Shown: in pieces, positions 1 through 64,000 of the stretch
Numbering within the stretch: the stretch's first letter is position 1
How the letters are laid out: the number at the start of each line of letters is the position of its first letter
Source of the DNA: an uncultured Alphaproteobacteria bacterium
GTDB lineage: Bacteria; Pseudomonadota; Alphaproteobacteria; RF32; CAG-239
Direction of reading: 5' to 3'
DNA length: 64,000 nucleotides
NCBI GenBank assembly: GCA_910587405.1
Contig: CAJUKS010000003.1
Location: forward strand, 125,268 to 189,267
Program-made: the position numbers and the translations under genes
The notes under the pieces: model-generated
Told to the model about the DNA's origin: nothing
The model's input: the letters and a program-made list of their open reading frames with translations, nothing else
The model's database searches: none

Positions 1-2
1 TG

Positions 3-401
3 GAGCGTAAAAACGGCGAGTTGAGCAAAGAACGCCTGTGTGACATCTGGCAGGAAGAAATGGCTGCCAGCCTCGGCGAAGCGGTGGAAGTCGGTGCCGA
101 CAGTCGTTATATCTGGTCGCAGGTCGGACATTTCTTTTTCCTGCCGTTTTATGTATATGCCTATTCGTTTGCCGATTGCCTGGTCAATTCTTTGTATGAA
201 GTCAGTCAGGAAGGCAAAGTCAAAGATTTTCCGGCCAAATATATGAAAATGCTGTCCCAAACCGCCGTTACCGATTATAAACAGCTGTTGAAGCCGTTTG
301 GGCTGGATCCGACCGATTCCGATTTTTGGAACAAGGGGTTGAGCCTGATTTCGGGTTATATTGACGAGTTGGAACGTTTGGATAAAAAACTGAAACGTTA
401 A
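3..401 (+). CDS. Oligoendopeptidase F-like (M3 peptidase) C-terminal fragment; 5' end lies outside window
   Basis: Open frame runs from window edge; C-terminal motif HFFFLPFYVYAYSFADCLV typical of M3/PepF C-termini; followed by hairpin terminator. Confidence 0.45.
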   Translation, partial: ERKNGELSKERLCDIWQEEMAASLGEAVEVGADSRYIWSQVGHFFFLPFYVYAYSFADCLVNSLYEVSQEGKVKDFPAKYMKMLSQTAVTDYKQLLKPFGLDPTDSDFWNKGLSLISGYIDELERLDKKLKR

Positions 402-420
402 CGAATTGCGTCTGAAAAAA

Positions 421-453
421 ACGCCGTTATCGAAAGGAAAACGGCGTTTTTTG
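421..453 (+). terminator. Rho-independent terminator (acgccgtt...aacggcgt + T-run)
   Basis: 8-bp stem, short loop, TTTTTT immediately 3'. Confidence 0.5.
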
Positions 454-454
454 T

Positions 455-480
455 TATAAAAAATCCCGGCATGGCCGGGA
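455..480 (-). terminator. Hairpin atcccggc/gccgggat flanked by A/T runs; terminator for the minus-strand gene ending at 488 (possibly bidirectional)
   Basis: Perfect 8-bp stem; T-run on minus strand after stem. Confidence 0.4.
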
Positions 481-487
481 TTTTGGT

Positions 488-1267
488 TTATCTGAAGAAC
501 AATTCTTTGGTAATCCGTTTTGATGTGGACAGATAATGTTCCGAAGCGCTTGGGGCGCCGAGATACGAAAGGGAAAAACTGGTGATCAGAAAACTGAACG
601 GGTTTTTCAGAGCATCATCGTGAGAACGCCCTTTAAATTTGACAAAGCGCAGACGCATCACCGCCCGCCACAGATTGATATCGGGCGTCGGGGTGTCGGG
701 CAGATAGTCGATGGTGCGGAACTGGGTTTGCCACAAGCCCATGCCGAGCGGGCGGATCCAGTCGATTTCAACGTCACGCATCATGCTTTTGCGACGAAAC
801 TGCAACATATTGAATTTGGCGTCATAGCGGGTAAATTCATCAAAAATGAACGGTGAAGAATACCAGTAAACGTATGAGCCGGGTCCCCAGCGGCGAATCA
901 GTTCGTCATAATCGTTGGTGATCAGGTAACGCATCATAATATAGTTGGTGATATGTTCTTCGTTGATCAGGTTGCCGACCGGATAATTGACTTCCATCGG
1001 CTGTACGCGTTCGATCTGGCTGAAATAATGGTCGATGTAAAAAAGCTGCGGCGAGCTTGACCGTTGCGGCAGCATAATATAAAGCGCACTGGCAAGCATC
1101 ATGTTAAAGCAAATTGACATCGAAGCGACAATGACTAAAAAGCGCGACGTCCACAGATAACGTCGTTCCGGCATTGCATTGACGTGTACCTGTTCGGGAA
1201 AAAGGCCGAGTTTGTCGGGGCTTTCTTTTTCTCTGTATTTAAAAATAGTGTTAAAAATGCTGAACAT
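488..1267 (-). CDS. virB8: VirB8-like type IV secretion component (bitopic inner-membrane protein), orphan
   Basis: About 259 aa, single N-proximal TM helix (VIVASMSICFNMMLASALYIML), periplasmic domain with C-terminal NPFSFLITSF motif resembling the conserved NPLGFxVTSY of VirB8; no other T4SS genes adjacent. Confidence 0.45.
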   Translation of the reverse strand: MFSIFNTIFKYREKESPDKLGLFPEQVHVNAMPERRYLWTSRFLVIVASMSICFNMMLASALYIMLPQRSSSPQLFYIDHYFSQIERVQPMEVNYPVGNLINEEHITNYIMMRYLITNDYDELIRRWGPGSYVYWYSSPFIFDEFTRYDAKFNMLQFRRKSMMRDVEIDWIRPLGMGLWQTQFRTIDYLPDTPTPDINLWRAVMRLRFVKFKGRSHDDALKNPFSFLITSFSLSYLGAPSASEHYLSTSKRITKELFFR

Positions 1268-1430
1268 CGGAGTTTTATCAACCTTAAATTAAATTTCTTC
1301 CTCTATTTTATACATCAAAGCTGCCAAAAATCAAATAAATACTACCAAATCCGAAAAAAATGCTACCAACTTAGAAAATATTAGTGTAAACATATAACTG
1401 GATCTTTCTGTACGTAAAGGGTTTTAACTA

Positions 1431-3335
1431 ATGAAAAAGCTATTGATATCTTTGTTTATTCCGGTGATGTTCGCAGCGTCCTGCGGACAGAATAATACCG
1501 TCAATTCTCCCAATCCGGCTGATTACAGCAAGGAATCGGTTCTTTACAACGACTGGGACCGCGCTGTCCGGATTGACGTCGATATGCAGAATATGTATGT
1601 CAGTACGCCGACTAAAATAGAAAAGCCGATCGATTTGTATATGGCCATGTCTCTGGCCCTGAAATATAACTATACCCGCCGCCTGATCTCCTATGAAGAC
1701 AGCATCATCCGCGCCGGAAAATCGCCGGTTAACCGTCTGCCGGAAATTGTCAGCCATGCCGGGTATATCAACGAGACCAATTCGGGAATGAGCCCGGATC
1801 TGAAAGTGGCATGGAATATGCTGGATATTTCAATGGTTTATTGCCTCAGTCGTGACAACGATTACAAAGCCAGCGTAGCGTTTGAAGAAAGCCGCAAGGT
1901 TATTCACAACATTTTGCAGGAAACGCGCACCCTGTACTGGAAAACGCTGACGGCTCAGCGCCTGCTGCCGGTGATTGACGACATGACCGAATATATGACT
2001 CTGGAAGTGGACGACATGAACGCCAAAGCCAAAGCTTTGGAAAAGAAGGGCGAAAACCCCGAAGTCGGTCAGTTGGTCAAAAAAAGACAATATATGGAAG
2101 CGATTAAAAACCTTTCCGCCCTCAAACGTGACATGGAAACCGCACAGACCCGTTTGGCGAGCCTGATGGGATTGCATCCGTCCACCGAATTCAAACTGGT
2201 TGGTTCGGAATACGGCAATTTCGATTTGCCGAAAATCCGCAATTCGCTGGCTGATCTGGAATGGCTTGCCCTCAGCAACAGACCCGAACTGCGTGAACAT
2301 GATTTGGCCGTCAATGCCGAACGTATGAAGCTGGTGATTAAAGATTTTAAGGATCCGGGGCTGAAAAAATATAAAAATGATCCGGACTTCTATAACCGTC
2401 TGTGGTCGAAAAAAGCGCGCGAGTTGGGTATGAGCGTGTTTGAAGACCCGGCCAACCCCAACGCGCTGGATATGGAGCATTTGCGCCGCCAGCGGATGAG
2501 CGCCCTGATTCTCAGCCAGGTTTATATTGCTTGGGCGCAGTATATGTCGGCGGTTGAAGATTATCAGATTAATATGGAAATTGCCTCCACTTCCGAAAAC
2601 ATTGCCGAAGACTTTACAATTGCCGATGGCAGCAAAACCGAGAAGAGCCAGCTGGAAGCTTCGCGGGCGATCGAAGACGAAGTGAAGGCCTTCAAGTCTT
2701 ATGCCGATTTGCAGGAATCTTTGGGCAATCTTTATGCCACCATCGGTTTGGACGCGATTCCTTATTATATGCTGAACGAAAAACCGTCCAAAATTGCGGT
2801 TTATCTGCGCAATACTCTGGAAAAATGGGCAAAGGGCGATTTTATGCCCGACAATCGGCCCTATCTGCTGAACATTCCGGCCAAACGGCCGCCGGTTAAC
2901 CTCAGTTCCGGTGATTTGTTGCCGGATGTCAACGCCGAAACCGGCAGCAAAATTACGATTAAGATTCCCGATTCGGCAATGTCCAGAATGGACTTTAACG
3001 GAAAAGTCATCAGCCGCGCCGGTATGATTGACGATAAACCGTTGCCCCAATGGCTGACCTATAATGAAGAAACGCGCACCTTTTATGGTACCGCGATGCC
3101 GGGCAGCGAAGGAACCTATAATCTGAAAGTCTATTTCAGTGATGAAAAAGGCAGTGTTGCTTATATGACTTTCAAAATTATGGTGAAGGAAGTTTATGTT
3201 CCGTCGCTTACGCTCAAAGGACAAACGCCGGGAACGACGGCAACGGTTTTGAAACGTTGTGTCGGTTCCAACTGCAAAGACGAATATATTGTCGAAGAAG
3301 CGGTTGGCGAAGACGTCCGCACTTCCGCCCAGTAA
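1431..3335 (+). CDS. Outer-membrane-factor (TolC/NodT-like) lipoprotein with C-terminal putative Ig-like extension
   Basis: Signal peptide plus lipobox (FAASCGQ); two helical repeats ending in LxxLMGLHPS-type motifs typical of OMF proteins; extra ~200-aa C-terminal region resembling dystroglycan-type Ig domain. Confidence 0.5.
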   Translation: MKKLLISLFIPVMFAASCGQNNTVNSPNPADYSKESVLYNDWDRAVRIDVDMQNMYVSTPTKIEKPIDLYMAMSLALKYNYTRRLISYEDSIIRAGKSPVNRLPEIVSHAGYINETNSGMSPDLKVAWNMLDISMVYCLSRDNDYKASVAFEESRKVIHNILQETRTLYWKTLTAQRLLPVIDDMTEYMTLEVDDMNAKAKALEKKGENPEVGQLVKKRQYMEAIKNLSALKRDMETAQTRLASLMGLHPSTEFKLVGSEYGNFDLPKIRNSLADLEWLALSNRPELREHDLAVNAERMKLVIKDFKDPGLKKYKNDPDFYNRLWSKKARELGMSVFEDPANPNALDMEHLRRQRMSALILSQVYIAWAQYMSAVEDYQINMEIASTSENIAEDFTIADGSKTEKSQLEASRAIEDEVKAFKSYADLQESLGNLYATIGLDAIPYYMLNEKPSKIAVYLRNTLEKWAKGDFMPDNRPYLLNIPAKRPPVNLSSGDLLPDVNAETGSKITIKIPDSAMSRMDFNGKVISRAGMIDDKPLPQWLTYNEETRTFYGTAMPGSEGTYNLKVYFSDEKGSVAYMTFKIMVKEVYVPSLTLKGQTPGTTATVLKRCVGSNCKDEYIVEEAVGEDVRTSAQ

Positions 3336-3354
3336 GCGGGCTGCTAAAAACTGA

Positions 3355-3383
3355 AAAACCTCCGTTTTGCGGAGGTTTTTTTA
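3355..3383 (+). terminator. Rho-independent terminator (aacctccg / cggaggtt + T7)
   Basis: Perfect hairpin followed by TTTTTTT directly after stop of the OMF lipoprotein gene. Confidence 0.6.
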
Positions 3384-3525
3384 TGCCTTTTATAAAAAGC
3401 ATTTTAAAAATGAAGTCAAAAAACAATGAACGGTCGCATCCGTAGAGGCGATTCTCAGGTATGTTTTGTTATTTTAGCGGGACAGCAAAAACAGAGAAGT
3501 TCGAAAAAACAAAAGGCGCTTTGAG

Positions 3526-3805
3526 AAAACGATCCTTTTTTTGTGACAGGTAAAGATACAATTTCATTTGATTCATTTAAAAAAATAAATTGTGGATTTC
3601 TAATGAGTTATGATTGTTTTCTAAACAAGAAAAATATAAAATAAAGTTGTCACAAAAAAAGGATCGTTTTTTTGATACACTTTTTATTTGTGTCAATAAC
3701 GGCATAACTTATTGATAATTTTAGAATTATCTTGAAATTTATGGGCAATTGCTGTACTCTTTGCCTGTATCAAAAAAACGATCGTTTAAATTTAAAAGGA
3801 AAGGA
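3526..3805. promoter_or_regulatory. Conserved 5' regulatory cassette of autotransporter paralogue 1: A7-GGATCG-T7 palindrome (3648-3680), inverted copy of its left arm (3530-3548) and proximal half-site TGTATCAAAAAAACGATCG (3767-3785)
   Basis: Same TGTATC-A7-GxxTCx-T7-GATACA element found upstream of the other two autotransporter paralogues. Confidence 0.5.
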
Positions 3806-6530
3806 ATGGGCTTTGACTGAAAAAAGATATCTCTTGTTATCTTGCGCAGCGTTTTTTTTCGGGATGACGGAAATGGCGGTTGCTGCGGATATTATAAATC
3901 AACATTATGCAGAAAAATCGAGCGGTACCTATGGTGTGGGCGGGGCATTGACTTTTGCGCCGCCGGAAGTTTCTTTGATAAAAGACTCTTCGTTTACAAA
4001 TAACAGGTCACTCATCGGCGGTGCCGTTGTCAGCCGAGGCCATATCACCTCCGTCAGCAACAGTATATTTCAGGGAAACACTTCCGAAACGGGTGGCGGC
4101 GGCGCTATTTACAGTCAGACGCTTCCCGGTCACGAAGATGTCAATTCCGGCGGAATTGATAAAATCAGCAACGTTCAGTTTTTAGGAAATTCGGCGGCCG
4201 GTTTCGGCGGCGCTGTTTTCCATCTCTCGCATCGGAATGTGTTGGTTGAAAATAGCATTTTTGAAGGCAATCACGGCGAGAAGGGCGGCGGCGCTTTCAA
4301 CAGCGGACAATATGAAGGGCAGGGCGCTGCCGTTACCATGGTTAATAACCAATTCCGAAACAATACTTCCGGCCGTGTCACCGACGGTACTTTCGGCGGC
4401 GGTGCCATAAGACTTGATTCGGGATCGGTTATTTTCAAAGGCAACAACGTTTTTGAAAATAATAAGGACCCTGAAAGAAACAATGACATCAATGTTCAAA
4501 GCGGTTCGGTGATTGTGGCCGAGTCGGCTGTGGTTACGCTGGACGGCGGCATTATCGGTAATGGTAACACCGTCATTGAAAAAGGCGGACAAATTAAAGT
4601 GGAAAACACGGCCAATGCCACCACTTTCGGCAATCAGACCGAAAACAATGGTACCATAACCGTCAACAAAGAAAAAGCAGCCGATGTTTTGGCCGAATTT
4701 ACCAACAACGGACAGATTGCCAATCAGGGAGATTTTGCCGTTCAGGGGACCGGAACGCTGGTTCTGAACCGGGGAATTGACGGAAGCGGTCGGACAACCG
4801 TCAGCGAAGGCGGGCGGCTTGTGGCCAATGCTGCCGGTGTGGCGATGCAAAATGCGTTAATCAACAACGGTACCGTTAATATTGATAAAGACAAAAGCCT
4901 GATCCTGAAACAGGACAGTGTCAATAACGGCACCATTGACAATAACGGACTTCTGGCCGTCAACAAATCTTTGCTTCTCCGCAGTTCGATCCAAGGCGAA
5001 GGGACAGTGTCGGTTAACAACGGCGCCATGCTTGATATTGCCGGAAAAGACGCCCAGGTTGCCAACAATATTGACAATCGCGGTATTTTGCGTGTCAGCG
5101 AGAATTCTCAACTGACGGCCGAACGGGAAATTGCCAACCACAAAGTTATTGTTAACCGCGGCGTCATCCATAACAACGGTGCCCTTTTGTTAAACGGCGG
5201 TTCATCGGTCGAAATGGGGACCGATGCGGTGTTCAATACCAAAGAACTCCGGGCTTCGGGGCTGCCGCAGTTGAAACTGAACGTTGAGACCGACACCGTC
5301 GCCGATACGATTCGTCACGGTATTATCAATGTGGACGGTGACGTTACGGGCAACACGGATGTTGTTTTGAAATTTACGGATGACAACCTGTTGACAAATC
5401 CCGAAACCGTCAAAAGCCTTTTCGTCAATGCGCCGCAGGACAATGCCGAAACTTCGGCCGCATTTAATGTGGTGCGGGTCGAAAAAAGTCCGTATATGTG
5501 GGTGGCTCAGTCCGAGGCCGGTGAAGGCGATCAGGGTACGGCCTGGTATCTGACGGTTAATACGCTGGTGCCGGAAACGCCGGATTCCCTGGTTGTGGCG
5601 CCGGAAGTCGTCGCGGCGGCCGGAATGCACGAAGCAGCGCTGGAACAGACGCGCAGCGTGCTTCGCAATTTGAACGGCAAGCTGGCTTCCGGACGGGAAT
5701 ATTGTCCGAATTGCGGCATATATTCGCAGGAGTGGGACGGACGTCCGTTGCATAATTTGTGGATTAGCGCCCAGGGCGAAACCGCCGGTATTGACAAGCC
5801 GGTTGACATGGATGCCGACATTTGGGGCGTGGAAGCCGGTTTTGACCTCCAAAACGACGTTAACAACACCTTTGGCGTTTTTGCTTCTTATCGCAACGGC
5901 GAGTACGATCTTTCGGGACGCGGTGCCAAATTGCATGCGCTTTCCGGCAGCAAAATTGATATCGACTCTTATCTGGCCGGTCTTTATTACCGTTACGACA
6001 AAAACATGAACTGGTTGTTTGCCGGCATATACGGCGGTATGCAGCGGGCAGACGTTAAAACGGACGACGGAATTGCCAAGTTTGACAGCGACGGCGTAGA
6101 ATTCGGCGCCGGGATAGAGGCCGGACATACTTTTGCTTTGAACAGTGATCTGACCCTGAGTCCGTCGCTGGGGATTTATTATACCCAGATTGATTTTGAT
6201 TCCGCTGCCGATAACGTTGGCAAAAGATATGACTGGAGTGACGTCAAACATCTGGAGGCCGAGTTTGGCATCAAGCTGGAAAAACAAATCGATACGGCGA
6301 AGATTTATGTAAAACCGAGCGTTATTCACACTTTAACCGATGATGACGAAGTAAAAATCAGCGGTTACGGCAAAGCCGACACTTATCACGATCAGACTTT
6401 GGGTCGGATAGAGTTGGGCGGCCGTTACGGTTTCAATGATGCGGTGTCGGGTTATGGCTGGACCAACTATACTTTTGGTTCGGGATATGACAACGTAACT
6501 TTGGGCGCCGGCCTGAGTTATGCCTGGTAA
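3806..6530 (+). CDS. Autotransporter (type Va) with Pmp-type GGAI/FxxN repeat passenger and C-terminal beta-barrel translocator; paralogue 1
   Basis: RBS aaaggaaagga before ATG 3806; signal peptide; repeated GGAIxN and FxGN motifs; C-terminal ~280 aa homologous to barrels of the two other paralogues; ends in W. Confidence 0.8.
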
Positions 6531-6553
6531 TGCCCTTCGGTTCCGATAAAAAA

Positions 6554-6581
6554 AACTCCCCGATTTCCGGGGAGTTTTTTG
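6554..6581 (+). terminator. Rho-independent terminator (ctccccg / cggggag + T-run)
   Basis: Hairpin plus TTTTTT right after autotransporter stop. Confidence 0.6.
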
Positions 6582-6645
6582 TTAATGATTCCGTATAAGC
6601 AAAATAACAGCTGATAACAGCGGTTTTCCGGCCATGTCTTGCTAT

Positions 6646-6684
6646 GCGACAACGGGGAAAGCAAAAAGCTTTCCCCGTTGTCGC
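6646..6684 (-). terminator. 17-bp-stem inverted repeat downstream of glgP (possible terminator)
   Basis: gcgacaacggggaaagc-aaaa-agctttccccgttgtcgc; no strong T-run. Confidence 0.35.
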
Positions 6685-6699
6685 AATACTGATTTTTTA

Positions 6700-9171
6700 T
6701 CAGTCGACCGGTTGAATATGCCAGATTTTGTCGGCATATTCCATCACTGCGCGATCACTGGAGAACCTGCCGATTCGGGCAACGTTGTCAATTGCCATCT
6801 TGGCCCATTTGTTGCGATCAAGATAATCATGCTCGGCCCGATGCAGCGCTTGGTTAAATTCGGCCAGATCCGCCAACACCATATAATAGTCGCGCGACAA
6901 CAGTTCTTCATAGATCATCTTAAACAGCAAAACGTACTCTTTCTGGCAGAACATATTCGAATTGAGCGAATTCATGATGCGTTTGATATAATCGGAACGG
7001 TCATAGATTTCTTGCGGTTTATACGAATTGTGGCTGTGCATTTCGGCAATTTGCTCTTCGCGCAGACCGAACAGATAGAAATTGTCTTCACCGACCGCCT
7101 CGCGGATTTCGATGTTGGCGCCGTCATAGGTGCCGACGGTGAGCGCGCCGTTAAGCGCAAATTTCATATTGCCGGTGCCCGATGCCTCAAAGCCGGCGGT
7201 TGAGTTCTGGATACTGACGTCCGCAGCCGGAATCAGCAGTTCGGCCAGCGATACTTTGTAATCGGGAATAAAGACAACTTTAATTTTGTCATTAACCCGG
7301 GGATCGTGGTTGACAACGTCCGCCACATTGTTGATCAATTTGATGATCAGTTTGGCAAAGTTGTAAGAAGGCGCGGCCTTGCCTGCGAAAATATAAGTTT
7401 TCGGGTAGGGTGGAACCGCATTGTCTTTGATAATTGCCAAATAATCGCCGATAACCTGTAAAATTGTCATCAGTTGGCGTTTGTACTCGTGAATCCGCTT
7501 GGCCTGAACAATGAAAATACTGTCGGGATTGACCGCCACGCCGGTGGTCTTGAAAATTTTCTTGGCCAGTCTTTCTTTGTTTTCGCGTTTAATTCTAAGA
7601 AAATCGTCCACAAACTGCGGGTCATCGTCAAAATCTTCCAACTGTTGCAGGAAGTCGAGGTTGGTGATCCAGTCGTCGCCGATCTTGGAAGAGATCAGAG
7701 TAGCCAGCGGCGTGTTGGCATGATACAGCCAGCGCCGCGGCGTGATGCCGTTGGTGACGTTGATGAATTTTTCCGGCCACAGTTCGTAAAATTCGGGAAC
7801 CAGACGGGTTTTCAACAATTCGGAGTGAATTTTGGCAACGCCGTTGACTTTGAAGGAACCGACGATGGACAGATTGGCCATGCGGATAATCTGATTGCCG
7901 CCGTCACCGGAAACAATCGAAACTTTGCCCAGTTTGTCGGGGCGGTCGGCGAATTTGGTGCGTGCAAATTCAATAAAGCGGCGGTTGATTTCGAAAATGA
8001 TTTGCAAATGCCGCGGCAGCATCCGACCCAGCATCCAGGCCGGCCACACTTCCAACGCCTCCGGCAGCAGCGTATGGTTGGTATAAGCGAAAATTTTGGT
8101 CGTAATTTCCCAGGCGGCGTTCCAAGACTGTCCGTAAACGTCGATCAGTTGGTGCATCATTTCGGGGATGGCCAGTGCCGGATGGGTGTCGTTGAGCTGA
8201 ATGCAAATGTATTCAGGCATCCGGTGGAAGTCGTTGCTTTTTTCCATAAAGCGACGGATAATGTCCTGAATGGCACAGGAAACAAAGAAATATTGTTGTT
8301 TAAGACGCAGTTCCTTGCCCGATTCGATCGCATCCGAGGGATACAAAACTTTGGAAATGGTTTCGTTTTCGATTTTGTCTTTTAACGCGTCGATATAGCC
8401 GCCTTTGTTAAAGACGTTGATGTCAAGCTGTTCGTCGCCTTCGGCCGAGAACAAGCGCAGGTAGTTGACTGATTTGCCGTTGTAGCCGACAATCGGAAAA
8501 TCAAACGGAATGCCGTAAATGTGGCTGGAATTTTTCCAAATGAACAGCGGTTCGCCGTTGGGCGCATATTGGGTTTCGACCTCGCCGTACATCGGAATGG
8601 AAATGCGGCGGTCGGGGCGGGCAAACTGCCACGGTGAATCTTCGCCGTCCCAGCTGTCGGCCATTTCGACCTGATAACCGTTTTCGAATTTTTGTTTAAA
8701 CAGACCGTATTCGTAGTTGATGCCGTAACCGAAACCGGGAATGGCAAGCGAGGCCATCGAATCAAGATAACAGGCCGCCAGTCGTCCCAAACCGCCGTTG
8801 CCGAGAGCGGGGTCGTATTCGGTATCAAATATTTCTTCCAAAGATTCCCAAGGCCAGCCGTCGATTTTGATATTTTTTAAAATGTCAAACAAACCGAGAT
8901 TGTGGAGATTGTTTTCCAACGAACGTCCGATCAGATATTCGATGGAAAGGTAATAGACCCGTTTGGAGTTGGCTTTGTTATAACGGGCGATGGTTTGATA
9001 CATCCGGTCCATGGCAAATTCGCGCACTGCCAGGGCAATCACTTTCATTGCCTCTTCCTTGCTGATTTCGCAGGTACGTTTGCCGATAAAGTATTTTATG
9101 TAATGTTCAATCGAAAGTTTTAATCTGGCTTTGTCGATTTCATTTAAAATAACCGAGTTTTCCTTTACCAT
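6700..9171 (-). CDS. glgP: Glycogen/alpha-glucan phosphorylase
   Basis: 823 aa; EASGTGNMKFxLNGALTxGTxDGANxE pyridoxal-phosphate region; full-length match to GT35 phosphorylases. Confidence 0.9.
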   Translation of the reverse strand: MVKENSVILNEIDKARLKLSIEHYIKYFIGKRTCEISKEEAMKVIALAVREFAMDRMYQTIARYNKANSKRVYYLSIEYLIGRSLENNLHNLGLFDILKNIKIDGWPWESLEEIFDTEYDPALGNGGLGRLAACYLDSMASLAIPGFGYGINYEYGLFKQKFENGYQVEMADSWDGEDSPWQFARPDRRISIPMYGEVETQYAPNGEPLFIWKNSSHIYGIPFDFPIVGYNGKSVNYLRLFSAEGDEQLDINVFNKGGYIDALKDKIENETISKVLYPSDAIESGKELRLKQQYFFVSCAIQDIIRRFMEKSNDFHRMPEYICIQLNDTHPALAIPEMMHQLIDVYGQSWNAAWEITTKIFAYTNHTLLPEALEVWPAWMLGRMLPRHLQIIFEINRRFIEFARTKFADRPDKLGKVSIVSGDGGNQIIRMANLSIVGSFKVNGVAKIHSELLKTRLVPEFYELWPEKFINVTNGITPRRWLYHANTPLATLISSKIGDDWITNLDFLQQLEDFDDDPQFVDDFLRIKRENKERLAKKIFKTTGVAVNPDSIFIVQAKRIHEYKRQLMTILQVIGDYLAIIKDNAVPPYPKTYIFAGKAAPSYNFAKLIIKLINNVADVVNHDPRVNDKIKVVFIPDYKVSLAELLIPAADVSIQNSTAGFEASGTGNMKFALNGALTVGTYDGANIEIREAVGEDNFYLFGLREEQIAEMHSHNSYKPQEIYDRSDYIKRIMNSLNSNMFCQKEYVLLFKMIYEELLSRDYYMVLADLAEFNQALHRAEHDYLDRNKWAKMAIDNVARIGRFSSDRAVMEYADKIWHIQPVD

Positions 9172-9373
9172 TTTCTCTCCTGTTTTTTATCAATTTGGTC
9201 TGTTTTAACCATACGCGGCAATTGTTTGAGATATCGTTAACAAAGCGGATATAATCATTAATAAATTGTAATTGCAGTGGGCGCCGTTTGTTTTTTGAGG
9301 GAACAATATTTTATTGCAATCGGCAAAAAATATAATATAATCACCGGAAGCTAAAGTTAAAAGAGGTATCATA

Positions 9374-10732
9374 ATGAAAAAATATTTTGCATCAGTTTTG
9401 ATGAGCAGCGTCTTGTTGTGTTCGCCGGTTCGGGCGGAAACGATTTTTGAGGCTTTGGGCGAAGCCTACAACAGCAACCCGGATTTGCAGGCACAACGTG
9501 CTTACCTGCGTTCGGTTGACGAGAATGTGGCAATTGCCAAATCGGGCTATCGGCCTTCGATTGATTTAACCGGCGGTTATAACGATACCCGCAATAACAA
9601 TGACAGCAACAACAACGATGACGGGAGCCGTACATCTTCGATCGGTGCCCGCATCAGCCAGCCGTTGTTTAACGGTTTGTCGACCTATAATTCGGTTCGT
9701 GCCGCCGACAGCACGGTTCGCGCTGAGCAATACAATTTGTCAAATTATGAGCAGTCGGTGTTCTTAAGCGCCTCGGAAGCTTATTTGAACGTGGTTCGCG
9801 ACGCGGCGATCGTCGATTTGCAAAAGAGCAACGAAAAACTGCTTAAAAAGCAGCTTGATGAAACGATTGAACGTTTTAACGTCGGCGAACTGACCCGCAC
9901 CGACGTCGCTCAGGCCCGTTCCAGCCTGTCACAGGCGACCGCCAGCCGCATCAGTGCCGAAGGCAACCTGCAGGTTTCGCGTGCCGTTTACAAGCAGATT
10001 ATCGGCCGGCAGCCGGAGAACTTGAAGGAACCTGACAACATTCATGAGTTTTTGCCCGCAACTTTTGAGCAGGCGTTGGATTATACCATGGTTAACAACT
10101 ATGATGTCTTGGCTGCCAAACAGGCTTTGGCTGCCCGGGAATATACGGTTAAAGCCAACTATGGCTCTTTGCTGCCGCAGATTGCCGCCACCGGCGAAGT
10201 CGCTCAGGTTAAAAACGATCCCAAACACAGCGGGCTGAACGACAGCACGGTTGACAGCGTCGAGTTCGGTGTTAACCTGACGGTTCCTTTGTATGATGCC
10301 GGCGAAAACCGCGCCATTATCCGTCAGAGCAAATATGCCAAATGGCAGGCGCATGAACAGGTATTGAGTGCGGAACGTCTGGCCGTTTCCAGCATTACCA
10401 GTTATTGGGAGTCGATGGTTGCCAACGATGCGATGATTAAGGCTTTGCAAGATCAGGTCAAGGCCAACGAAATTGCCCTCGACGGCGTTAAAAAGGAAGA
10501 AGCGCTGGGCAACCGGACGGTTTTGGATGTTTTAAATGCTTATCAGTCGTTGCTTGATTCTAAAGTAGACGTTGTCAAAGCACGCCGCGAGTATTATCTT
10601 TCGGCTATGCAGGTTATGCAGGCGATGGGTAAGCTGACCGCCGAAAACCTCAAACTTAATGTGGAATTGTATCATCCGAAACAGCATTATAAAGAAACCC
10701 GCGATAAGTGGTTTTCGCTGTCGGCGGATTAA
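9374..10732 (+). CDS. tolC: TolC-family outer membrane channel protein
   Basis: 452 aa, signal peptide, two OMF repeats, good RBS (aagagg). Confidence 0.8.
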   Translation: MKKYFASVLMSSVLLCSPVRAETIFEALGEAYNSNPDLQAQRAYLRSVDENVAIAKSGYRPSIDLTGGYNDTRNNNDSNNNDDGSRTSSIGARISQPLFNGLSTYNSVRAADSTVRAEQYNLSNYEQSVFLSASEAYLNVVRDAAIVDLQKSNEKLLKKQLDETIERFNVGELTRTDVAQARSSLSQATASRISAEGNLQVSRAVYKQIIGRQPENLKEPDNIHEFLPATFEQALDYTMVNNYDVLAAKQALAAREYTVKANYGSLLPQIAATGEVAQVKNDPKHSGLNDSTVDSVEFGVNLTVPLYDAGENRAIIRQSKYAKWQAHEQVLSAERLAVSSITSYWESMVANDAMIKALQDQVKANEIALDGVKKEEALGNRTVLDVLNAYQSLLDSKVDVVKARREYYLSAMQVMQAMGKLTAENLKLNVELYHPKQHYKETRDKWFSLSAD

Positions 10733-10756
10733 CAAAAATAAGACAGGGTGAGAAAT

Positions 10757-11449
10757 ATGGCAGCAGAACAGGAACCAAAAGAACTTTCAATGGCGGAAAT
10801 TCTGGCTTCGATCCGCAAAATTTTGGAAGAAAACGGCGCTGAAGAAGCTCGTCGGCATCAAGATGATGACGACGAAGTTTTGGAACTGACTTCTTCGATG
10901 ATTGTCGCAGAGGCAAGCCCGGCAAAGAAAGAAGAAAATTTTGCTGCCAAAACCGAGATTATACCGGATTTTGAAAGTGAGTTGCTCCCGGTTCGCCAGC
11001 CGTCGCCGGCATCTAAGCCGGAACCGCATCCGGAACATCGGCCCCAGCCGCCGCATCCTCATCCCGAAGCCCCGCGGCCGCCCAAGCCGGAACCGCGGCC
11101 GGAGCATCGGCCCGAACCGCCGCATCCTCATCCCGAAGCCCCGCGGCCGCCCAAGCCGGAACCGCATCCGGTTTCACGGGATGTTTCGGAAGAGATTATC
11201 CGCAGTTTTACCCGTATGTTTGAACAAAACGATTTTCGCCGGAAGACCGAACAGCCGGTTTTTGATGCCGATGCGTTGTTGCGGCAGATTGCTCAACAGG
11301 CGGTATCGGCGCGTCTGGATAACCTGATGTTGCAAAATATGGTCAAAGAAACGATTGTTCCCGTTCTGGAAGAATGGCTTTCGCATTATCTTCCCAAACT
11401 GGTTGCCGAAGAAGTCGAACGAGTGATGGTAAAGGCCGGCAGACGCTGA
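10757..11449 (+). CDS. popZ: Polar organising protein PopZ homologue with proline-rich tandem-repeat linker
   Basis: N-terminal MAEILASIRKIL and C-terminal LEEWLSHYLPKLVAEEVERV match PopZ (DUF2497) conserved ends; acidic/Pro-rich middle. Confidence 0.65.
   Translation: MAAEQEPKELSMAEILASIRKILEENGAEEARRHQDDDDEVLELTSSMIVAEASPAKKEENFAAKTEIIPDFESELLPVRQPSPASKPEPHPEHRPQPPHPHPEAPRPPKPEPRPEHRPEPPHPHPEAPRPPKPEPHPVSRDVSEEIIRSFTRMFEQNDFRRKTEQPVFDADALLRQIAQQAVSARLDNLMLQNMVKETIVPVLEEWLSHYLPKLVAEEVERVMVKAGRR
11026..11170. repeat. 69-bp tandem direct repeat (2 full units) inside popZ encoding PEHRP(Q/E)PPHPHPEAPRPPKPEP(R/H)
   Basis: Nearly identical 49-nt cores at 11048-11096 and 11117-11165, period 69 bp. 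Confidence 0.7.
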
Positions 11450-11551
11450 CAAATCGCAGCGCCGGCCTCCCTTGATATGCCCCGGGCTTGCGCCTTGCGG
11501 GCGGTTTGTGCTTTTATTTGTTGAACAAAATTACTGAAAACTGGAAAAAAT

Positions 11552-14218
11552 ATGCTAGACAAGACTTACGACCCGAAAAATTTTGAAGAAAAAATTTATG
11601 CCGAGTGGGAAGCCGCCGGCGACTTTAAACCCAACATGAACAAAAATAAAGAAGCCTTTGCCGTTGTTATTCCGCCGCCGAACGTTACCGGCGTGCTGCA
11701 CATGGGGCATGCGTTGGATGACACCTTGCAGGATATCCTGATCCGCTATAACCGGATGCAGGGTAAAAACGTGTTATGGCAGCCGGGAATGGATCATGCC
11801 GGAATTGCCACTCAGATGGTGGTTGAACGAAATCTGGCTGCCGAAGGCATCACCCGTCATGACCTGGGGCGCGAAAAATTTATTGAAACCGTATGGCAGT
11901 GGAAAGAAAAATCGGGCGGCACCATTTGCAAACAGTTGCGTCGGCTCGGCGCCTCGTGCGACTGGTCGCGTTCGCGCTTTACCATGGATGAAGGACTGTC
12001 GCGTGCCGTACGCAAAATCTTTGTCCGTCTGTACAAGGACGGTCTGATTTATAAGGCCAAGAAGCTGGTTAACTGGGACTCCAAATTTATGACCGCCGTT
12101 TCCGATCTGGAAGTGATTCAGAAGGAAACCGTCGGCAAAATGTATTATTACAAATATCCGATCAAAGGCGAGGAAGGGCAGTTTGTTCACATTGCCACCA
12201 CCCGTCCCGAAACCATGTTCGGCGATACCGCGGTTGCCGTTTCCAAAGACAATGAAAAACTGAAACATCTGATCGGCAAGGAATGCATTGTTCCGATTAT
12301 CAATCGGGCAATTCCGATTGTGGCGGATGATCATGCCGACCCCGAAAAAGGAACCGGTGCGGTTAAAATTACCCCGGCACATGATTTTAACGACTTTGAA
12401 GTCGGCAAACGCCACAACCTGCCGTTGATCAATATTCTCAATCCCGACGCCACTCTCAACGAGAACACGCCGTTTGCCGGTATGGATACTCAAACGGCCC
12501 GGAAGGCAACGATTGCCGAGCTGGAAAAATTGGGACTGATGGAAAAAATCGAAGATCATCCGATGGTTATTCCGTACGGCGATCGTTCCAACGTCGTGAT
12601 TGAACCGTTGTTGACCGATCAGTGGTTTGTCGATGCGCCGACTTTGGCCAAAGAAGCCATCCGTGCGGTCGAAGACGGCGAAATGCAGTTTGTGCCCAAG
12701 TCCTATGAAAAGACCTATTTTGAATGGATGCGCAATATCCAGCCGTGGTGTATTTCCCGTCAATTGTGGTGGGGACACCAGATGCCGATTTGGTATGGTC
12801 CCGACGGTGAAATCTTTTGTGAAGAAAATGCCGAAGAAGCTCAGGCCGCTGCCGACAAACATTATGGCAAGCCGGTTGAACTGACACGCGAGACCGATGT
12901 GCTGGATACCTGGTTTTCTTCCGGTTTGTGGGCGTTCTCAACCATGGGTTGGCCGGACAAAAGTGAATATTTGGATGCTTTTTATCCGACTTCGGTACTG
13001 GTAACCGGTTTTGACATTATTTTCTTCTGGGTTGCCCGGATGATGATGATGAGCATGTATGTTATGAAAAAAGTGCCGTTCAAAAAAGCTTATATTCACG
13101 GTTTGGTCCGCGACGAACAGGGACGCAAAATGTCAAAGTCCAAAGGTAACACGGTTGATCCGATGGAAATTATCGAGAAATACGGTGCCGATGCGTTGCG
13201 CTTCTTTATGGCCGCGATGGAAACCCAGGGGCGTGATATCAATGTTTCGGAAGCCCGTATTCAGGGTTATCGCAATTTTGCCACCAAACTGTGGAACTCC
13301 GCCCGTTTTGGCGAGATGAACCGGTGCGAATTGCCGCAAGGCTTTGATGAAGATAAAGTCGAACACCCGGTTAACCGCTGGATTGTCGCCAAAGTTAAGC
13401 AGGCGACTGCCGAGTTGACCGAAAATTTGAACAACTTCCGCTTTTCCGATGCTGCCAACACTGTTTATCAGTTTGTTTGGGGCGCGTTCTGCGACTGGTA
13501 TATCGAAATGATTAAACCGATTTTGTATGGCGATAACGAAGCCGAAAAAGCAGAAACCCGTGCGGCATTTGCCTGGGTATTCAATCGGATTCTGGTGATC
13601 CTGCATCCGTTTATGCCGTTTATTACCAGTGAGTTGTGGAACAATACCGGCATCCGCGGCGAACGCTTAATCAATGCCTCGTGGCCGCAAAACGAAGATT
13701 ACAGTGTTTCGGCAATCGGCGATATCGATTGGGTGATCGAATTGATCGGTTCCATCCGCTCGCTGCGCGCGGAAATGAACTTGCCCGCCGGCGCCCGACT
13801 GACAGTATGGCTGCAAGGTGCAAATGCCGAATCTCTGACGCATTTGCAGCAGTTCAAAACCATTATCTGTTCGTTGGCGCGGTTGGAAGATATTGCCGGT
13901 TACAACGGTGAGGTAACGCCGGATATGGTTCAAAGCGTATTCCGCGAAGCCTCGATGCTGATTCCGTTGAAAGGCATTGTGGATTTTGCGGCCGAGCGTG
14001 AACGTCTGCAAAAGGAACTGGCGGCGTTGGAACAAAATTTGGCCGGGTATGAACGCAAGCTTGCCAACCCCAGTTTTGTCGAACGGGCACCGAAAGCCGT
14101 GGTTGACGAAGAAAAACGGCGTCGGGCCGAAGCTTTGGACAATAAGGCCAAGGTTGAAAAAGCTCTGCAGCGCATTAAAGCAAGCGAGGGCGTTCAAAGC
14201 TCTTCTCAGGCATCGTAA
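11552..14218 (+). CDS. valS: Valine--tRNA ligase
   Basis: 888 aa; HMGH and KMSKS motifs; C-terminal coiled coil. Confidence 0.95.
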   Translation: MLDKTYDPKNFEEKIYAEWEAAGDFKPNMNKNKEAFAVVIPPPNVTGVLHMGHALDDTLQDILIRYNRMQGKNVLWQPGMDHAGIATQMVVERNLAAEGITRHDLGREKFIETVWQWKEKSGGTICKQLRRLGASCDWSRSRFTMDEGLSRAVRKIFVRLYKDGLIYKAKKLVNWDSKFMTAVSDLEVIQKETVGKMYYYKYPIKGEEGQFVHIATTRPETMFGDTAVAVSKDNEKLKHLIGKECIVPIINRAIPIVADDHADPEKGTGAVKITPAHDFNDFEVGKRHNLPLINILNPDATLNENTPFAGMDTQTARKATIAELEKLGLMEKIEDHPMVIPYGDRSNVVIEPLLTDQWFVDAPTLAKEAIRAVEDGEMQFVPKSYEKTYFEWMRNIQPWCISRQLWWGHQMPIWYGPDGEIFCEENAEEAQAAADKHYGKPVELTRETDVLDTWFSSGLWAFSTMGWPDKSEYLDAFYPTSVLVTGFDIIFFWVARMMMMSMYVMKKVPFKKAYIHGLVRDEQGRKMSKSKGNTVDPMEIIEKYGADALRFFMAAMETQGRDINVSEARIQGYRNFATKLWNSARFGEMNRCELPQGFDEDKVEHPVNRWIVAKVKQATAELTENLNNFRFSDAANTVYQFVWGAFCDWYIEMIKPILYGDNEAEKAETRAAFAWVFNRILVILHPFMPFITSELWNNTGIRGERLINASWPQNEDYSVSAIGDIDWVIELIGSIRSLRAEMNLPAGARLTVWLQGANAESLTHLQQFKTIICSLARLEDIAGYNGEVTPDMVQSVFREASMLIPLKGIVDFAAERERLQKELAALEQNLAGYERKLANPSFVERAPKAVVDEEKRRRAEALDNKAKVEKALQRIKASEGVQSSSQAS

Positions 14219-14347
14219 TTTAAAAACAGATGCTGTGAAAGGTCAGCCGTGTTTTGCGACCGGCCTTTTCTGATTGTGTTTTCAGATGCCGAATGTTTAT
14301 CCTTAGTGCGTTCGGCTGCGAAAATACGTTTTTTTCCGAATAAATGA

Positions 14348-14373
14348 AAACCCCGGGCAATAAGTCCGGGGTT
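14348..14373 (-). terminator. Hairpin accccgg/ccggggt downstream of minus-strand 705-aa gene
   Basis: Perfect 7-bp GC stem; U-rich tract on minus strand. Confidence 0.4.
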
Positions 14374-14384
14374 TGAGTTGTCTG

Positions 14385-16502
14385 TTAATATGTGTTTTGT
14401 GTCCGTCGCCGACCATAATTTCCGTTTGTCGGTTGGCCGTTGTTTGCACCGTTGTTGCCATGCGGTGCATGCGGATCCTGCTGAGGTGCACCGGCCTGAT
14501 GTCCGGCAGCTCCCCGATTGAGGGTATGGCGCAGTTCTTCCTTCAGCTTGTTGAAATCGTGCTTCGGTGTACCGATCCGGATGACAACAATCGGCGGCAA
14601 ACCGATATCGGCCAGCTCGGTTTTAACGTTGTCGATTTCCGTACTCGCTTCAGTCAGGTACGGCGTAACCGCATCACGGGCAGCATTACCCTTATAAAAA
14701 TCGTCTTTGACCAATTTGCGATATTCTTCTTCAATTTTGTTTTTGGCCCGTTTTTGCTGAGTTTCCTGCATCGTTTTGAAAAGATAAATGGCGGCTTCGG
14801 GAGGCATTTCACGCATCGGGATATCTTCATGTCCGTTGATGTAAGCCTTGAATTTCTCTTTTTCTTCCGGGGTGAGGGAAGTGCACTGATCGGAAACCAG
14901 ATAACCGATCGTGGCATCTTTTTTACCAATTCCGTCATTGTAAGCGGCATACAGTTTAGCCACGGCTTTGGCGGCGCCGATGGCTGCTGCCGCACCGTCC
15001 GGGTTGCCGGAACCGTTTGCTTTAATAATGTCTTCGTAAGCGTAACGCAGGCCGAAGTCTTCCCACCAATCGCGGAACGGCGAGAAATTGTAGGCGCCGA
15101 CGGCATGGCGGACGCAACGGCATTCGGCATCGTTTTTATTTTTGGGATCATCCCATTGAATACCTTTTTGCTGCAACTGATAAGCCAATTGCAAGGCGAG
15201 GTCGCGGCGATATTTGATAACTTTGGGGTTGTTTTTGCCGTTTTTGCCTTCGGCGGCGTCAATCATTTTGTCAAATTTGGTTTGGGACAGTTTGAGGTCA
15301 ACCGGCACAATCAACGCGCGGCCGCAGCCAAGCCGGATCGCCGTCTCGTTGGCGTCGCTCAAAGTACCGAATTTTACCCGTTTGATGCCGGCGTCTTTAT
15401 AAGCGTCCATAATACGATCGGCATAATTGTCGTTAAGCACTTTGCCGCTTGGCAGCGAGAACGAAACTTCCAAACGTCCGTTTTCGTCCATGCGAACATA
15501 CAGTTTGCATTCGTGGCGGGTTTTGACATCTTTGGTTTTGCTGTCAATAACGCCGTCTTGTTGCATATTTTCGGGATTTTCTTTTTCAAAAGCGGTGAAC
15601 ACGGTGTAGCCGCCTTTGTGGGTTACAAAATAGCTCAATCCGCGGCGTTTGTTTTTATCCATCCATTTCGTCAGGGACTGAATCGCGTTTTCATAGGCAT
15701 CGGCCGGCGCTTTGTTGGTGTCGCCGCCGCGTACCGGAATTGCGCCGGTTACCGGAATGTCGGGAGTGTTGTCGCCGTTGCCGTTGTTGTTGTCGTCCGG
15801 TGTCTGAGTTTCGTCGTTGGCAGCCTGCTCGACGGCCAGCGGAGCGGCGGCGCTGTAGCCGGTGTCTTCGCCTTGGCGCCCGATTTCTTGTTTAATGTCA
15901 TCTTTGGCCGCGGCAAACATTTCGCCGGTGGTCTGATCGGCGTTTTCCAGCTTAAGCGAGTCCATATCGATAAAGGATGCCAGACCGCGGCGGTCAAGGT
16001 AAGCCAGCATTTCTTTCAAGCGGTCCGGAGTCATGCCGGAGGGATCAAAATAAAGCTTGCCGTCATGAATTTGGAACGAAATATCGGTCGGTTTCATAAT
16101 GTCAACCGCCAAAAACAGATTGCCGTTCTGATCTTCGCAAATTCGGGCGTTGGCACGTTCGCTTTCTTTAGCTCTGTCTCCTTCGCCTTCGGAGACGGTT
16201 TCTGCGTTGGTGGCGTTTTTCAAGGCATACAAGGTCGTATAAAGCTCGGGATTTTTCTGATAAACGTCCAACTCGTCGCAAGCGTTTTTGTAAGCGACTT
16301 CTTCCTTGCGTTTGCGCAGATAGGCTTCGCGTGCGGCGCGGTCGTCGCCGAGATCTTCGGGAATTTCAATAGCCTTCCGGATATGGCTTTCGAGGACATT
16401 GCGAACCTCTTCGGCGGTATGTGTCCGGTTTTGGGCAAATTTTTGCAAGTCCAGTTCCATAAAGGGCTTGCCTGCAGTGTTGTTTGTTGCTTTCGTTACC
16501 AT
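14385..16502 (-). CDS. Large hypothetical protein (705 aa), charged, no recognisable domains, Asn/Gly/Gln-rich C-terminus
   Basis: Minus-strand frame is protein-like whereas the overlapping plus-strand ORF (14373-16523) is low-complexity F/V/G-rich shadow; own terminator. Confidence 0.7.
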   Translation of the reverse strand: MVTKATNNTAGKPFMELDLQKFAQNRTHTAEEVRNVLESHIRKAIEIPEDLGDDRAAREAYLRKRKEEVAYKNACDELDVYQKNPELYTTLYALKNATNAETVSEGEGDRAKESERANARICEDQNGNLFLAVDIMKPTDISFQIHDGKLYFDPSGMTPDRLKEMLAYLDRRGLASFIDMDSLKLENADQTTGEMFAAAKDDIKQEIGRQGEDTGYSAAAPLAVEQAANDETQTPDDNNNGNGDNTPDIPVTGAIPVRGGDTNKAPADAYENAIQSLTKWMDKNKRRGLSYFVTHKGGYTVFTAFEKENPENMQQDGVIDSKTKDVKTRHECKLYVRMDENGRLEVSFSLPSGKVLNDNYADRIMDAYKDAGIKRVKFGTLSDANETAIRLGCGRALIVPVDLKLSQTKFDKMIDAAEGKNGKNNPKVIKYRRDLALQLAYQLQQKGIQWDDPKNKNDAECRCVRHAVGAYNFSPFRDWWEDFGLRYAYEDIIKANGSGNPDGAAAAIGAAKAVAKLYAAYNDGIGKKDATIGYLVSDQCTSLTPEEKEKFKAYINGHEDIPMREMPPEAAIYLFKTMQETQQKRAKNKIEEEYRKLVKDDFYKGNAARDAVTPYLTEASTEIDNVKTELADIGLPPIVVIRIGTPKHDFNKLKEELRHTLNRGAAGHQAGAPQQDPHAPHGNNGANNGQPTNGNYGRRRTQNTY

Positions 16503-16606
16503 AAAATCCTCCGCATAAGCTGAAATATTAAAAATATCATAACATGATTATACAAAAAAGCAAGCGTTTTTTGACAAAAAAGAGATGGCGATGCGTTAAA
16601 AAATCA

Positions 16607-17263
16607 TCAGCGGTAACGGCGCAGAATCCCGCTTAAAATTCCCTGTACCCTGACGCGCGAAGGTGCGAGCTTGCGGATTTCGTAGGCCTGATTACAGGGC
16701 TTGAGCCAGACTTCGTCTTTTTTCTTCTGCCACACTTTGAGCGTGGCTTCCGATTCGTCCACCAGAGCCACCACGATTTGTCCATTTTCGGCAGTTTGGG
16801 CTTTGCGGATAATGGCGGTGTCGCCGTCCATGATGCCGGCCTCGATCATCGACTCTCCTTCGACCGTCAGAGCATAGAAACTGCCGCGGCTGACCATCTC
16901 GAGCGGCACCGTGATGCTTTCGTTTTCGTCGGCAATGGCGGCAATCGGCGTTCCGGCCGCAATTTTGCCGTACAGCGGGACCGGCACCGCCGCGGTGAGC
17001 AGCGCCTGCCGGATCTTTTTTTCTTCTTCGATGATTTCGCGCGGTTTAAAACGCGGCGTTCGCAAAACTTCCAACGCCCGTGCTTTGTGGGGAAGCTTTT
17101 TTACAAAATCGCGTTCAATCAGTTCTTCGATCAGGGCATGAATTCCGGATTTCGATTTGATGCCGACGGCTTGCTTCATTTCTTCGAAAGAAGGGCAACA
17201 GCCGTTTTCTTTGATAAAATTGTCGATAAACATCAGCAGCTTGTATTGTTTGGGTGTCAGCAT
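16607..17263 (-). CDS. lexA: LexA repressor
   Basis: N-terminal winged HTH, long linker, C-terminal S24 peptidase domain (Ser/Lys dyad region GDTAII...KVW). Confidence 0.9.
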   Translation of the reverse strand: MLTPKQYKLLMFIDNFIKENGCCPSFEEMKQAVGIKSKSGIHALIEELIERDFVKKLPHKARALEVLRTPRFKPREIIEEEKKIRQALLTAAVPVPLYGKIAAGTPIAAIADENESITVPLEMVSRGSFYALTVEGESMIEAGIMDGDTAIIRKAQTAENGQIVVALVDESEATLKVWQKKKDEVWLKPCNQAYEIRKLAPSRVRVQGILSGILRRYR

Positions 17264-17296
17264 CAGCGTCTTTCCTCAGGTTGTCGTCTCTTGTAT

Positions 17297-17311
17297 GTTC
17301 TACTTTAGTTC
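17297..17311. promoter_or_regulatory. Alphaproteobacterial-type LexA box GTTC-N7-GTTC (gttctactttagttc) in lexA/lysS divergent intergenic region
   Basis: Exact match to the GTTCN7GTTC direct-repeat SOS box, 34 bp upstream of lexA start. Confidence 0.6.
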
Positions 17312-17408
17312 TTTGCCCCCGTCAAGCAATTATTAGGTTGAAAATTTTACCGCTATTGTTTATAGTGTCGAAAAACATGGTAAAAAACATCATACAGGAA
17401 TTTTACAA

Positions 17409-18878
17409 ATGGCAACAGAAACAAATATTCACAGAGAATCACGACTGGCAAAATTCAACAATTTGACTGAGAAGGGTTACAATCCGTATCCGTATTGTTT
17501 CAAACCCGATGCCTTTGCTGCCGATTTGCAGGAAAAATACAAAGATTTGGCTGCCGGCGAAAATACCGAAGACCGGGTAACGATTGCCGGACGCGCCATG
17601 GCGGTCCGCAACAGCGGCATGTTCATCGATCTGAAAGACGTCAGCGGAAAAATTCAGGTTTTCTGCCATAAAAGCCATCTCGACGAAGCCGGACTGGAGC
17701 TGCTGAAAAATCTGGACGTCGGCGATTTGGTCGGTGTCTCTGGTTTTGTGCGCCGGACCCCGCGCGGCGAATTGTCGGTTGCGGCCGAAAAGTTCGACAT
17801 TATCGGCAAAGCGCTGCAACCGCTGCCGGAGAAGTTTCACGGCCTGACCGATATCGAAGCCCGTTATCGTCAGCGTTACGTTGATTTTATCATGAACGAC
17901 GACAGCCGCGAAATTTTTGAGAAACGTTGCCGCATTACGTCGGCGATCCGCCGTTATTTCGAAGAACACGGTTTTCTTGAAGTTGAAACGCCGATGCTGC
18001 ATCCGATCATGGGGGGAGCCAACGCCAAACCGTTTGTCACCCATCATAACGCTCTTGACCGTGATCTGTATCTGCGGATTGCGCCGGAGCTTTATCTCAA
18101 ACGGCTGGTCGTCGGCGGTTTTGACCGGGTATTCGAAATCGGCCGCAACTTCCGCAACGAAGGGGTGGATAAAAAGCACAATCCCGAGTTCACGGCGCTG
18201 GAAGCTTATCAGGCCTATGCCGATTACAACGATATGGCTCAACTGATTCCCGATTTGATCCGTTATGTCTGCGAACAGGTTCTCGGTAAGCCGTCGTTTA
18301 CTTTTAACGGAGTGGAAATTGACGTTTCAAAACCGTTTCCCCGTAAATCGATCGTCGATCTGGTTAAGGAATATGCCGGGATTGATCTGATGACGGCGCA
18401 AACGGTGGAAGAAGCCCGCGAAATGGCAAAGTCGATCGGGATTGACGCCTCCGAATGCTCTAACTGGGGCAAAGTCGTGCAGTTGGTGTTTGACGAAAGA
18501 GTGGAAGCCAATCTGATTCAGCCGGTGTTGGTGATGGATATGCCGCGGGACGTTTCGCCGCTGGCCAAAACCCACCGTTCAAATCCGCGTCTGGTCGAGC
18601 ATTTTGACGCTTATGCCTGCGGTATGGAGTTGGGTTGCGCTTATTCGGAATTGTCCAACCCGCTGGAACAGCGTGCCCGTTTTGATGCTCAGTGTGCCGA
18701 ACGCGAAGCCGGAGACGACGAAGCTCAGATGTTGGATGAAGATTTTGTCAATGCCCTGGAAAACGCCTTGCCGCCCACCGGCGGCATGGGAATGGGAATT
18801 GACCGTTTGGCGATTCTTCTCACCGGTGCCGAAACCATCCGTGACGTGATTGCTTTCCCGACCTTGCGCAACAAATAA
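17409..18878 (+). CDS. lysS: Lysine--tRNA ligase, class II
   Basis: 489 aa; OB-fold anticodon-binding N-domain plus class II motifs 1-3. Confidence 0.95.
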
Positions 18879-18880
18879 GT

Positions 18881-20062
18881 ATGAAGAGGCTGCCTCAAAA
18901 GAAATTTTCAAAATCAAAGCCGTTTGCGTTTTGGCGCAAACGGCTGCTGCTTGCGGTTAATTTGACGCTTTTGCTGTTTTTTCTGGCAGGGGTGGCCGGT
19001 TTGCTGGTACAGGAAATGCGAAACGGTCTTCGCATTCGCATCGTAACAGAAACGGGAGACGATATTTCAGTCGAAAAAACGGCGCCGACGCCGGAGGAAG
19101 ACGCCGGTTATATTCGGCAGGCGCTGGAACTTGACGAATTTGGCGAAGACAATATTTTTCAGCTGGAAAAAACGGTCGAAACCGTCGAAACCGACGTGCC
19201 GGCACCGATTGCCGAAAACTGGGAGCAGGCGGTTGCCCATATCGATGCCATAGAATTGTCTGCGGAAGAAGCTTATGGCCTTTATGAAGAAAAATTGCCC
19301 GAAAACATTATTGACTCTCCGGTACGCCCGAATACCCATCCCAAAGTCAACGGCATCAAAATCGTGGTCGGGCGCAAACCGCCGTATTTCGGTTCCAAAC
19401 CGGTGATTGCGATTGTAATCGACGATATGGGAATCAGTCATCGCCGCACTGCCAAGATCAGCAGCCTGCGTTATCCCCTTACTTCGTCTTTTCTGACTTA
19501 CGGAACGGCGTTGCAGCCGCAGATTCAAACGGCTAAAGAAGCAGGGCATGAAATCATGGCCCATCTGCCGATGGAACCGCTGTCGAGTATCAACGTCTCT
19601 CCCGACGTGCTGACGGTGAAGATGGATACTAAACAGGTGACGGCCGGTTTGCAGGCAATGTTGAATAAATTCTCGAATATCCGCGGTGTCAACAATCATA
19701 TGGGCAGCCGGTTTACCGAAGACGAGATGCGGATGGACGCGGTGATGCGGGAATTAAAACGGCGCGGTTTGTTTTTCCTCGATTCTAAAACGACAGCCAA
19801 ATCGGCGGCGGAAAACGCAGCCGCCCAAAACGGCGTCAGTTATGTTTCGCGCAATATTTTTCTTGATAACGAAGACAAGTTCGATTACATCATGCGCCAG
19901 TTGCATCAGACTGAGACAATTGCGCGCAAAAACGGTTATGCGGTTGCGATCGGGCACCCCAAAGAACAAACCTACCGGGCGCTCAAAGTTTGGCTGCCGA
20001 CGCTGCAAAGCCGCAACTTGCGGTTGGTGCCGTTGAGCGAAATCATTAAAGTGCTGAATTAA
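18881..20062 (+). CDS. Divergent polysaccharide deacetylase family protein (YibQ-like) with N-terminal TM anchor
   Basis: C-terminal ~250 aa with PVIAIVIDDMG...HEIMAHLPMEP motifs typical of the YibQ/DUF610 family. Confidence 0.6.
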   Translation: MKRLPQKKFSKSKPFAFWRKRLLLAVNLTLLLFFLAGVAGLLVQEMRNGLRIRIVTETGDDISVEKTAPTPEEDAGYIRQALELDEFGEDNIFQLEKTVETVETDVPAPIAENWEQAVAHIDAIELSAEEAYGLYEEKLPENIIDSPVRPNTHPKVNGIKIVVGRKPPYFGSKPVIAIVIDDMGISHRRTAKISSLRYPLTSSFLTYGTALQPQIQTAKEAGHEIMAHLPMEPLSSINVSPDVLTVKMDTKQVTAGLQAMLNKFSNIRGVNNHMGSRFTEDEMRMDAVMRELKRRGLFFLDSKTTAKSAAENAAAQNGVSYVSRNIFLDNEDKFDYIMRQLHQTETIARKNGYAVAIGHPKEQTYRALKVWLPTLQSRNLRLVPLSEIIKVLN

Positions 20063-20160
20063 GAGCCGTTGAGTCTTTTCGTACAAAATAAGCTTCCGGA
20101 AAACGTGATTTTGAAGCGGGCAATTGAGCGGCTTGTCCGTAGCGGAAAAGCACTAACATA

Positions 20161-20189
20161 TTGACAGTTAAAATAAACATCGTTAATTT
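20161..20189 (+). promoter_or_regulatory. Sigma70-like promoter TTGACA-N17-TAATTT upstream of DUF1796 gene pair
   Basis: Consensus -35, 17-bp spacer, good -10; ~85 bp upstream of start. Confidence 0.4.
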
Positions 20190-20276
20190 GAAGGCGGATT
20201 TTACGTGAGGTTGATGTTAAATAAGTGGAGATGACGTTTTGTGACGGAAATGCAAAACAATCTCAAAGGAGTTAAA

Positions 20277-21050
20277 ATGAAATTTGATATAATTATTCCG
20301 GTGGGAAGTTTTTGCGCCGGAGCGCAAGCATTAAGAAGCGTCAAGAAAAGAAGTCGTTCGCTGCCGTTAGACTGGGTGACACCGATCTCTCTGGAGTTGG
20401 CGGTCGATTTTCTGGAAACGGGTTTTAAATCTTTTTTTGAAAAGGAAGACCTGAAAAAATATGAAAAAGATACGAAGAAAAATATCGGTTATATCAATAC
20501 CCGTACCAATGTCATATTTATGCACGACTTTAAAGACATTTCACGTTTTGATGAGGAATATGTGCTGATACGCGAAAAGTACGATCGCCGCATTAAGCGG
20601 TTGTATCAGACCATCAACGATTCCAAAGATATTTTGTATTTACACGTTTTTCAGGCCAAAGATCAGCAGATATTGCCGACCGAAGAAGAAATCGTCGTTA
20701 CTTTTGAGCGGTTGCGGAAAATGAATCCGGGAAAAAATCACCGTTTGCTGTTCATTAATCTGGCGGAAACGGAGGAAGACAAAGGCGGTTTCGATCACCA
20801 AAAAATCCGTGAGGATATCGATTATTATAATTGCTACAGAGACAAAAACGCTCAGTTTGAGGACGGTGTGCCCAGCTACATATATTTTCAGAAAAATGTG
20901 GAGACGGTTTTGAAGCTGTACAAGGTTCGTAAAAGTGTCCGGGACGTCCTCAAAAAGTTTGGGTTTAAGCTGTTAGATGCTTTAAGCAGCGTGGTGCCGA
21001 GCCGGTCTGTCCGCGAAAAACTCAGGATGATGTACAAAGAGTATAAATAA
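20277..21050 (+). CDS. DUF1796-like putative papain-like cysteine peptidase, paralogue A
   Basis: MKFDIIIPVGSFC...LPLDW...FMHDF motif set (Cys and His candidates); RBS aaaggag. Confidence 0.5.
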   Translation: MKFDIIIPVGSFCAGAQALRSVKKRSRSLPLDWVTPISLELAVDFLETGFKSFFEKEDLKKYEKDTKKNIGYINTRTNVIFMHDFKDISRFDEEYVLIREKYDRRIKRLYQTINDSKDILYLHVFQAKDQQILPTEEEIVVTFERLRKMNPGKNHRLLFINLAETEEDKGGFDHQKIREDIDYYNCYRDKNAQFEDGVPSYIYFQKNVETVLKLYKVRKSVRDVLKKFGFKLLDALSSVVPSRSVREKLRMMYKEYK

Positions 21051-21098
21051 TTTTTTGCCGGTCGGTGATGCTGTCGGCGGCAGGTGTTGGATCTAAAT

Positions 21099-21794
21099 AT
21101 GCAAAAATTCGATTTGGTTGTTCCTGCGGGATCTTTCTGTGTGACCGGTTACCATTTGCGAAAAGCCGGTTTGCACGGCGAAACTTTGCCGTTTGACTGG
21201 TTGGAAAATGTGACGTTGGAACTGTTTGCCGGTTTTTTGGAAAACGGATTTGAGGACTTTTTGGTGCAAGATCGGCTGATGCCTGATTTCGAAGGAAAAA
21301 GCGGAAAAGGTCATTATCGTTTCCGGATGCCGAACGGAATAACTTTTGTTCACGATTTTGCTCACGATCGTCCGGCAGCGGATTTTGCGGCGGTGCAACG
21401 GAAATATGATCGCCGGATTAAACAGCTGTTTGACAGGATGGAAAAAGCCCGCAGCATCCTGTTCGTGCATTGCAGCCGCTTTGAAGCCGATCCGAACGAG
21501 CTCGGCCGCGTATGCGACCGTCTGCAAGCCTGCTGTCCCGACAAGTGCATAAAATTGTTGTACGTGCATCTGGTTAACGGCAAAAAAGGGTTTGATTATG
21601 TTGCTCAATCGCCGGAGGCGGATGTCGTTGAGATGGAATTTGGCACCAACAGCGATTCCAAGCAGTTTTGGATCGGCAAAGTTTCTGTCTTTAATCGGAT
21701 GTTGTCGAGCTACCGTCTTACTTTTGCGGCGCGTTGTTGTTTATGGCTGAATAAGCAAAAACGAAAGTTTGGTAAAAGTTACGACCGAATGTGA
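21099..21794 (+). CDS. DUF1796-like putative papain-like cysteine peptidase, paralogue B
   Basis: MQKFDLVVPAGSFC...LPFDW...FVHDF; colinear with paralogue A (~30% identity by eye). Confidence 0.5.
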   Translation: MQKFDLVVPAGSFCVTGYHLRKAGLHGETLPFDWLENVTLELFAGFLENGFEDFLVQDRLMPDFEGKSGKGHYRFRMPNGITFVHDFAHDRPAADFAAVQRKYDRRIKQLFDRMEKARSILFVHCSRFEADPNELGRVCDRLQACCPDKCIKLLYVHLVNGKKGFDYVAQSPEADVVEMEFGTNSDSKQFWIGKVSVFNRMLSSYRLTFAARCCLWLNKQKRKFGKSYDRM

Positions 21795-21986
21795 GCGTAT
21801 CATGCGGTAATGCCGACTTGGATAAAGACGGCGGAGCAGGGTAAGATAAAATTCGGATATGATCAGAAATTGAATTTTGAGGGGCAAGTCATTGCTTCCC
21901 TTTGTTTTGCCCGCAGCGACCCGTTGCGGCGTAAATAGTATCGGGACAAAATAAAAAGCCTTGAGTTGAATCAAGGCTTTTCAAAG

Positions 21987-22072
21987 TGGTAGGGGTGGCC
22001 GGACTCGAACCGGCACTCCTTGTGGGAACAAGATTTTGAGTCTAGCGCGTCTACCAGTTCCGCCACACCCCC
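21987..22072 (-). tRNA. tRNA-Leu (anticodon CAA)
   Basis: Reverse complement folds as cloverleaf: acceptor GGGGGTG/CACCCCT, anticodon loop CTCAAAA, long variable arm, TTCGAGT T-loop, terminal CCA; hairpin terminator just downstream (21950-21980). Confidence 0.85.
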
Positions 22073-22177
22073 GTGAAATCGAACAAATAAATAACCGATT
22101 ATTTTAAAACCGTCAATAGTTTTTTTACTAAAGTTTGTTATTTTTGCAATAACGACGATTTTAGCGGAGGACTGGTT

Positions 22178-23686
22178 TTGCAAAAAACGGAAGAAAAAGC
22201 GGTTGCTTATTATGAGAGCAGAAATTTTGCGGCAGCGCTGCGCTCTTTTTTGAAGCTGGAGGCCGAAGCGCCCAAACGTGAGGACATCCTGATTTACATT
22301 GCCAACTGTTATGACGGGTTGGGGCAAAAAGACGAAGCAGTCAAATATTATCGCAAGGCTCTGCGCGCAAATAAAAAGTCGGATATTGCGGCGGCCAATC
22401 TGGCAATCATTTTCTACGAAATGCACAACTATGCCGAAGCCAAAACTTATGCGGCCAAGGCCTTGAAGATCAACTCTGCCAACATGGCGGCGCTTTCGGT
22501 GCTGGGAAATCTGAAATATCGCAAAAAAGACTATAATGCCGCTTTAGGATATTATCACCGGGCCATGGACGTCCAACGTGATTTTTATACGGCGGTTTTG
22601 AATGCAGCTTCGGTTTATTATGAATGCCGGGATTTTAATACCGCCTATTTTTATGCCAAACGGACGGTACAGTCTTATCCGGATTCGGAAGAAGCGCAAT
22701 CATTGTTGGCCAACATATGTGTGGAGTTGGGGCGTTTTGACGAAGCTATTCTGGTTCTGGCGGCGTTGTACCAGAAGAACCCAAAGGACTTTTGGCTTTG
22801 CAATCTTTTGTCACAGGCTTTCCAGCAGAAAAAAGAATACGAACGGGCGCTCGAAATGGGATGGCGCGCGGTAACGCTTTCGAAAGGCGAAAACGAACAA
22901 CAGATAAATTTCGGCTATCTGCTGTATGAAGTGGCGGTCGAAAGTCCGGGAACGGATGTGTTGTCTTATGCCCGCAAATGGATGGAAAAATATCCCGATC
23001 ATCCGGTGGCGCGGCATATGGGAAATGCGATGATCAACGCCGGTCAGGTCAGTCAGATTAACAGCAGTTATATTCGTGATATTTTTGACGTGTTTGCCGA
23101 CGATTTCGAAGAAGTTCTGGAAGGCCTGGATTATGCGGTTCCAAGCTTAATGGAACAAGCGCTTGATGCTTTGTCCAAAAACGTCAAGCTGAAAAAAATG
23201 CGGATTCTCGATGCCGGATGCGGGACCGGGCTGTGCGGTGCATATCTCAAAAAATATGCCGCTTTTCGCGGGTTGGACGGGGTGGATATCTCGGAAAAAA
23301 TGTTGGAAGTTGCCAAACGCAAAAAATTATATACCCGTTTGTTTAATCAGGACCTGAATAAGTTTTTGTCTGCCCGCGAGAACAGTTACGATTTGATTAA
23401 TGCCGCCGATGTTTTTACTTATTTCGGCGAACTGGGCGGCCTGTTCGTTTTGTTGTTTGATGCTTTGAAACCGGGCGGGCGCGTCTTGTTCAGCGTCAGT
23501 GAAAACCCTTATAATCAGGACGATTATTTCCTGCATCTCTCGGGTCGTTTTCTGCATAGCCGCAAATATGTGGAAGAGGGACTGAAAAAACGCGGTTTTA
23601 TCATTGAGAAACTTAATCGTGTGCGTTTGCGCAATGAAGGCGAAACCGAGGTGTGGGGCTGGATCGTGATGGCCCGCAAGCCCTGA
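22178..23686 (+). CDS. TPR-repeat protein fused to class I SAM-dependent methyltransferase
   Basis: N-terminal ~260 aa of TPR repeats; C-terminal ILDAGCGTGLCG (motif I) and acidic motif II. Confidence 0.75.
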   Translation: MQKTEEKAVAYYESRNFAAALRSFLKLEAEAPKREDILIYIANCYDGLGQKDEAVKYYRKALRANKKSDIAAANLAIIFYEMHNYAEAKTYAAKALKINSANMAALSVLGNLKYRKKDYNAALGYYHRAMDVQRDFYTAVLNAASVYYECRDFNTAYFYAKRTVQSYPDSEEAQSLLANICVELGRFDEAILVLAALYQKNPKDFWLCNLLSQAFQQKKEYERALEMGWRAVTLSKGENEQQINFGYLLYEVAVESPGTDVLSYARKWMEKYPDHPVARHMGNAMINAGQVSQINSSYIRDIFDVFADDFEEVLEGLDYAVPSLMEQALDALSKNVKLKKMRILDAGCGTGLCGAYLKKYAAFRGLDGVDISEKMLEVAKRKKLYTRLFNQDLNKFLSARENSYDLINAADVFTYFGELGGLFVLLFDALKPGGRVLFSVSENPYNQDDYFLHLSGRFLHSRKYVEEGLKKRGFIIEKLNRVRLRNEGETEVWGWIVMARKP

Positions 23687-23722
23687 TTTGAGATCTTGGC
23701 AATTGCCGGATTCGGATAAAAT

Positions 23723-23750
23723 AAAACCTCTCTTTTAAAGAGAGGTTTTA
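23723..23750. terminator. Bidirectional hairpin terminator aaacctctctt/aagagaggttt
   Basis: Perfect 11-bp stem between convergent genes. Confidence 0.5.
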
Positions 23751-23776
23751 AACTTCTGAAGTGTCCTGAAACAAAC

Positions 23777-23995
23777 TTATTTTTTTACGGTTTTTTTCGG
23801 GGCTGCTTTTTTCGCGGAAGCAGATTTGCAGGAAGCTGATTTTCCGGCAGAAGACTTTGAACAGCAGGGTGCCGCGGCATTTAACTGTTCAATCGCCATC
23901 GACCAGAATTTTTCATCCTGCCCTTGAGGACAGCCGGCGTTTTGCCAGATGTAATAGGCTGCTTCTCTGATAGCATTTTCATTATAATTTACCAT
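23777..23995 (-). CDS. Small DUF2934-like protein with Lys/Ala/Ser-rich tail
   Basis: IREAAYYIWQNAGCPQGQDEKFWSMAIEQL matches the IRxRAYxxWxxxGxPxGxxxxxWxxAE signature. Confidence 0.5.
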   Translation of the reverse strand: MVNYNENAIREAAYYIWQNAGCPQGQDEKFWSMAIEQLNAAAPCCSKSSAGKSASCKSASAKKAAPKKTVKK

Positions 23996-24142
23996 AACTT
24001 ACTCCAAATAAAAAGTTCGGTTAAACATTATTCAATATACATACAAAATTTTATCCGTCAATAATTAATCTGCATAAAATCAATAATTAATCAGTGATCA
24101 GATATCTTAACCAAATAAAAATGTATTTGTGATGTTATTTAC

Positions 24143-24171
24143 TTGCAATTCTATAGATAAGAAATTATAGA
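24143..24171 (+). promoter_or_regulatory. Sigma70-like promoter TTGCAA-N17-TATAGA for glgB operon, within AT-rich region carrying 13-bp direct repeats
   Basis: Spacing and hexamers near consensus; 50 bp upstream of glgB. Confidence 0.3.
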
Positions 24172-24221
24172 TAAATTTAAAGAGCCGTGCTTTTTTAAGT
24201 TCAAAATTTAGAGGTTATTAT

Positions 24222-26420
24222 ATGGAAAATTTATTATCGGACGCCGAAATGAACGCCGTGATCGAAGGCAATCATGACAATGTTTTTGCCGTGCTCGGCA
24301 TTCACCGCGACAAAGGAAGCAAAAATGTGTTTATCCGCGCCTGGCAACCCCATGCCGGGTCGATTGAAGTGTTGGATCGGCAGGGAAATTCCTGCGGGAT
24401 GATGGATTGTCTTGATCAACGCGGTTTCTTTCAGATCAATCTCGGCGTCGGAGAAAATTTTTCTTATCGTTTCAAAATCGAAAATGACCGCGGCGAAGTT
24501 TATGAAGCGGAAGACACCTATCGTTTTCAGCCGACGCTGGGCGATATTGACATCTACTTGCTGGGCGAAGGAAACCACCTTGAGATGTATAAAAAGCTCG
24601 GCGCCCACGTTTGTGAACAGGACGGTGTAAAAGGCGTCAGCTTTGCCGTCTGGGCACCCAACGCCAAACGGGTTTCGGTGGTCGGAAACTTTAATAACTG
24701 GGACGGCCGCACCTGCGTGATGCGCAAATATCCGACCTGCGGGGTGTGGGACATTTTTATTCCCGGCCTCGGCGAAGGCGAAGTTTACAAATACGAAATC
24801 AAAACTCAGGAAAATTATATTTTGGTCAAGTCGGATCCGGTCGGCTTTTATGCCGAAAAAAGGCCGCAAAACGCTTCAATCGTTTATGACCTGAATCATT
24901 ATCACTGGAATGACGAAGAGTGGATGAGCCGTCCCGACCGTCACAGCCGTCTCAACGGACCGATGTCGATCTACGAGGTTCATGCCGGTTCGTGGCGCCG
25001 GAAAGGCGACGGCGGATCAGAATATCTCAGCTATCGCGAAATGGCCGATACGCTGGTTCCTTATGTTACCAACATGGGTTTTACGCACGTCGAATTTTTG
25101 CCGCTGGCCGAACATCCGCTGGATGCTTCGTGGGGCTATCAGGTCGTCGGTATGTTTGCGCCGACCAGCCGTTTCGGCACCCCCGACGATCTGCGTTATC
25201 TGATAGACAAGTTTCACCAGTCGGGGATTGCGGTGATCATGGACTGGGTTCCGGCCCACTTTCCGAAGGACGGCCACGGGTTGTGTGAATTTGACGGCAC
25301 CCACCTCTATGAGCACGCCGATCCGCGCAAAGGCGAACACAAAGACTGGGGAACCAAAATTTATAACTACGGCCGTACCGAAGTTTTTAACTATTTGTGC
25401 ACCAACGCCCTTTACTGGCTGAGGGAATATCACATTGACGGCCTGCGGGTGGACGCGGTGGCTTCGATGCTTTATCTCGATTATTCCCGCAATCCCGGCG
25501 AGTGGATTCCCAACATTTACGGCGGTAACGAAAATTTGGAAGCAATCGCCTTTCTGCGGCGAATGAACGAACTGGTTTATGGTTTGGACCGCGGCGCCTG
25601 TACCTGTGCCGAGGAGTCGACCGCATGGCCGATGGTTTCGCGCCCGACTTCGATGGGCGGTCTCGGGTTCGGTTATAAGTGGAATATGGGCTGGATGAAC
25701 GATACTCTGCGCTATATCGGCAAAGATCCGATCTATCGTCAATATCATCACGGCCTGCTTACGTTTGGTTTGCTCTATGCGTTTAACGAGAATTTTATCC
25801 TGCCGATTTCCCACGACGAAGTGGTTCACGGCAAGGGGTCGATGTTGTGTAAAATGCCGGGTGACGAGTGGCAGAAGTTTGCCAACCTGCGTGCCTATTA
25901 CGGCTTTATGTATACTCATCCCGGCAAGAAACTGCTGTTTATGGGGTGTGAGTTCGGTCAGGACTGGGAATGGAACTGCGACGAAAGTCTGCGCTGGCAT
26001 TTGTTGCAGTATCCGATGTATCAGGGAATACAAAATTGCGTGCGTGACCTCAACCTGATGTACAAGGGAAATGCGCCGCTGTATGAAGCCGATTTTGATT
26101 ATCGCGGTTTTGAATGGCTGGAACATGCCAATGCCGCCGACAGTGTTATCTCCTATATCCGCAAGGGCGAAACTCCGGGCGATTATTTGATTGTGATATG
26201 CAATTTTACGCCGGTGGTTCGTCCCGGCTATCGGATCGGGGTTCCCGAAGATTGCGGCTATCAGGAAATTTTTAACAGTGATGATAAAAACTATTGGGGC
26301 AGCGGGGTTAAAAACGACGGCGTCCGCGGTGCCGAACGGCAGGAGTGGAACGGCAAACCGTACTCGATACAGGTGACGCTGCCGGCGCTTTCGACGGTTG
26401 TTATCAAACCGGTGCGGTAA
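24222..26420 (+). CDS. glgB: 1,4-alpha-glucan branching enzyme
   Basis: 732 aa GH13; N-terminal CBM48, catalytic GLRVDAVASMLY region. Confidence 0.95.
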   Translation: MENLLSDAEMNAVIEGNHDNVFAVLGIHRDKGSKNVFIRAWQPHAGSIEVLDRQGNSCGMMDCLDQRGFFQINLGVGENFSYRFKIENDRGEVYEAEDTYRFQPTLGDIDIYLLGEGNHLEMYKKLGAHVCEQDGVKGVSFAVWAPNAKRVSVVGNFNNWDGRTCVMRKYPTCGVWDIFIPGLGEGEVYKYEIKTQENYILVKSDPVGFYAEKRPQNASIVYDLNHYHWNDEEWMSRPDRHSRLNGPMSIYEVHAGSWRRKGDGGSEYLSYREMADTLVPYVTNMGFTHVEFLPLAEHPLDASWGYQVVGMFAPTSRFGTPDDLRYLIDKFHQSGIAVIMDWVPAHFPKDGHGLCEFDGTHLYEHADPRKGEHKDWGTKIYNYGRTEVFNYLCTNALYWLREYHIDGLRVDAVASMLYLDYSRNPGEWIPNIYGGNENLEAIAFLRRMNELVYGLDRGACTCAEESTAWPMVSRPTSMGGLGFGYKWNMGWMNDTLRYIGKDPIYRQYHHGLLTFGLLYAFNENFILPISHDEVVHGKGSMLCKMPGDEWQKFANLRAYYGFMYTHPGKKLLFMGCEFGQDWEWNCDESLRWHLLQYPMYQGIQNCVRDLNLMYKGNAPLYEADFDYRGFEWLEHANAADSVISYIRKGETPGDYLIVICNFTPVVRPGYRIGVPEDCGYQEIFNSDDKNYWGSGVKNDGVRGAERQEWNGKPYSIQVTLPALSTVVIKPVR

Positions 26421-26446
26421 TATATTAAACGCCGGGAGAAACAAAA

Positions 26447-28522
26447 ATGAGCAATTTGAAAACGCAACCGGGAACTTCATATCCGCTGGGATCGGTTTTT
26501 GACGGAAAAGGGGTAAACTTTGCCCTTTTTTCCGCTCATGCTTCAAAAGTGGAATTGTGTTTGTTCAATAAAAGCGGAACCGAAGAGACCGACCGTATCG
26601 CCATTGAAAGCAATGATAACAATATTTGGCACGTGTATGTTGCCGGATTGAAACCGGGACAGATTTACGGTTACCGGGTATACGGACCTTACAAACCGGA
26701 AGAAGGGCATCGCTTCAATCCCAACAAACTGTTGTTTGATCCTTACGGAAAGAAGTTGAGCGGCAAGTTGATTTGGCATAAGGCGATTTTCGGTTACAAC
26801 CCCGACAGTCCGGACAAGGATTTGTCTTTTAACGAGTTGGACAGTGCGCCGTATGTACCCAAGTCGGTCGTGGTTGACGATCTTTACGATTGGGAAGGGG
26901 ACCGGCGACCCGGCTATGCTTTTAACGAAACAATTATTTATGAAGCGCATGTGCGCGGTTTTACCAAGCTGCATCCCGAAATTCCGGACCGTCGCCGCGG
27001 TACCTTTGCCGGCATGGGGTCGGAAGCGGTTGCCGGTTATCTTAAAGGGCTGGGCGTAACCGCGGTGGAATTGTTGCCGATCCATGCTTATTTCGGCAAC
27101 CGCCATCAAAAGGGTTTTCCCCGCAACAATTACTGGGGCTATGAGAGCAGCAGCTTTTTTGCGCCCGAACAGTCTTATTTGTCTTGCGACGATATCGACG
27201 AATTTAAAAATATGGTCAAGCTTTATCACCGGCACGGGTTGGAAGTGATACTTGACGTCGTTTACAATCATACCGGCGAGGGCAATCAGCTGGGACCGAC
27301 CCTTTGTTATCGCGGTATTGACAATGCCTCTTACTATACGCTCAATTCCGAAAACAAGCGATATTACTATGACAGTACCGGTTGCGGCGCTTCGATCAAT
27401 GCCGAAAACCCCTATGTGGTGCGTTTGATATTGGATTCGTTGCGTTATTGGACCGAAGTGATGCATGTTGACGGTTTTCGTTTTGATTTGACGACGGCAC
27501 TGTGCCGCAAGAAAACCAACTTCACCGCCGAATGCGGTTTTTTGTATGCCGTGCGCCAGGATCCGGTTTTAAAAGACGTAAAATTAATTGCCGAACCGTG
27601 GGATGTCGGTGCCGGGGGGTACCAGTTAGGGGCGTTTCCGCCCGGTTGGGGAGAATGGAACGACCGCTATCGTGACGTGGTGCGTCGTTTTTGGAAAGGC
27701 GATCAATATCAGACTGCCGAATTGGCGAGCCGCATTTCGGGTTCCAGTGATATTTTCAATTATCATAACCGCGATATCTGGAGCAGCGTCAATTTTGTAA
27801 CCGCCCACGACGGTTTCAGCTTAAACGATTTGGTCAGTTATAATCTCAAACACAACTCTGCCAACGGCGAGGACAATCGCGACGGCACCAACGCCAACTG
27901 GAGTTGGAACTCGGGGCAGGAGGGCGAGACCGATAATCAAACCGTGATCGAAAACCGCCGTTTGCGGATGAGGGCGATGATGGCAACGCTGCTGCTTTCG
28001 TTCGGTACTCCGATGATTTTTGCCGGTGACGAGTTTCTGCACCCGCAGTTGGGCAATAACAATCCGTATTGCCAGGATAATGTTTTGACCTGGTTGGCAT
28101 GGGAAGCGATTGATCAGCAGGGACGAGAGTTCACCCGCTTTGTCCGAAGCCTTGTCCGTTTGCGCCGCAAGCTGAAAATTTTTGATAAAAAGCATTTCTT
28201 CAGCGGCAAACACGGTCCGGACGGAATTAAGGATCTGACTTGGTATAACGAAACCGGCAAGGAATTTGTCGATGCGGACTGGTATGACGGCAGCCGCAAA
28301 TCGCTGTCTTATTGTATCCATCGCCGCGACCGCTTTATTTTGGGCATATTTAATGCCAACGACATCCGTCAGGCTTGGAAACTGCCGATGCTCGGCAAAG
28401 GCCTCAGTTGGAATTTGCTGCTGGACACTTCCGACAAATTTACCGCTCACAAAAACGTTCGTTCGGGAGCGGTGGTGGAAATTCCGGCATGGAGCGTATT
28501 ATTGTTTGAAATCAAAAAATAG
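26447..28522 (+). CDS. glgX: Glycogen debranching enzyme
   Basis: 691 aa GH13 isoamylase-type; N-terminal YPLGS...GVNFALFS. Confidence 0.9.
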   Translation: MSNLKTQPGTSYPLGSVFDGKGVNFALFSAHASKVELCLFNKSGTEETDRIAIESNDNNIWHVYVAGLKPGQIYGYRVYGPYKPEEGHRFNPNKLLFDPYGKKLSGKLIWHKAIFGYNPDSPDKDLSFNELDSAPYVPKSVVVDDLYDWEGDRRPGYAFNETIIYEAHVRGFTKLHPEIPDRRRGTFAGMGSEAVAGYLKGLGVTAVELLPIHAYFGNRHQKGFPRNNYWGYESSSFFAPEQSYLSCDDIDEFKNMVKLYHRHGLEVILDVVYNHTGEGNQLGPTLCYRGIDNASYYTLNSENKRYYYDSTGCGASINAENPYVVRLILDSLRYWTEVMHVDGFRFDLTTALCRKKTNFTAECGFLYAVRQDPVLKDVKLIAEPWDVGAGGYQLGAFPPGWGEWNDRYRDVVRRFWKGDQYQTAELASRISGSSDIFNYHNRDIWSSVNFVTAHDGFSLNDLVSYNLKHNSANGEDNRDGTNANWSWNSGQEGETDNQTVIENRRLRMRAMMATLLLSFGTPMIFAGDEFLHPQLGNNNPYCQDNVLTWLAWEAIDQQGREFTRFVRSLVRLRRKLKIFDKKHFFSGKHGPDGIKDLTWYNETGKEFVDADWYDGSRKSLSYCIHRRDRFILGIFNANDIRQAWKLPMLGKGLSWNLLLDTSDKFTAHKNVRSGAVVEIPAWSVLLFEIKK

Positions 28523-28533
28523 GGGAGAAGATT

Positions 28534-30681
28534 ATGGATGAAAAACTGCAACAGTTGGCGGACCGGCTCGGCATTGCGACCGCTTACACTGACGTCGGGT
28601 TAAAAACCGGCAGTCATCAGGTCAGCGAAGACACGGTGCGATTTTTTGCCGGGGTGCTGGGCTTTAAGGCCGCTGATGCCGGCGAAGTGACACGTTCGTT
28701 GCGGGCGTTGGACACTCGCCGTTGGCAAAATGTTTTGGAGCCGGTGTATGTGGTTTTGCAGAAGCACAAGGTTTTTGATGCGGTGGTTTCGGAAGCGGAA
28801 GCCGAGGGCGATTTCAGCCTGACGCTGACCAGCCGCCAGACCGGCGTTAAAAGCGATGTTTCCTTTGTTGTCCTCACGCTTCCCGAGAGTCGCGTTGTTG
28901 CCGGCAAAAAGTACCAAAAGTTGGAAATTGAAATTACTTCCGATGTTGAAATCGGTTACTATGATGCCGAGTTGACCACCGCCGGCGGTACCTTCGTCAC
29001 CTTGCTTGCGGTTGCGCCCGACAAATGTTACCGGCTGCCCGGCCTTGACGAAAAAAAGCTGTGGGGTTTCAGCGTTCAGTTGTATTCTTTGCGCAGCCGC
29101 CGTAATTGGGGAATCGGCGATTTTACCGATCTGTACGATTTTGTCGGTATGTGCGGCCGTTGCGGTGCCGATATCATCGGATTGAATCCCGTTAACGTCC
29201 TCGGGCATTGTTTTCCCGAAGAGGCCAGCCCGTACTCGTCGGTTAGCCGCCTGTTTCTGAATCCGATTTATATTGACGTCGAGAAAGTGCCGGAGTTTCG
29301 TCCTGAGGACCGTTACGCGGTTGAAGCGGAAATTGCCGAGCTCAATGCCTCGGAGACGATCGAGTACGGACGGGTCTATCCTCTCAAGATCAAAGTGCTG
29401 AAAATTTTATACCAACGCATGCTGCAAAATCCGGAAAGAATGCGCGAATTTGAAAAATTTTGCCGTTGCAAGGGCGAAAGTTTGGAAAATCTGGTTACTT
29501 TCCAAGCCTTGTACGAAGATAAATGGCAAACCCATTGGGGCGGTTGGCGCGCTTGGGAAAAAGAATTTCGCAAACCGACAACGGCCGCCGTAAAAAAATA
29601 TCGCAAAGAACAGGCCGAACGTCTCGACTTTTTCAAATTTTTGCAATTTGAAGCCGAGCGTCAACTATGCGCGGTTTCGGCCCATGTGAAGGATTCCGGA
29701 TTAAAGATCGGCATTTACCGCGACCTGCCGGTCGGTGTCGGCCGTGACAGTGCCGAGTTGTGGAGTGACGACGGGTTGTATTTGCGCGAGAGCGGTGCCG
29801 GAGCGCCGCCGGACATTTTCTTCCCCACCGGGCAAAAGTGGAATCTGGGCGCTTTTAATCCGTTTGAGTTAAAGGCCCGTGCTTATCAGCCGTTTATCAA
29901 AATTATCCGCGCGGCAGCAGAAGGCGCGGGCGCGTTGCGTTTGGACCATGTGATGAGTCTGATGCGCCTGTTTGTGATTCCCGAAGCCGCCGGGGCCGCC
30001 GGTACCTATATTATGTACAATTTCGAAGATATGCTGAACATCGTTGCGATCGAAAGTCACCTGAACCGTTGCATGATCGTCGGCGAAAGCATCGGTAATA
30101 TTCCGGAGGGCTTTCTGGACAAGATTGCGGCGCGCGGCATCATGTCGATGAGCGTTTTGTGGAGCGAGCGCTGGGACGCCGGCTGGGGGGATTTCAAGTC
30201 GCCGTATCAGTATCCCGAAAATGTGGTTACGTCAGTCGGCACCCATGACATGGCGCCGCTTAAGATGTGGTGGTTTGGTTATGACATTGCCCTCTCGCGT
30301 CAGCTGGGAATTATCGGCAGCGATCAGGAAATGGCTGATAATTATCATAAACGCGAAGCCGATCGTTGGAAACTGCTGAAAGCTTTGGATGAAAATCAGG
30401 TTTGGCCGGAAGACAACCGCCGTCACAGCGATTATCTGTTCGGCGAGGGGTATCCGGAAGGGTTGGAAGAAGCGGTTCATCGTTTTATGGCCCGCAGTTG
30501 TTCAAAAATCTTTTTGGTTCAGCCCGAGGACGTTTTTCAGGTTGACAAATTGCAAAACCTGCCGGGAACCGACCGCGACAAACATCCCAACTGGCGCCGC
30601 AAACTGCCGGTAAATCTCGAAGATATGGAAAATTCGTTGGCCTATTACCGTAATATTGCGGCAATCAAAAAAGAAAGATAA
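28534..30681 (+). CDS. malQ: 4-alpha-glucanotransferase (amylomaltase) with N-terminal extension
   Basis: 715 aa GH77; GDFTDLYDFV and LRLDHVM motifs. Confidence 0.9.
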   Translation: MDEKLQQLADRLGIATAYTDVGLKTGSHQVSEDTVRFFAGVLGFKAADAGEVTRSLRALDTRRWQNVLEPVYVVLQKHKVFDAVVSEAEAEGDFSLTLTSRQTGVKSDVSFVVLTLPESRVVAGKKYQKLEIEITSDVEIGYYDAELTTAGGTFVTLLAVAPDKCYRLPGLDEKKLWGFSVQLYSLRSRRNWGIGDFTDLYDFVGMCGRCGADIIGLNPVNVLGHCFPEEASPYSSVSRLFLNPIYIDVEKVPEFRPEDRYAVEAEIAELNASETIEYGRVYPLKIKVLKILYQRMLQNPERMREFEKFCRCKGESLENLVTFQALYEDKWQTHWGGWRAWEKEFRKPTTAAVKKYRKEQAERLDFFKFLQFEAERQLCAVSAHVKDSGLKIGIYRDLPVGVGRDSAELWSDDGLYLRESGAGAPPDIFFPTGQKWNLGAFNPFELKARAYQPFIKIIRAAAEGAGALRLDHVMSLMRLFVIPEAAGAAGTYIMYNFEDMLNIVAIESHLNRCMIVGESIGNIPEGFLDKIAARGIMSMSVLWSERWDAGWGDFKSPYQYPENVVTSVGTHDMAPLKMWWFGYDIALSRQLGIIGSDQEMADNYHKREADRWKLLKALDENQVWPEDNRRHSDYLFGEGYPEGLEEAVHRFMARSCSKIFLVQPEDVFQVDKLQNLPGTDRDKHPNWRRKLPVNLEDMENSLAYYRNIAAIKKER

Positions 30682-30709
30682 CTGTTAAAAAACGAATGGT
30701 TGCTTATAA

Positions 30710-30740
30710 AAAATTCCCCGATTTTCGGGGAATTTTTTTG
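30710..30740 (+). terminator. Rho-independent terminator aattccccg/cggggaatt + T7
   Basis: Perfect hairpin and T-run after malQ. Confidence 0.6.
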
Positions 30741-30756
30741 TATTTTTTAAAAAAGT

Positions 30757-30925
30757 GCATCAAAAAAAGGATCATTTTTTTGATACAGACAAATCGTACA
30801 ACAAAGGAGAATTAAATTCAAGAAGATTGTGAGATTATCAATAGGTTAGGAAAAAAACGAAAAAGCAGCAAAATGTATCAAAAAAATGATCGTTTAACGA
30901 TTGTAATTTAAAATTGAGGAATAAG
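30757..30925. promoter_or_regulatory. Conserved 5' cassette of autotransporter paralogue 2: palindrome ATCAAAAAAA-GGATCA-TTTTTTTGAT (30759-30784) plus proximal half-site TGTATCAAAAAAATGATCG (30874-30892)
   Basis: ~80 bp between the two elements is near-identical to locus 3. Confidence 0.55.
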
Positions 30926-33880
30926 ATGAGAAACACGAGACTATCGGCGGCGGTTCTGCTGCTGTCCGCCACTTTTCTGACTGCCCCGGCTGTAGGGCAG
31001 GTCTATACGCCGACTCTGGGCAACAACAGCGCTTTTACAATCAATCAAATTTCTGAAACCGATTATGACGAAACCAATCCGGAGATGTTTGTCGGTTATC
31101 GGCTGGACGGTGAGGGAAAACCGGTAAAAGATTTTTATCGTATCAATTTGCGCAGTGACAAAACCTATACGGTCGAATACAAAGACAAAGTAAATACACG
31201 AGAGGAGACCGGGGCCGAATTTACATTTGACGGCGGTGCTTTGTCGGTTGCTGACGGCGAAAATAACGGGAATATTGTCGGCGCTCTTTTTCGAAATAAC
31301 GTAACAAATGTACAATTGACCGGTACCGAGAAAAAAAATACAGTTACAGTCAGGGGCGGCGGGCTCTATAACGAAGGTGTGATTGAAAACCTGCAGGCCG
31401 ATTTTATCGGCAATAACGCGCATGCCCAAATTATTATTAAACAAGGTGACGGTCATGTCAGAGCTTATGGAGGAGCCATTTATAACAGCGGCTATATCGA
31501 AAATATAGAAGGCGACTTTATCGGCAACAAGGTTAATGCGGATTCAACTTTTTCTGGTGGCGGTAGTGCTGCAATATCGGCAGAAGGAGGTGCTGTTTAT
31601 AATGAAGGCTGGATAGACAACATTAAAGGCGATTTCATAAGTAATCAGGCCCGGTCGAGTGGGGGTGCAATTACAATTGCAAAAGAGGGATATATTGAAA
31701 AAATTGAAGCTGATTTTATCAATAACAGTACTTTCGGTTTAAACACTATAGGCGGTGCTATTTCCGTTAAAGGAGAAGTTAAAGAAATTTACGGCAATTT
31801 TATTAATAATACAACCACTGTCGACGGCGGTGCCATTGTTATTGTAAGTAACGGCAGTGATAACGGTACCGTCGGAAAGATCAGCGGCAATTTTATCGGC
31901 AACAATGTAAAAGGTTACCTTGGTTATTTACGCGGCGGCGCAATTGCCATCCGTCATGGGGACACCTCTCCGGTTATTGATGCCGACTTTATCAATAATT
32001 ATGCTGTTAATACCCGGGTGCTTTCCGGAGCCGATGCTCAGGCGCGTCCTGTTGCGACCGGCGGCGCAATAGATACGTCGGCTGATACGACCTTTGTTGC
32101 CGATAATGTCAATCATGTATTCAGCGGTAACTACACGCTGGATAAATTCGGAAAGGAATACAATGCGTTATTTGTAAATTCCAGTTTTAAACCGACCATA
32201 AGTTTCAATACCGCCCATAACGGACAATGGATTATTAATGACAGTATTAAAGGGGGACTTAACAGAGTTAGCAGTCTCAAATATGATAATCAGTACAATC
32301 TGTCATTTAGCGGAGACGGCAGCGGAACGATATGGATTAATAACGACATCATCAATGCCGACAGTATTAAGGTTGAGAACACAACCCTCCGTTTTGGCGC
32401 TTATCGGCATGATGACCAAACAGCCACCAACTGGAACGGCCACGGCCGGATTGTCAACGGTGTTAACGGGCGTGATCCGGTAACTTCGTTGTCACTGCTG
32501 AAATCAAATTTGGATTTGTTTAATCACTATCAGGATACGATTGAACTGAAAGATTATCTCGCGGCGAGCAGTTTTGTGCATTTGGACGTTGATGTGGAAA
32601 ATTTGAGTGCCGACATGCTAAAGGTTAACGGCGATGTGGCCGGTACCACCAAACTGATTCTTTATCCGAACTCCAATAAAGATATCCGCGGCCAGTCAAT
32701 TGTATTTGCAACGTCACAGAATGATACCACCGGCGATAAGTTCTCATTTGTCGTCTCGCGTGTTTATACCAGCCCGTATATGTTTGATGTTGTTTATCAT
32801 CAATTGGGGGAAGGGGAGAATCAATGGTCGTTGGTGATGAACGAAGAGGTTAATCCGGATGCGGATGAGAAACCGGATGTTCCCGAGGTTCCGGATATTC
32901 CTGTCAAGCCGACACCTGCGGTTGACTATCGCAAAGTGGCGCCGGAAGTGATTGCCTATCAGGGCTTGCCGGTAGCGGCGTTGGAACAGACCAAAGGCAT
33001 GATCGGCAACATCGGCCGCCAGGTTCAGAACGGACGCGTCAGTTGTGAGAAATGCGGCGTTAAGGATTACTACTGGAACGGCAAAGCTTATCACACTCTG
33101 TGGGCGAACGTGGTTTATCAAACTTCGGAAAACGAAGCGTTGGTTAATGTTGACGCCGACGTTTGGGGCATTGAAGCCGGCGGCGACTTGCAACATGATC
33201 TCAACAACAAGCTGGGATTGTTCGTATCTTATCGCAAAGGCAACTATGATATGAACGGTAAGGGTAAATACTATTACTCGACCGTCGGATCGGAAATCGA
33301 TATCGACAGCTATCTCGCCGGTTTGTACTACCGTTATGACCGTAACCACTGGTGGACTTTTGCCACCGTATACGGCGGCATTCAGAGAGTTGATCTGAAG
33401 ACCAAAGACGGCATCAAGTCGGATACCGACGGTACCGAGTTCGGCGGCAGCGTCGAGTTGGGTTATGACTATAACCTGTCTAAAACCCTGTACCTGACCC
33501 CGAGTGTGGGTGCCTTCTATACTCAACTCAATTACGGAGATGCGAGCGACAGCGCCGGTAAAACCGCTGAGTATGGTTTACTGCGCCAGTTGGAACTCGA
33601 AGCCGGGGTTAAACTGACGAAAGCGTTCGTAACGGACGAAGGCTATGCCAACGTTTATGTCAAACCGAGTGTTGTGCAAACCCTCAACGGCGGCGACGAA
33701 GTCAAAGTCAGCGGTCTGAGAGAAATCAACACTTTAGATGACCAGACGTTGGGCCGGATTGAACTCGGCGGCCGTTACGGCTTTACCGAACAGTTGTCGG
33801 CGTATGGCTGGGCCAACCACACCTTCGGCGACGACTATAAAGCCTCGACCTTCGGTCTCGGTTTAAGTTACAGTTGGTAG
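30926..33880 (+). CDS. Autotransporter with Pmp-type GGAI/FxxN repeats, Pro-rich linker and C-terminal beta-barrel; paralogue 2
   Basis: RBS gagga; signal peptide MRNTRLSAAVLLLSATFLTAP; many GGAIxN/FIGN repeats; barrel ~85-90% nt identical to paralogue 3. Confidence 0.8.
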   Translation: MRNTRLSAAVLLLSATFLTAPAVGQVYTPTLGNNSAFTINQISETDYDETNPEMFVGYRLDGEGKPVKDFYRINLRSDKTYTVEYKDKVNTREETGAEFTFDGGALSVADGENNGNIVGALFRNNVTNVQLTGTEKKNTVTVRGGGLYNEGVIENLQADFIGNNAHAQIIIKQGDGHVRAYGGAIYNSGYIENIEGDFIGNKVNADSTFSGGGSAAISAEGGAVYNEGWIDNIKGDFISNQARSSGGAITIAKEGYIEKIEADFINNSTFGLNTIGGAISVKGEVKEIYGNFINNTTTVDGGAIVIVSNGSDNGTVGKISGNFIGNNVKGYLGYLRGGAIAIRHGDTSPVIDADFINNYAVNTRVLSGADAQARPVATGGAIDTSADTTFVADNVNHVFSGNYTLDKFGKEYNALFVNSSFKPTISFNTAHNGQWIINDSIKGGLNRVSSLKYDNQYNLSFSGDGSGTIWINNDIINADSIKVENTTLRFGAYRHDDQTATNWNGHGRIVNGVNGRDPVTSLSLLKSNLDLFNHYQDTIELKDYLAASSFVHLDVDVENLSADMLKVNGDVAGTTKLILYPNSNKDIRGQSIVFATSQNDTTGDKFSFVVSRVYTSPYMFDVVYHQLGEGENQWSLVMNEEVNPDADEKPDVPEVPDIPVKPTPAVDYRKVAPEVIAYQGLPVAALEQTKGMIGNIGRQVQNGRVSCEKCGVKDYYWNGKAYHTLWANVVYQTSENEALVNVDADVWGIEAGGDLQHDLNNKLGLFVSYRKGNYDMNGKGKYYYSTVGSEIDIDSYLAGLYYRYDRNHWWTFATVYGGIQRVDLKTKDGIKSDTDGTEFGGSVELGYDYNLSKTLYLTPSVGAFYTQLNYGDASDSAGKTAEYGLLRQLELEAGVKLTKAFVTDEGYANVYVKPSVVQTLNGGDEVKVSGLREINTLDDQTLGRIELGGRYGFTEQLSAYGWANHTFGDDYKASTFGLGLSYSW

Positions 33881-33901
33881 ATCTTTCCAAGCATACAAAA
33901 A

Positions 33902-33934
33902 GAATACCCCCGGTTTTTGGGGGTGTTCTTTTTG
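33902..33934. terminator. Bidirectional hairpin terminator gaataccccc/gggggtgttc + T-run
   Basis: Between convergent autotransporter and GT2 genes. Confidence 0.5.
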
Positions 33935-33942
33935 TAAGAAGT

Positions 33943-35961
33943 TTAAGGTTTGCGGGAACGCATCATTTTATATATCTGATAAATATACCAGGGAAACAGG
34001 AAATATGATTTGACAAAGTGTCCGCCGTTTAGAAGCAAACGTCCGCTGCGGCTGTGGTTGAACGAATTCAGAAGCTGCTTTAGAAAATGGCGGAGATAGC
34101 CGCAATTGACGACCTGTTTCATATTTTCGTAAGTTTTCGGGTCGAGTTGGATATGGTTCCGGAAGATCTTTTTTTGTTTTTTGAGTTGATGCCGCAAACT
34201 GTTATAGCAAAAACGGTTTTTGAAAACCGGATAATTTTGGAAAAGGGCGGCAACATGCTTCAAATAGCGCGCTGCAAGGACAGTTTTAAGTTCCTGATTG
34301 TTTTGTTTTTGATACAAGTTCCAGATGCCGTCGAGCAAACCGAAAACATTGCCGATCGTTTGCGGCAACCGGTTGCTGATTGCCGGTATAACAGGAGGAC
34401 GGCGATGATTGTAGAGCTGTTCTTTCAAAATGCCGCAGCGGTTGCTTGCGGGCAGAGATTGCAGATGGAAAAGTTCGTCTTCTCCTTGTTTGAGTTGTTG
34501 GTCAAAAGCAAGTTGTTGTTGTTCCAAAAAGCGCCGCCGATAAGCTTTGTTGCAAATTTCAACCGGCAGGGAAGTAAGGAAAGCAGGCGCTTCGTTTCCG
34601 TTATGAATGGAAAAAAACGGTAATTCCGTCGGAAAATTGTCATCAGGGGTGTCAAAGCTTGCAGCTGCCGGATTGTATAAACGTTGCCGAAAAGCCAGCA
34701 CGTCGAGCCGATGCCGCTGCATATAGAGGAAAACTTTTTCGACGGTGCGCGGTTCCGTCCAGTCGTTCGAATCGACAAACATGACATACTTGCCGCGGGC
34801 AAGGTCAAGTCCGGTGTTGCGGGCGGCGGAAAGACCGTCGCCGTTCTGCTCGGCAATACGGATTCGGGGACTGCGAGCAGCGTATTGTTGCAGAACTTGA
34901 AGATTGTCATCGGTTGAATCGTCACGGATGCAGATGATTTCAAAAATATCGGCAGTTTGGGCGAGCAGACTGTCCAGACAATCGTGCAGCCAAGAAACGT
35001 TATTATGAACCGGTACAATCACCGAAAGCGGAATTTCGGCTTCCGTCAGGTTGGAAATATTTTCCCGAAATTGTTCGGAAATGCCGGGAATGGTAAAATA
35101 GGACTTCATTTTTTGCCGGGCTTCTTTGTAATGGTCGGCGCCGCTTTTGAGCAGGGCTGCCGTCAGATTTTGGTTGAATACGTTTTCCAGCTGCGGCAGA
35201 TGTTGCGGCAGCCGATTGAAACGTTGCAGTTCGCGGGTTATGAGAACGTTGATGTCGATAATGTCAAGCGGTCGGGGTGAGTTTCTTTCGGTACCGGTAA
35301 TAGAGTGGGAATGAATACGGTAATTGTATAATTTGTCGGGCAGGTAAAAATAGCTTTGGCAATGAATGCCGTAAGCCCAGGCCCAGTATTCGTCTTCGTG
35401 GATCAGCCGTTGCTCGGGAAAGGAGAGGTTAAATTGTTTGATGATGCTGTTTTTGTGCAGTTTGCCGTTGACAACCACATGAATCTTTAACGGATTGTCG
35501 GCCAGCGGGCGGCATCCTTGCGGCGTTTTTTCGGTTTGATCAAAATACGCTTGTTTGTTTTTAGTTTCCTTTTGGTCGGCTTCGGTTTCGGGAAAGGGAA
35601 GAAAATCGGCGCAGGTTAAATCGGCGCCGGTGCGGCGGGCAGTGTCGAACAGTTTTTCCAAGGTGTCGGGCTCGATATAATCGTCAGAATCGATGAAAAA
35701 GATATATTCGGCCGTTGCTTGGGCGAGTCCGGCATTGCGGGCGGCAGAGAGGCCGCGGTTGGGCTGGCTGATGATGCGGATGCGGGAATCCAAAGCGGCA
35801 TATTGTTCCAAAATCTGCGGGCTGTCATCGGTTGAACCGTCGTTGATACAGATCATCTCGAAATTGCTGAAGCTTTGGCCGATGATGCTGTCCAGACATT
35901 GACGGAGATAATTTTGTACATTGTACACGGGGACAATAACGGAAATTTTCGGTGTGTGCAT
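33943..35961 (-). CDS. Tandem two-domain family 2 glycosyltransferase
   Basis: Two GT-A modules, each with VIVPVxN...DGSTDD...DSDD motifs (residues ~1-110 and ~320-420). Confidence 0.8.
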   Translation of the reverse strand: MHTPKISVIVPVYNVQNYLRQCLDSIIGQSFSNFEMICINDGSTDDSPQILEQYAALDSRIRIISQPNRGLSAARNAGLAQATAEYIFFIDSDDYIEPDTLEKLFDTARRTGADLTCADFLPFPETEADQKETKNKQAYFDQTEKTPQGCRPLADNPLKIHVVVNGKLHKNSIIKQFNLSFPEQRLIHEDEYWAWAYGIHCQSYFYLPDKLYNYRIHSHSITGTERNSPRPLDIIDINVLITRELQRFNRLPQHLPQLENVFNQNLTAALLKSGADHYKEARQKMKSYFTIPGISEQFRENISNLTEAEIPLSVIVPVHNNVSWLHDCLDSLLAQTADIFEIICIRDDSTDDNLQVLQQYAARSPRIRIAEQNGDGLSAARNTGLDLARGKYVMFVDSNDWTEPRTVEKVFLYMQRHRLDVLAFRQRLYNPAAASFDTPDDNFPTELPFFSIHNGNEAPAFLTSLPVEICNKAYRRRFLEQQQLAFDQQLKQGEDELFHLQSLPASNRCGILKEQLYNHRRPPVIPAISNRLPQTIGNVFGLLDGIWNLYQKQNNQELKTVLAARYLKHVAALFQNYPVFKNRFCYNSLRHQLKKQKKIFRNHIQLDPKTYENMKQVVNCGYLRHFLKQLLNSFNHSRSGRLLLNGGHFVKSYFLFPWYIYQIYKMMRSRKP

Positions 35962-36143
35962 AGTCGGGTCCTCAAAAAGAAGTGAAGCAAAATAATGACC
36001 GTTTTTTTTCTAACTAAAAGTTATAATCAAATATGTGCATTGTCAATTACTTAGTGGTTAGAAAAGATGCCGCAAAAAAACGGTGGTTAAATTTCATCAC
36101 TTTTTGCTGATTTAATATTTTTCGGACATTTTATGCGGTTGAG

Positions 36144-36173
36144 CTTGATTTTTGTTTTTCCCCCTTCTTATAT
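36144..36173 (+). promoter_or_regulatory. Possible RpoH (sigma32)-type heat-shock promoter CTTGAT...CCCC-CTTATAT upstream of clpB
   Basis: CTTG and C-rich CTTATAT -10 resemble alphaproteobacterial sigma32 consensus, spacer ~19 nt (longer than ideal). Confidence 0.25.
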
Positions 36174-36191
36174 TTAAAAATAAGGAGAGAA

Positions 36192-38774
36192 ATGATGAAT
36201 ATGGAAAAATTTACCACCCGGTCTCAAGAGTTGATCAAGAATGCGGTTGACCTTGCGGTGAGCCGGCGCCGCCAGTATGTTACGCCGCTCTATTTGTTGG
36301 CGGCGATGTTGGAAAGCCGCGACAATGTTATTGACAGCCTGATTGAAAAATCCGGCGGCAATTTAGAGGTGATCCGGCGTGAAGTTAACAATGAGCTGGA
36401 CAAGATCCCGGAAATTTCGGGTGCGGCGGTGCAAACCGTGATGTCGCAAGATTTCAGCGCTTTGTTGCTGGATGCCGAAAAAATTGCCGCTCAGGCCAAC
36501 GACAAATTTGTGACCGCGGAACGCCTGTTGCAAACGATGGCGACGATGGCCGGCAATCAGGCTCATGATATTTTGCAACATAACGGCGTTGACGCGGTTA
36601 AGCTTAACCGCGCGATCAGCGAATATCGCCAGGGAAGGCTCGCAGACAGCGAATCGGCCGAAGACAATTTTGAAGCTTTGAAGAAATACGCGATTGACAT
36701 TACCGGCAAAGCCAAAGAAGGCAAACTTGATCCGGTGATCGGACGGGAACATGAAATCCGCCGTACCATTCAGGTTTTGTCGCGACGAACCAAAAACAAT
36801 CCGGTACTGATCGGCGAACCGGGAGTCGGCAAAACGGCAATCGTCGAAGGCTTGGCAATGCGGATTGTCAACAACGATGTTCCCGAGAGTTTGCGCGGCA
36901 AGCGGCTGCTGGCGCTTGACATGGGCGCTCTGATTGCCGGCGCCAAATTTCGCGGCGAGTTTGAAGAACGTTTGAAAGCGGTGTTGAAAGACGTGGAGGC
37001 CTCTAACGGCGGCATTATTTTGTTTATTGACGAAATGCATACGATTGTCGGTGCCGGGGCGTCGGAAGGGTCGATGGACGCTTCCAATCTTTTAAAACCG
37101 GCGTTGGCTCGCGGTGAGCTTCATTGTTTGGGCGCCACCACGCTTTCCGAATATAAGAAATACGTTGAAAAGGATGCGGCGTTGGCACGGCGTTTTCAGC
37201 CGGTGTTTGTAACTGAGCCGACGGTTGAAGAAACAATTTCGATTCTGCGCGGGATCAAGGAAAAATTTGAACTGCATCACGGCGTGCGGATTTCCGATTC
37301 GGCCCTGATTGCCGCTTCTACCTTGTCCAACCGTTATATTACCGATCGGTTTTTGCCTGACAAGGCGATAGATCTGATGGATGAGGCCGCCAGCTCGCTC
37401 AGGATGGCAATCGACTCCAAACCGGAAGAGTTGGATAATCTTGACCGGCGGATTATGCAATTGAAAATTGAACGCGAAGCCTTGAAAAAAGAACATGACG
37501 AGCAGTCGAAAAAAAGGTTGGAAGAAATTGAAAAAGAGACCGCCGACTTGGAGGAAAAGGCCCGGAGTTTGAATGACAAATGGAAGGCCGAAAAACAGAG
37601 CCTGGCCGATTTGACCGATGTCAAAGACAAGTTGGACAAGGCAAAAATCGAAGCGGCGATCGCGCAGCGCAACGGTCAGTTTGAAAAGGCCGGAGAACTT
37701 CAATACGGCGTTATTCCGGATTTGGAAAAGAAAATGCAGGCGCTGGAAGATTTGGCCAAGGAAAGAAAAGGCCGGGCGGAAAAAGTGGTTACGGACGAGT
37801 CTATTGCCGAAGTGGTGTCGAAATGGACCGGGGTTCCGGTTGACAAGATGCTGGAGGGCGAAAAAGAAAAACTGTTGCGGATGGAAGATTATCTGGGCCA
37901 ACGAGTGGTCGGACAAAAAGACGCGATTCGTGCAGTTGCCAACGCCGTACGCCGTTCACGCGCCGGAATCGGCGATCATCGACAGCCGATCGGTTCGTTT
38001 CTGTTTCTGGGCCCGACCGGGGTCGGAAAAACCGAATTGAGCAAGGCGCTGGCGGAATTTTTGTTTAATGACGAGACGGCCCTGTTGCGGGTAGACATGT
38101 CCGAGTATATGGAAAAACATGCGGTTGCGCGTCTGATCGGTTCGCCTCCGGGATATGTCGGTTATGAAGAAGGCGGCGTTTTGACCGAGGCTGTGCGCCG
38201 GCGCCCCTATCAGGTGATTTTGTTTGACGAGGTAGAAAAGGCGCATCCGGATATCTTTAACGTGCTGTTGCAGGTTTTGGACGACGGACGGCTGACCGAC
38301 GGCAAAGGTCGTACGGTTGATTTTAAAAACACGATTATTATCATGACTTCCAACCTGGGGTCGGAAATTCTGGCACGCGCCGATGACAAGAGCGATTCGA
38401 AAGCGGTGAACGATGCGGTGATGGAGGTTGTGAAGGCGTCGTTCCGGCCCGAGTTTATTAACCGTATTGACGAGATCAGCATTTTTCAGCGGTTGAGCAA
38501 GGAAGATATCAAAGAAATTACCAAAATTCAGCTTGCCAACATCGAAAAACGGTTGGCGGAACGGAATATCAAACTGCATATCAGCGATGCCGCGGTCAAG
38601 TGGATTGCCGACAACGGTTATGATGAAGTTTACGGTGCGCGGCCCTTAAAACGCTTGCTTAAAAACCAAATTGAGAATAAACTCGCTTTTGCAATTTTGG
38701 ACGGGCGAATCGGCGAAAACGATACCGCGGAAATTGTGGTTAAGGATAATCAGTTAGAGATCGAAAAATCGTGA
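36192..38774 (+). CDS. clpB: ATP-dependent chaperone ClpB
   Basis: 860 aa; two AAA+ modules with Walker A GEPGVGKT / GPTGVGKT and middle coiled-coil. Confidence 0.95.
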
Positions 38775-39256
38775 TAGACAATAAATTTTTCAGGGTGGCG
38801 GTGGAGACGGCCGGCACCGAAGACGTGCGCAGCGCACCGGATACGGTGGTATTGTATTCGGTCAGTTATCAGCCGACGACCGCGAATAAAGACAAAGCGT
38901 TTGCTTTTATGAAAGATCATCCGCAAATGGTGATGATTGATGATACCGTTTGCGGAAAACGACTGATTGAGTTGGGTTTGGAATGGAGCACGCTTGATAA
39001 TGACCATGACCGGCAAAAAGCGGCGGAGATCTGGCGGCTGGCTTCCAGGCGTTTCATTGACGGTGCTTCCGGCAACGTGACCGCATTTGTGGACGGTGCC
39101 GATCCGCGCAGTGTTTTCTTGAGTGAAGAACTGCCGGCACTGCTGGCCAATCCGAAGATTTTAACCATCAACGGCATAGACAAGCATTTGTTTGCCGCGC
39201 GGTTTGACAGGTCGGAAAAAGAAACTGAAGCCCTACTGAAAACGGCAGATTTTTAG
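38771..39256 (+). CDS. Conserved hypothetical protein (161 aa), GTG start overlapping clpB stop
   Basis: Translationally coupled (GTGA overlap); no recognisable domain. Confidence 0.45.
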
Positions 39257-39282
39257 ACGAGTGGTCCGATTGTTTTTATAAC

Positions 39283-39313
39283 AAACCCCCGGTTTGACCG
39301 GGGGTTCCTTTTG
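39283..39313. terminator. Bidirectional hairpin terminator aacccccgg/ccgggggtt
   Basis: Perfect 9-bp stem between convergent genes. Confidence 0.5.
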
Positions 39314-39326
39314 TGCTTTATAAAAA

Positions 39327-40808
39327 TTAGTTTGCCTGAACGATTTTGCTCTGTGCGGTGTTGTCTGCCAACTGCTCGTTCTTCTTTTCGAGCGCTTTGG
39401 CAAACATTTGCTGGCGCGTTTCTTGGATTTGGGCAACCTGAACCTTGAATTGTTTGAGATTTTTGCCGCTCAGGTTTTCGGATGCGGAAGCGGTAACCGT
39501 CAGCGGATTGACTCTTTTGCCGTTGCGTACCACTTCGTAATGCAAATGCGGTCCGGTCGAACGGCCGGTGGAACCGACATATCCGATCAGTTGTCCCTGT
39601 TTGACGCGGACGCCGGGCCGAATTCCTTTGGCAAATTTCTGCATGTGACCGTATGCGGTGGAATATTCCGAATTGTGGCGAATTTTAATGTAATTGCCGT
39701 AGCCGCCGTTATACTTGGCCACCTGAACGACGCCGTCTCCGGCCGCATAGACCAGTGAGTTGCGCGGCGCCGCGTAATCAACGCCCCAATGAACCCGGTA
39801 GTCTTTGTAGATCGGATGGCGGCGGCGTCCGAACGGGGAAGAAATGCGTGCGTTTTGATAAGACATCGGTTTGCGGCTGAGCGTTTTTTTCATCGCAAAG
39901 CCTTTGGCGTCATAGTAATCGCTGTTGCCGGCGGCATCTTTAAAGCGATAAAGCGAAATTTTGTTTTTGCCGAGCGTCAGCGAAGCATATAAAATATTGC
40001 CGTTTTTGACGACTTCTCCGCCAGGTGTGATGTAATTTTGATAAATGATTTCAAACCGGTCGCCTTTTTTGATGTCACGGCGAAAATCGACGCTGTAGGA
40101 AAAGATGCTGATGAAGTTGGCCACGATGCGAGAGGGAACTTTTTGACGGTTCATCGAAACGGAAAGACTGCCGTCAACAATACCGGAAGCCGAGTTGACC
40201 TCTTCGATCAGTTCGTCTTTTTGCAGTTCGGCCTTGTATTTGCCGTTTTGGTCTTTTTCGATGACGATCCGTTCGCCGGTACGGATTTGCGAGGTAAGGG
40301 CATTAAGCGAAATCAGTTTGTTTTCGGGCAGGTTCCACAACAGACTGACCTGCAGTTTTTGTCCGGCCTTGATGTTGCGCGGATCGTAAACTTTTTTGGC
40401 GGCCAGATAAAGCTCGTTGGCTTCCTGATATTCCATTCCGAGGTCTGTCAGCAGATTGAGCAGGGTGTCTCCCGGTTTGACCGTGAGGGTATTTTCGCGG
40501 GTTTCTTCAACCGGTTCCGGTTCGGTAACCTCGGCTTCGGCGATGAAATCGTTGTCCGGTTCGCTGAATTCTTCGTTATAAATTTCGTTTTCAATCGCCT
40601 CTATCGGGGCGGAAGGTGCGAACGACGCATTGACTTCGGTATTGTGCATAACCAAAATAATGCCGAACAGGGCAATTGCGAAAGTGGTGCAAAAGGTCAT
40701 CCAGCACCGCTTGTTGGCAATGGTTGTTGCAATCTGTTTTTTGATCCAGTCTTTATGCAAAATAAAAAATCCTTTTTGTGTCGTCGTCGTAATTTTCCAG
40801 TGCGACAC
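39327..40808 (-). CDS. M23 family metallopeptidase with N-terminal TM segment and OapA/LysM-like domain
   Basis: C-terminal HxGxD...HLHYE M23 motifs. Confidence 0.8.
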   Translation of the reverse strand: MSHWKITTTTQKGFFILHKDWIKKQIATTIANKRCWMTFCTTFAIALFGIILVMHNTEVNASFAPSAPIEAIENEIYNEEFSEPDNDFIAEAEVTEPEPVEETRENTLTVKPGDTLLNLLTDLGMEYQEANELYLAAKKVYDPRNIKAGQKLQVSLLWNLPENKLISLNALTSQIRTGERIVIEKDQNGKYKAELQKDELIEEVNSASGIVDGSLSVSMNRQKVPSRIVANFISIFSYSVDFRRDIKKGDRFEIIYQNYITPGGEVVKNGNILYASLTLGKNKISLYRFKDAAGNSDYYDAKGFAMKKTLSRKPMSYQNARISSPFGRRRHPIYKDYRVHWGVDYAAPRNSLVYAAGDGVVQVAKYNGGYGNYIKIRHNSEYSTAYGHMQKFAKGIRPGVRVKQGQLIGYVGSTGRSTGPHLHYEVVRNGKRVNPLTVTASASENLSGKNLKQFKVQVAQIQETRQQMFAKALEKKNEQLADNTAQSKIVQAN

Positions 40809-40894
40809 TGTAGCATACGGGTAAAAAAATACCAGTGAAAAATTACCTTAATGTTAATTATGTCATTTTTTTTGATAAATCATAAAAAAAATAC

Positions 40895-40923
40895 TTGCAA
40901 TAAAAAAAAATGTTAGGTATAAG
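40895..40923 (+). promoter_or_regulatory. Sigma70-like promoter TTGCAA-N17-TATAAG for tRNA-Asp
   Basis: Hexamers and spacing close to consensus; tRNA begins ~18 bp downstream. Confidence 0.35.
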
Positions 40924-40940
40924 AGGAAACGAACTCGAAT

Positions 40941-41017
40941 GGGGGTGTAGCTCAGCTGGTTAGAGCGCCTGCCTGTCACGCAGGAGGTCGCGGGTTCGAG
41001 TCCCGTCACTCCCGCCA
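40941..41017 (+). tRNA. tRNA-Asp (anticodon GTC)
   Basis: Cloverleaf: acceptor GGGGGTG/CACTCCC, D-arm GCTCAGCTGGTTAGAGC, anticodon loop CTGTCAC, T-arm GCGGGTTCGAGTCCCGT, CCA encoded. Confidence 0.9.
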
Positions 41018-41055
41018 TTAAAAAGCCGTCCGCAAGGACGGTTTTTTTGTGGCTT
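40998..41055. repeat. Direct repeat copy 1 (58 bp): 3' end of tRNA-Asp plus its terminator
   Basis: Identical to 41254-41311. Confidence 0.8.
41021..41050 (+). terminator. Rho-independent terminator ccgtcc-gcaa-ggacgg + T7 after tRNA-Asp
   Basis: Perfect hairpin and TTTTTTT. Confidence 0.6.
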
Positions 41056-41253
41056 CAGGTGTGCGCACTCGAATCCGCGACCTGGTCGCGGGCTCGAGGA
41101 TAAAAACAGCCGCTGCTCCGGCTGTTTTTACCGCAAGAGGCGTAGTTTTGTCGGCTTTTTGAGGCGGCAAAACGCCGCTAAAAAGCATACAAAACAAGTG
41201 ACCGCAACGAAGTTATCGAACTTATGCAATAAGTGAGATTTACGCAGTAAGAC

Positions 41254-41311
41254 GAGTCCCGTCACTCCCGCCATTAAAAAGCCGTCCGCAAGGACGGTTT
41301 TTTTGTGGCTT
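41254..41311. repeat. Direct repeat copy 2 (58 bp): duplicated tRNA-Asp 3' end plus terminator (att-like)
   Basis: Perfect copy 256 bp downstream of copy 1; the spacer contains an inverted tRNA T-arm-like palindrome (41064-41100) and another hairpin (41103-41135). Confidence 0.8.
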
Positions 41312-41495
41312 GGTATGGGCGCACAATTAAAACACATCCGGGACGTTCTAACAATTACTGAAGCTGCTTTTGCATTTTTTGTTTTTTTTCGGTTAACCTT
41401 ACGGACAAAAAAAACTTCCGGAAGATCGGGTAAAACATTTGACCTTTTGTCTAAAATGTGTCATACTAATTACATATTTTATTAAAATAGTAATT

Positions 41496-42338
41496 ATGAA
41501 GAAAATTATCATCAGCTCATGCTTCGGTCATGAAATCATGGCAGTGGCGATCGCCAAGTCTATGAACCTTTCTGTCGTTATCGTTCCCAACAAGGACAAT
41601 GCCGACGAGTTTAACAAAGAAAGCGAAAACATCCTCGTCAAGATGCTTCCGTTCTACTCCGCGTTGGAAACCGTTTCTTTCGAGGAGAAGGAGACGGCAC
41701 TGGCTGAGGGATGGGATGTCGTTCGTGAACTGAAAGAGGGTCGTTTCGACGCTTCTCTGTGGTTCAAGATGGCATCCTCCAGGTTGACGCCTTCTTTCGA
41801 AGGACTCCGCCGCTATCGGCAGTTGGAGGACAGGTTTAATGTTCTCTTCGTGCCGCAAAAGCTGAAGAGCGACGGCGAGTGCGGTGTTACGGCTGCTCAG
41901 CAGTCTCTCAACCCGCAGGTTCTGGCTTTCATGAAAGGCCTTGCCAACCTGGTGCTGGGGCAACACTTTCACAAGGTTAACGATTTGGAAACAGTCGAAG
42001 CCTTGGCGAAAGAGTTTGATCTCTATGTACCGGGTCAGACCGAGAACCAGGAAGTGTTCGGAATTCGCGGCGTGGCTCATGCCGAGTATTTCAACATGTA
42101 CCGCAATCTTGACGCTTCGGTCGGAATCGCCGGTACGCACACCTGGATCATGCTCGCGCTCTTCCCGGAAATCCCGCAGATCATTCTGTTTAACAGAAAC
42201 GGCGTGGAAAACTGGAAAGACATCGAAGCAGCCTATCAGAAGGCGGGTTACCGCATTTTCTGTATCGGTTTCGATGAAAACAGCGACATGGGTGAACTGA
42301 GCAAGGAGATCGAAGAGACTTACAAGAAGCTCTTCTAA
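41496..42338 (+). CDS. Hypothetical GT-B-fold-like protein (distant heptosyl/glycosyltransferase-like C-terminal half), atypical codon usage
   Basis: C-terminal GQTE...ASVGIAGTHTWIMLALFPEIPQIILF resembles the GT9 donor-binding region; Phe TTC clearly preferred over TTT unlike neighbouring core genes. Confidence 0.45.
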   Translation: MKKIIISSCFGHEIMAVAIAKSMNLSVVIVPNKDNADEFNKESENILVKMLPFYSALETVSFEEKETALAEGWDVVRELKEGRFDASLWFKMASSRLTPSFEGLRRYRQLEDRFNVLFVPQKLKSDGECGVTAAQQSLNPQVLAFMKGLANLVLGQHFHKVNDLETVEALAKEFDLYVPGQTENQEVFGIRGVAHAEYFNMYRNLDASVGIAGTHTWIMLALFPEIPQIILFNRNGVENWKDIEAAYQKAGYRIFCIGFDENSDMGELSKEIEETYKKLF

Positions 42339-42518
42339 ATCTTCACCAACTAAGAAGAAAGAGTGCCGGGGAGAAACCGGTACTCTTTTTTCTTTTTAAA
42401 CCGCCGGCGGTTGCCCTTGTCAAAAAAGCGGTTTTCTGCTATGACGGAAGAAACGCCCGGTCTAAACGGGAAATGCCGTCAAGCGTACGGTAAACGGCGC
42501 GGGAAAAGGAGGGGAAAT

Positions 42519-43121
42519 ATGCTGGCAGAATTGATACGGCGGGCGCAGGATGAAAACGAAAGCGTTTGTGACGAAGTCTTTGAAGGCGAACTGCTGACGG
42601 ATGAAAATATGTCGCAGATCGAGTTTGAACGGGTGCGGTTTGTCAAATGCAGGTTTGAACACTGCAACTTTGATCATGCCGCTTTTTATCACGGCAAGTT
42701 TGTCAATTGTGATTTTTCAAATTGCAGCTTTGTCGGTAGTTATTGGAAAAAAATGGAGATCGCGGGCAGCAAGGGCAACGGCGCCCGTTTGAGTGAAGCT
42801 GTTTTTAAAGAGTGCCGAATTGAGGAAAGCTTGTTTGATTATGCCGACTTTTCCCAGTCGTCGTGGGAAGCCTGTGCGGTCGGCAACAGCAAATTCCGCG
42901 AGAGTTTTTGGACGGAAGTTAAGCTGAAGAAAGTCAATTTTCAGGCAGTGGATTTCTGCCGCAGCGATTTTTTCAAAACCCGGCTGGCCGGGATTGATTT
43001 TTCGGGATGTATCATTGACGGAATTCAGATTTCGACCGGATTCGCTGAGTTGCGGGGAATTAAAATCGGGCTTGAACAGGCGGTCAGTCTGGCCGGGCTG
43101 CTTGGAGCCGAGGTGGTTTGA
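42519..43121 (+). CDS. Pentapeptide-repeat protein (Qnr/MfpA-like size, ~200 aa)
   Basis: Strong RBS aaaaggagggg; tandem A(D/N)LxF-type pentapeptides throughout. Confidence 0.75.
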   Translation: MLAELIRRAQDENESVCDEVFEGELLTDENMSQIEFERVRFVKCRFEHCNFDHAAFYHGKFVNCDFSNCSFVGSYWKKMEIAGSKGNGARLSEAVFKECRIEESLFDYADFSQSSWEACAVGNSKFRESFWTEVKLKKVNFQAVDFCRSDFFKTRLAGIDFSGCIIDGIQISTGFAELRGIKIGLEQAVSLAGLLGAEVV

Positions 43122-43234
43122 AAAGCGGTGAATAAAAACTTTCGAGTCGGCCGGTAATAAATTTTGTTGCGGTTGCCGAGATTTCGTTTTAAAAATAAAG
43201 CGAAGAATTTTGAGGACAGAGGAATAACTGACGA

Positions 43235-43675
43235 ATGGCAGACAAACCGCAAAGCCGGGCAAAGAAAATTTTGTTGTGGGCGCTGACTTCCCCGGTGACG
43301 CTTATTTTCGGCGCCCTGATGCTCTATTACGGTATTCAGGCTTATGTGTTGGGCAACAGCCCGTGGCAAAACAAGATCATCATGGCCGCAATTGCGGCGG
43401 CATGGGTTTTGTGGCTGGTATTTAAAAACCTGATAAAATTTATCTTACTGGCGCTGATTGCAGGAGGACTGTTTTACGGTTATTACCGTTTTGAAAACCG
43501 GGAGGAAATAGCCTGTAAAGAGCAGGGGCGGGTATGGAACAAGGAAGAGCGTACCTGCGAAGACAAAACGGGGTGGAAAGAAAAACTGGAACAATTGTGG
43601 CAGCAGTATATCGGCTCCAAGGAAGAAAAAGCGACAGACAAACAAGAAACGCCTTCATCCGGCGCTTCCAAATAA
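43235..43675 (+). CDS. Small membrane protein (3 predicted TM helices) with Cys-containing charged tail
   Basis: Hydrophobic segments; no homologue recognised. Confidence 0.45.
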   Translation: MADKPQSRAKKILLWALTSPVTLIFGALMLYYGIQAYVLGNSPWQNKIIMAAIAAAWVLWLVFKNLIKFILLALIAGGLFYGYYRFENREEIACKEQGRVWNKEERTCEDKTGWKEKLEQLWQQYIGSKEEKATDKQETPSSGASK

Positions 43676-43737
43676 AAAGCTGGATTTTTGCCGCCCGCAC
43701 GTTATATTATACTCAGGCGATATGAAGGGAGACAAAA

Positions 43738-44106
43738 ATGAAACTGATGAGTAAACTGACGTCTTTGATGTCGGACACCGGCAATAAATGGTTTCGGCGC
43801 GGGCGCGAGCCCCTGATCAGTGCCAAGGCCGCCAAAAAAATTCAGCAATCGGCGAGCGAACGCGGTTCTCGGTGTGCGGATGATACTTCAACCCCTCCCT
43901 ATCTGACGATTATTCCTCAGCTGAATGATAAGAATGAACAGATTTTTAAAGCGGCGGTTCTGAATTTGTATAAAATTGCGGTAGAGATGAAGGAATATCG
44001 TTCTGACATTTTGCAAGCCTTGTCTCATCAGGCGGAATCCCGGCGGGCAGAGACGGAGAGCGGCCGCTGGCTGCATGAAAAAATCGAACGTTTGCGCCAA
44101 TTGTGA
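43738..44106 (+). CDS. Hypothetical small basic protein (122 aa)
   Basis: ORF with terminator hairpin downstream. Confidence 0.4.
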   Translation: MKLMSKLTSLMSDTGNKWFRRGREPLISAKAAKKIQQSASERGSRCADDTSTPPYLTIIPQLNDKNEQIFKAAVLNLYKIAVEMKEYRSDILQALSHQAESRRAETESGRWLHEKIERLRQL

Positions 44107-44127
44107 TCATCTTTTTTTAATCTGTAA

Positions 44128-44153
44128 ATCTCCGGCTTCGGCCGGATTTTTTT
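44128..44153 (+). terminator. Rho-independent terminator tccggc-ttcg-gccgga + T-run
   Basis: GC hairpin followed by TTTTTTT. Confidence 0.5.
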
Positions 44154-44392
44154 ATTTGACATGCCGTAAAAAATTTGAGGCACAGACAAAAAAACGGCTA
44201 TGAGACATTGCTCTTAACAGTTTGAATTTAATCGGTTTTATCTTCTTAGGATTTGCGGCAAAAAAACGTACATTTAAATGACAGGAAAAATTTCTTCGCT
44301 GAACCTTGATTTTTGGTCTTGATTTCTGCAGCAAAATAACGTACAATATTTTCAATCACCTGAAACAATCAAGGTAATAAAGGGGAAGGGTT

Positions 44393-46420
44393 ATGAAAAT
44401 ATCGGGTAAAATTTGGGCGGTGTGCATGCTGCTGGTGTGCGGCTGCCTTTGGAGTGCCGGCAACGTATCGGCCAAGGTCTGTTTCGTCGGCGATTCCGAT
44501 TGTGCCGGCGGTGCCGACTTCGGGGACGGATATACCGACGACAGTGAGGATCTTTGTAAAGACGTCAAGGATGCCAACGGTAAATTGATGTATCAAAAAG
44601 CGCCGTGTCCGGCCAAGAGCCATGTTTCGGCAGTTTGTCCTTATAATGCCGCTTATGTGCAGTGTTGCGGCGATTCGTATGCTTATTCGACCTGCCCGTA
44701 TCCTTTGGAGAGCGTGGGACGCTGCGGCAACAGTTATAAATGCGCCTGTCCCAAAGAGAAGTTTCCTTATGCTTCCTGTCTCTCACCGACGATTCCCGGA
44801 GGCATCAATTGTCTGCAAATTGACGATGACAGCAAGACAACCAGTATTCATTATGAAAAATGCGTCTGTGATCCCGGTCTTTATCCCTATAAACAAAACA
44901 GCGACTGCGACGATAATCAGATTGTCGATCCCAAACGTACCTGTACCGATACCGACGGCGGCACTTTCTACTATCGCTGCAAATGTCCGGACAGCTGGAG
45001 TACCTGCGCCAGTATGGACGGGCAGGGGGCAATCGGCGCCAGGAAATGTTACAGCGACGGCAACACTTACCACAGTCAGTGTTGCGAATGCCCTTCGCCG
45101 TTTGAACGTTCGATGAACGATCCCTATGCAACCGATTACGAATATTGTCCCTGCAACAATAATTTCCGCAAGGCTTCGGGATGTAAGTTCGGTTACAAGG
45201 TTGATAACGGCCGTTGTATTGAAATGACCTGCGGTGATGCCCTGAAAGCTTTATTTGACAGCAGCAGCGCTTACGCGTCATATGGTTTGTACACCGGGAA
45301 CGCTCTGAGCCAGAAGACTCTGATTGTCGGTGATGACGTGTCTTCGGCCAGCTGGTCTCATTTTGCGGGTAAAACCGTGATGTCCGGTGCCGCCTTTGTC
45401 AGAAAGCTGAACGGCAGCAACAATTATATTAAGAATGTTCAGGAAAAATGTACCAACAGCATTCCGACGATTCAGTTTACATACAGTAGTTCCAATATTA
45501 CCGGAACTCAAAACTTTACTTCGGTCATTTTGAAGTATACTTCAAGCTTGTGGAACAAAGGGTCGTTTACCTGTACCAACTGCGGTATCGAATTCTGGAA
45601 GCTGTACAATACGGATAGCGGCGCCACGGTTAATCTGGCCTACAATTCAAATATGCCGAATGTCGACAATATGTATGTTAATGCAACCGGTATTGAAATT
45701 TCCAAGCCCTATCGTTCGGTCGGTTATAATTATCAGGTCGGCAGTTTGGGGACCAAAATTACCAACTACGGCGGCAACGGCGCGCATGTGATTATGTTTG
45801 AAGGCAAAAGCAACTCCAACCGTATGGCCTTTAACGGCGACTATCTGACGGTTAACGGTTTGGCGGCAATGAAATATGCCAACGTTCGGGTCGGACAGAC
45901 CTGTATCGGTACCAACTGTTCGTACGGAAGTTCTTCCGGAGTTTATTTCAATCCGGGTGACGTATGCAATACCAGCAGCACGTTGTCTTTATACTATACC
46001 AACTACTATCTGTACGAAGCCGGAACGGTAAGGACGGTTCATATGTCGACTTCCACCATGTTGGGTAAAGAAAACGACGGTACGGTATCGATTGTTTTCA
46101 GTGATGCCAGCTACAATACCCTGACTTTCTCCCAGTTGTGGAAATATTGCAGCAAACGCCCGGGCTGTGCGTATCGTTACATTACTTCCTACGGTTCGGT
46201 CAGCAGTCGTACGATGGATTGCGGGTATTATTCGCAGTCGGTTCGTGACGGCGAAAAGCACTCCAAACCCGACGATGCCCGTTGCAAGATCGACGGTAAC
46301 AATAACCAGTATGGTTTTGCTCAGGCAAGTTCGGCCGGATGTAACTGGCGCGACGGTGACGGCTCTGACCGTACGCCTTATTTCCAGCTGAACGGTCAGC
46401 GCGGATGGTCGCGAAACTGA
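44393..46420 (+). CDS. Secreted cysteine-rich protein (675 aa): signal peptide, ~260-aa N-terminal domain with ~34 Cys, then Asn/Ser/Thr/Tyr/Gly-rich beta-type C-terminal domain
   Basis: RBS aaaggggaaggg; Cys patterns CxCP, CCxC, CKCP repeated; no known bacterial family recognised. Confidence 0.7.
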   Translation: MKISGKIWAVCMLLVCGCLWSAGNVSAKVCFVGDSDCAGGADFGDGYTDDSEDLCKDVKDANGKLMYQKAPCPAKSHVSAVCPYNAAYVQCCGDSYAYSTCPYPLESVGRCGNSYKCACPKEKFPYASCLSPTIPGGINCLQIDDDSKTTSIHYEKCVCDPGLYPYKQNSDCDDNQIVDPKRTCTDTDGGTFYYRCKCPDSWSTCASMDGQGAIGARKCYSDGNTYHSQCCECPSPFERSMNDPYATDYEYCPCNNNFRKASGCKFGYKVDNGRCIEMTCGDALKALFDSSSAYASYGLYTGNALSQKTLIVGDDVSSASWSHFAGKTVMSGAAFVRKLNGSNNYIKNVQEKCTNSIPTIQFTYSSSNITGTQNFTSVILKYTSSLWNKGSFTCTNCGIEFWKLYNTDSGATVNLAYNSNMPNVDNMYVNATGIEISKPYRSVGYNYQVGSLGTKITNYGGNGAHVIMFEGKSNSNRMAFNGDYLTVNGLAAMKYANVRVGQTCIGTNCSYGSSSGVYFNPGDVCNTSSTLSLYYTNYYLYEAGTVRTVHMSTSTMLGKENDGTVSIVFSDASYNTLTFSQLWKYCSKRPGCAYRYITSYGSVSSRTMDCGYYSQSVRDGEKHSKPDDARCKIDGNNNQYGFAQASSAGCNWRDGDGSDRTPYFQLNGQRGWSRN

Positions 46421-46426
46421 TAATCT

Positions 46427-46528
46427 CCCCCGCCCGGGTCTGTTGATGAGACAGATGACACAATCCCCTTTAAGGGCGGGGCCCTTGATACGGGAAGGGA
46501 AGAAAAACGAATTGATGTTTTTCTTCCC
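46427..46528. other. Structured non-coding segment: long-range stem ccccgccc/gggcgggg and perfect 11-bp hairpin gggaagaaaaa-N10-tttttcttccc
   Basis: Lies in a 390-bp non-coding gap between two accessory genes; no T-run so not a canonical terminator. Confidence 0.25.
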
Positions 46529-46809
46529 GCACTCCCGAACCTGAAACAAGCTTAAGGGGAAACGGTCTACCGGACCTTAAACGGAAACCTTTTATACCAA
46601 ATTATTATCTACAACTATTTCCGTTTTATTATTCAAGGAGAGAATACAGACCCGCGTTTCCCGGACAATCCAGAAACGGCTCCCTGTGGTTCCTTATCAT
46701 AACGGTCGGTTGTACGATCCTGTTTCGACATCCCCGTCTCAAGCTCAGGCTTCCGACGATCAAATATTTCCGAAAACAGATTTAAACAACAATTAAAACC
46801 ATTTGTATT

Positions 46810-48057
46810 ATGAAAACTAACAAATTCTGGTTCGCAACGGCAGCAGCTGCCCTTGTAACCGTTATCTGCGTGTTCACCTCCTGCAGCAAGGAAGACGAGC
46901 CTTTCCTGCCAGAAGTGATCGAAAGTGAAGTTCTTGAAACCGGCATCAGCAATGACGTCAACGAGGTTTCCGGAACCGAAGGTACCAAACTGAGCTACGA
47001 ATCCTGGATTGTGGTCAAGGGACAAACCCGCGCCGCTTTCGAGAACAAAGTCTCCGTTACTCTCTGCAATCAGTTGAACAATCTTGAGACGGAAATTGAC
47101 GTTAAAGAGTTCAATTTCGGTCAGGTCAGGACCAGTATTACCTATGGTGTCGGCGACGGCAGCCGAACGGACGGATTTGTTCAAATTGCGGATTCTGTCA
47201 TGTTTTATAACGTGGAATATGACAATTTCTCATTTGCATTTGAACTTCCCTTCGAAGTGGCTGTTTACAACGACAAAGTGACCCGGCAGACGATGCCTTA
47301 TCATCGTTACGGAAACATTGTCGACAAGGGCAGCAGCGTTAAAGATCTGGAGATCGAAGTCGAAGATATCGGCAAATGGCAGAACGTCCGTGTGCGTAAA
47401 CTCTACCAACATGACATCTCGGTGGACTTTAACGGCAAAAGCTACGACCTCACGGCAAAGATTATCTTGAAAAAGACTTTGCAGACCAACGGTGAAAATA
47501 CGGTGTTGAAATGTGAACTGATTGATTCCGGAACAGAAGTTTTGCTCAACGAAGAGAGCAGCACCATGTACAAATCATGGATTAAGGTAAAACAGACGAT
47601 GCTCAACGGCAGTACGCGCGAACAAACCTATACGGTTGACGACATGTACGGATCTTTGGATCACGAACTGTTGGACTTTAAGAAGCTTCAGGACAAAAAC
47701 ATTATGCAACAAAACGCTTCGGTTATCGATGTTGACGACGTCGTCATCTCGGCCGGCGATGTTGTTTATGTGCATAAAGTCGAGCGCAGTTATGTTGTCG
47801 ATTACAACTATTTTTCGTTAAACTTCAAACTGCTGCACAACGAAGCCTACTATGATGACGGCATTACGACAATCAAATTCCCGTCCTTTAAGCACGAGAA
47901 TTTTGCGGACGAAGGCAAGTTAACCTTTGTCGGTGACTTTGTCGACGGTGGTTTTGAGTTTTCCGAATATTGGTTTGCTCATACGATTACGGCTGATTTC
48001 GGTTCGGTGAAACATACCGGATTACGTGATTTTCAGGTGATTACGCCCAAGCAATAA
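46810..48057 (+). CDS. Lipoprotein of unknown function (415 aa), atypical codon usage
   Basis: Signal peptide plus lipobox VFTSC; TTC/ACC/TCC/AAG/GAG-biased codons unlike core genes. Confidence 0.6.
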   Translation: MKTNKFWFATAAAALVTVICVFTSCSKEDEPFLPEVIESEVLETGISNDVNEVSGTEGTKLSYESWIVVKGQTRAAFENKVSVTLCNQLNNLETEIDVKEFNFGQVRTSITYGVGDGSRTDGFVQIADSVMFYNVEYDNFSFAFELPFEVAVYNDKVTRQTMPYHRYGNIVDKGSSVKDLEIEVEDIGKWQNVRVRKLYQHDISVDFNGKSYDLTAKIILKKTLQTNGENTVLKCELIDSGTEVLLNEESSTMYKSWIKVKQTMLNGSTREQTYTVDDMYGSLDHELLDFKKLQDKNIMQQNASVIDVDDVVISAGDVVYVHKVERSYVVDYNYFSLNFKLLHNEAYYDDGITTIKFPSFKHENFADEGKLTFVGDFVDGGFEFSEYWFAHTITADFGSVKHTGLRDFQVITPKQ

Positions 48058-48078
48058 GCGTGATTGCCCGAATGGTAA

Positions 48079-48116
48079 AAAGACGCCGCACCCGGCAGGG
48101 TACGGCGTCTTTTTTA
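48079..48116 (+). terminator. Rho-independent terminator aagacgccg/cggcgtctt + T6
   Basis: 9-bp stem, large loop, T-run. Confidence 0.6.
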
Positions 48117-48134
48117 TGAAAAAGGTGGTTGGCA

Positions 48135-48163
48135 AATAAAAAAACCGCTCCGAAGAGCGGTTT
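48135..48163 (-). terminator. Rho-independent terminator aaaccgctc-cgaa-gagcggttt for minus-strand PPIase gene
   Basis: Perfect stem; T-run on minus strand. Confidence 0.55.
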
Positions 48164-48181
48164 TTGCCGAAAGTCTGAGAC

Positions 48182-49012
48182 TTATTGAGCTGCCGGCGTT
48201 TTCGGCATCGGTTTGCCGTCCAGCTGGTATTGCTCGATTTTGGCGTTGTCAAGAATATTTTTCAACACGCTCTGAGCCGTTTTCTGAGCCAGAGCCTGTC
48301 TCAGTTGCGGTTCGGCTTCCTGATACGAAATCGGTTTGGAATCGCGAACGTCGTCAACAATGATGACATGATAACCGAAGTTGGTTTTGATCGGTTTCTG
48401 CGAATACTGGCCTTTTTTCATTCTGAAAGCGGCGTCGGCGAATTCCGGCACCATCATTTGTTTGGTGAAATAACCCAGGTTGGGGTTCTTTTCTTCGGAA
48501 TAGGTTTTTGCCAGTTGGTCAAAATTTTCGCCTTTTTTGATTTTGGCGATGATATCGTTGGCGGTTGCTTCGTCGCCGACCAAAATATGACGGGCGCTCA
48601 TTTCTTTTTGCGGCTTAAATTCTTTTTTGTACTGGTTGTACAAGTTCTTAACGTCGTTATCCGTAATTTTGCCTTCAACCTGCTGCTGAATGTAAACGTT
48701 GCTCATAACCTGTTTTTTGACGGCATCCAGCTGTTTTTTATATTCGGGGGTTGATTCGATGTTGGCTTTTTTGGCGGCCTGCAGGATCGCTGTTTCGGTT
48801 GCTTTGGCTTCTACCATACGGGGATAGAACTGATCAAAGGAAATTTGCGATTTGAGCTGCGGAAGCGCGTTGTAGGAATCCTTCAGTTCGGCAACCGTAA
48901 TTTTTTCGCCGTTGACAACCGCGGCAACGCCGTTTTTGCCTTCGGCACCGGCCGGCAGCGGATTTAAAAGCATGGCCGACAGAACGGCGGCAGCAATATA
49001 TTGAGTTTTCAT
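48182..49012 (-). CDS. Parvulin-type peptidyl-prolyl cis-trans isomerase (PrsA/PpiC/SurA-like), secreted
   Basis: Signal peptide; parvulin core ARHILV...FGYHVI. Confidence 0.75.
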   Translation of the reverse strand: MKTQYIAAAVLSAMLLNPLPAGAEGKNGVAAVVNGEKITVAELKDSYNALPQLKSQISFDQFYPRMVEAKATETAILQAAKKANIESTPEYKKQLDAVKKQVMSNVYIQQQVEGKITDNDVKNLYNQYKKEFKPQKEMSARHILVGDEATANDIIAKIKKGENFDQLAKTYSEEKNPNLGYFTKQMMVPEFADAAFRMKKGQYSQKPIKTNFGYHVIIVDDVRDSKPISYQEAEPQLRQALAQKTAQSVLKNILDNAKIEQYQLDGKPMPKTPAAQ

Positions 49013-49169
49013 AGATAATTACCTCCAAAAAATAAAACTACGTTTATTTATATAACAAAACAAAAATATTCCAAGCAAAATATTTACTAAAGTTTATAAC
49101 TCATGCGCAAGCTATTGACTTTAATAAATATAAACATTAAATGTAAGACTGACTTTAAATATTATCAAG

Positions 49170-51911
49170 GTGGAAAGATTTATGATAGGCAAAATAGCAA
49201 AGGTGTTTTTTGGCAGCGCCAATGACCGTTTTATCAAAAAACAATATAAGACAATCAATAAAATCAATGCGTTAGAGCCGCAAATCGAAAAGCTCAGCGA
49301 TGAGGAACTGAAAGGCAAAACCGCAGAATTTAAAAAGCGCCTCAATGACGGCGAAACGCTTGACGAACTGTTGCCGGAAGCTTTTGCCGTTGTCCGCGAA
49401 GCCGCGAAACGGACGTTGGGACAACGTCATTACGATGTGCAGCTGATCGGCGGTATTGTTTTGCACAAGGGAATGATTGCCGAAATGAAGACCGGCGAAG
49501 GCAAAACGCTGGTGGCAACGCTGGCCGCTTATTTGAATGCCTTGGAAGGAAAAGGGGTTCATATTGTTACCGTCAACGACTATTTGGCCAAACGCGACGC
49601 CGAATGGATGGGACAGGTTTATCGCTTTTTGGGTCTGACGGTCGATTATATCGTTCACGGCAAAAACGACGAGGAACGCCGTGCCGCTTATGCCAGCGAC
49701 ATTATTTACGGTACCAACAACGAGTTGGGTTTTGACTATCTGCGCGATAACATGAAGTTTTCGCTTTCCGACATGGTGCAGCGGCCGTTTAATTTTGCGA
49801 TCGTCGACGAAGTCGATTCGATTCTGATCGACGAAGCGCGGACGCCGTTGATCATTTCCGGCGCCGCCGAAGACTCCTCGGAAAAATATGTGGCGGTGAA
49901 CAGCATTATTCCGAAGCTGGTTGACGCGGATTATGAAAAAGACGAAAAAGCCAAGAGCGTGACACTTACCGAAGCCGGGATGGAACACGTCGAACAGCTG
50001 CTTAAGGAAACCGGACAAATCAAGGACGGCGGTCTTTATGATATGGCTAACGTGGCGTTGGTACAGCATGTCAACAATGCGCTGAAAGCGCACAAAATGC
50101 AAATTCGCGACGTTGATTATATCGTCAAAGACGGCAAGGTTGTGATTATTGACGAATTTACCGGCCGGATGATGGAAGGCCGCCGTTATTCCGATGGTTT
50201 GCATCAGGCGATCGAAGCCAAGGAACATGTTGCGATTCAGTCTGAAAATCAGACTCTGGCCTCGATTACTTTCCAAAATTATTTCCGTCTGTATCCGAAA
50301 TTGTCGGGTATGACCGGTACGGCGATGACCGAAGAAGCCGAATTCGTTGACATTTACGGTTTGTCGTGCATTGAGATTCCGACCAACCGTCCGGTTCAGC
50401 GTACCGATCATCATGATGAGATTTATCGTACCGCCAAAGAAAAATATGATGCCATTATTGAGACAATTTTGGATTGTCATCGTCGCGGACAGCCGGTTTT
50501 GGTCGGAACGACCTCAATTGAAAAGTCTGAGCTGGTGGCCGAACTGCTGCGCGCCAAGAGCGATGTCAAGTTTGAAGTGCTCAATGCCCGCCATCATGAA
50601 CGCGAAGCGGCAATTGTGGCCGAAGCCGGTGTTTCCGGGGCGATTACGATTGCCACCAACATGGCGGGCCGCGGTACCGATATTCAGTTGGGCGGCAATC
50701 CGGACATGCGCCTGAAAGCAACGCTGAAAGGCGACGAAACCCCGGATCAGGTTGCGCGGATGCGGGAGGAAATCAAGCTGGCGATTGATGCCGACAAAGA
50801 GAAAGTCGTTGCGTCCGGCGGTTTGTATATTCTGGGTACCGAACGTCACGAAAGCCGCCGTATCGACAATCAGTTGCGCGGTCGTGCCGGACGTCAGGGC
50901 GATCCCGGAACTTCCAAATTTTTCCTGTCGATGGAAGATGACCTGATGCGGATTTTCGGTTCGGAGAGAATGTCGGCGATGTTGCAAAAGCTGGGATTGC
51001 CGGAAGGTGAACCTCTTGTCCATCCGTGGATCAGCAAGGCGTTGGAAAAGGCTCAGCAGAAAGTGGAAGAACGCAACTTTGACATCCGTAAGAATTTGTT
51101 GAAGTATGACAATGTGATGAATGATCAGCGCAAGGTTATTTACGATCAGCGCAAAGAACTGATGAAGACCTCCGATGTTTCGGGAACGGTCGCCGAAATG
51201 CGCGATGAATATCTGAATGACGTTTTGGCGCCGTATCTGCAACGCAGCCTGACCCCGAAAGAATGGCCGCTCGGCGAGTTGCAGCAGGAAATCTGGCGCA
51301 TCAGCGGTTTCGTGCTGCCGGTTGACAAATGGGCCGAAGAGCCGGAAATGGATGCCGAAACGATGAGTTTGAAAATTGTTGAGACGATTGAACAGAACAT
51401 CATTGAGAAAAACCGCGGCGTGCCGGAAGAAATTGTCCGTCTGGTCGAAAAAAATATTCTGATGCAGGTGATGGATCAGTTGTGGAAAGAACATATCGCC
51501 ACTTTGGATTACATGCGCCACACCATTGTGCTGCGTGCCTACGGACAGAAAGATCCGCTCAACGAATACAAAAAAGAAGCCTTTAATATGTTTTCGGATA
51601 TGCTGGATCTGTTGCGCGAGAAAGTCACTTTCCTGACCTGCCGGGCACAAATTCAGAACGGAAACGAAGAAGATTTGCGTCTCCGTGAGCAAAATACCCG
51701 CATGCAGGCGATTCACGAAAGCCCGCAAAGCTTGATCGGCGGCGAAAAGGCGCCTGCCGAAGAAAAGGAAAAATCGGTTCCTTTCCAGTATACTAAAACG
51801 GAAATTGATCCAAAAGATCCGTCAACCTGGGGAAAAGTGTCGCGTAACGACGCCTGTCCCTGCGGCAGCGGCAAAAAATACAAACACTGCCACGGTCAGA
51901 TTCTGAATTAA
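49170..51911 (+). CDS. secA: Preprotein translocase ATPase SecA
   Basis: 913 aa; DEAD-like motor, C-terminal zinc motif [14 protein letters not shown]. Confidence 0.95.
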
Positions 51912-51916
51912 CCAAG

Positions 51917-51947
51917 AATCCCGGCAAGATAAGCCGGGATTTCGGTT
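51917..51947 (+). terminator. Hairpin aatcccggc/gccgggatt downstream of secA
   Basis: Perfect 9-bp stem, weak U-tract. Confidence 0.45.
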
Positions 51948-51980
51948 TAAAAACAGAGACCGTCGGAAACAAAACATAAT

Positions 51981-53210
51981 GTGGGGCCTATGATCAGACA
52001 TATGATTGCTTTTGCACCTTCAACGCCGAAATTGGGAGAGTTTAACCAGTTGCGCGGGGTGCTATCGGGATTGATGCGCTTTTGCGACAAAGGTATGCAT
52101 TTTGCCTATAATCTTGATATGTGCTTTGAAAACGTGGCGGGAACGCCGCTTAAACGGCATCTGTATGCTGATGACGAAAGTTTTGAGCGCGATGTTTTTC
52201 GTTGTCTGGACGGTTATTTCTCTCATCATCTGCTGGTGCCGAAAGTGTTTGTCACCATTTGTTCGCCGGAAGACGCCGATAATGCCGCGGCCAACGTCGA
52301 TGCGGTTTGCCGGGCGGTCAAAGACTATTATGCCGCCCGCGGCATGGGCAGAGTGGTGACGGCTGCCGTCAATTCGAGCATATACAATTACGGATCGGCC
52401 GACGTGGTTCATGTCTGCGGGCATCTCATGAGCGAGGAAGAACGGCAAATGCTGGAAAGCGATGCGGAACTGAAACGGAAAATATTCGTTTCGGAAGGAA
52501 TCATCCACAATATGTCGCGTGTGTTTATCCGGCAGAAGTTCGGACAGCCGAAAATGCAAAAGGTATCGGCTGCGTGTCAAAACGGCCGTCCGAATGTTGT
52601 ATTCGTGCTCGGCGGCCGGGTAGCGGGGCCGGAAATTCGGTTGAGTTTGCATAACGCCGAAAATATTTTCCGTCGCGCGCAACAGCTGGCGCAGAGAAAT
52701 TACAACGTCATTATTGTCAACGGTCCGCGGACGCCGAATGACGTTACCGATTATTTTTATGAACAAAGTGTTGCAGGCGGAGAAGAAATTCGTTTTTACA
52801 ATTCGAAGCAGGTGGCACGGACCGACGAAGAGCGTCAACCGGAAAAATGGCGCATTTATTCGGGCCGATACGAAGAAGTCTTTTTACGTCAGGCTGCCGA
52901 ATTCGGCAATGTTTATCCCGCTGTGCTGGGGTTGGAAAATACGCTGGTCGTCCATACCTTTGATTCTTTTTCCTGTTGCGAAACCGCGGCTTGCGGCATT
53001 CCCACGGCAATCTGCCGGGAAGCGGAAGTCGACCGCGCCGTTCGTCCCGACTGCTATCGGCTGGCCGATCAGCTGACGGCGGCAGGTTATGCGATTGACT
53101 TTGCGGATTTTGATGCCGAAACCGAACCGCGGGACCTGAAACTGAAAGTTTTGCCAAACGTCAATTTTCTGCTGGCGGAAAAAATTATCGACCGGTTGTC
53201 GGAAGTCTGA
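51981..53210 (+). CDS. Hypothetical GT-B-like protein, possibly ELM1/DUF1022 family
   Basis: Alternating beta-alpha pattern with VVFVLGGR and VIIVNGPRTP; assignment tentative. Confidence 0.4.
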   Translation: MGPMIRHMIAFAPSTPKLGEFNQLRGVLSGLMRFCDKGMHFAYNLDMCFENVAGTPLKRHLYADDESFERDVFRCLDGYFSHHLLVPKVFVTICSPEDADNAAANVDAVCRAVKDYYAARGMGRVVTAAVNSSIYNYGSADVVHVCGHLMSEEERQMLESDAELKRKIFVSEGIIHNMSRVFIRQKFGQPKMQKVSAACQNGRPNVVFVLGGRVAGPEIRLSLHNAENIFRRAQQLAQRNYNVIIVNGPRTPNDVTDYFYEQSVAGGEEIRFYNSKQVARTDEERQPEKWRIYSGRYEEVFLRQAAEFGNVYPAVLGLENTLVVHTFDSFSCCETAACGIPTAICREAEVDRAVRPDCYRLADQLTAAGYAIDFADFDAETEPRDLKLKVLPNVNFLLAEKIIDRLSEV

Positions 53211-53397
53211 GCGGCGTCGTTTTGACGCAGTGGACGTCGGGGTGTTTTTTTTGCTTGACTATTGTTATTTATCAGATATAGTCGAGCAAAAGTTCAATGA
53301 TTTTTCATTGCGTTTTGTAATTTAACCACACTCCGAGGAGTGCCGCCAGTCAGCGAGGGTTCGCACACTGGCGTGCAATAGTTTATAGGTATGATGT

Positions 53398-54777
53398 ATG
53401 TTTGAGAACCTTACTGACAAACTGAGCGGCGTTTTTGCCCGGATCACCTCGCGCGGGGTGCTGAGCGACAAAGACATTGACGAAGCAATGCGGGAAATCC
53501 GGGTTGCTTTGCTTGAAGCCGATGTCGCTTTGCCGGTGGTTAAGGAGTTTATTGCCCAAGTCAAAGAGGAAGCCCGCGGCGAAAAACTGGTGCGTTCGAT
53601 TCAGCCGGGACAGCTGGTGGTAAAGATTGTTCACGATCAGCTGGTGAAACTGCTCGGTACGGAAGAAAACGGACTCAATTTTAACGTGGTGCCTCCGGCG
53701 GTGATTTTAATGACCGGCCTCCAAGGCTCGGGTAAAACGACAACGTCGGCCAAACTGGCGAAGCGGCTGGGTAAAAACCGCAAAGTGTTGCTGGCATCGT
53801 TGGACGTATATCGGCCGGCGGCGCAGGAACAGCTTGAACAGCTGGCGGCTCAGATCGGCGGCCACAGCCTGCCGATCGTAAAAGGCGAAAAACCGTTGGA
53901 AATTACCCGGCGGGCAATGGACGTTGCGAGAAAAGGCGGTTTCGACGTTTTGATTCTCGACTCGGCCGGACGACTGCATATTGACGAAACGCTGATGGAA
54001 GAATTGCAGGCGGTCAAAAAATTGTCGGAACCGGCAGAAACTTTGCTGGTGGCGGATGCGATGATGGGGCAGGACGCTTGCAACGTAGCCCGAGAATTTA
54101 ACGAAAGACTCGGACTGAGCGGAATTGTGCTGACCCGTATTGACGGTTCGTCCCGTGCCGGCGCGGCACTTTCGATGCGGATGATTGCCGGGGTACCGTT
54201 AAAGTTCTTAGGGACCGGCGAGAAAGTTGACGAACTGGAAGAATTTCACGCCGACCGAATTGCCGGACGGATTCTGGGGCAGGGAGACGTGGTTTCTCTG
54301 GTGGAGCGTACGCTGGAGACGGTGGATCGCGAAGAGGCGGACAAAATGGCTGCCCGGATGATGAAAGGCAAGTTTGACTTGGACGATTTGCTGGCGCAAT
54401 TGCGTCAGATACAGAAACTGGGCAGTCTGGGCGGAATTATGGGAATGATTCCCGGTTTGTCGAAGTTTAAAAATCAGATTGAGAATGCCGGCGTCGGCGA
54501 CGGTCTGATCAAAAAGCAAGAGGCGATTATTCTCTCAATGACGAAGTCGGAGAGGAAAAATCCCGATATCATCAAAGCCTCGCGCAAGAAGAGAATTGCA
54601 GCGGGCTCGGGTGTGGAAGTTCAGGACGTCAACAAGCTCTTGAAGCAATATGAGCAGATGGCGACCATGATGAAAAAAATGGGCAGGGGCGGCGGTCTTG
54701 CCGGTCTTGCTTCAATGATGAAAAACGCTCCTTTCGGAAAATTTCCGGGAGGAATGGGCAACAAGTTTCCGTTTTAA
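53398..54777 (+). CDS. ffh: Signal recognition particle protein Ffh
   Basis: N-domain, GTPase GLQGSGKTT, Met-rich C-terminal M-domain. Confidence 0.9.
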   Translation: MFENLTDKLSGVFARITSRGVLSDKDIDEAMREIRVALLEADVALPVVKEFIAQVKEEARGEKLVRSIQPGQLVVKIVHDQLVKLLGTEENGLNFNVVPPAVILMTGLQGSGKTTTSAKLAKRLGKNRKVLLASLDVYRPAAQEQLEQLAAQIGGHSLPIVKGEKPLEITRRAMDVARKGGFDVLILDSAGRLHIDETLMEELQAVKKLSEPAETLLVADAMMGQDACNVAREFNERLGLSGIVLTRIDGSSRAGAALSMRMIAGVPLKFLGTGEKVDELEEFHADRIAGRILGQGDVVSLVERTLETVDREEADKMAARMMKGKFDLDDLLAQLRQIQKLGSLGGIMGMIPGLSKFKNQIENAGVGDGLIKKQEAIILSMTKSERKNPDIIKASRKKRIAAGSGVEVQDVNKLLKQYEQMATMMKKMGRGGGLAGLASMMKNAPFGKFPGGMGNKFPF

Positions 54778-54833
54778 GCCATAAAGCGGAAAAAATTAAC
54801 TCGAATACATCTTTTTAGAAAGGAAAATAAAAA

Positions 54834-55205
54834 ATGGCAGTTCGTATCAGATTATCTCGCGGCGGTTCCAAGAAACGTCCGTTCTATCGTATTGTGGCAG
54901 CCGACCAAAGAGCGCCCCGCGACGGTAGATTTATTGAAAAACTCGGCACTTACAATCCGTTGTTGCCGCAGGATCATGAACAGAGACTGGTAATCAATGA
55001 AGAAAGAGTCAAATATTGGCTCGGCGTCGGTGCTCAGCCGACCGACAGACTGGAAAAGCTGTTTGGCAACCTCGGTCTGGTAAAAGCCCCGGCTATGCGT
55101 GAACAGCCGAAAAAATCGGCTCCGAAAGCCAAGGCTCAGGAAAGAATGAAAGAAAAAGAAGCTGCTGCTGCCGCTGCTGCCGAAGCTGCTTCGTCTGCCG
55201 AATAA
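54834..55205 (+). CDS. rpsP: 30S ribosomal protein S16 with Ala/Lys-rich C-terminal extension
   Basis: [21 protein letters not shown] signature. Confidence 0.9.
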
Positions 55206-55232
55206 TTTTTCAACAATTGAGGATCCGCTTTT

Positions 55233-55763
55233 ATGGAAAACGGTCGTAAAATCTGCCTGGGAGCTATCGTCGGCGTTCACGGAATCAAGGGTGAGGTCAA
55301 GGTAAAGAGCTTTACCGAAACCGATCGCAATCTTGAACGTTACGGGGTGCTCGAAGATCAGAACGGGCGTCGTTTTGAAGTAAAAGTGTCCGGGCATTCC
55401 AAGGAACTGCTCCGGGTGAAGATTAAAGGAATCGACGATCGCAATACCGCGGAAGGATTGATCGGCAGCCGTTTGTATGCCGAACGCGAAGTTTTGCCGC
55501 CGCTGGAGAATGAAGACGAGTTTTATCAGGCCGATCTGATCGGATTGGAAGTTCGTCAAAACGGCAGCGCGCAGCCGGCGGGCCGGGTGGCCGGGATTTA
55601 TAATTTCGGTGCCGGGGAAATTTTGGAAATCAAAGTTGCCGCGACCGGAAAGCTGGAAATGATTCCCTTCAACCGGGTTTATGTTCCCGAAGTTAATATT
55701 AAAGACGGTTATATTATTGTCAGCTCGGTTTCGATGCTGTTTGACGAGGAAGACGGGGAATAA
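55233..55763 (+). CDS. rimM: 16S rRNA processing protein RimM
   Basis: Position in ffh-rpsP-rimM-trmD-rplS operon; PRC-barrel-like C-terminus. Confidence 0.85.
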   Translation: MENGRKICLGAIVGVHGIKGEVKVKSFTETDRNLERYGVLEDQNGRRFEVKVSGHSKELLRVKIKGIDDRNTAEGLIGSRLYAEREVLPPLENEDEFYQADLIGLEVRQNGSAQPAGRVAGIYNFGAGEILEIKVAATGKLEMIPFNRVYVPEVNIKDGYIIVSSVSMLFDEEDGE

Positions 55764-56458
55764 TGGCGTTAAATTTTAAAATTTATACCATTTTTCCGGA
55801 AATTTTTCCGGGCTTTCTCGGCTATTCGCTGACCGGACGCGCATTGGAAGAAGGCATTTGGTCGTTTGAAACCGTAAATATCCGCGATTATGCTTTTGAC
55901 AAGCATGGTTCGGTTGATGACACGCCTTGCGGCGGCGGTGCCGGAATGGTGATGCGTGCCGATGTTTTGGGGCGTGCGATTGCCGCCAACCATCGCGGCG
56001 GCCGCATTTTAGCGATGAGCCCTAAAGGACGTCCGCTGACGCAGCAAACGGTACATCAATTGAGCCGGGAAAGTGAGATCAGCGTGGTTTGCGGCCGTTT
56101 TGAAGGAATAGACGAACGGGTGCTGGAAGCTTTTGACATTGAGGAAGTCAGCATCGGCGACTATATCCTGACCGGCGGCGAGCAAGCGGCGCAGATTATG
56201 TTTGACGCGATTATCCGTTTGTTGCCGGGTGTGCTCGGCAACGCGCAGTCGACGATGAGCGAAAGCTTTGAGGACTGTCTGCTCGAATATCCGCAATATA
56301 CCCGTCCGACCGAGTGGGAAGGAAGACAGGTTCCCGAGGTGCTGTTAAGCGGTCATCATAAGAAGATTGAGGACTGGCGCAAAGAGCAGGCCATAAAAAT
56401 TACCGGAGAACGCCGACCGGATCTGTTGAAAAAATATCTTGACTCAAAAAGGGTTTAG
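55763..56458 (+). CDS. trmD: tRNA (guanine37-N1)-methyltransferase
   Basis: SPOUT fold motifs; overlaps rimM stop. Confidence 0.9.
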   Translation: MALNFKIYTIFPEIFPGFLGYSLTGRALEEGIWSFETVNIRDYAFDKHGSVDDTPCGGGAGMVMRADVLGRAIAANHRGGRILAMSPKGRPLTQQTVHQLSRESEISVVCGRFEGIDERVLEAFDIEEVSIGDYILTGGEQAAQIMFDAIIRLLPGVLGNAQSTMSESFEDCLLEYPQYTRPTEWEGRQVPEVLLSGHHKKIEDWRKEQAIKITGERRPDLLKKYLDSKRV

Positions 56459-56499
56459 GCATAGAAAGTAACAAAATATTTTAAGTAAAGGTAACTCTA

Positions 56500-56904
56500 A
56501 TGAACATTTTAAAAGAAGTAGAAAAAGAGCAGATTGCAAAGCTCAGCGAAGGCAAAAGCCTTCCGACATTTAAGCCGGGCGATACTTTGAAAGTTCACAC
56601 CAAAGTTAAAGAAGGCGATCGTGAACGTATTCAGGTTTATGAAGGTGTCTGCATTGCCCGTAAAAACGACGGACTGAATTCTTCTTTTACCGTCAGAAAA
56701 ATTTCTTTCGGTGAAGGCGTCGAACGCGTATTCCCGCTGTATTCTCCGAATATTGCCAAGATTGAAGTTTCGCGTATCGGTCGTGTCCGTCGCGCCAAAC
56801 TGTATTTCCTGCGCGCTTTGCGCGGCCGTTCGGCTCGTATTGCCGACGATCTGCGTGCCGCTCAGAAGGCAAAAGAAGCTGCTGCTGCCGCTTCCGAGAA
56901 ATAA
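56500..56904 (+). CDS. rplS: 50S ribosomal protein L19
   Basis: Conserved L19 core; Ala-rich tail. Confidence 0.9.
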
Positions 56905-56930
56905 TTGCGGCAACTGTCGTTTGTTATGAA

Positions 56931-56962
56931 AAAACCTCTCCGTTACGGAGAGGTTTTTTTTG
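56931..56962 (+). terminator. Rho-independent terminator acctctccg-tta-cggagaggt + T8
   Basis: Perfect hairpin plus T-run after rplS. Confidence 0.6.
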
Positions 56963-57081
56963 CGTTGACAAACAGGGCAGGCGGGCGGCGGTTGTTTGGA
57001 TGATAAAGCCGAAACGATCGGCGTAAACGGCCGGAAGGACGGCGGATGGCATTGTCGGAGTTTGGGGCAAAAAAGCTAAAA

Positions 57082-57252
57082 CTGTATCAAAAAAAGGTTC
57101 GTTTTTTTGATACAGGCAAATCGTACAACAAAGAAGAATTAAATTCAAGAAGATTGTGAGATTATCAATAGGTTAGGAAAAGTCTTTCTGCATAATAAAT
57201 TGTATCAAAAAAACGAACGTTTAACGATTATAATTTAAAATTGAGGAATAAT
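57082..57252. promoter_or_regulatory. Conserved 5' cassette of autotransporter paralogue 3: 14-bp-arm palindrome CTGTATCAAAAAAA-GGTTCG-TTTTTTTGATACAG (57082-57115) plus proximal half-site TGTATCAAAAAAACGAACG (57201-57219); TATAAT at 57229-57234
   Basis: Near-identical to locus 2 cassette except GATC core replaced by GTTC/GAAC. Confidence 0.55.
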
Positions 57253-60200
57253 ATGAGAAAGACTAGACTATCGGCGGCGGTTCTGCTGCTGTCCGCCACT
57301 TTTTTAAGTACGCCGACAATTGCCGTTTCTTTAACGCCGACTTTGGGAGAAAACAGTACGTTTTCGTATAACGAAGGTTCGGCAGGTGATTATAACTTTA
57401 CATTAAAGGAAGCAGATGCAGACGGCAAACTCACGACCAAATATTATAAAGTTGATCTGAAACCGGAAATCTTTGCAACTTCTCCGCGCATTAGTTGGAC
57501 TGCGGTGAGCGAAGATCAAAAAGATGCTGCCGACGTGGTAGAAATCAAATTGCCGAACGATCAGACAAAGTATTTCAAATATGCGTATGTTAGTTTAACA
57601 GGTGATGAACTTGTACATAAAGAACCGCTAAATTTTGAAATTGAAAGTGTCGGTTCGACGGTCACCCAATCTGGCGGAACGGCGATTAATAATACAAGTG
57701 ATTATGGAAATTTAGAAGGTAAGGTATTTAGTGAAAATGAGGCCGTTGCGTTGGTTAAAAATGCCCGCTATTTCTACTTGCAAGGAGGATCTGTCTATAA
57801 CAGCGGCAGTTTTGGAAGTGTGGCGGCAGATTTCATCGGCAATTCTGTTGTAGTAAATGCTCAGAACGATGGGTATATGTATGCTCAAGGCGGAGCCATT
57901 TATAATGCCGGTCATATTGCTTCTGTTAACGGAGATTTTGCCGGCAACTTTGCCGATGATCGGGATACGGGAGTATATCTTCATAAACAGTCATATTCTC
58001 AAGGCGGTGCAATTTACAATGTTGGAACCATAGATGAAATGAATAGTAATTTTGTGGGAAATTATACTTCCAGTTCGGGATCAAGTTACTATTTTTATTC
58101 TCAAGGCGGTGCGATTTCCAACAGTGGGGTCATCGGAAACGTTGTAGGACATTTTATCGGAAATTATGCTTATGGTTCCAATACTTATTCCAACACCAGT
58201 TATTTTTCCGGGAGTCAGGGCGGTGCCATTTATAATACCAATACGATGGGTAATATTAGCGGTGATTTTATCGGCAACTATGCTTATAGTTCCGATCAAA
58301 GCGGCGAGTCCGGAGGCGGTGCCGTTTATAATACCGGTACGATCGGCAATATTAGCGGTGATTTTATCGGCAACTATGCTTATAGTTCCAATCCGGGCAG
58401 TACGGCTCGCGGTGGTGCGGTCAGTAACGGCAATAAGACGATCAACGGTATCTCTGGCAATTTTATCGGTAACTACGTTTATTCTGCAAATAGCGAAGCG
58501 GAAGGCGGTGCGATTTATAATGTTAATAGGAATCAGGCAGCTATAGGCGATATTAACGGCAGTTTTTTGAATAACTATGCGCAAACTTTGTCAGACAAAG
58601 AATTTGCTCTTGGCGGGGCGATTCATACAAATAATAATTTAACCTTTTTTTCTGACAAAAATACAAATTTTCTTTCCGGAAACTATACTCTGGATAAAAG
58701 AGGAAAAATCTATAATGCAATCTTTATTAATATCCCAAGAGAAGGTAAAAATGACAAAGCGCAGAATTTACTTACTTTGAAAACCGGCAATGAAGGAAAA
58801 ATAGTCATTAACGATAATATTGTCGGTGCTCATATAAATGACAAAAGCCTTGCAGAGGTAGGAATATCGTTTGGGGAGTATGCTTTGCCCTTTAACTTAA
58901 CACTTACCGGTGATGACACCATTGATGCGGATACGGGTACGACAACCCAGTATGTTGCAATCAATAATGATATTATCAATGCGGGAACGGTGACGGTTAA
59001 CGGTACCACCTTGCGTTTTGGCGCTTTTCAGCACGAAGACCGGACGGCCAAGAACTGGGACGGCAAAGGGGCTTTTGTTGCCTCGCTGAACGCCGACGGT
59101 ACCGCCAACCGCGACGCTGCCGCAGTGACGAGCTTGTCGTTGAATAACGGTGTGTTTGATATTGCCAACGGCTATCAGGAAACCGTCAAGCTGAAAGGCT
59201 ACTCGGCGACCGACAGCTTTATGCATATCGACGTTGATCCCGATAATATGAGCGCGGATATGTTGAATGTTAACGGCAATGTCGAAGGCGTCACCAAGCT
59301 GATTGTTCACGCTTCGTCTGATGCCGATATCCGCGGCAAGGGAGAAATTCTGTTTGCGCAATCGGAGAATGATACGACCGGTAACGCGGGTTCGTTCGTG
59401 GTCTCGCGTGTTTATAAGAGTCCGTATTTGTTTGATGTTAAATACAATCAAATTGCCGACAACAGCAACAAATGGTACTTTGAGATGAACGATCAGCCGA
59501 ATGAAGAACCAAAAGAACCGGAAAAGCCCGACGTTCCCGATGTTCCTGATGTTCCGACGCCGCCGACCCCGGAACTGCCGGATATTCCGCCGGTTAAGCC
59601 GCAGCCGTTGCCGGGCAGCGACCGTCCGGTAGCACCGGAAGTGATTGGCGCCGAATCTCTCCCCGCGGCTGGTTTGGCTCAGACCTCCAACATGATCTAC
59701 AACATCATGCAGAAAGTGTCTTCAAACCGTTTCTACTGCCCCGGTTGCGGTTTCTATGATTACTACTGGAACGGCGAAGCCTTCCACAATCTGTGGGCAA
59801 ACGCGGTTTACAATACGCTTCGCATCAAGACGCCGACCGATATCGACGCCGAGGTCTGGGGTTTAGAGGCCGGCGGCGACCTGCAGCATGATCTCAACAA
59901 CAAGCTGGGTCTGTTTTTGTCCTACCGCAAAGGTAATTACGACATGAACGGCGACGGCAAGCATCATTACTCGACGATCGGATCTGAGATTGACATTGAT
60001 TCGTATCTTGCCGGTCTGTATTACCGTTATGACCGTAACCACTGGTGGACTTTTGCCACCGTATACGGCGGCATTCAGAAAGTTGATCTGAAGACCAAAG
60101 ACGGCATCAAGTCGGATACCGACGGTACCGAGTTCGGCGGCAGCGTTGAGTTGGGTTATGACTATGCGATCAACAAAACCCTGTACCTGACCCCGAGTGT

Positions 60201-60573
60201 CGGCGCCTTCTATACTCAGGTTGATTACGACGACGCCACCGACAGTGCCGGCAAGGTTGCAAAGTACAACACCTTGCGTCAGCTGGAGTTGGAAGCCGGC
60301 GTCAAACTGACGAAAGCGTTTGTAACGGACGAAGGCTACGCCAACGTTTATGTCAAACCGAGTGTTGTCCGCACCATTACCGACGGTGACGAGGTTCGGA
60401 TCACCGGTTTGGACAAAGTCAACACTTTGGATGACCAGACGCTGGGCCGGGTTGAAATTGGCGGCCGTTACGGCTTTACCGAACAGTTGTCGGCCTATGG
60501 CTGGGCCAACCACACCTTCGGCGACGACTACAAAGCCTCGACCTTCGGTTTGGGTCTCAGTTACAATTGGTAG
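57253..60573 (+). CDS. Autotransporter with Pmp-type GGAI/FxxN repeats, Pro-rich linker and C-terminal beta-barrel; paralogue 3
   Basis: Signal peptide MRKTRLSAAVLLLSATFL (identical nt block to paralogue 2); >12 GGAIxN/FIGN repeats; barrel homologous to paralogues 1-2. Confidence 0.8.
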   Translation: MRKTRLSAAVLLLSATFLSTPTIAVSLTPTLGENSTFSYNEGSAGDYNFTLKEADADGKLTTKYYKVDLKPEIFATSPRISWTAVSEDQKDAADVVEIKLPNDQTKYFKYAYVSLTGDELVHKEPLNFEIESVGSTVTQSGGTAINNTSDYGNLEGKVFSENEAVALVKNARYFYLQGGSVYNSGSFGSVAADFIGNSVVVNAQNDGYMYAQGGAIYNAGHIASVNGDFAGNFADDRDTGVYLHKQSYSQGGAIYNVGTIDEMNSNFVGNYTSSSGSSYYFYSQGGAISNSGVIGNVVGHFIGNYAYGSNTYSNTSYFSGSQGGAIYNTNTMGNISGDFIGNYAYSSDQSGESGGGAVYNTGTIGNISGDFIGNYAYSSNPGSTARGGAVSNGNKTINGISGNFIGNYVYSANSEAEGGAIYNVNRNQAAIGDINGSFLNNYAQTLSDKEFALGGAIHTNNNLTFFSDKNTNFLSGNYTLDKRGKIYNAIFINIPREGKNDKAQNLLTLKTGNEGKIVINDNIVGAHINDKSLAEVGISFGEYALPFNLTLTGDDTIDADTGTTTQYVAINNDIINAGTVTVNGTTLRFGAFQHEDRTAKNWDGKGAFVASLNADGTANRDAAAVTSLSLNNGVFDIANGYQETVKLKGYSATDSFMHIDVDPDNMSADMLNVNGNVEGVTKLIVHASSDADIRGKGEILFAQSENDTTGNAGSFVVSRVYKSPYLFDVKYNQIADNSNKWYFEMNDQPNEEPKEPEKPDVPDVPDVPTPPTPELPDIPPVKPQPLPGSDRPVAPEVIGAESLPAAGLAQTSNMIYNIMQKVSSNRFYCPGCGFYDYYWNGEAFHNLWANAVYNTLRIKTPTDIDAEVWGLEAGGDLQHDLNNKLGLFLSYRKGNYDMNGDGKHHYSTIGSEIDIDSYLAGLYYRYDRNHWWTFATVYGGIQKVDLKTKDGIKSDTDGTEFGGSVELGYDYAINKTLYLTPSVGAFYTQVDYDDATDSAGKVAKYNTLRQLELEAGVKLTKAFVTDEGYANVYVKPSVVRTITDGDEVRITGLDKVNTLDDQTLGRVEIGGRYGFTEQLSAYGWANHTFGDDYKASTFGLGLSYNW
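58222..58410. repeat. Intragenic 96-bp tandem repeat (2 units) within passenger domain of paralogue 3
   Basis: 42-bp identical cores at 58252-58293 and 58348-58389. Confidence 0.6.
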
Positions 60574-60588
60574 TTCTGCTCCGTAACG

Positions 60589-60620
60589 AAAAGCGGCAAT
60601 CAAAATTGCCGCTTTTTTGT
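60589..60620 (+). terminator. Rho-independent terminator aaagcggcaat-caaa-attgccgcttt + T-run
   Basis: Perfect 11-bp stem. Confidence 0.6.
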
Positions 60621-60669
60621 TGTTAAAATATTTGAACAATGTGACTTTGATCAAACAAGCCGATGAAGA

Positions 60670-61440
60670 TTATTCAGCTTCTGCCAGTTCGACTTTGTTG
60701 AGCAAAAACTTAGGCGTTTTGCCTTGAAAAGAATTGTATTTTTTACACAGAGCCATCGCTTCGGGATCGGGTTGAAAAGCTTTTGAGGCTGCGGCCGTGT
60801 TGTTGACGTTTTTGTTATTTTCGGCCGGCGCGGAAAGCTTTGCTTCCTGTTCTTTGGTTTTGTCGACTTTGATTTCCTGCGGCGCTTTCAAAATCTTGTC
60901 CAAAATGCCCTGAGTTTCGCGCGAACGGCGGTTGGTATAAACGATGTTTTGTTTGTCGACCGGCATCATCTCGAGGATTTTTTCCATATTTTCAATTTGT
61001 TTGTTTTTCTTGATCAGGTTGATGTCGTCAACCACCAGGATATTGATTTTGGAAAGATCAATTTGTTGTTCGGCGGCCAGATCAACCAACAGATCGGGCG
61101 AACCGATGATAACGTCGCAGTCGTTTTCGCCGTCGTTGCTGTCTTCGGATTCTTCGTGAAAACGATTCAGCATCGCCAGATTGTCGGAAATCATGACCGA
61201 TTTTTGCGAATCCGAAGTCATAATCAGGATATTTTGTTTTTCGTTGCGGCTGATGATGTCGATCAACGGCAGGACGTACGAGATCGTTTTGCCGCAGCCG
61301 CCGGGCGCAATCGTGAAAATGTCTTTTCCCTGCAGAATGGCCGGGATAACGTCAATCTGCACCGTGGTCGGCTTTTCGATGCCGCATTCGTTGATGGCTT
61401 TTATGGTTTTTTCGCTTAATCCTAAATCTAAGAAATTCAT
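60670..61440 (-). CDS. Degenerate DEAD-box-like protein containing only a RecA1-like N-domain
   Basis: Q-motif-like start (F..LGL...I.KAI...G...PT.VQ), motif I APGGCGKT, motif II DEAD replaced by VVDD; no C-terminal helicase domain; Asn/Lys-rich tail. Confidence 0.55.
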   Translation of the reverse strand: MNFLDLGLSEKTIKAINECGIEKPTTVQIDVIPAILQGKDIFTIAPGGCGKTISYVLPLIDIISRNEKQNILIMTSDSQKSVMISDNLAMLNRFHEESEDSNDGENDCDVIIGSPDLLVDLAAEQQIDLSKINILVVDDINLIKKNKQIENMEKILEMMPVDKQNIVYTNRRSRETQGILDKILKAPQEIKVDKTKEQEAKLSAPAENNKNVNNTAAASKAFQPDPEAMALCKKYNSFQGKTPKFLLNKVELAEAE

Positions 61441-61509
61441 TTTACTTCTTCCGCTAAAAATTTGGTCTTGCCGGTATTATCTATTTTTTGCCCAAAGAGT
61501 CAACCTTTA

Positions 61510-61542
61510 ACAAAAAACAAGCCGCAGATTTTTCTGCGGCTT
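61510..61542 (-). terminator. Hairpin aagccgcag-N7-tgcggctt with T-run on minus strand (terminator of cupin gene)
   Basis: Perfect 8-bp stem. Confidence 0.45.
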
Positions 61543-61565
61543 GAGGGGCAAAGCATACGGAACGG

Positions 61566-61928
61566 TTATACGCGTCCGTAAACGTCTTCGAGGCGGACGA
61601 TATCGTTTTCGTCAAGATTGTCGCCGGCCTGTACTTCGATGAACTCGACATCGCTGTCGGTAGCGTTTTCAATCCGGTGTTTGGTTTCGACCGGGATGAA
61701 GATGTGTTCATCGGTGCGTTTGGTCAGAATTTCGTCGCCGAGGGTTACCAAAGCGGTGCCTTTGACGATGATCCAGTGTTCGGCCCGGTGGTGGTGCAAT
61801 TGCAGCGAAAGCTTGGAACCGGGGGTAACTTTGATTCTTTTAACACAAAAAGTTTCACCGCAGTCAAGAACTTCCCAAGTCCCCCAGGGACGAGTGTCTT
61901 TCTGCCCGCGTACATAATTGTTTGCCAT
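61566..61928 (-). CDS. Stand-alone cupin, mannose-6-phosphate isomerase type II C-terminal-domain-like
   Basis: GSKLSLQLHHHRAEHWIIVKGTALV...IPVETKHRIEN matches the cupin of ManC/AlgA-type PMI; RBS aaggaa before MANNY start. Confidence 0.6.
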   Translation of the reverse strand: MANNYVRGQKDTRPWGTWEVLDCGETFCVKRIKVTPGSKLSLQLHHHRAEHWIIVKGTALVTLGDEILTKRTDEHIFIPVETKHRIENATDSDVEFIEVQAGDNLDENDIVRLEDVYGRV

Positions 61929-62119
61929 GTTTTTTGATTCCTTAAAATTATATAACAAAAAATTGCCTATGTTCAGAAGATACGTTGAGCGGCGAAAAGA
62001 GTCAACAGTTATCTTGGGTTAAGAAAATGCCGAATTAAATTATTTTGCACTTGATGAAAATGAAGATAAAGAATATAAATGAAGCCACGGTAAAATTTTA
62101 ATTAAACGGAAAAAAATCA

Positions 62120-64000
62120 TGCAGTCAACGGCTATCAAAGAGGCGCTGGGCATTTTGAAACAGCTGCGACAGATTATGGAAACGCCGGAAAGCGTACCGG
62201 AAAAACTGCGCCGTATTCTCGAGACCATTTCTGCCAAAATGCAGGCGGATGCCGCCACCTGTTATGTGGCGGTTGACGATAATTATCTCGAATTGTTTGC
62301 CGCCTGCGGTTTTAAAAAAGCGTCGTCGCACCGGCTGCGCCTGCGCTATAACGAAGGGATGGCCGGCGAAGTGGCGGAAAGTCGGCGCTCGCTGGTAATC
62401 AACAACATTTGGATGTATCCGAAATTTGTTTCCAAGCCTGAGCTGCTGGAAGAAAAAGATTTCCAGTCTTTTATCGGTGTGCCGGTCTTGCAATGGAACC
62501 GTACGATCGGCGTGCTGGCTTTGTATAACGCGCGCGAAATCGACCGGTCGGAAGTGGATATTGAGCTGTTGGAAACCATTGCGATGGTTTTGGCCGAGAT
62601 TCTGGCTTCCGAAGAAATGACCCAATATAAGAAATCGCTGATCAAGTCGCGCGGGATGAGCACCAAGGAACGGGTAAAGGGGCTCAGTCTTAACAAAGGC
62701 TACGGTATCGGCGATGCTGTGGTTCACCGGCGTCGCCAGTCGGTAACCAACATTTTTGCCGAAGACAGGGAAAAGGAACTGCGCCGGCTGGAAATTGCAC
62801 ACCATCAAATGAACGAAGATTTGGACGCCAAATTTAATTCGACCAAACTCGGTCTCGGCGAGCATATCGATATTTTGGATGCTTACCGGATGTTTGCCAA
62901 AGACAAGGGCTGGTACGGCAAAATCGCCGGCAATATTCGCGGCGGTTTGGCGGCGGAAGCGGCAGTGGAACGCGCGTATGAAGACATGTGGAACCGTTTG
63001 TCGCAAAGCAGCGACAGCTATTTGCGCGAACGTCTGCATGATTTGCGCGACGTGGCCGACCGTTTGCAGTCTTATCTGAGCGGCGATTATAAACAGGCGC
63101 CGGATATCTCGGCCAAGGACATCGTGATTGTCGCCCAAACCATGGGACCGGCGGAACTGATGGATTATGACTACAGCCGGATCCGCGGACTGATCATTGA
63201 AGACGGCACGCCGACCATGCATGTGGCGATTGTGGCCAAGGCTTTGAATATTCCGGTACTGGCAAAGCTGAAGGGAATTTTCGGCGAGATTCAGAACGGA
63301 CAGACGGTGGCGCTGGACGGTAATGAAGGGTTTGTGTATGTTAACCCTTCTCCGCAGGTGGAAACGGAATTTCGCAAAAGAATCGCCGAACGGGAAGAGT
63401 TGCAAAAGAAGCTGGCGGCGTTGCGGAATTTGCCGGCCCGGACGCTGAACGGTGCGGATATCGGACTCTATATTAATGTCGGGTTGCCGATGGATTTTGA
63501 CTATATCGAAACCACGAATTGTGACGGTGTCGGTTTGTATCGGACCGAAATTCCGTTTATGGCTTCGGAGGCGATGCCCGATGTCGGAAAACAGGTTTCT
63601 TATTACAAGGACCTGATGGATCGTTGCGGGGACAAAAGAGTCGTTTTTCGCAGTCTGGACGTCGGTTCGGATAAACTGCTGCCGTATTGGGCTTATTCGG
63701 GCGAAGCCAACCCGGCGATCGGCTGGCGCTCGATCAGAATTACGCTTGACCGGCGGGCGATTTTACGGCAGCAGATTCGCGCTTTTCTGTTGTCGGCGGC
63801 CGGTAAAGAACTGAACGTGATGTTCCCGATGATTTCGGATTTGGCGGAATTTGAAGATGCCAAGGAAACGCTGTTGATCGAGTTGGAAAAAGACAAAAGC
63901 CGGGGGCTGCCGGTTCCGAAAAAAGTCAATATCGGATTGATGATTGAGGTACCGTCGGTGGTGTTTCAGTTGGACGACATCTTGCCGCGGGCCGATTTCG
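62120..64000 (+). CDS. ptsP: Phosphoenolpyruvate--protein phosphotransferase PtsP (EI-Ntr) with N-terminal GAF domain; 3' end beyond window
   Basis: GAF domain then PEP-utilising enzyme domains (GLYRTEIPFM...); the annotated minus-strand ORF 62125-63405 is a shadow frame. Confidence 0.85.

What the first reader, a model, noticed from the sequence alone, without database searches (positions are those of the whole stretch)
44393..46420. Secreted 675-aa protein with an extremely cysteine-dense N-terminal domain and an Asn/Ser/Thr/Tyr-rich C-terminal domain
After a signal peptide the first ~260 residues contain roughly 34 cysteines in recurring patterns (CxCP, CCxC, CKCPDSW, CECPSP, YCPCNNN). The C-terminal ~400 residues are Cys-poor, rich in N/S/T/Y/G, and have predicted beta-strand periodicity. 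This architecture is unusual for bacteria; it resembles eukaryotic extracellular disulfide-rich modules, or toxin and adhesin receptor-binding domains. It does not match any bacterial family I recognise. It is a candidate host-interaction factor (adhesin, toxin or effector) and possibly novel.
Basis: seen in the sequence. Interest (0 to 1): 0.6.

Follow-up and report, generated by a model that had tools for sequence, protein, structure and literature searches.

The report
Phase-variable cysteine-rich beta-helix surface protein cassette
The cysteine-rich secreted protein is real; it belongs to an undescribed multi-copy family in uncultured gut Alphaproteobacteria that is paired with a lipoprotein whose predicted fold matches no solved structure and is switched ON and OFF by a tiny 69-bp invertible promoter, the pattern expected of a variable cell-surface adhesin or antigen.

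Summary

It belongs to a small family (132 representatives among 1.84 billion proteins). All named members come from uncultured gut or rumen Alphaproteobacteria, with 3-6 copies per genome.

- A 415-aa lipoprotein gene (46810-48057) follows the gene in 12 of 13 loci with enough downstream sequence. Its model is confident but has no PDB match.
- A 69-bp segment (44272-44340) upstream, flanked by palindromic sites centred on GTAC, is inverted between independent assemblies of the same locus (67/69 identity when reverse-complemented).

One orientation places a -35 hexamer 17 bp from a fixed -10 TACAAT. The window copy is ON; 24 of 28 loci are OFF.

Best reading: a phase-variable surface adhesin/antigen cassette. 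The inversion is shown. The ON/OFF promoter reading, surface location, the complex with the lipoprotein and the recombinase are inferred or unknown.

The parts
44257..44282 (.). Left recombination site: an imperfect palindrome (about 12-2-12) centred on the TA of GTAC 44268-44271
   Evidence: The inversion breakpoints map to the GTAC cores. In other lineages the equivalent site is a perfect or near-perfect 28-30-bp palindrome (L016 GTTGAATTTAAACGTACGTTTAAATTCAAC; L045 GTTACATTTAAACGTACATTTAAATGTAAC).
44272..44340 (.). 69-bp invertible segment carrying the -35 element; in the promoter-ON orientation in this window
   Evidence: 67/69 identical to orthologous L001 when reverse-complemented, against 34/69 in the same orientation. 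The segment is 68-70 bp in all 28 switch-bearing loci.
44330..44355 (.). Right recombination site centred on GTAC 44341-44344; its outer half is fixed and contains the -10 hexamer
   Evidence: GTACAATATTTTCAATCACCT is invariant among close paralogues and was used to retrieve 12 metagenome loci.
44319..44347 (+). Sigma-70-like promoter assembled only in the ON orientation: TTGATT (44319-44324), 17 bp, TACAAT (44342-44347)
   Evidence: Promoter scan. In every one of 28 loci exactly one orientation puts TTGNNT 17 bp from TACAAT.
44393..44473 (+). Signal peptide (residues 1-27), with signal-peptidase-I cleavage VSA|KVCF
   Evidence: Comparative evidence: the AxA|[KR]VCF site is conserved while the leader varies; L028 has no Cys in the leader.
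44474..45247 (+). Cys-rich domain (residues 28-285), 29 Cys; the conserved half of the protein, with about five modules of 25-45 residues carrying C-x(9-13)-C-x(10-16)-C-x-C
   Evidence: Modules 129-171 and 172-204 are homologous (hhalign probability 89.5%, E 2e-6). Mean pairwise identity is 41% against 28% for the C-terminal half. Model pLDDT is low for 28-117 and 57-92 for 120-285.
45248..46072 (+). Right-handed parallel beta-helix domain (about residues 286-560); the variable half
46073..46420 (+). C-terminal tail (residues 561-675) with 5 Cys (C650 invariant), poorly modelled, plus the stop codon
46421..46550 (+). Conserved structured element directly after the stop codon (two GC-rich hairpins)
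   Evidence: RNAalifold: 32 pairs, 6 of them kept through changes on both sides. 74-95% DNA identity among paralogues, and contigs L001, L002 and L010 end here.
46594..46619 (+). Near-invariant block ATACCAAATTATTATCTACAACTATT in the spacer (one R position); function unknown (possible partner-gene promoter or operator)
   Evidence: Conserved across 7 loci apart from one A/G position, including the switch-less subfamily member L018.
46810..48057 (+). Partner gene: 415-aa lipoprotein (lipobox VFTS|C25, acidic stretch SKEDE after the Cys), two homologous all-beta lobes
48140..48165 (.). Hairpin flanked by an A-run and a T-run, reported as a terminator for the minus-strand PPIase gene; probably bidirectional and also the end of the cassette
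   Evidence: Terminator scan; the bidirectional reading is inferred from the symmetric sequence.

Best explanation
This is one copy of a lineage-specific, multi-copy, phase-variable surface-protein cassette of uncultured gut Alphaproteobacteria (the 'Azospirillum sp.' / Candidatus Scatocola group).

Shown:
- A 69-bp DNA segment between two palindromic recombination sites inverts.

Inferred from the sequence:
- In one orientation the segment supplies the -35 hexamer to a fixed -10 (ON, as in this window). In the other orientation no promoter is formed (OFF, as in most other assemblies).

Inferred function:
- A site-specific recombinase encoded elsewhere in the genome flips each copy independently, so a cell expresses only one or a few of its 3-6 paralogues.
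- When ON, the 675-aa protein is exported by Sec and cleaved by signal peptidase I.
- Its conserved Cys-rich N-terminal half is locked by roughly 12 disulfides into a rigid stalk or docking module.
- Its variable C-terminal beta-helix is the exposed ligand-binding and antigenic part, as in beta-helical adhesins.
- The lipoprotein encoded downstream, with a conserved N-lobe and a variable C-lobe, holds or presents the protein at the outer membrane.

Phase variation plus wholesale replacement of the variable domains would let the bacterium change binding specificity and escape antibody or phage.
For: Inversion:
- Orthologous loci differ by an exact reverse complement between the GTAC cores (67/69 against 34/69).
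- A second paralogue is also seen in both states: ON in L022 and L040, OFF in L032, L038, L041 and L042.
- In 28 of 28 loci from human, mouse and other samples the segment is 68-70 bp, and exactly one orientation puts TTGNNT 17 bp from TACAAT; 4 are ON and 24 OFF.
- Half-site sequences differ between lineages but stay palindromic and matched at both ends, as expected for a co-evolving dimeric recombinase.
- Contigs break exactly at the cores (L004, L009, L011, L019, L040), as expected for mixed populations.

Export: the AxA|[KR]VCF site is conserved.

Multigene family restricted to one lineage.

Partner linkage: present in 12 of 13 loci with enough downstream sequence.

Surface-antigen-like evolution:
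- N-parts are conserved and C-parts variable in both proteins (41/28% and 49/26%).
- At orthologous loci L007 and L044 the Cys-rich protein is 92-100% identical for about 300 residues and then drops to 14-24%. The partners are 98% and 82% identical over their first two 50-column blocks and then drop to 20-42%.
- There is residual co-variation between the two variable parts (partial r 0.36, Mantel p 0.007).
Against: - No recombinase gene was found in the window or in the 462 kb of fetched loci.
- Orientation states come from consensus assemblies, not from reads within one sample.
- Promoter activity is a consensus match only (9 of 12 positions).
- Nothing shows that the protein crosses the outer membrane. 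It has no autotransporter barrel, TPS domain, lipobox or recognisable sorting signal, so it could remain periplasmic.
- The complex with the lipoprotein is inferred from synteny and weak co-variation. The 389-nt spacer has a conserved block that might be a separate promoter.
- Residues 28-117 and 561-675 are poorly modelled.
- The beta-helix fold is shared by enzymes as well as adhesins.
Confidence: 0.6

Rival explanations
1. Phase-variable secreted or periplasmic carbohydrate-active enzyme. The beta-helix is a polysaccharide lyase, hydrolase or esterase acting on host mucin, dietary glycans or the cell's own envelope. The Cys-rich domain is a stabilising or carbohydrate-binding module, and the lipoprotein is a substrate-binding helper.
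Against: Sequence identity to all these enzymes is 5-13%, and no Pfam enzyme family is detected even at E<=10. The C-terminal domain is so variable (28% mean identity, replaced wholesale) that a conserved active site is unlikely. Only 4 positions after residue 285 are invariant: Y297, C353, G506 and C650.
Confidence: 0.15
2. Polymorphic toxin and immunity pair. A conserved N-terminal delivery domain carries variable C-terminal toxins, and the downstream gene protects the producer.
For: The conserved-N / variable-C architecture followed by a co-varying downstream gene is formally like CDI, Rhs or MafB loci.
Against: No toxin, Rhs, TPS or other delivery domain is detected. The variable part is a roughly 275-residue structural beta-helix plus tail, not a compact C-terminal toxin. 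The partner is a 415-aa exported lipoprotein whose own N-lobe is highly conserved, unlike small immunity proteins. Expression is by a promoter inversion switch, which is typical of surface structures.
Confidence: 0.07
3. The apparent inversion is not biological. It would be an assembly artefact at a palindromic low-complexity region, or fixed alternative alleles that no longer switch.
For: No reads were examined, and each assembly shows only one state. No recombinase was found.
Against: The segment (69 bp plus sites) is shorter than a sequencing read, so assemblers report what the reads contain. The two states are exact reverse complements with collinear flanks. Both states recur at two different paralogues in independent projects. 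The geometry is conserved across diverged lineages with co-varying palindromic sites. Contigs end exactly at the crossover cores.
Confidence: 0.04
4. The cassette encodes a phage receptor or envelope component with a non-adhesive primary role (for example nutrient capture or envelope architecture), and phase variation exists mainly to evade phages.
For: Phase-variable surface molecules of gut bacteria are often linked to phage escape (abstract of PMC8375218, listed). Variable beta-helix domains and OFF-biased populations fit this.
Against: There is no direct evidence. It overlaps with the best explanation in mechanism (a surface-exposed, phase-variable protein) and differs only in the selective agent and primary role.
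Confidence: 0.1

Closest known systems
Invertible promoters of Bacteroides fragilis controlled by the global serine invertase Mpi (capsular polysaccharide loci and other surface loci)
   Same: Many dispersed loci in one genome share the same short inverted-repeat sites. Inverting a small promoter-bearing segment turns surface-molecule genes ON or OFF. The recombinase is not necessarily adjacent (PMC4747536 states that Mpi inverts 13 regions). The GTAC/ACGT-containing core resembles, from my memory, the Mpi IR consensus ARACGTWCGT; I could not verify this in the library.
   Different: A different phylum (Alphaproteobacteria). The promoter is sigma-70 type rather than the Bacteroides -33/-7 type. 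The segment is only 69 bp. The promoter is split: the -35 lies inside the invertible DNA and the -10 lies in the fixed half of the right site. The cargo is a protein pair rather than polysaccharide operons. The recombinase is unidentified.
Hin/hix, Gin/gix and Cin/cix DNA invertase systems, and fimS/FimB-FimE of E. coli
   Same: Site-specific inversion as an ON/OFF switch for a surface structure. The sites here are roughly 26-30-bp imperfect palindromes with two half-sites around a central dinucleotide, like hix sites (established knowledge).
   Different: The Hin segment is about 1 kb and carries the recombinase and an enhancer, and fimS is 314 bp (established knowledge). Here the crossover centres are 73 bp apart, there is no room for a gene or a classical enhancer, and the system has many copies.
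Beta-helical adhesins: autotransporter passengers (pertactin, Hap, Hbp, Vag8), TPS exoproteins (HMW1, HxuA, EtpA), the Lactobacillus reuteri SRRP binding region, tapirins
   Different: No autotransporter barrel, no TPS domain and no LPXTG. It has a unique N-terminal Cys-rich domain and a lipoprotein partner instead of a TpsB or barrel. Sequence identity is 7-12%.
Cys-rich variant surface protein families of eukaryotic parasites (Giardia VSPs, ciliate immobilisation antigens)
   Same: An analogy only: a multigene family of Cys-dense extracellular proteins with only one or a few members expressed at a time.
   Different: No homology (no hit to any Pfam model, which should include the Giardia VSP family). 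CxC rather than CXXC motifs. Here the Cys-rich part is the conserved half and the Cys-poor beta-helix is the variable half. Switching is by DNA inversion.
Bilobed surface lipoproteins of Neisseria (TbpB, fHbp, HpuA) and surface lipoproteins of Bacteroidota with an acidic export signal after the lipidated Cys
   Same: The partner is a lipoprotein with two homologous all-beta lobes and an acidic stretch right after the lipobox Cys (CSKEDE, CEKDDY, CSSDDD).

Membership tests
Invertible promoter (inverton) | A DNA segment flanked by inverted repeats is found in both orientations at the same locus | tested here: met
   Window against L001: 67/69 inverted, 34/69 direct. A second paralogue is ON in L022 and L040 and OFF in L032, L038, L041 and L042.
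Invertible promoter (inverton) | A promoter is oriented toward the downstream gene in only one state | tested here: met
   TTGATT-17-TACAAT exists only in the window orientation. The same logic holds in 28 of 28 loci. This is a consensus match only; transcription was not measured.
Invertible promoter (inverton) | A cognate site-specific recombinase | tested here: not met
   No Resolvase or Phage_integrase domain in any of the 42 complete window ORFs of at least 70 aa that were scanned. No Hin/Gin-like hit in 462 kb. The whole genome was not available, so absence is not shown.
Serine DNA invertase system (Hin/Gin/Mpi type) | Recombination sites of about 26 bp made of two inverted half-sites around a central 2-bp crossover | tested here: inconclusive
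   The sites are palindromes centred on the TA of GTAC, which is compatible. Tyrosine recombinase sites can also be palindromic, so the crossover chemistry is unknown.
Type Va autotransporter | A C-terminal 12-stranded beta-barrel (Pfam PF03797) | tested here: not met
   No Pfam hit at E<=10. The three genuine autotransporters in the same window score 1e-28 to 4e-29.
Two-partner secretion exoprotein (TpsA) | An N-terminal TPS domain and an adjacent TpsB (POTRA plus barrel) gene | tested here: not met
   No Pfam hit for either protein. The neighbour is a lipoprotein with no Pfam domain.
Pectate-lyase-like right-handed beta-helix fold | A three-dimensional fold match | tested here: met
Pectate lyase / pectinesterase / glycoside hydrolase 28 enzymes | Conserved catalytic residues and a family HMM match | tested here: not met
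   No HMM match. Only Y297, C353, G506 and C650 are invariant after residue 285.
Eukaryote-like disulfide-rich modules (EGF, TNFR, granulin, furin-like, Giardia VSP) | A match to the family's Cys-spacing profile | tested here: not met
   Pfam-A scan at E<=10 returned nothing. The repeat here is C-x(9-13)-C-x(10-16)-C-x-C.
Bacterial lipoprotein (for the 675-aa protein) | A conserved lipobox with an invariant Cys at the cleavage site | tested here: not met
   The leader Cys residues are not conserved in distant members (L013, L023, L028), while AxA|[KR]VCF is.
Bacterial lipoprotein (for the 415-aa partner) | A lipobox [LVI][ASTVI][GAS]C after a short hydrophobic leader | tested here: met
   VFTS|C25, with C25 invariant in 45 sequences. 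The same holds in 10 of 11 extracted partners; the L005 copy is N-terminally divergent. Lipidation itself cannot be tested here.
Polymorphic toxin system | A recognisable toxin domain at the C-terminus and a small cognate immunity gene | tested here: not met
   No toxin or immunity families in Pfam, NCBIfam or PADLOC.

The most novel reading that the evidence does not exclude
The cassettes are a previously unrecognised surface-display and antigenic-variation system of diderm bacteria. In this reading a lipoprotein of novel fold carries or tethers a non-lipidated, disulfide-locked beta-helix protein to the cell surface by a route that is none of the known ones (not an autotransporter, TPS, Slam or T9SS route). 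Expression of the 3-6 paralogues is made mutually exclusive by a minimal 73-bp (centre-to-centre) inversion switch with a split promoter, run by a still unidentified global recombinase that may also control the autotransporter genes through a second class of sites.
Probability: 0.15. Interest if true: 0.8.

Novelty: new variant of a known kind. Interest (0 to 1): 0.62.

Why it matters
Gut Alphaproteobacteria of this group are uncultured and almost unstudied. This gives them a concrete and testable surface-variation system.

- A protein family and a lipoprotein fold with no described relatives appear to be the variable face of the cell.
- The switch is one of the shortest promoter inversions I know of. 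It has a fixed 69-bp length (about seven helical turns between crossover points) and a promoter split across the recombination site, which makes it a compact model for how very short DNA segments can be inverted.
- If the second class of sites upstream of the three autotransporter genes also inverts, the organism has a genome-wide invertible surface programme comparable to that of Bacteroides, but in a different phylum.
- The sites and the invariant flank give ready-made probes for measuring ON/OFF states directly in metagenomes.

Tried and rejected
- Family scans of the 675-aa protein found nothing usable. Pfam gave 0 hits at E<=10. NCBIfam gave only 'MiiA motif' at E 0.1, 12 bits against a cut-off of 24, rejected as noise. 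PHROGs and PADLOC gave nothing. A PDB sequence profile gave nothing.
- A second profile search of the 5.8-billion database returned the same 18 proteins.
- There is no paralogue and no detectable self-repeat by BLAST within the window. Profile comparison was needed to see the B/C module homology.
- I considered a lipobox reading of the leader (L-[AV]-C-G-C18) and rejected it by comparison with distant members.
- Recombinase search: Pfam on 42 of the 43 non-overlapping ORF calls of at least 70 aa (the truncated ORF at the left edge was not scanned) found none. The ORF shared upstream of L003, L007 and L026 is an ABC permease, not a recombinase.
- The Mpi IR consensus could not be verified. The string is absent from the paper library and the 2003 paper is not held.
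- Rfam: no family reaches its gathering score in 44000-48200.
- The AFDB50 fold library was unavailable.
- The truncated ORF at the window's left edge is not a partner gene.
- No fetched locus covers the autotransporter switch candidates, so their inversion could not be tested.
- Literature searches found nothing on this family or on invertons in this lineage and no usable figure for minimum inverton length.
Full report
**Observation**

The ORF at 44393..46420 (+) is intact and encodes 675 aa. It is preceded by a strong ribosome-binding site. The mature N-terminal part (residues 28-285) holds 29 cysteines (11.2%). All the quoted motifs are present.

An alignment with relatives shows about 24 Cys of the N-domain invariant or nearly so, so the pattern is under selection. 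Comparing 28 copies settles the export signal. The hydrophobic leader varies and can lack Cys altogether (L028), whereas an AxA|[KR]VCF signal-peptidase-I site is always kept. The protein is therefore Sec-exported and cleaved, and it is not a lipoprotein.

**Family and host**

No curated family matches: Pfam at E<=10, NCBIfam, PHROGs, PADLOC and PDB sequences. A word-indexed search of 5.8 billion proteins finds 18 clusters, all unnamed. An exhaustive HMMER search of 1.84 billion representatives finds 132 at E<=1e-3.

Every relative that carries a name or sits in a named genome is from uncultured gut or rumen Alphaproteobacteria. The labels are 'Azospirillum sp.', 'Alphaproteobacteria bacterium' and Candidatus Scatocola, which NCBI places in Rhodospirillales. 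Single MAGs hold 3-6 copies. The window itself is ordinary chromosomal context: ValRS, LexA, LysRS, ClpB, SecA, Ffh, TrmD, glycogen genes and three autotransporters.

**Anatomy of the protein**

The Cys-rich half consists of short beta-hairpin modules with a recurring C-x(9-13)-C-x(10-16)-C-x-C pattern. Modules 129-171 and 172-204 are demonstrably homologous (hhalign 89.5%, E 2e-6). The others share only the Y-x-C-x-C-x(3,4)-[YF]-P motif. The N-half is the conserved half (41% mean pairwise identity) and the beta-helix is the variable half (28%).

**A conserved partner**

The next gene (46810..48057) encodes a 415-aa protein with a canonical lipobox (VFTS|C25, with C25 invariant in 45 homologues) followed by an acidic stretch. 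It follows the Cys-rich gene in the window and in L005, L007, L008, L009, L012, L018, L020, L029/30, L044, L045 and L047. That is every locus with enough downstream sequence except the distant L023. The upstream genes of L044, L045 and L047 were confirmed as family members at E 1e-115 to 1e-202.

**The inversion switch**

Comparing the cassette DNA with the fetched loci showed that 44260-44360 matches the other loci in reverse, while 44337 onward matches directly. The alignment and a direct test show why. The 69 bp between two GTAC cores (44272-44340) are the exact reverse complement of the same segment in the orthologous locus L001: 67/69 identical when inverted, against 34/69 direct. The flanks are collinear.

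L002 and L022 share the window's orientation. L003, L006, L007, L008, L010 and L029/30 share L001's orientation. A metagenome scan with the invariant right flank returned 12 more loci, of which 11 are in the L001-type orientation. The twelfth (L040) is in the window-type orientation and its contig starts inside the segment. A second paralogue (802-805 aa) is thus also seen in both states.

In the window orientation a sigma-70-like promoter is formed: TTGATT, 17 bp, TACAAT. The -35 lies inside the invertible DNA and the -10 overlaps the fixed half of the right site. Across 28 switch-bearing loci from diverged lineages the segment is always 68-70 bp, and exactly one orientation puts a TTGNNT hexamer 17 bp from TACAAT. 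Four are ON and 24 OFF.

Each recombination site is itself a palindrome centred on GTAC. The half-site sequence differs between lineages (TGCAAAAAAAGG.., GTTGAATTTAAA.., GTTACATTTAAA..) but stays matched at both ends, which points to a co-evolving dimeric recombinase. Several contigs end exactly at the cores, as expected when a population is mixed.

No recombinase gene is present in the window or in the 462 kb of fetched loci. I infer that it is encoded elsewhere and acts globally.

**Signs of diversifying exchange**

The 5' module (5' UTR plus the first 45 codons) is 87-95% identical in DNA between paralogues that are otherwise about 37% identical as proteins.

L007 and L044 are orthologous loci, since both lie downstream of the same ABC-transporter genes. 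Their Cys-rich proteins are 92-100% identical over the first ~300 alignment columns and then fall abruptly to 14-24%. The partners are 98% and 82% identical over their first two 50-column blocks and then fall to 20-42%. After regressing out N-terminal divergence, the variable parts of the two proteins still co-vary weakly (partial r 0.36, Mantel p 0.007, 11 loci). That is suggestive, not decisive.

Cassette content also differs between genomes. L047 has a cassette between the M3-peptidase and VirB8 genes, where the window has only an 86-bp gap.

**Interpretation**

Shown:
- an exported, Cys-rich, beta-helix protein
- a lineage-restricted multi-copy family
- a tightly linked lipoprotein gene
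- a DNA inversion directly upstream of the gene

Inferred from the sequence:
- that the inversion assembles or dismantles the promoter (a consensus match; transcription was not measured)

Inferred function:
- disulfide locking of the N-domain
- surface exposure
- docking to the lipoprotein, with the conserved N-parts as the likely interface
- an adhesin or antigen function of the variable helix
- a global recombinase

The combination is the signature of bacterial surface variation systems: a promoter inversion, an OFF-biased population, conserved anchor parts, and variable exposed parts that are replaced wholesale. I put 0.6 on this reading as a whole and about 0.9 on the inversion itself.

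The main rival is a phase-variable glycan-active enzyme (0.15). It is weakened by the lack of any conserved residues in the helix. A toxin/immunity pair (0.07) and an assembly artefact (0.04) are unlikely for the reasons given in the rival entries.

**Comparison and novelty**

The regulatory logic is that of known invertons: Bacteroides Mpi-controlled promoters, hin and fimS. The differences are the phylum, the fixed and very short 69-bp segment (by comparison, PMC11602134 reports that over 75% of PhaseFinder invertons are shorter than 300 bases), the split promoter and the cargo.

The protein shares a fold, but no defining secretion feature, with autotransporter and TPS adhesins, so it is not a member of those families. 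The Cys-rich domain and the lipoprotein have no described relatives. I rate it a new variant of a known kind: a phase-variable surface-protein system built from undescribed parts.

Noticed in passing
window 3527-3548, 3648-3689, 3758-3787; 30756-30787 and 30874-30895; 57082-57115 and 57201-57222: A second class of candidate inversion switches lies upstream of all three autotransporter genes (starts near 3732, 30914 and 57241/57253). They have 22-nt inverted repeats, 95% complementary and 86 nt apart. The sites are palindromes TGTATCAAAAAAA-GG[AT]TC[AG]-TTTTTTTGATACA, with a GATC or GTTC core instead of GTAC. A degenerate site motif has 11 matches in the window against 1.1 expected. No other assembly was available to show the opposite orientation.
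   Followed up: partly
window 401-488, compared with L047 3618-7245: A related genome carries a complete Cys-rich plus lipoprotein cassette, with switch, between the M3-peptidase and VirB8 genes. In the window that junction is an empty 86-bp gap, so cassettes are gained or lost between strains.
   Followed up: partly
L017, L018, L020, L025 (about 200 nt upstream of the family gene): One subfamily (leaders MKTRNSW.. and MKTPNLG..) lacks the inversion switch. Instead it has a fixed promoter-like TTGCAT-17-TAAACT and a conserved GC-rich structured leader (GTTATCAGGGGGTTATCTGATAACGAGCACCGCGAAAGGGGCGG..). This may be a constitutively or differently regulated member.
   Followed up: no
window 46421-46550 and 46594-46619: The 389-nt spacer between the two genes is conserved among paralogues. 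Two GC-rich hairpins sit right after the stop codon, with 6 of 32 pairs kept through double changes. The fold z-score for the whole spacer is -2.6. There is also a near-invariant 26-nt block, ATACCAAATTATTATCTACAACTATT with one A/G position. Contigs L001, L002 and L010 end inside this spacer. Function unknown: attenuator, processing site or second promoter.
   Followed up: partly
window 44337-44526 and the equivalent in L003, L006, L007, L008, L010, L029: The 5' UTR plus the first 45 codons are 87-95% identical in DNA between paralogues whose proteins are otherwise about 37% identical. This suggests gene conversion or a nucleotide-level constraint (for example a recombination accessory site), and it explains frequent assembly breaks.
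   Followed up: no
window 46790-46900; L031 2664-3926: The lipoprotein gene has no Shine-Dalgarno sequence. Its product has an acidic run after the lipidated Cys (CSKEDE; CEKDDY, CSSDDD in paralogues), which from memory resembles the Bacteroidota surface-lipoprotein export signal. A 48%-identical homologue stands alone, with no Cys-rich gene upstream, in a contig binned as Dysgonamonadaceae. Possible horizontal transfer or misbinning.
   Followed up: partly
L005 10435-12936; L029 8001-10600: Some loci carry two tandem, diverged copies of the lipoprotein gene downstream of a single Cys-rich gene.
   Followed up: no
window 35972-36008 and 36074-36110: A 37-nt inverted repeat (76% complementary, 65 nt apart) with A-run/CGGT cores lies between the divergent glycosyltransferase gene and clpB. 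It is weaker than the other sites and may be chance or a regulatory palindrome.
   Followed up: no
window 48077-48161 (-): A sub-threshold Rfam match to Burkholderia sRNA ncS025 (36.8 bits against a gathering score of 46, E 5e-4) overlaps the hairpin that ends the PPIase gene. It is probably just the terminator.
   Followed up: no
window 20241-21794 and 42363-43121: Two tandem DUF1796 papain-like peptidase genes, and a pentapeptide-repeat protein with weak similarity to Qnr/MfpA and to the Hailong effector HalA, far below the cut-offs. They are unrelated to the cassette.
   Followed up: no
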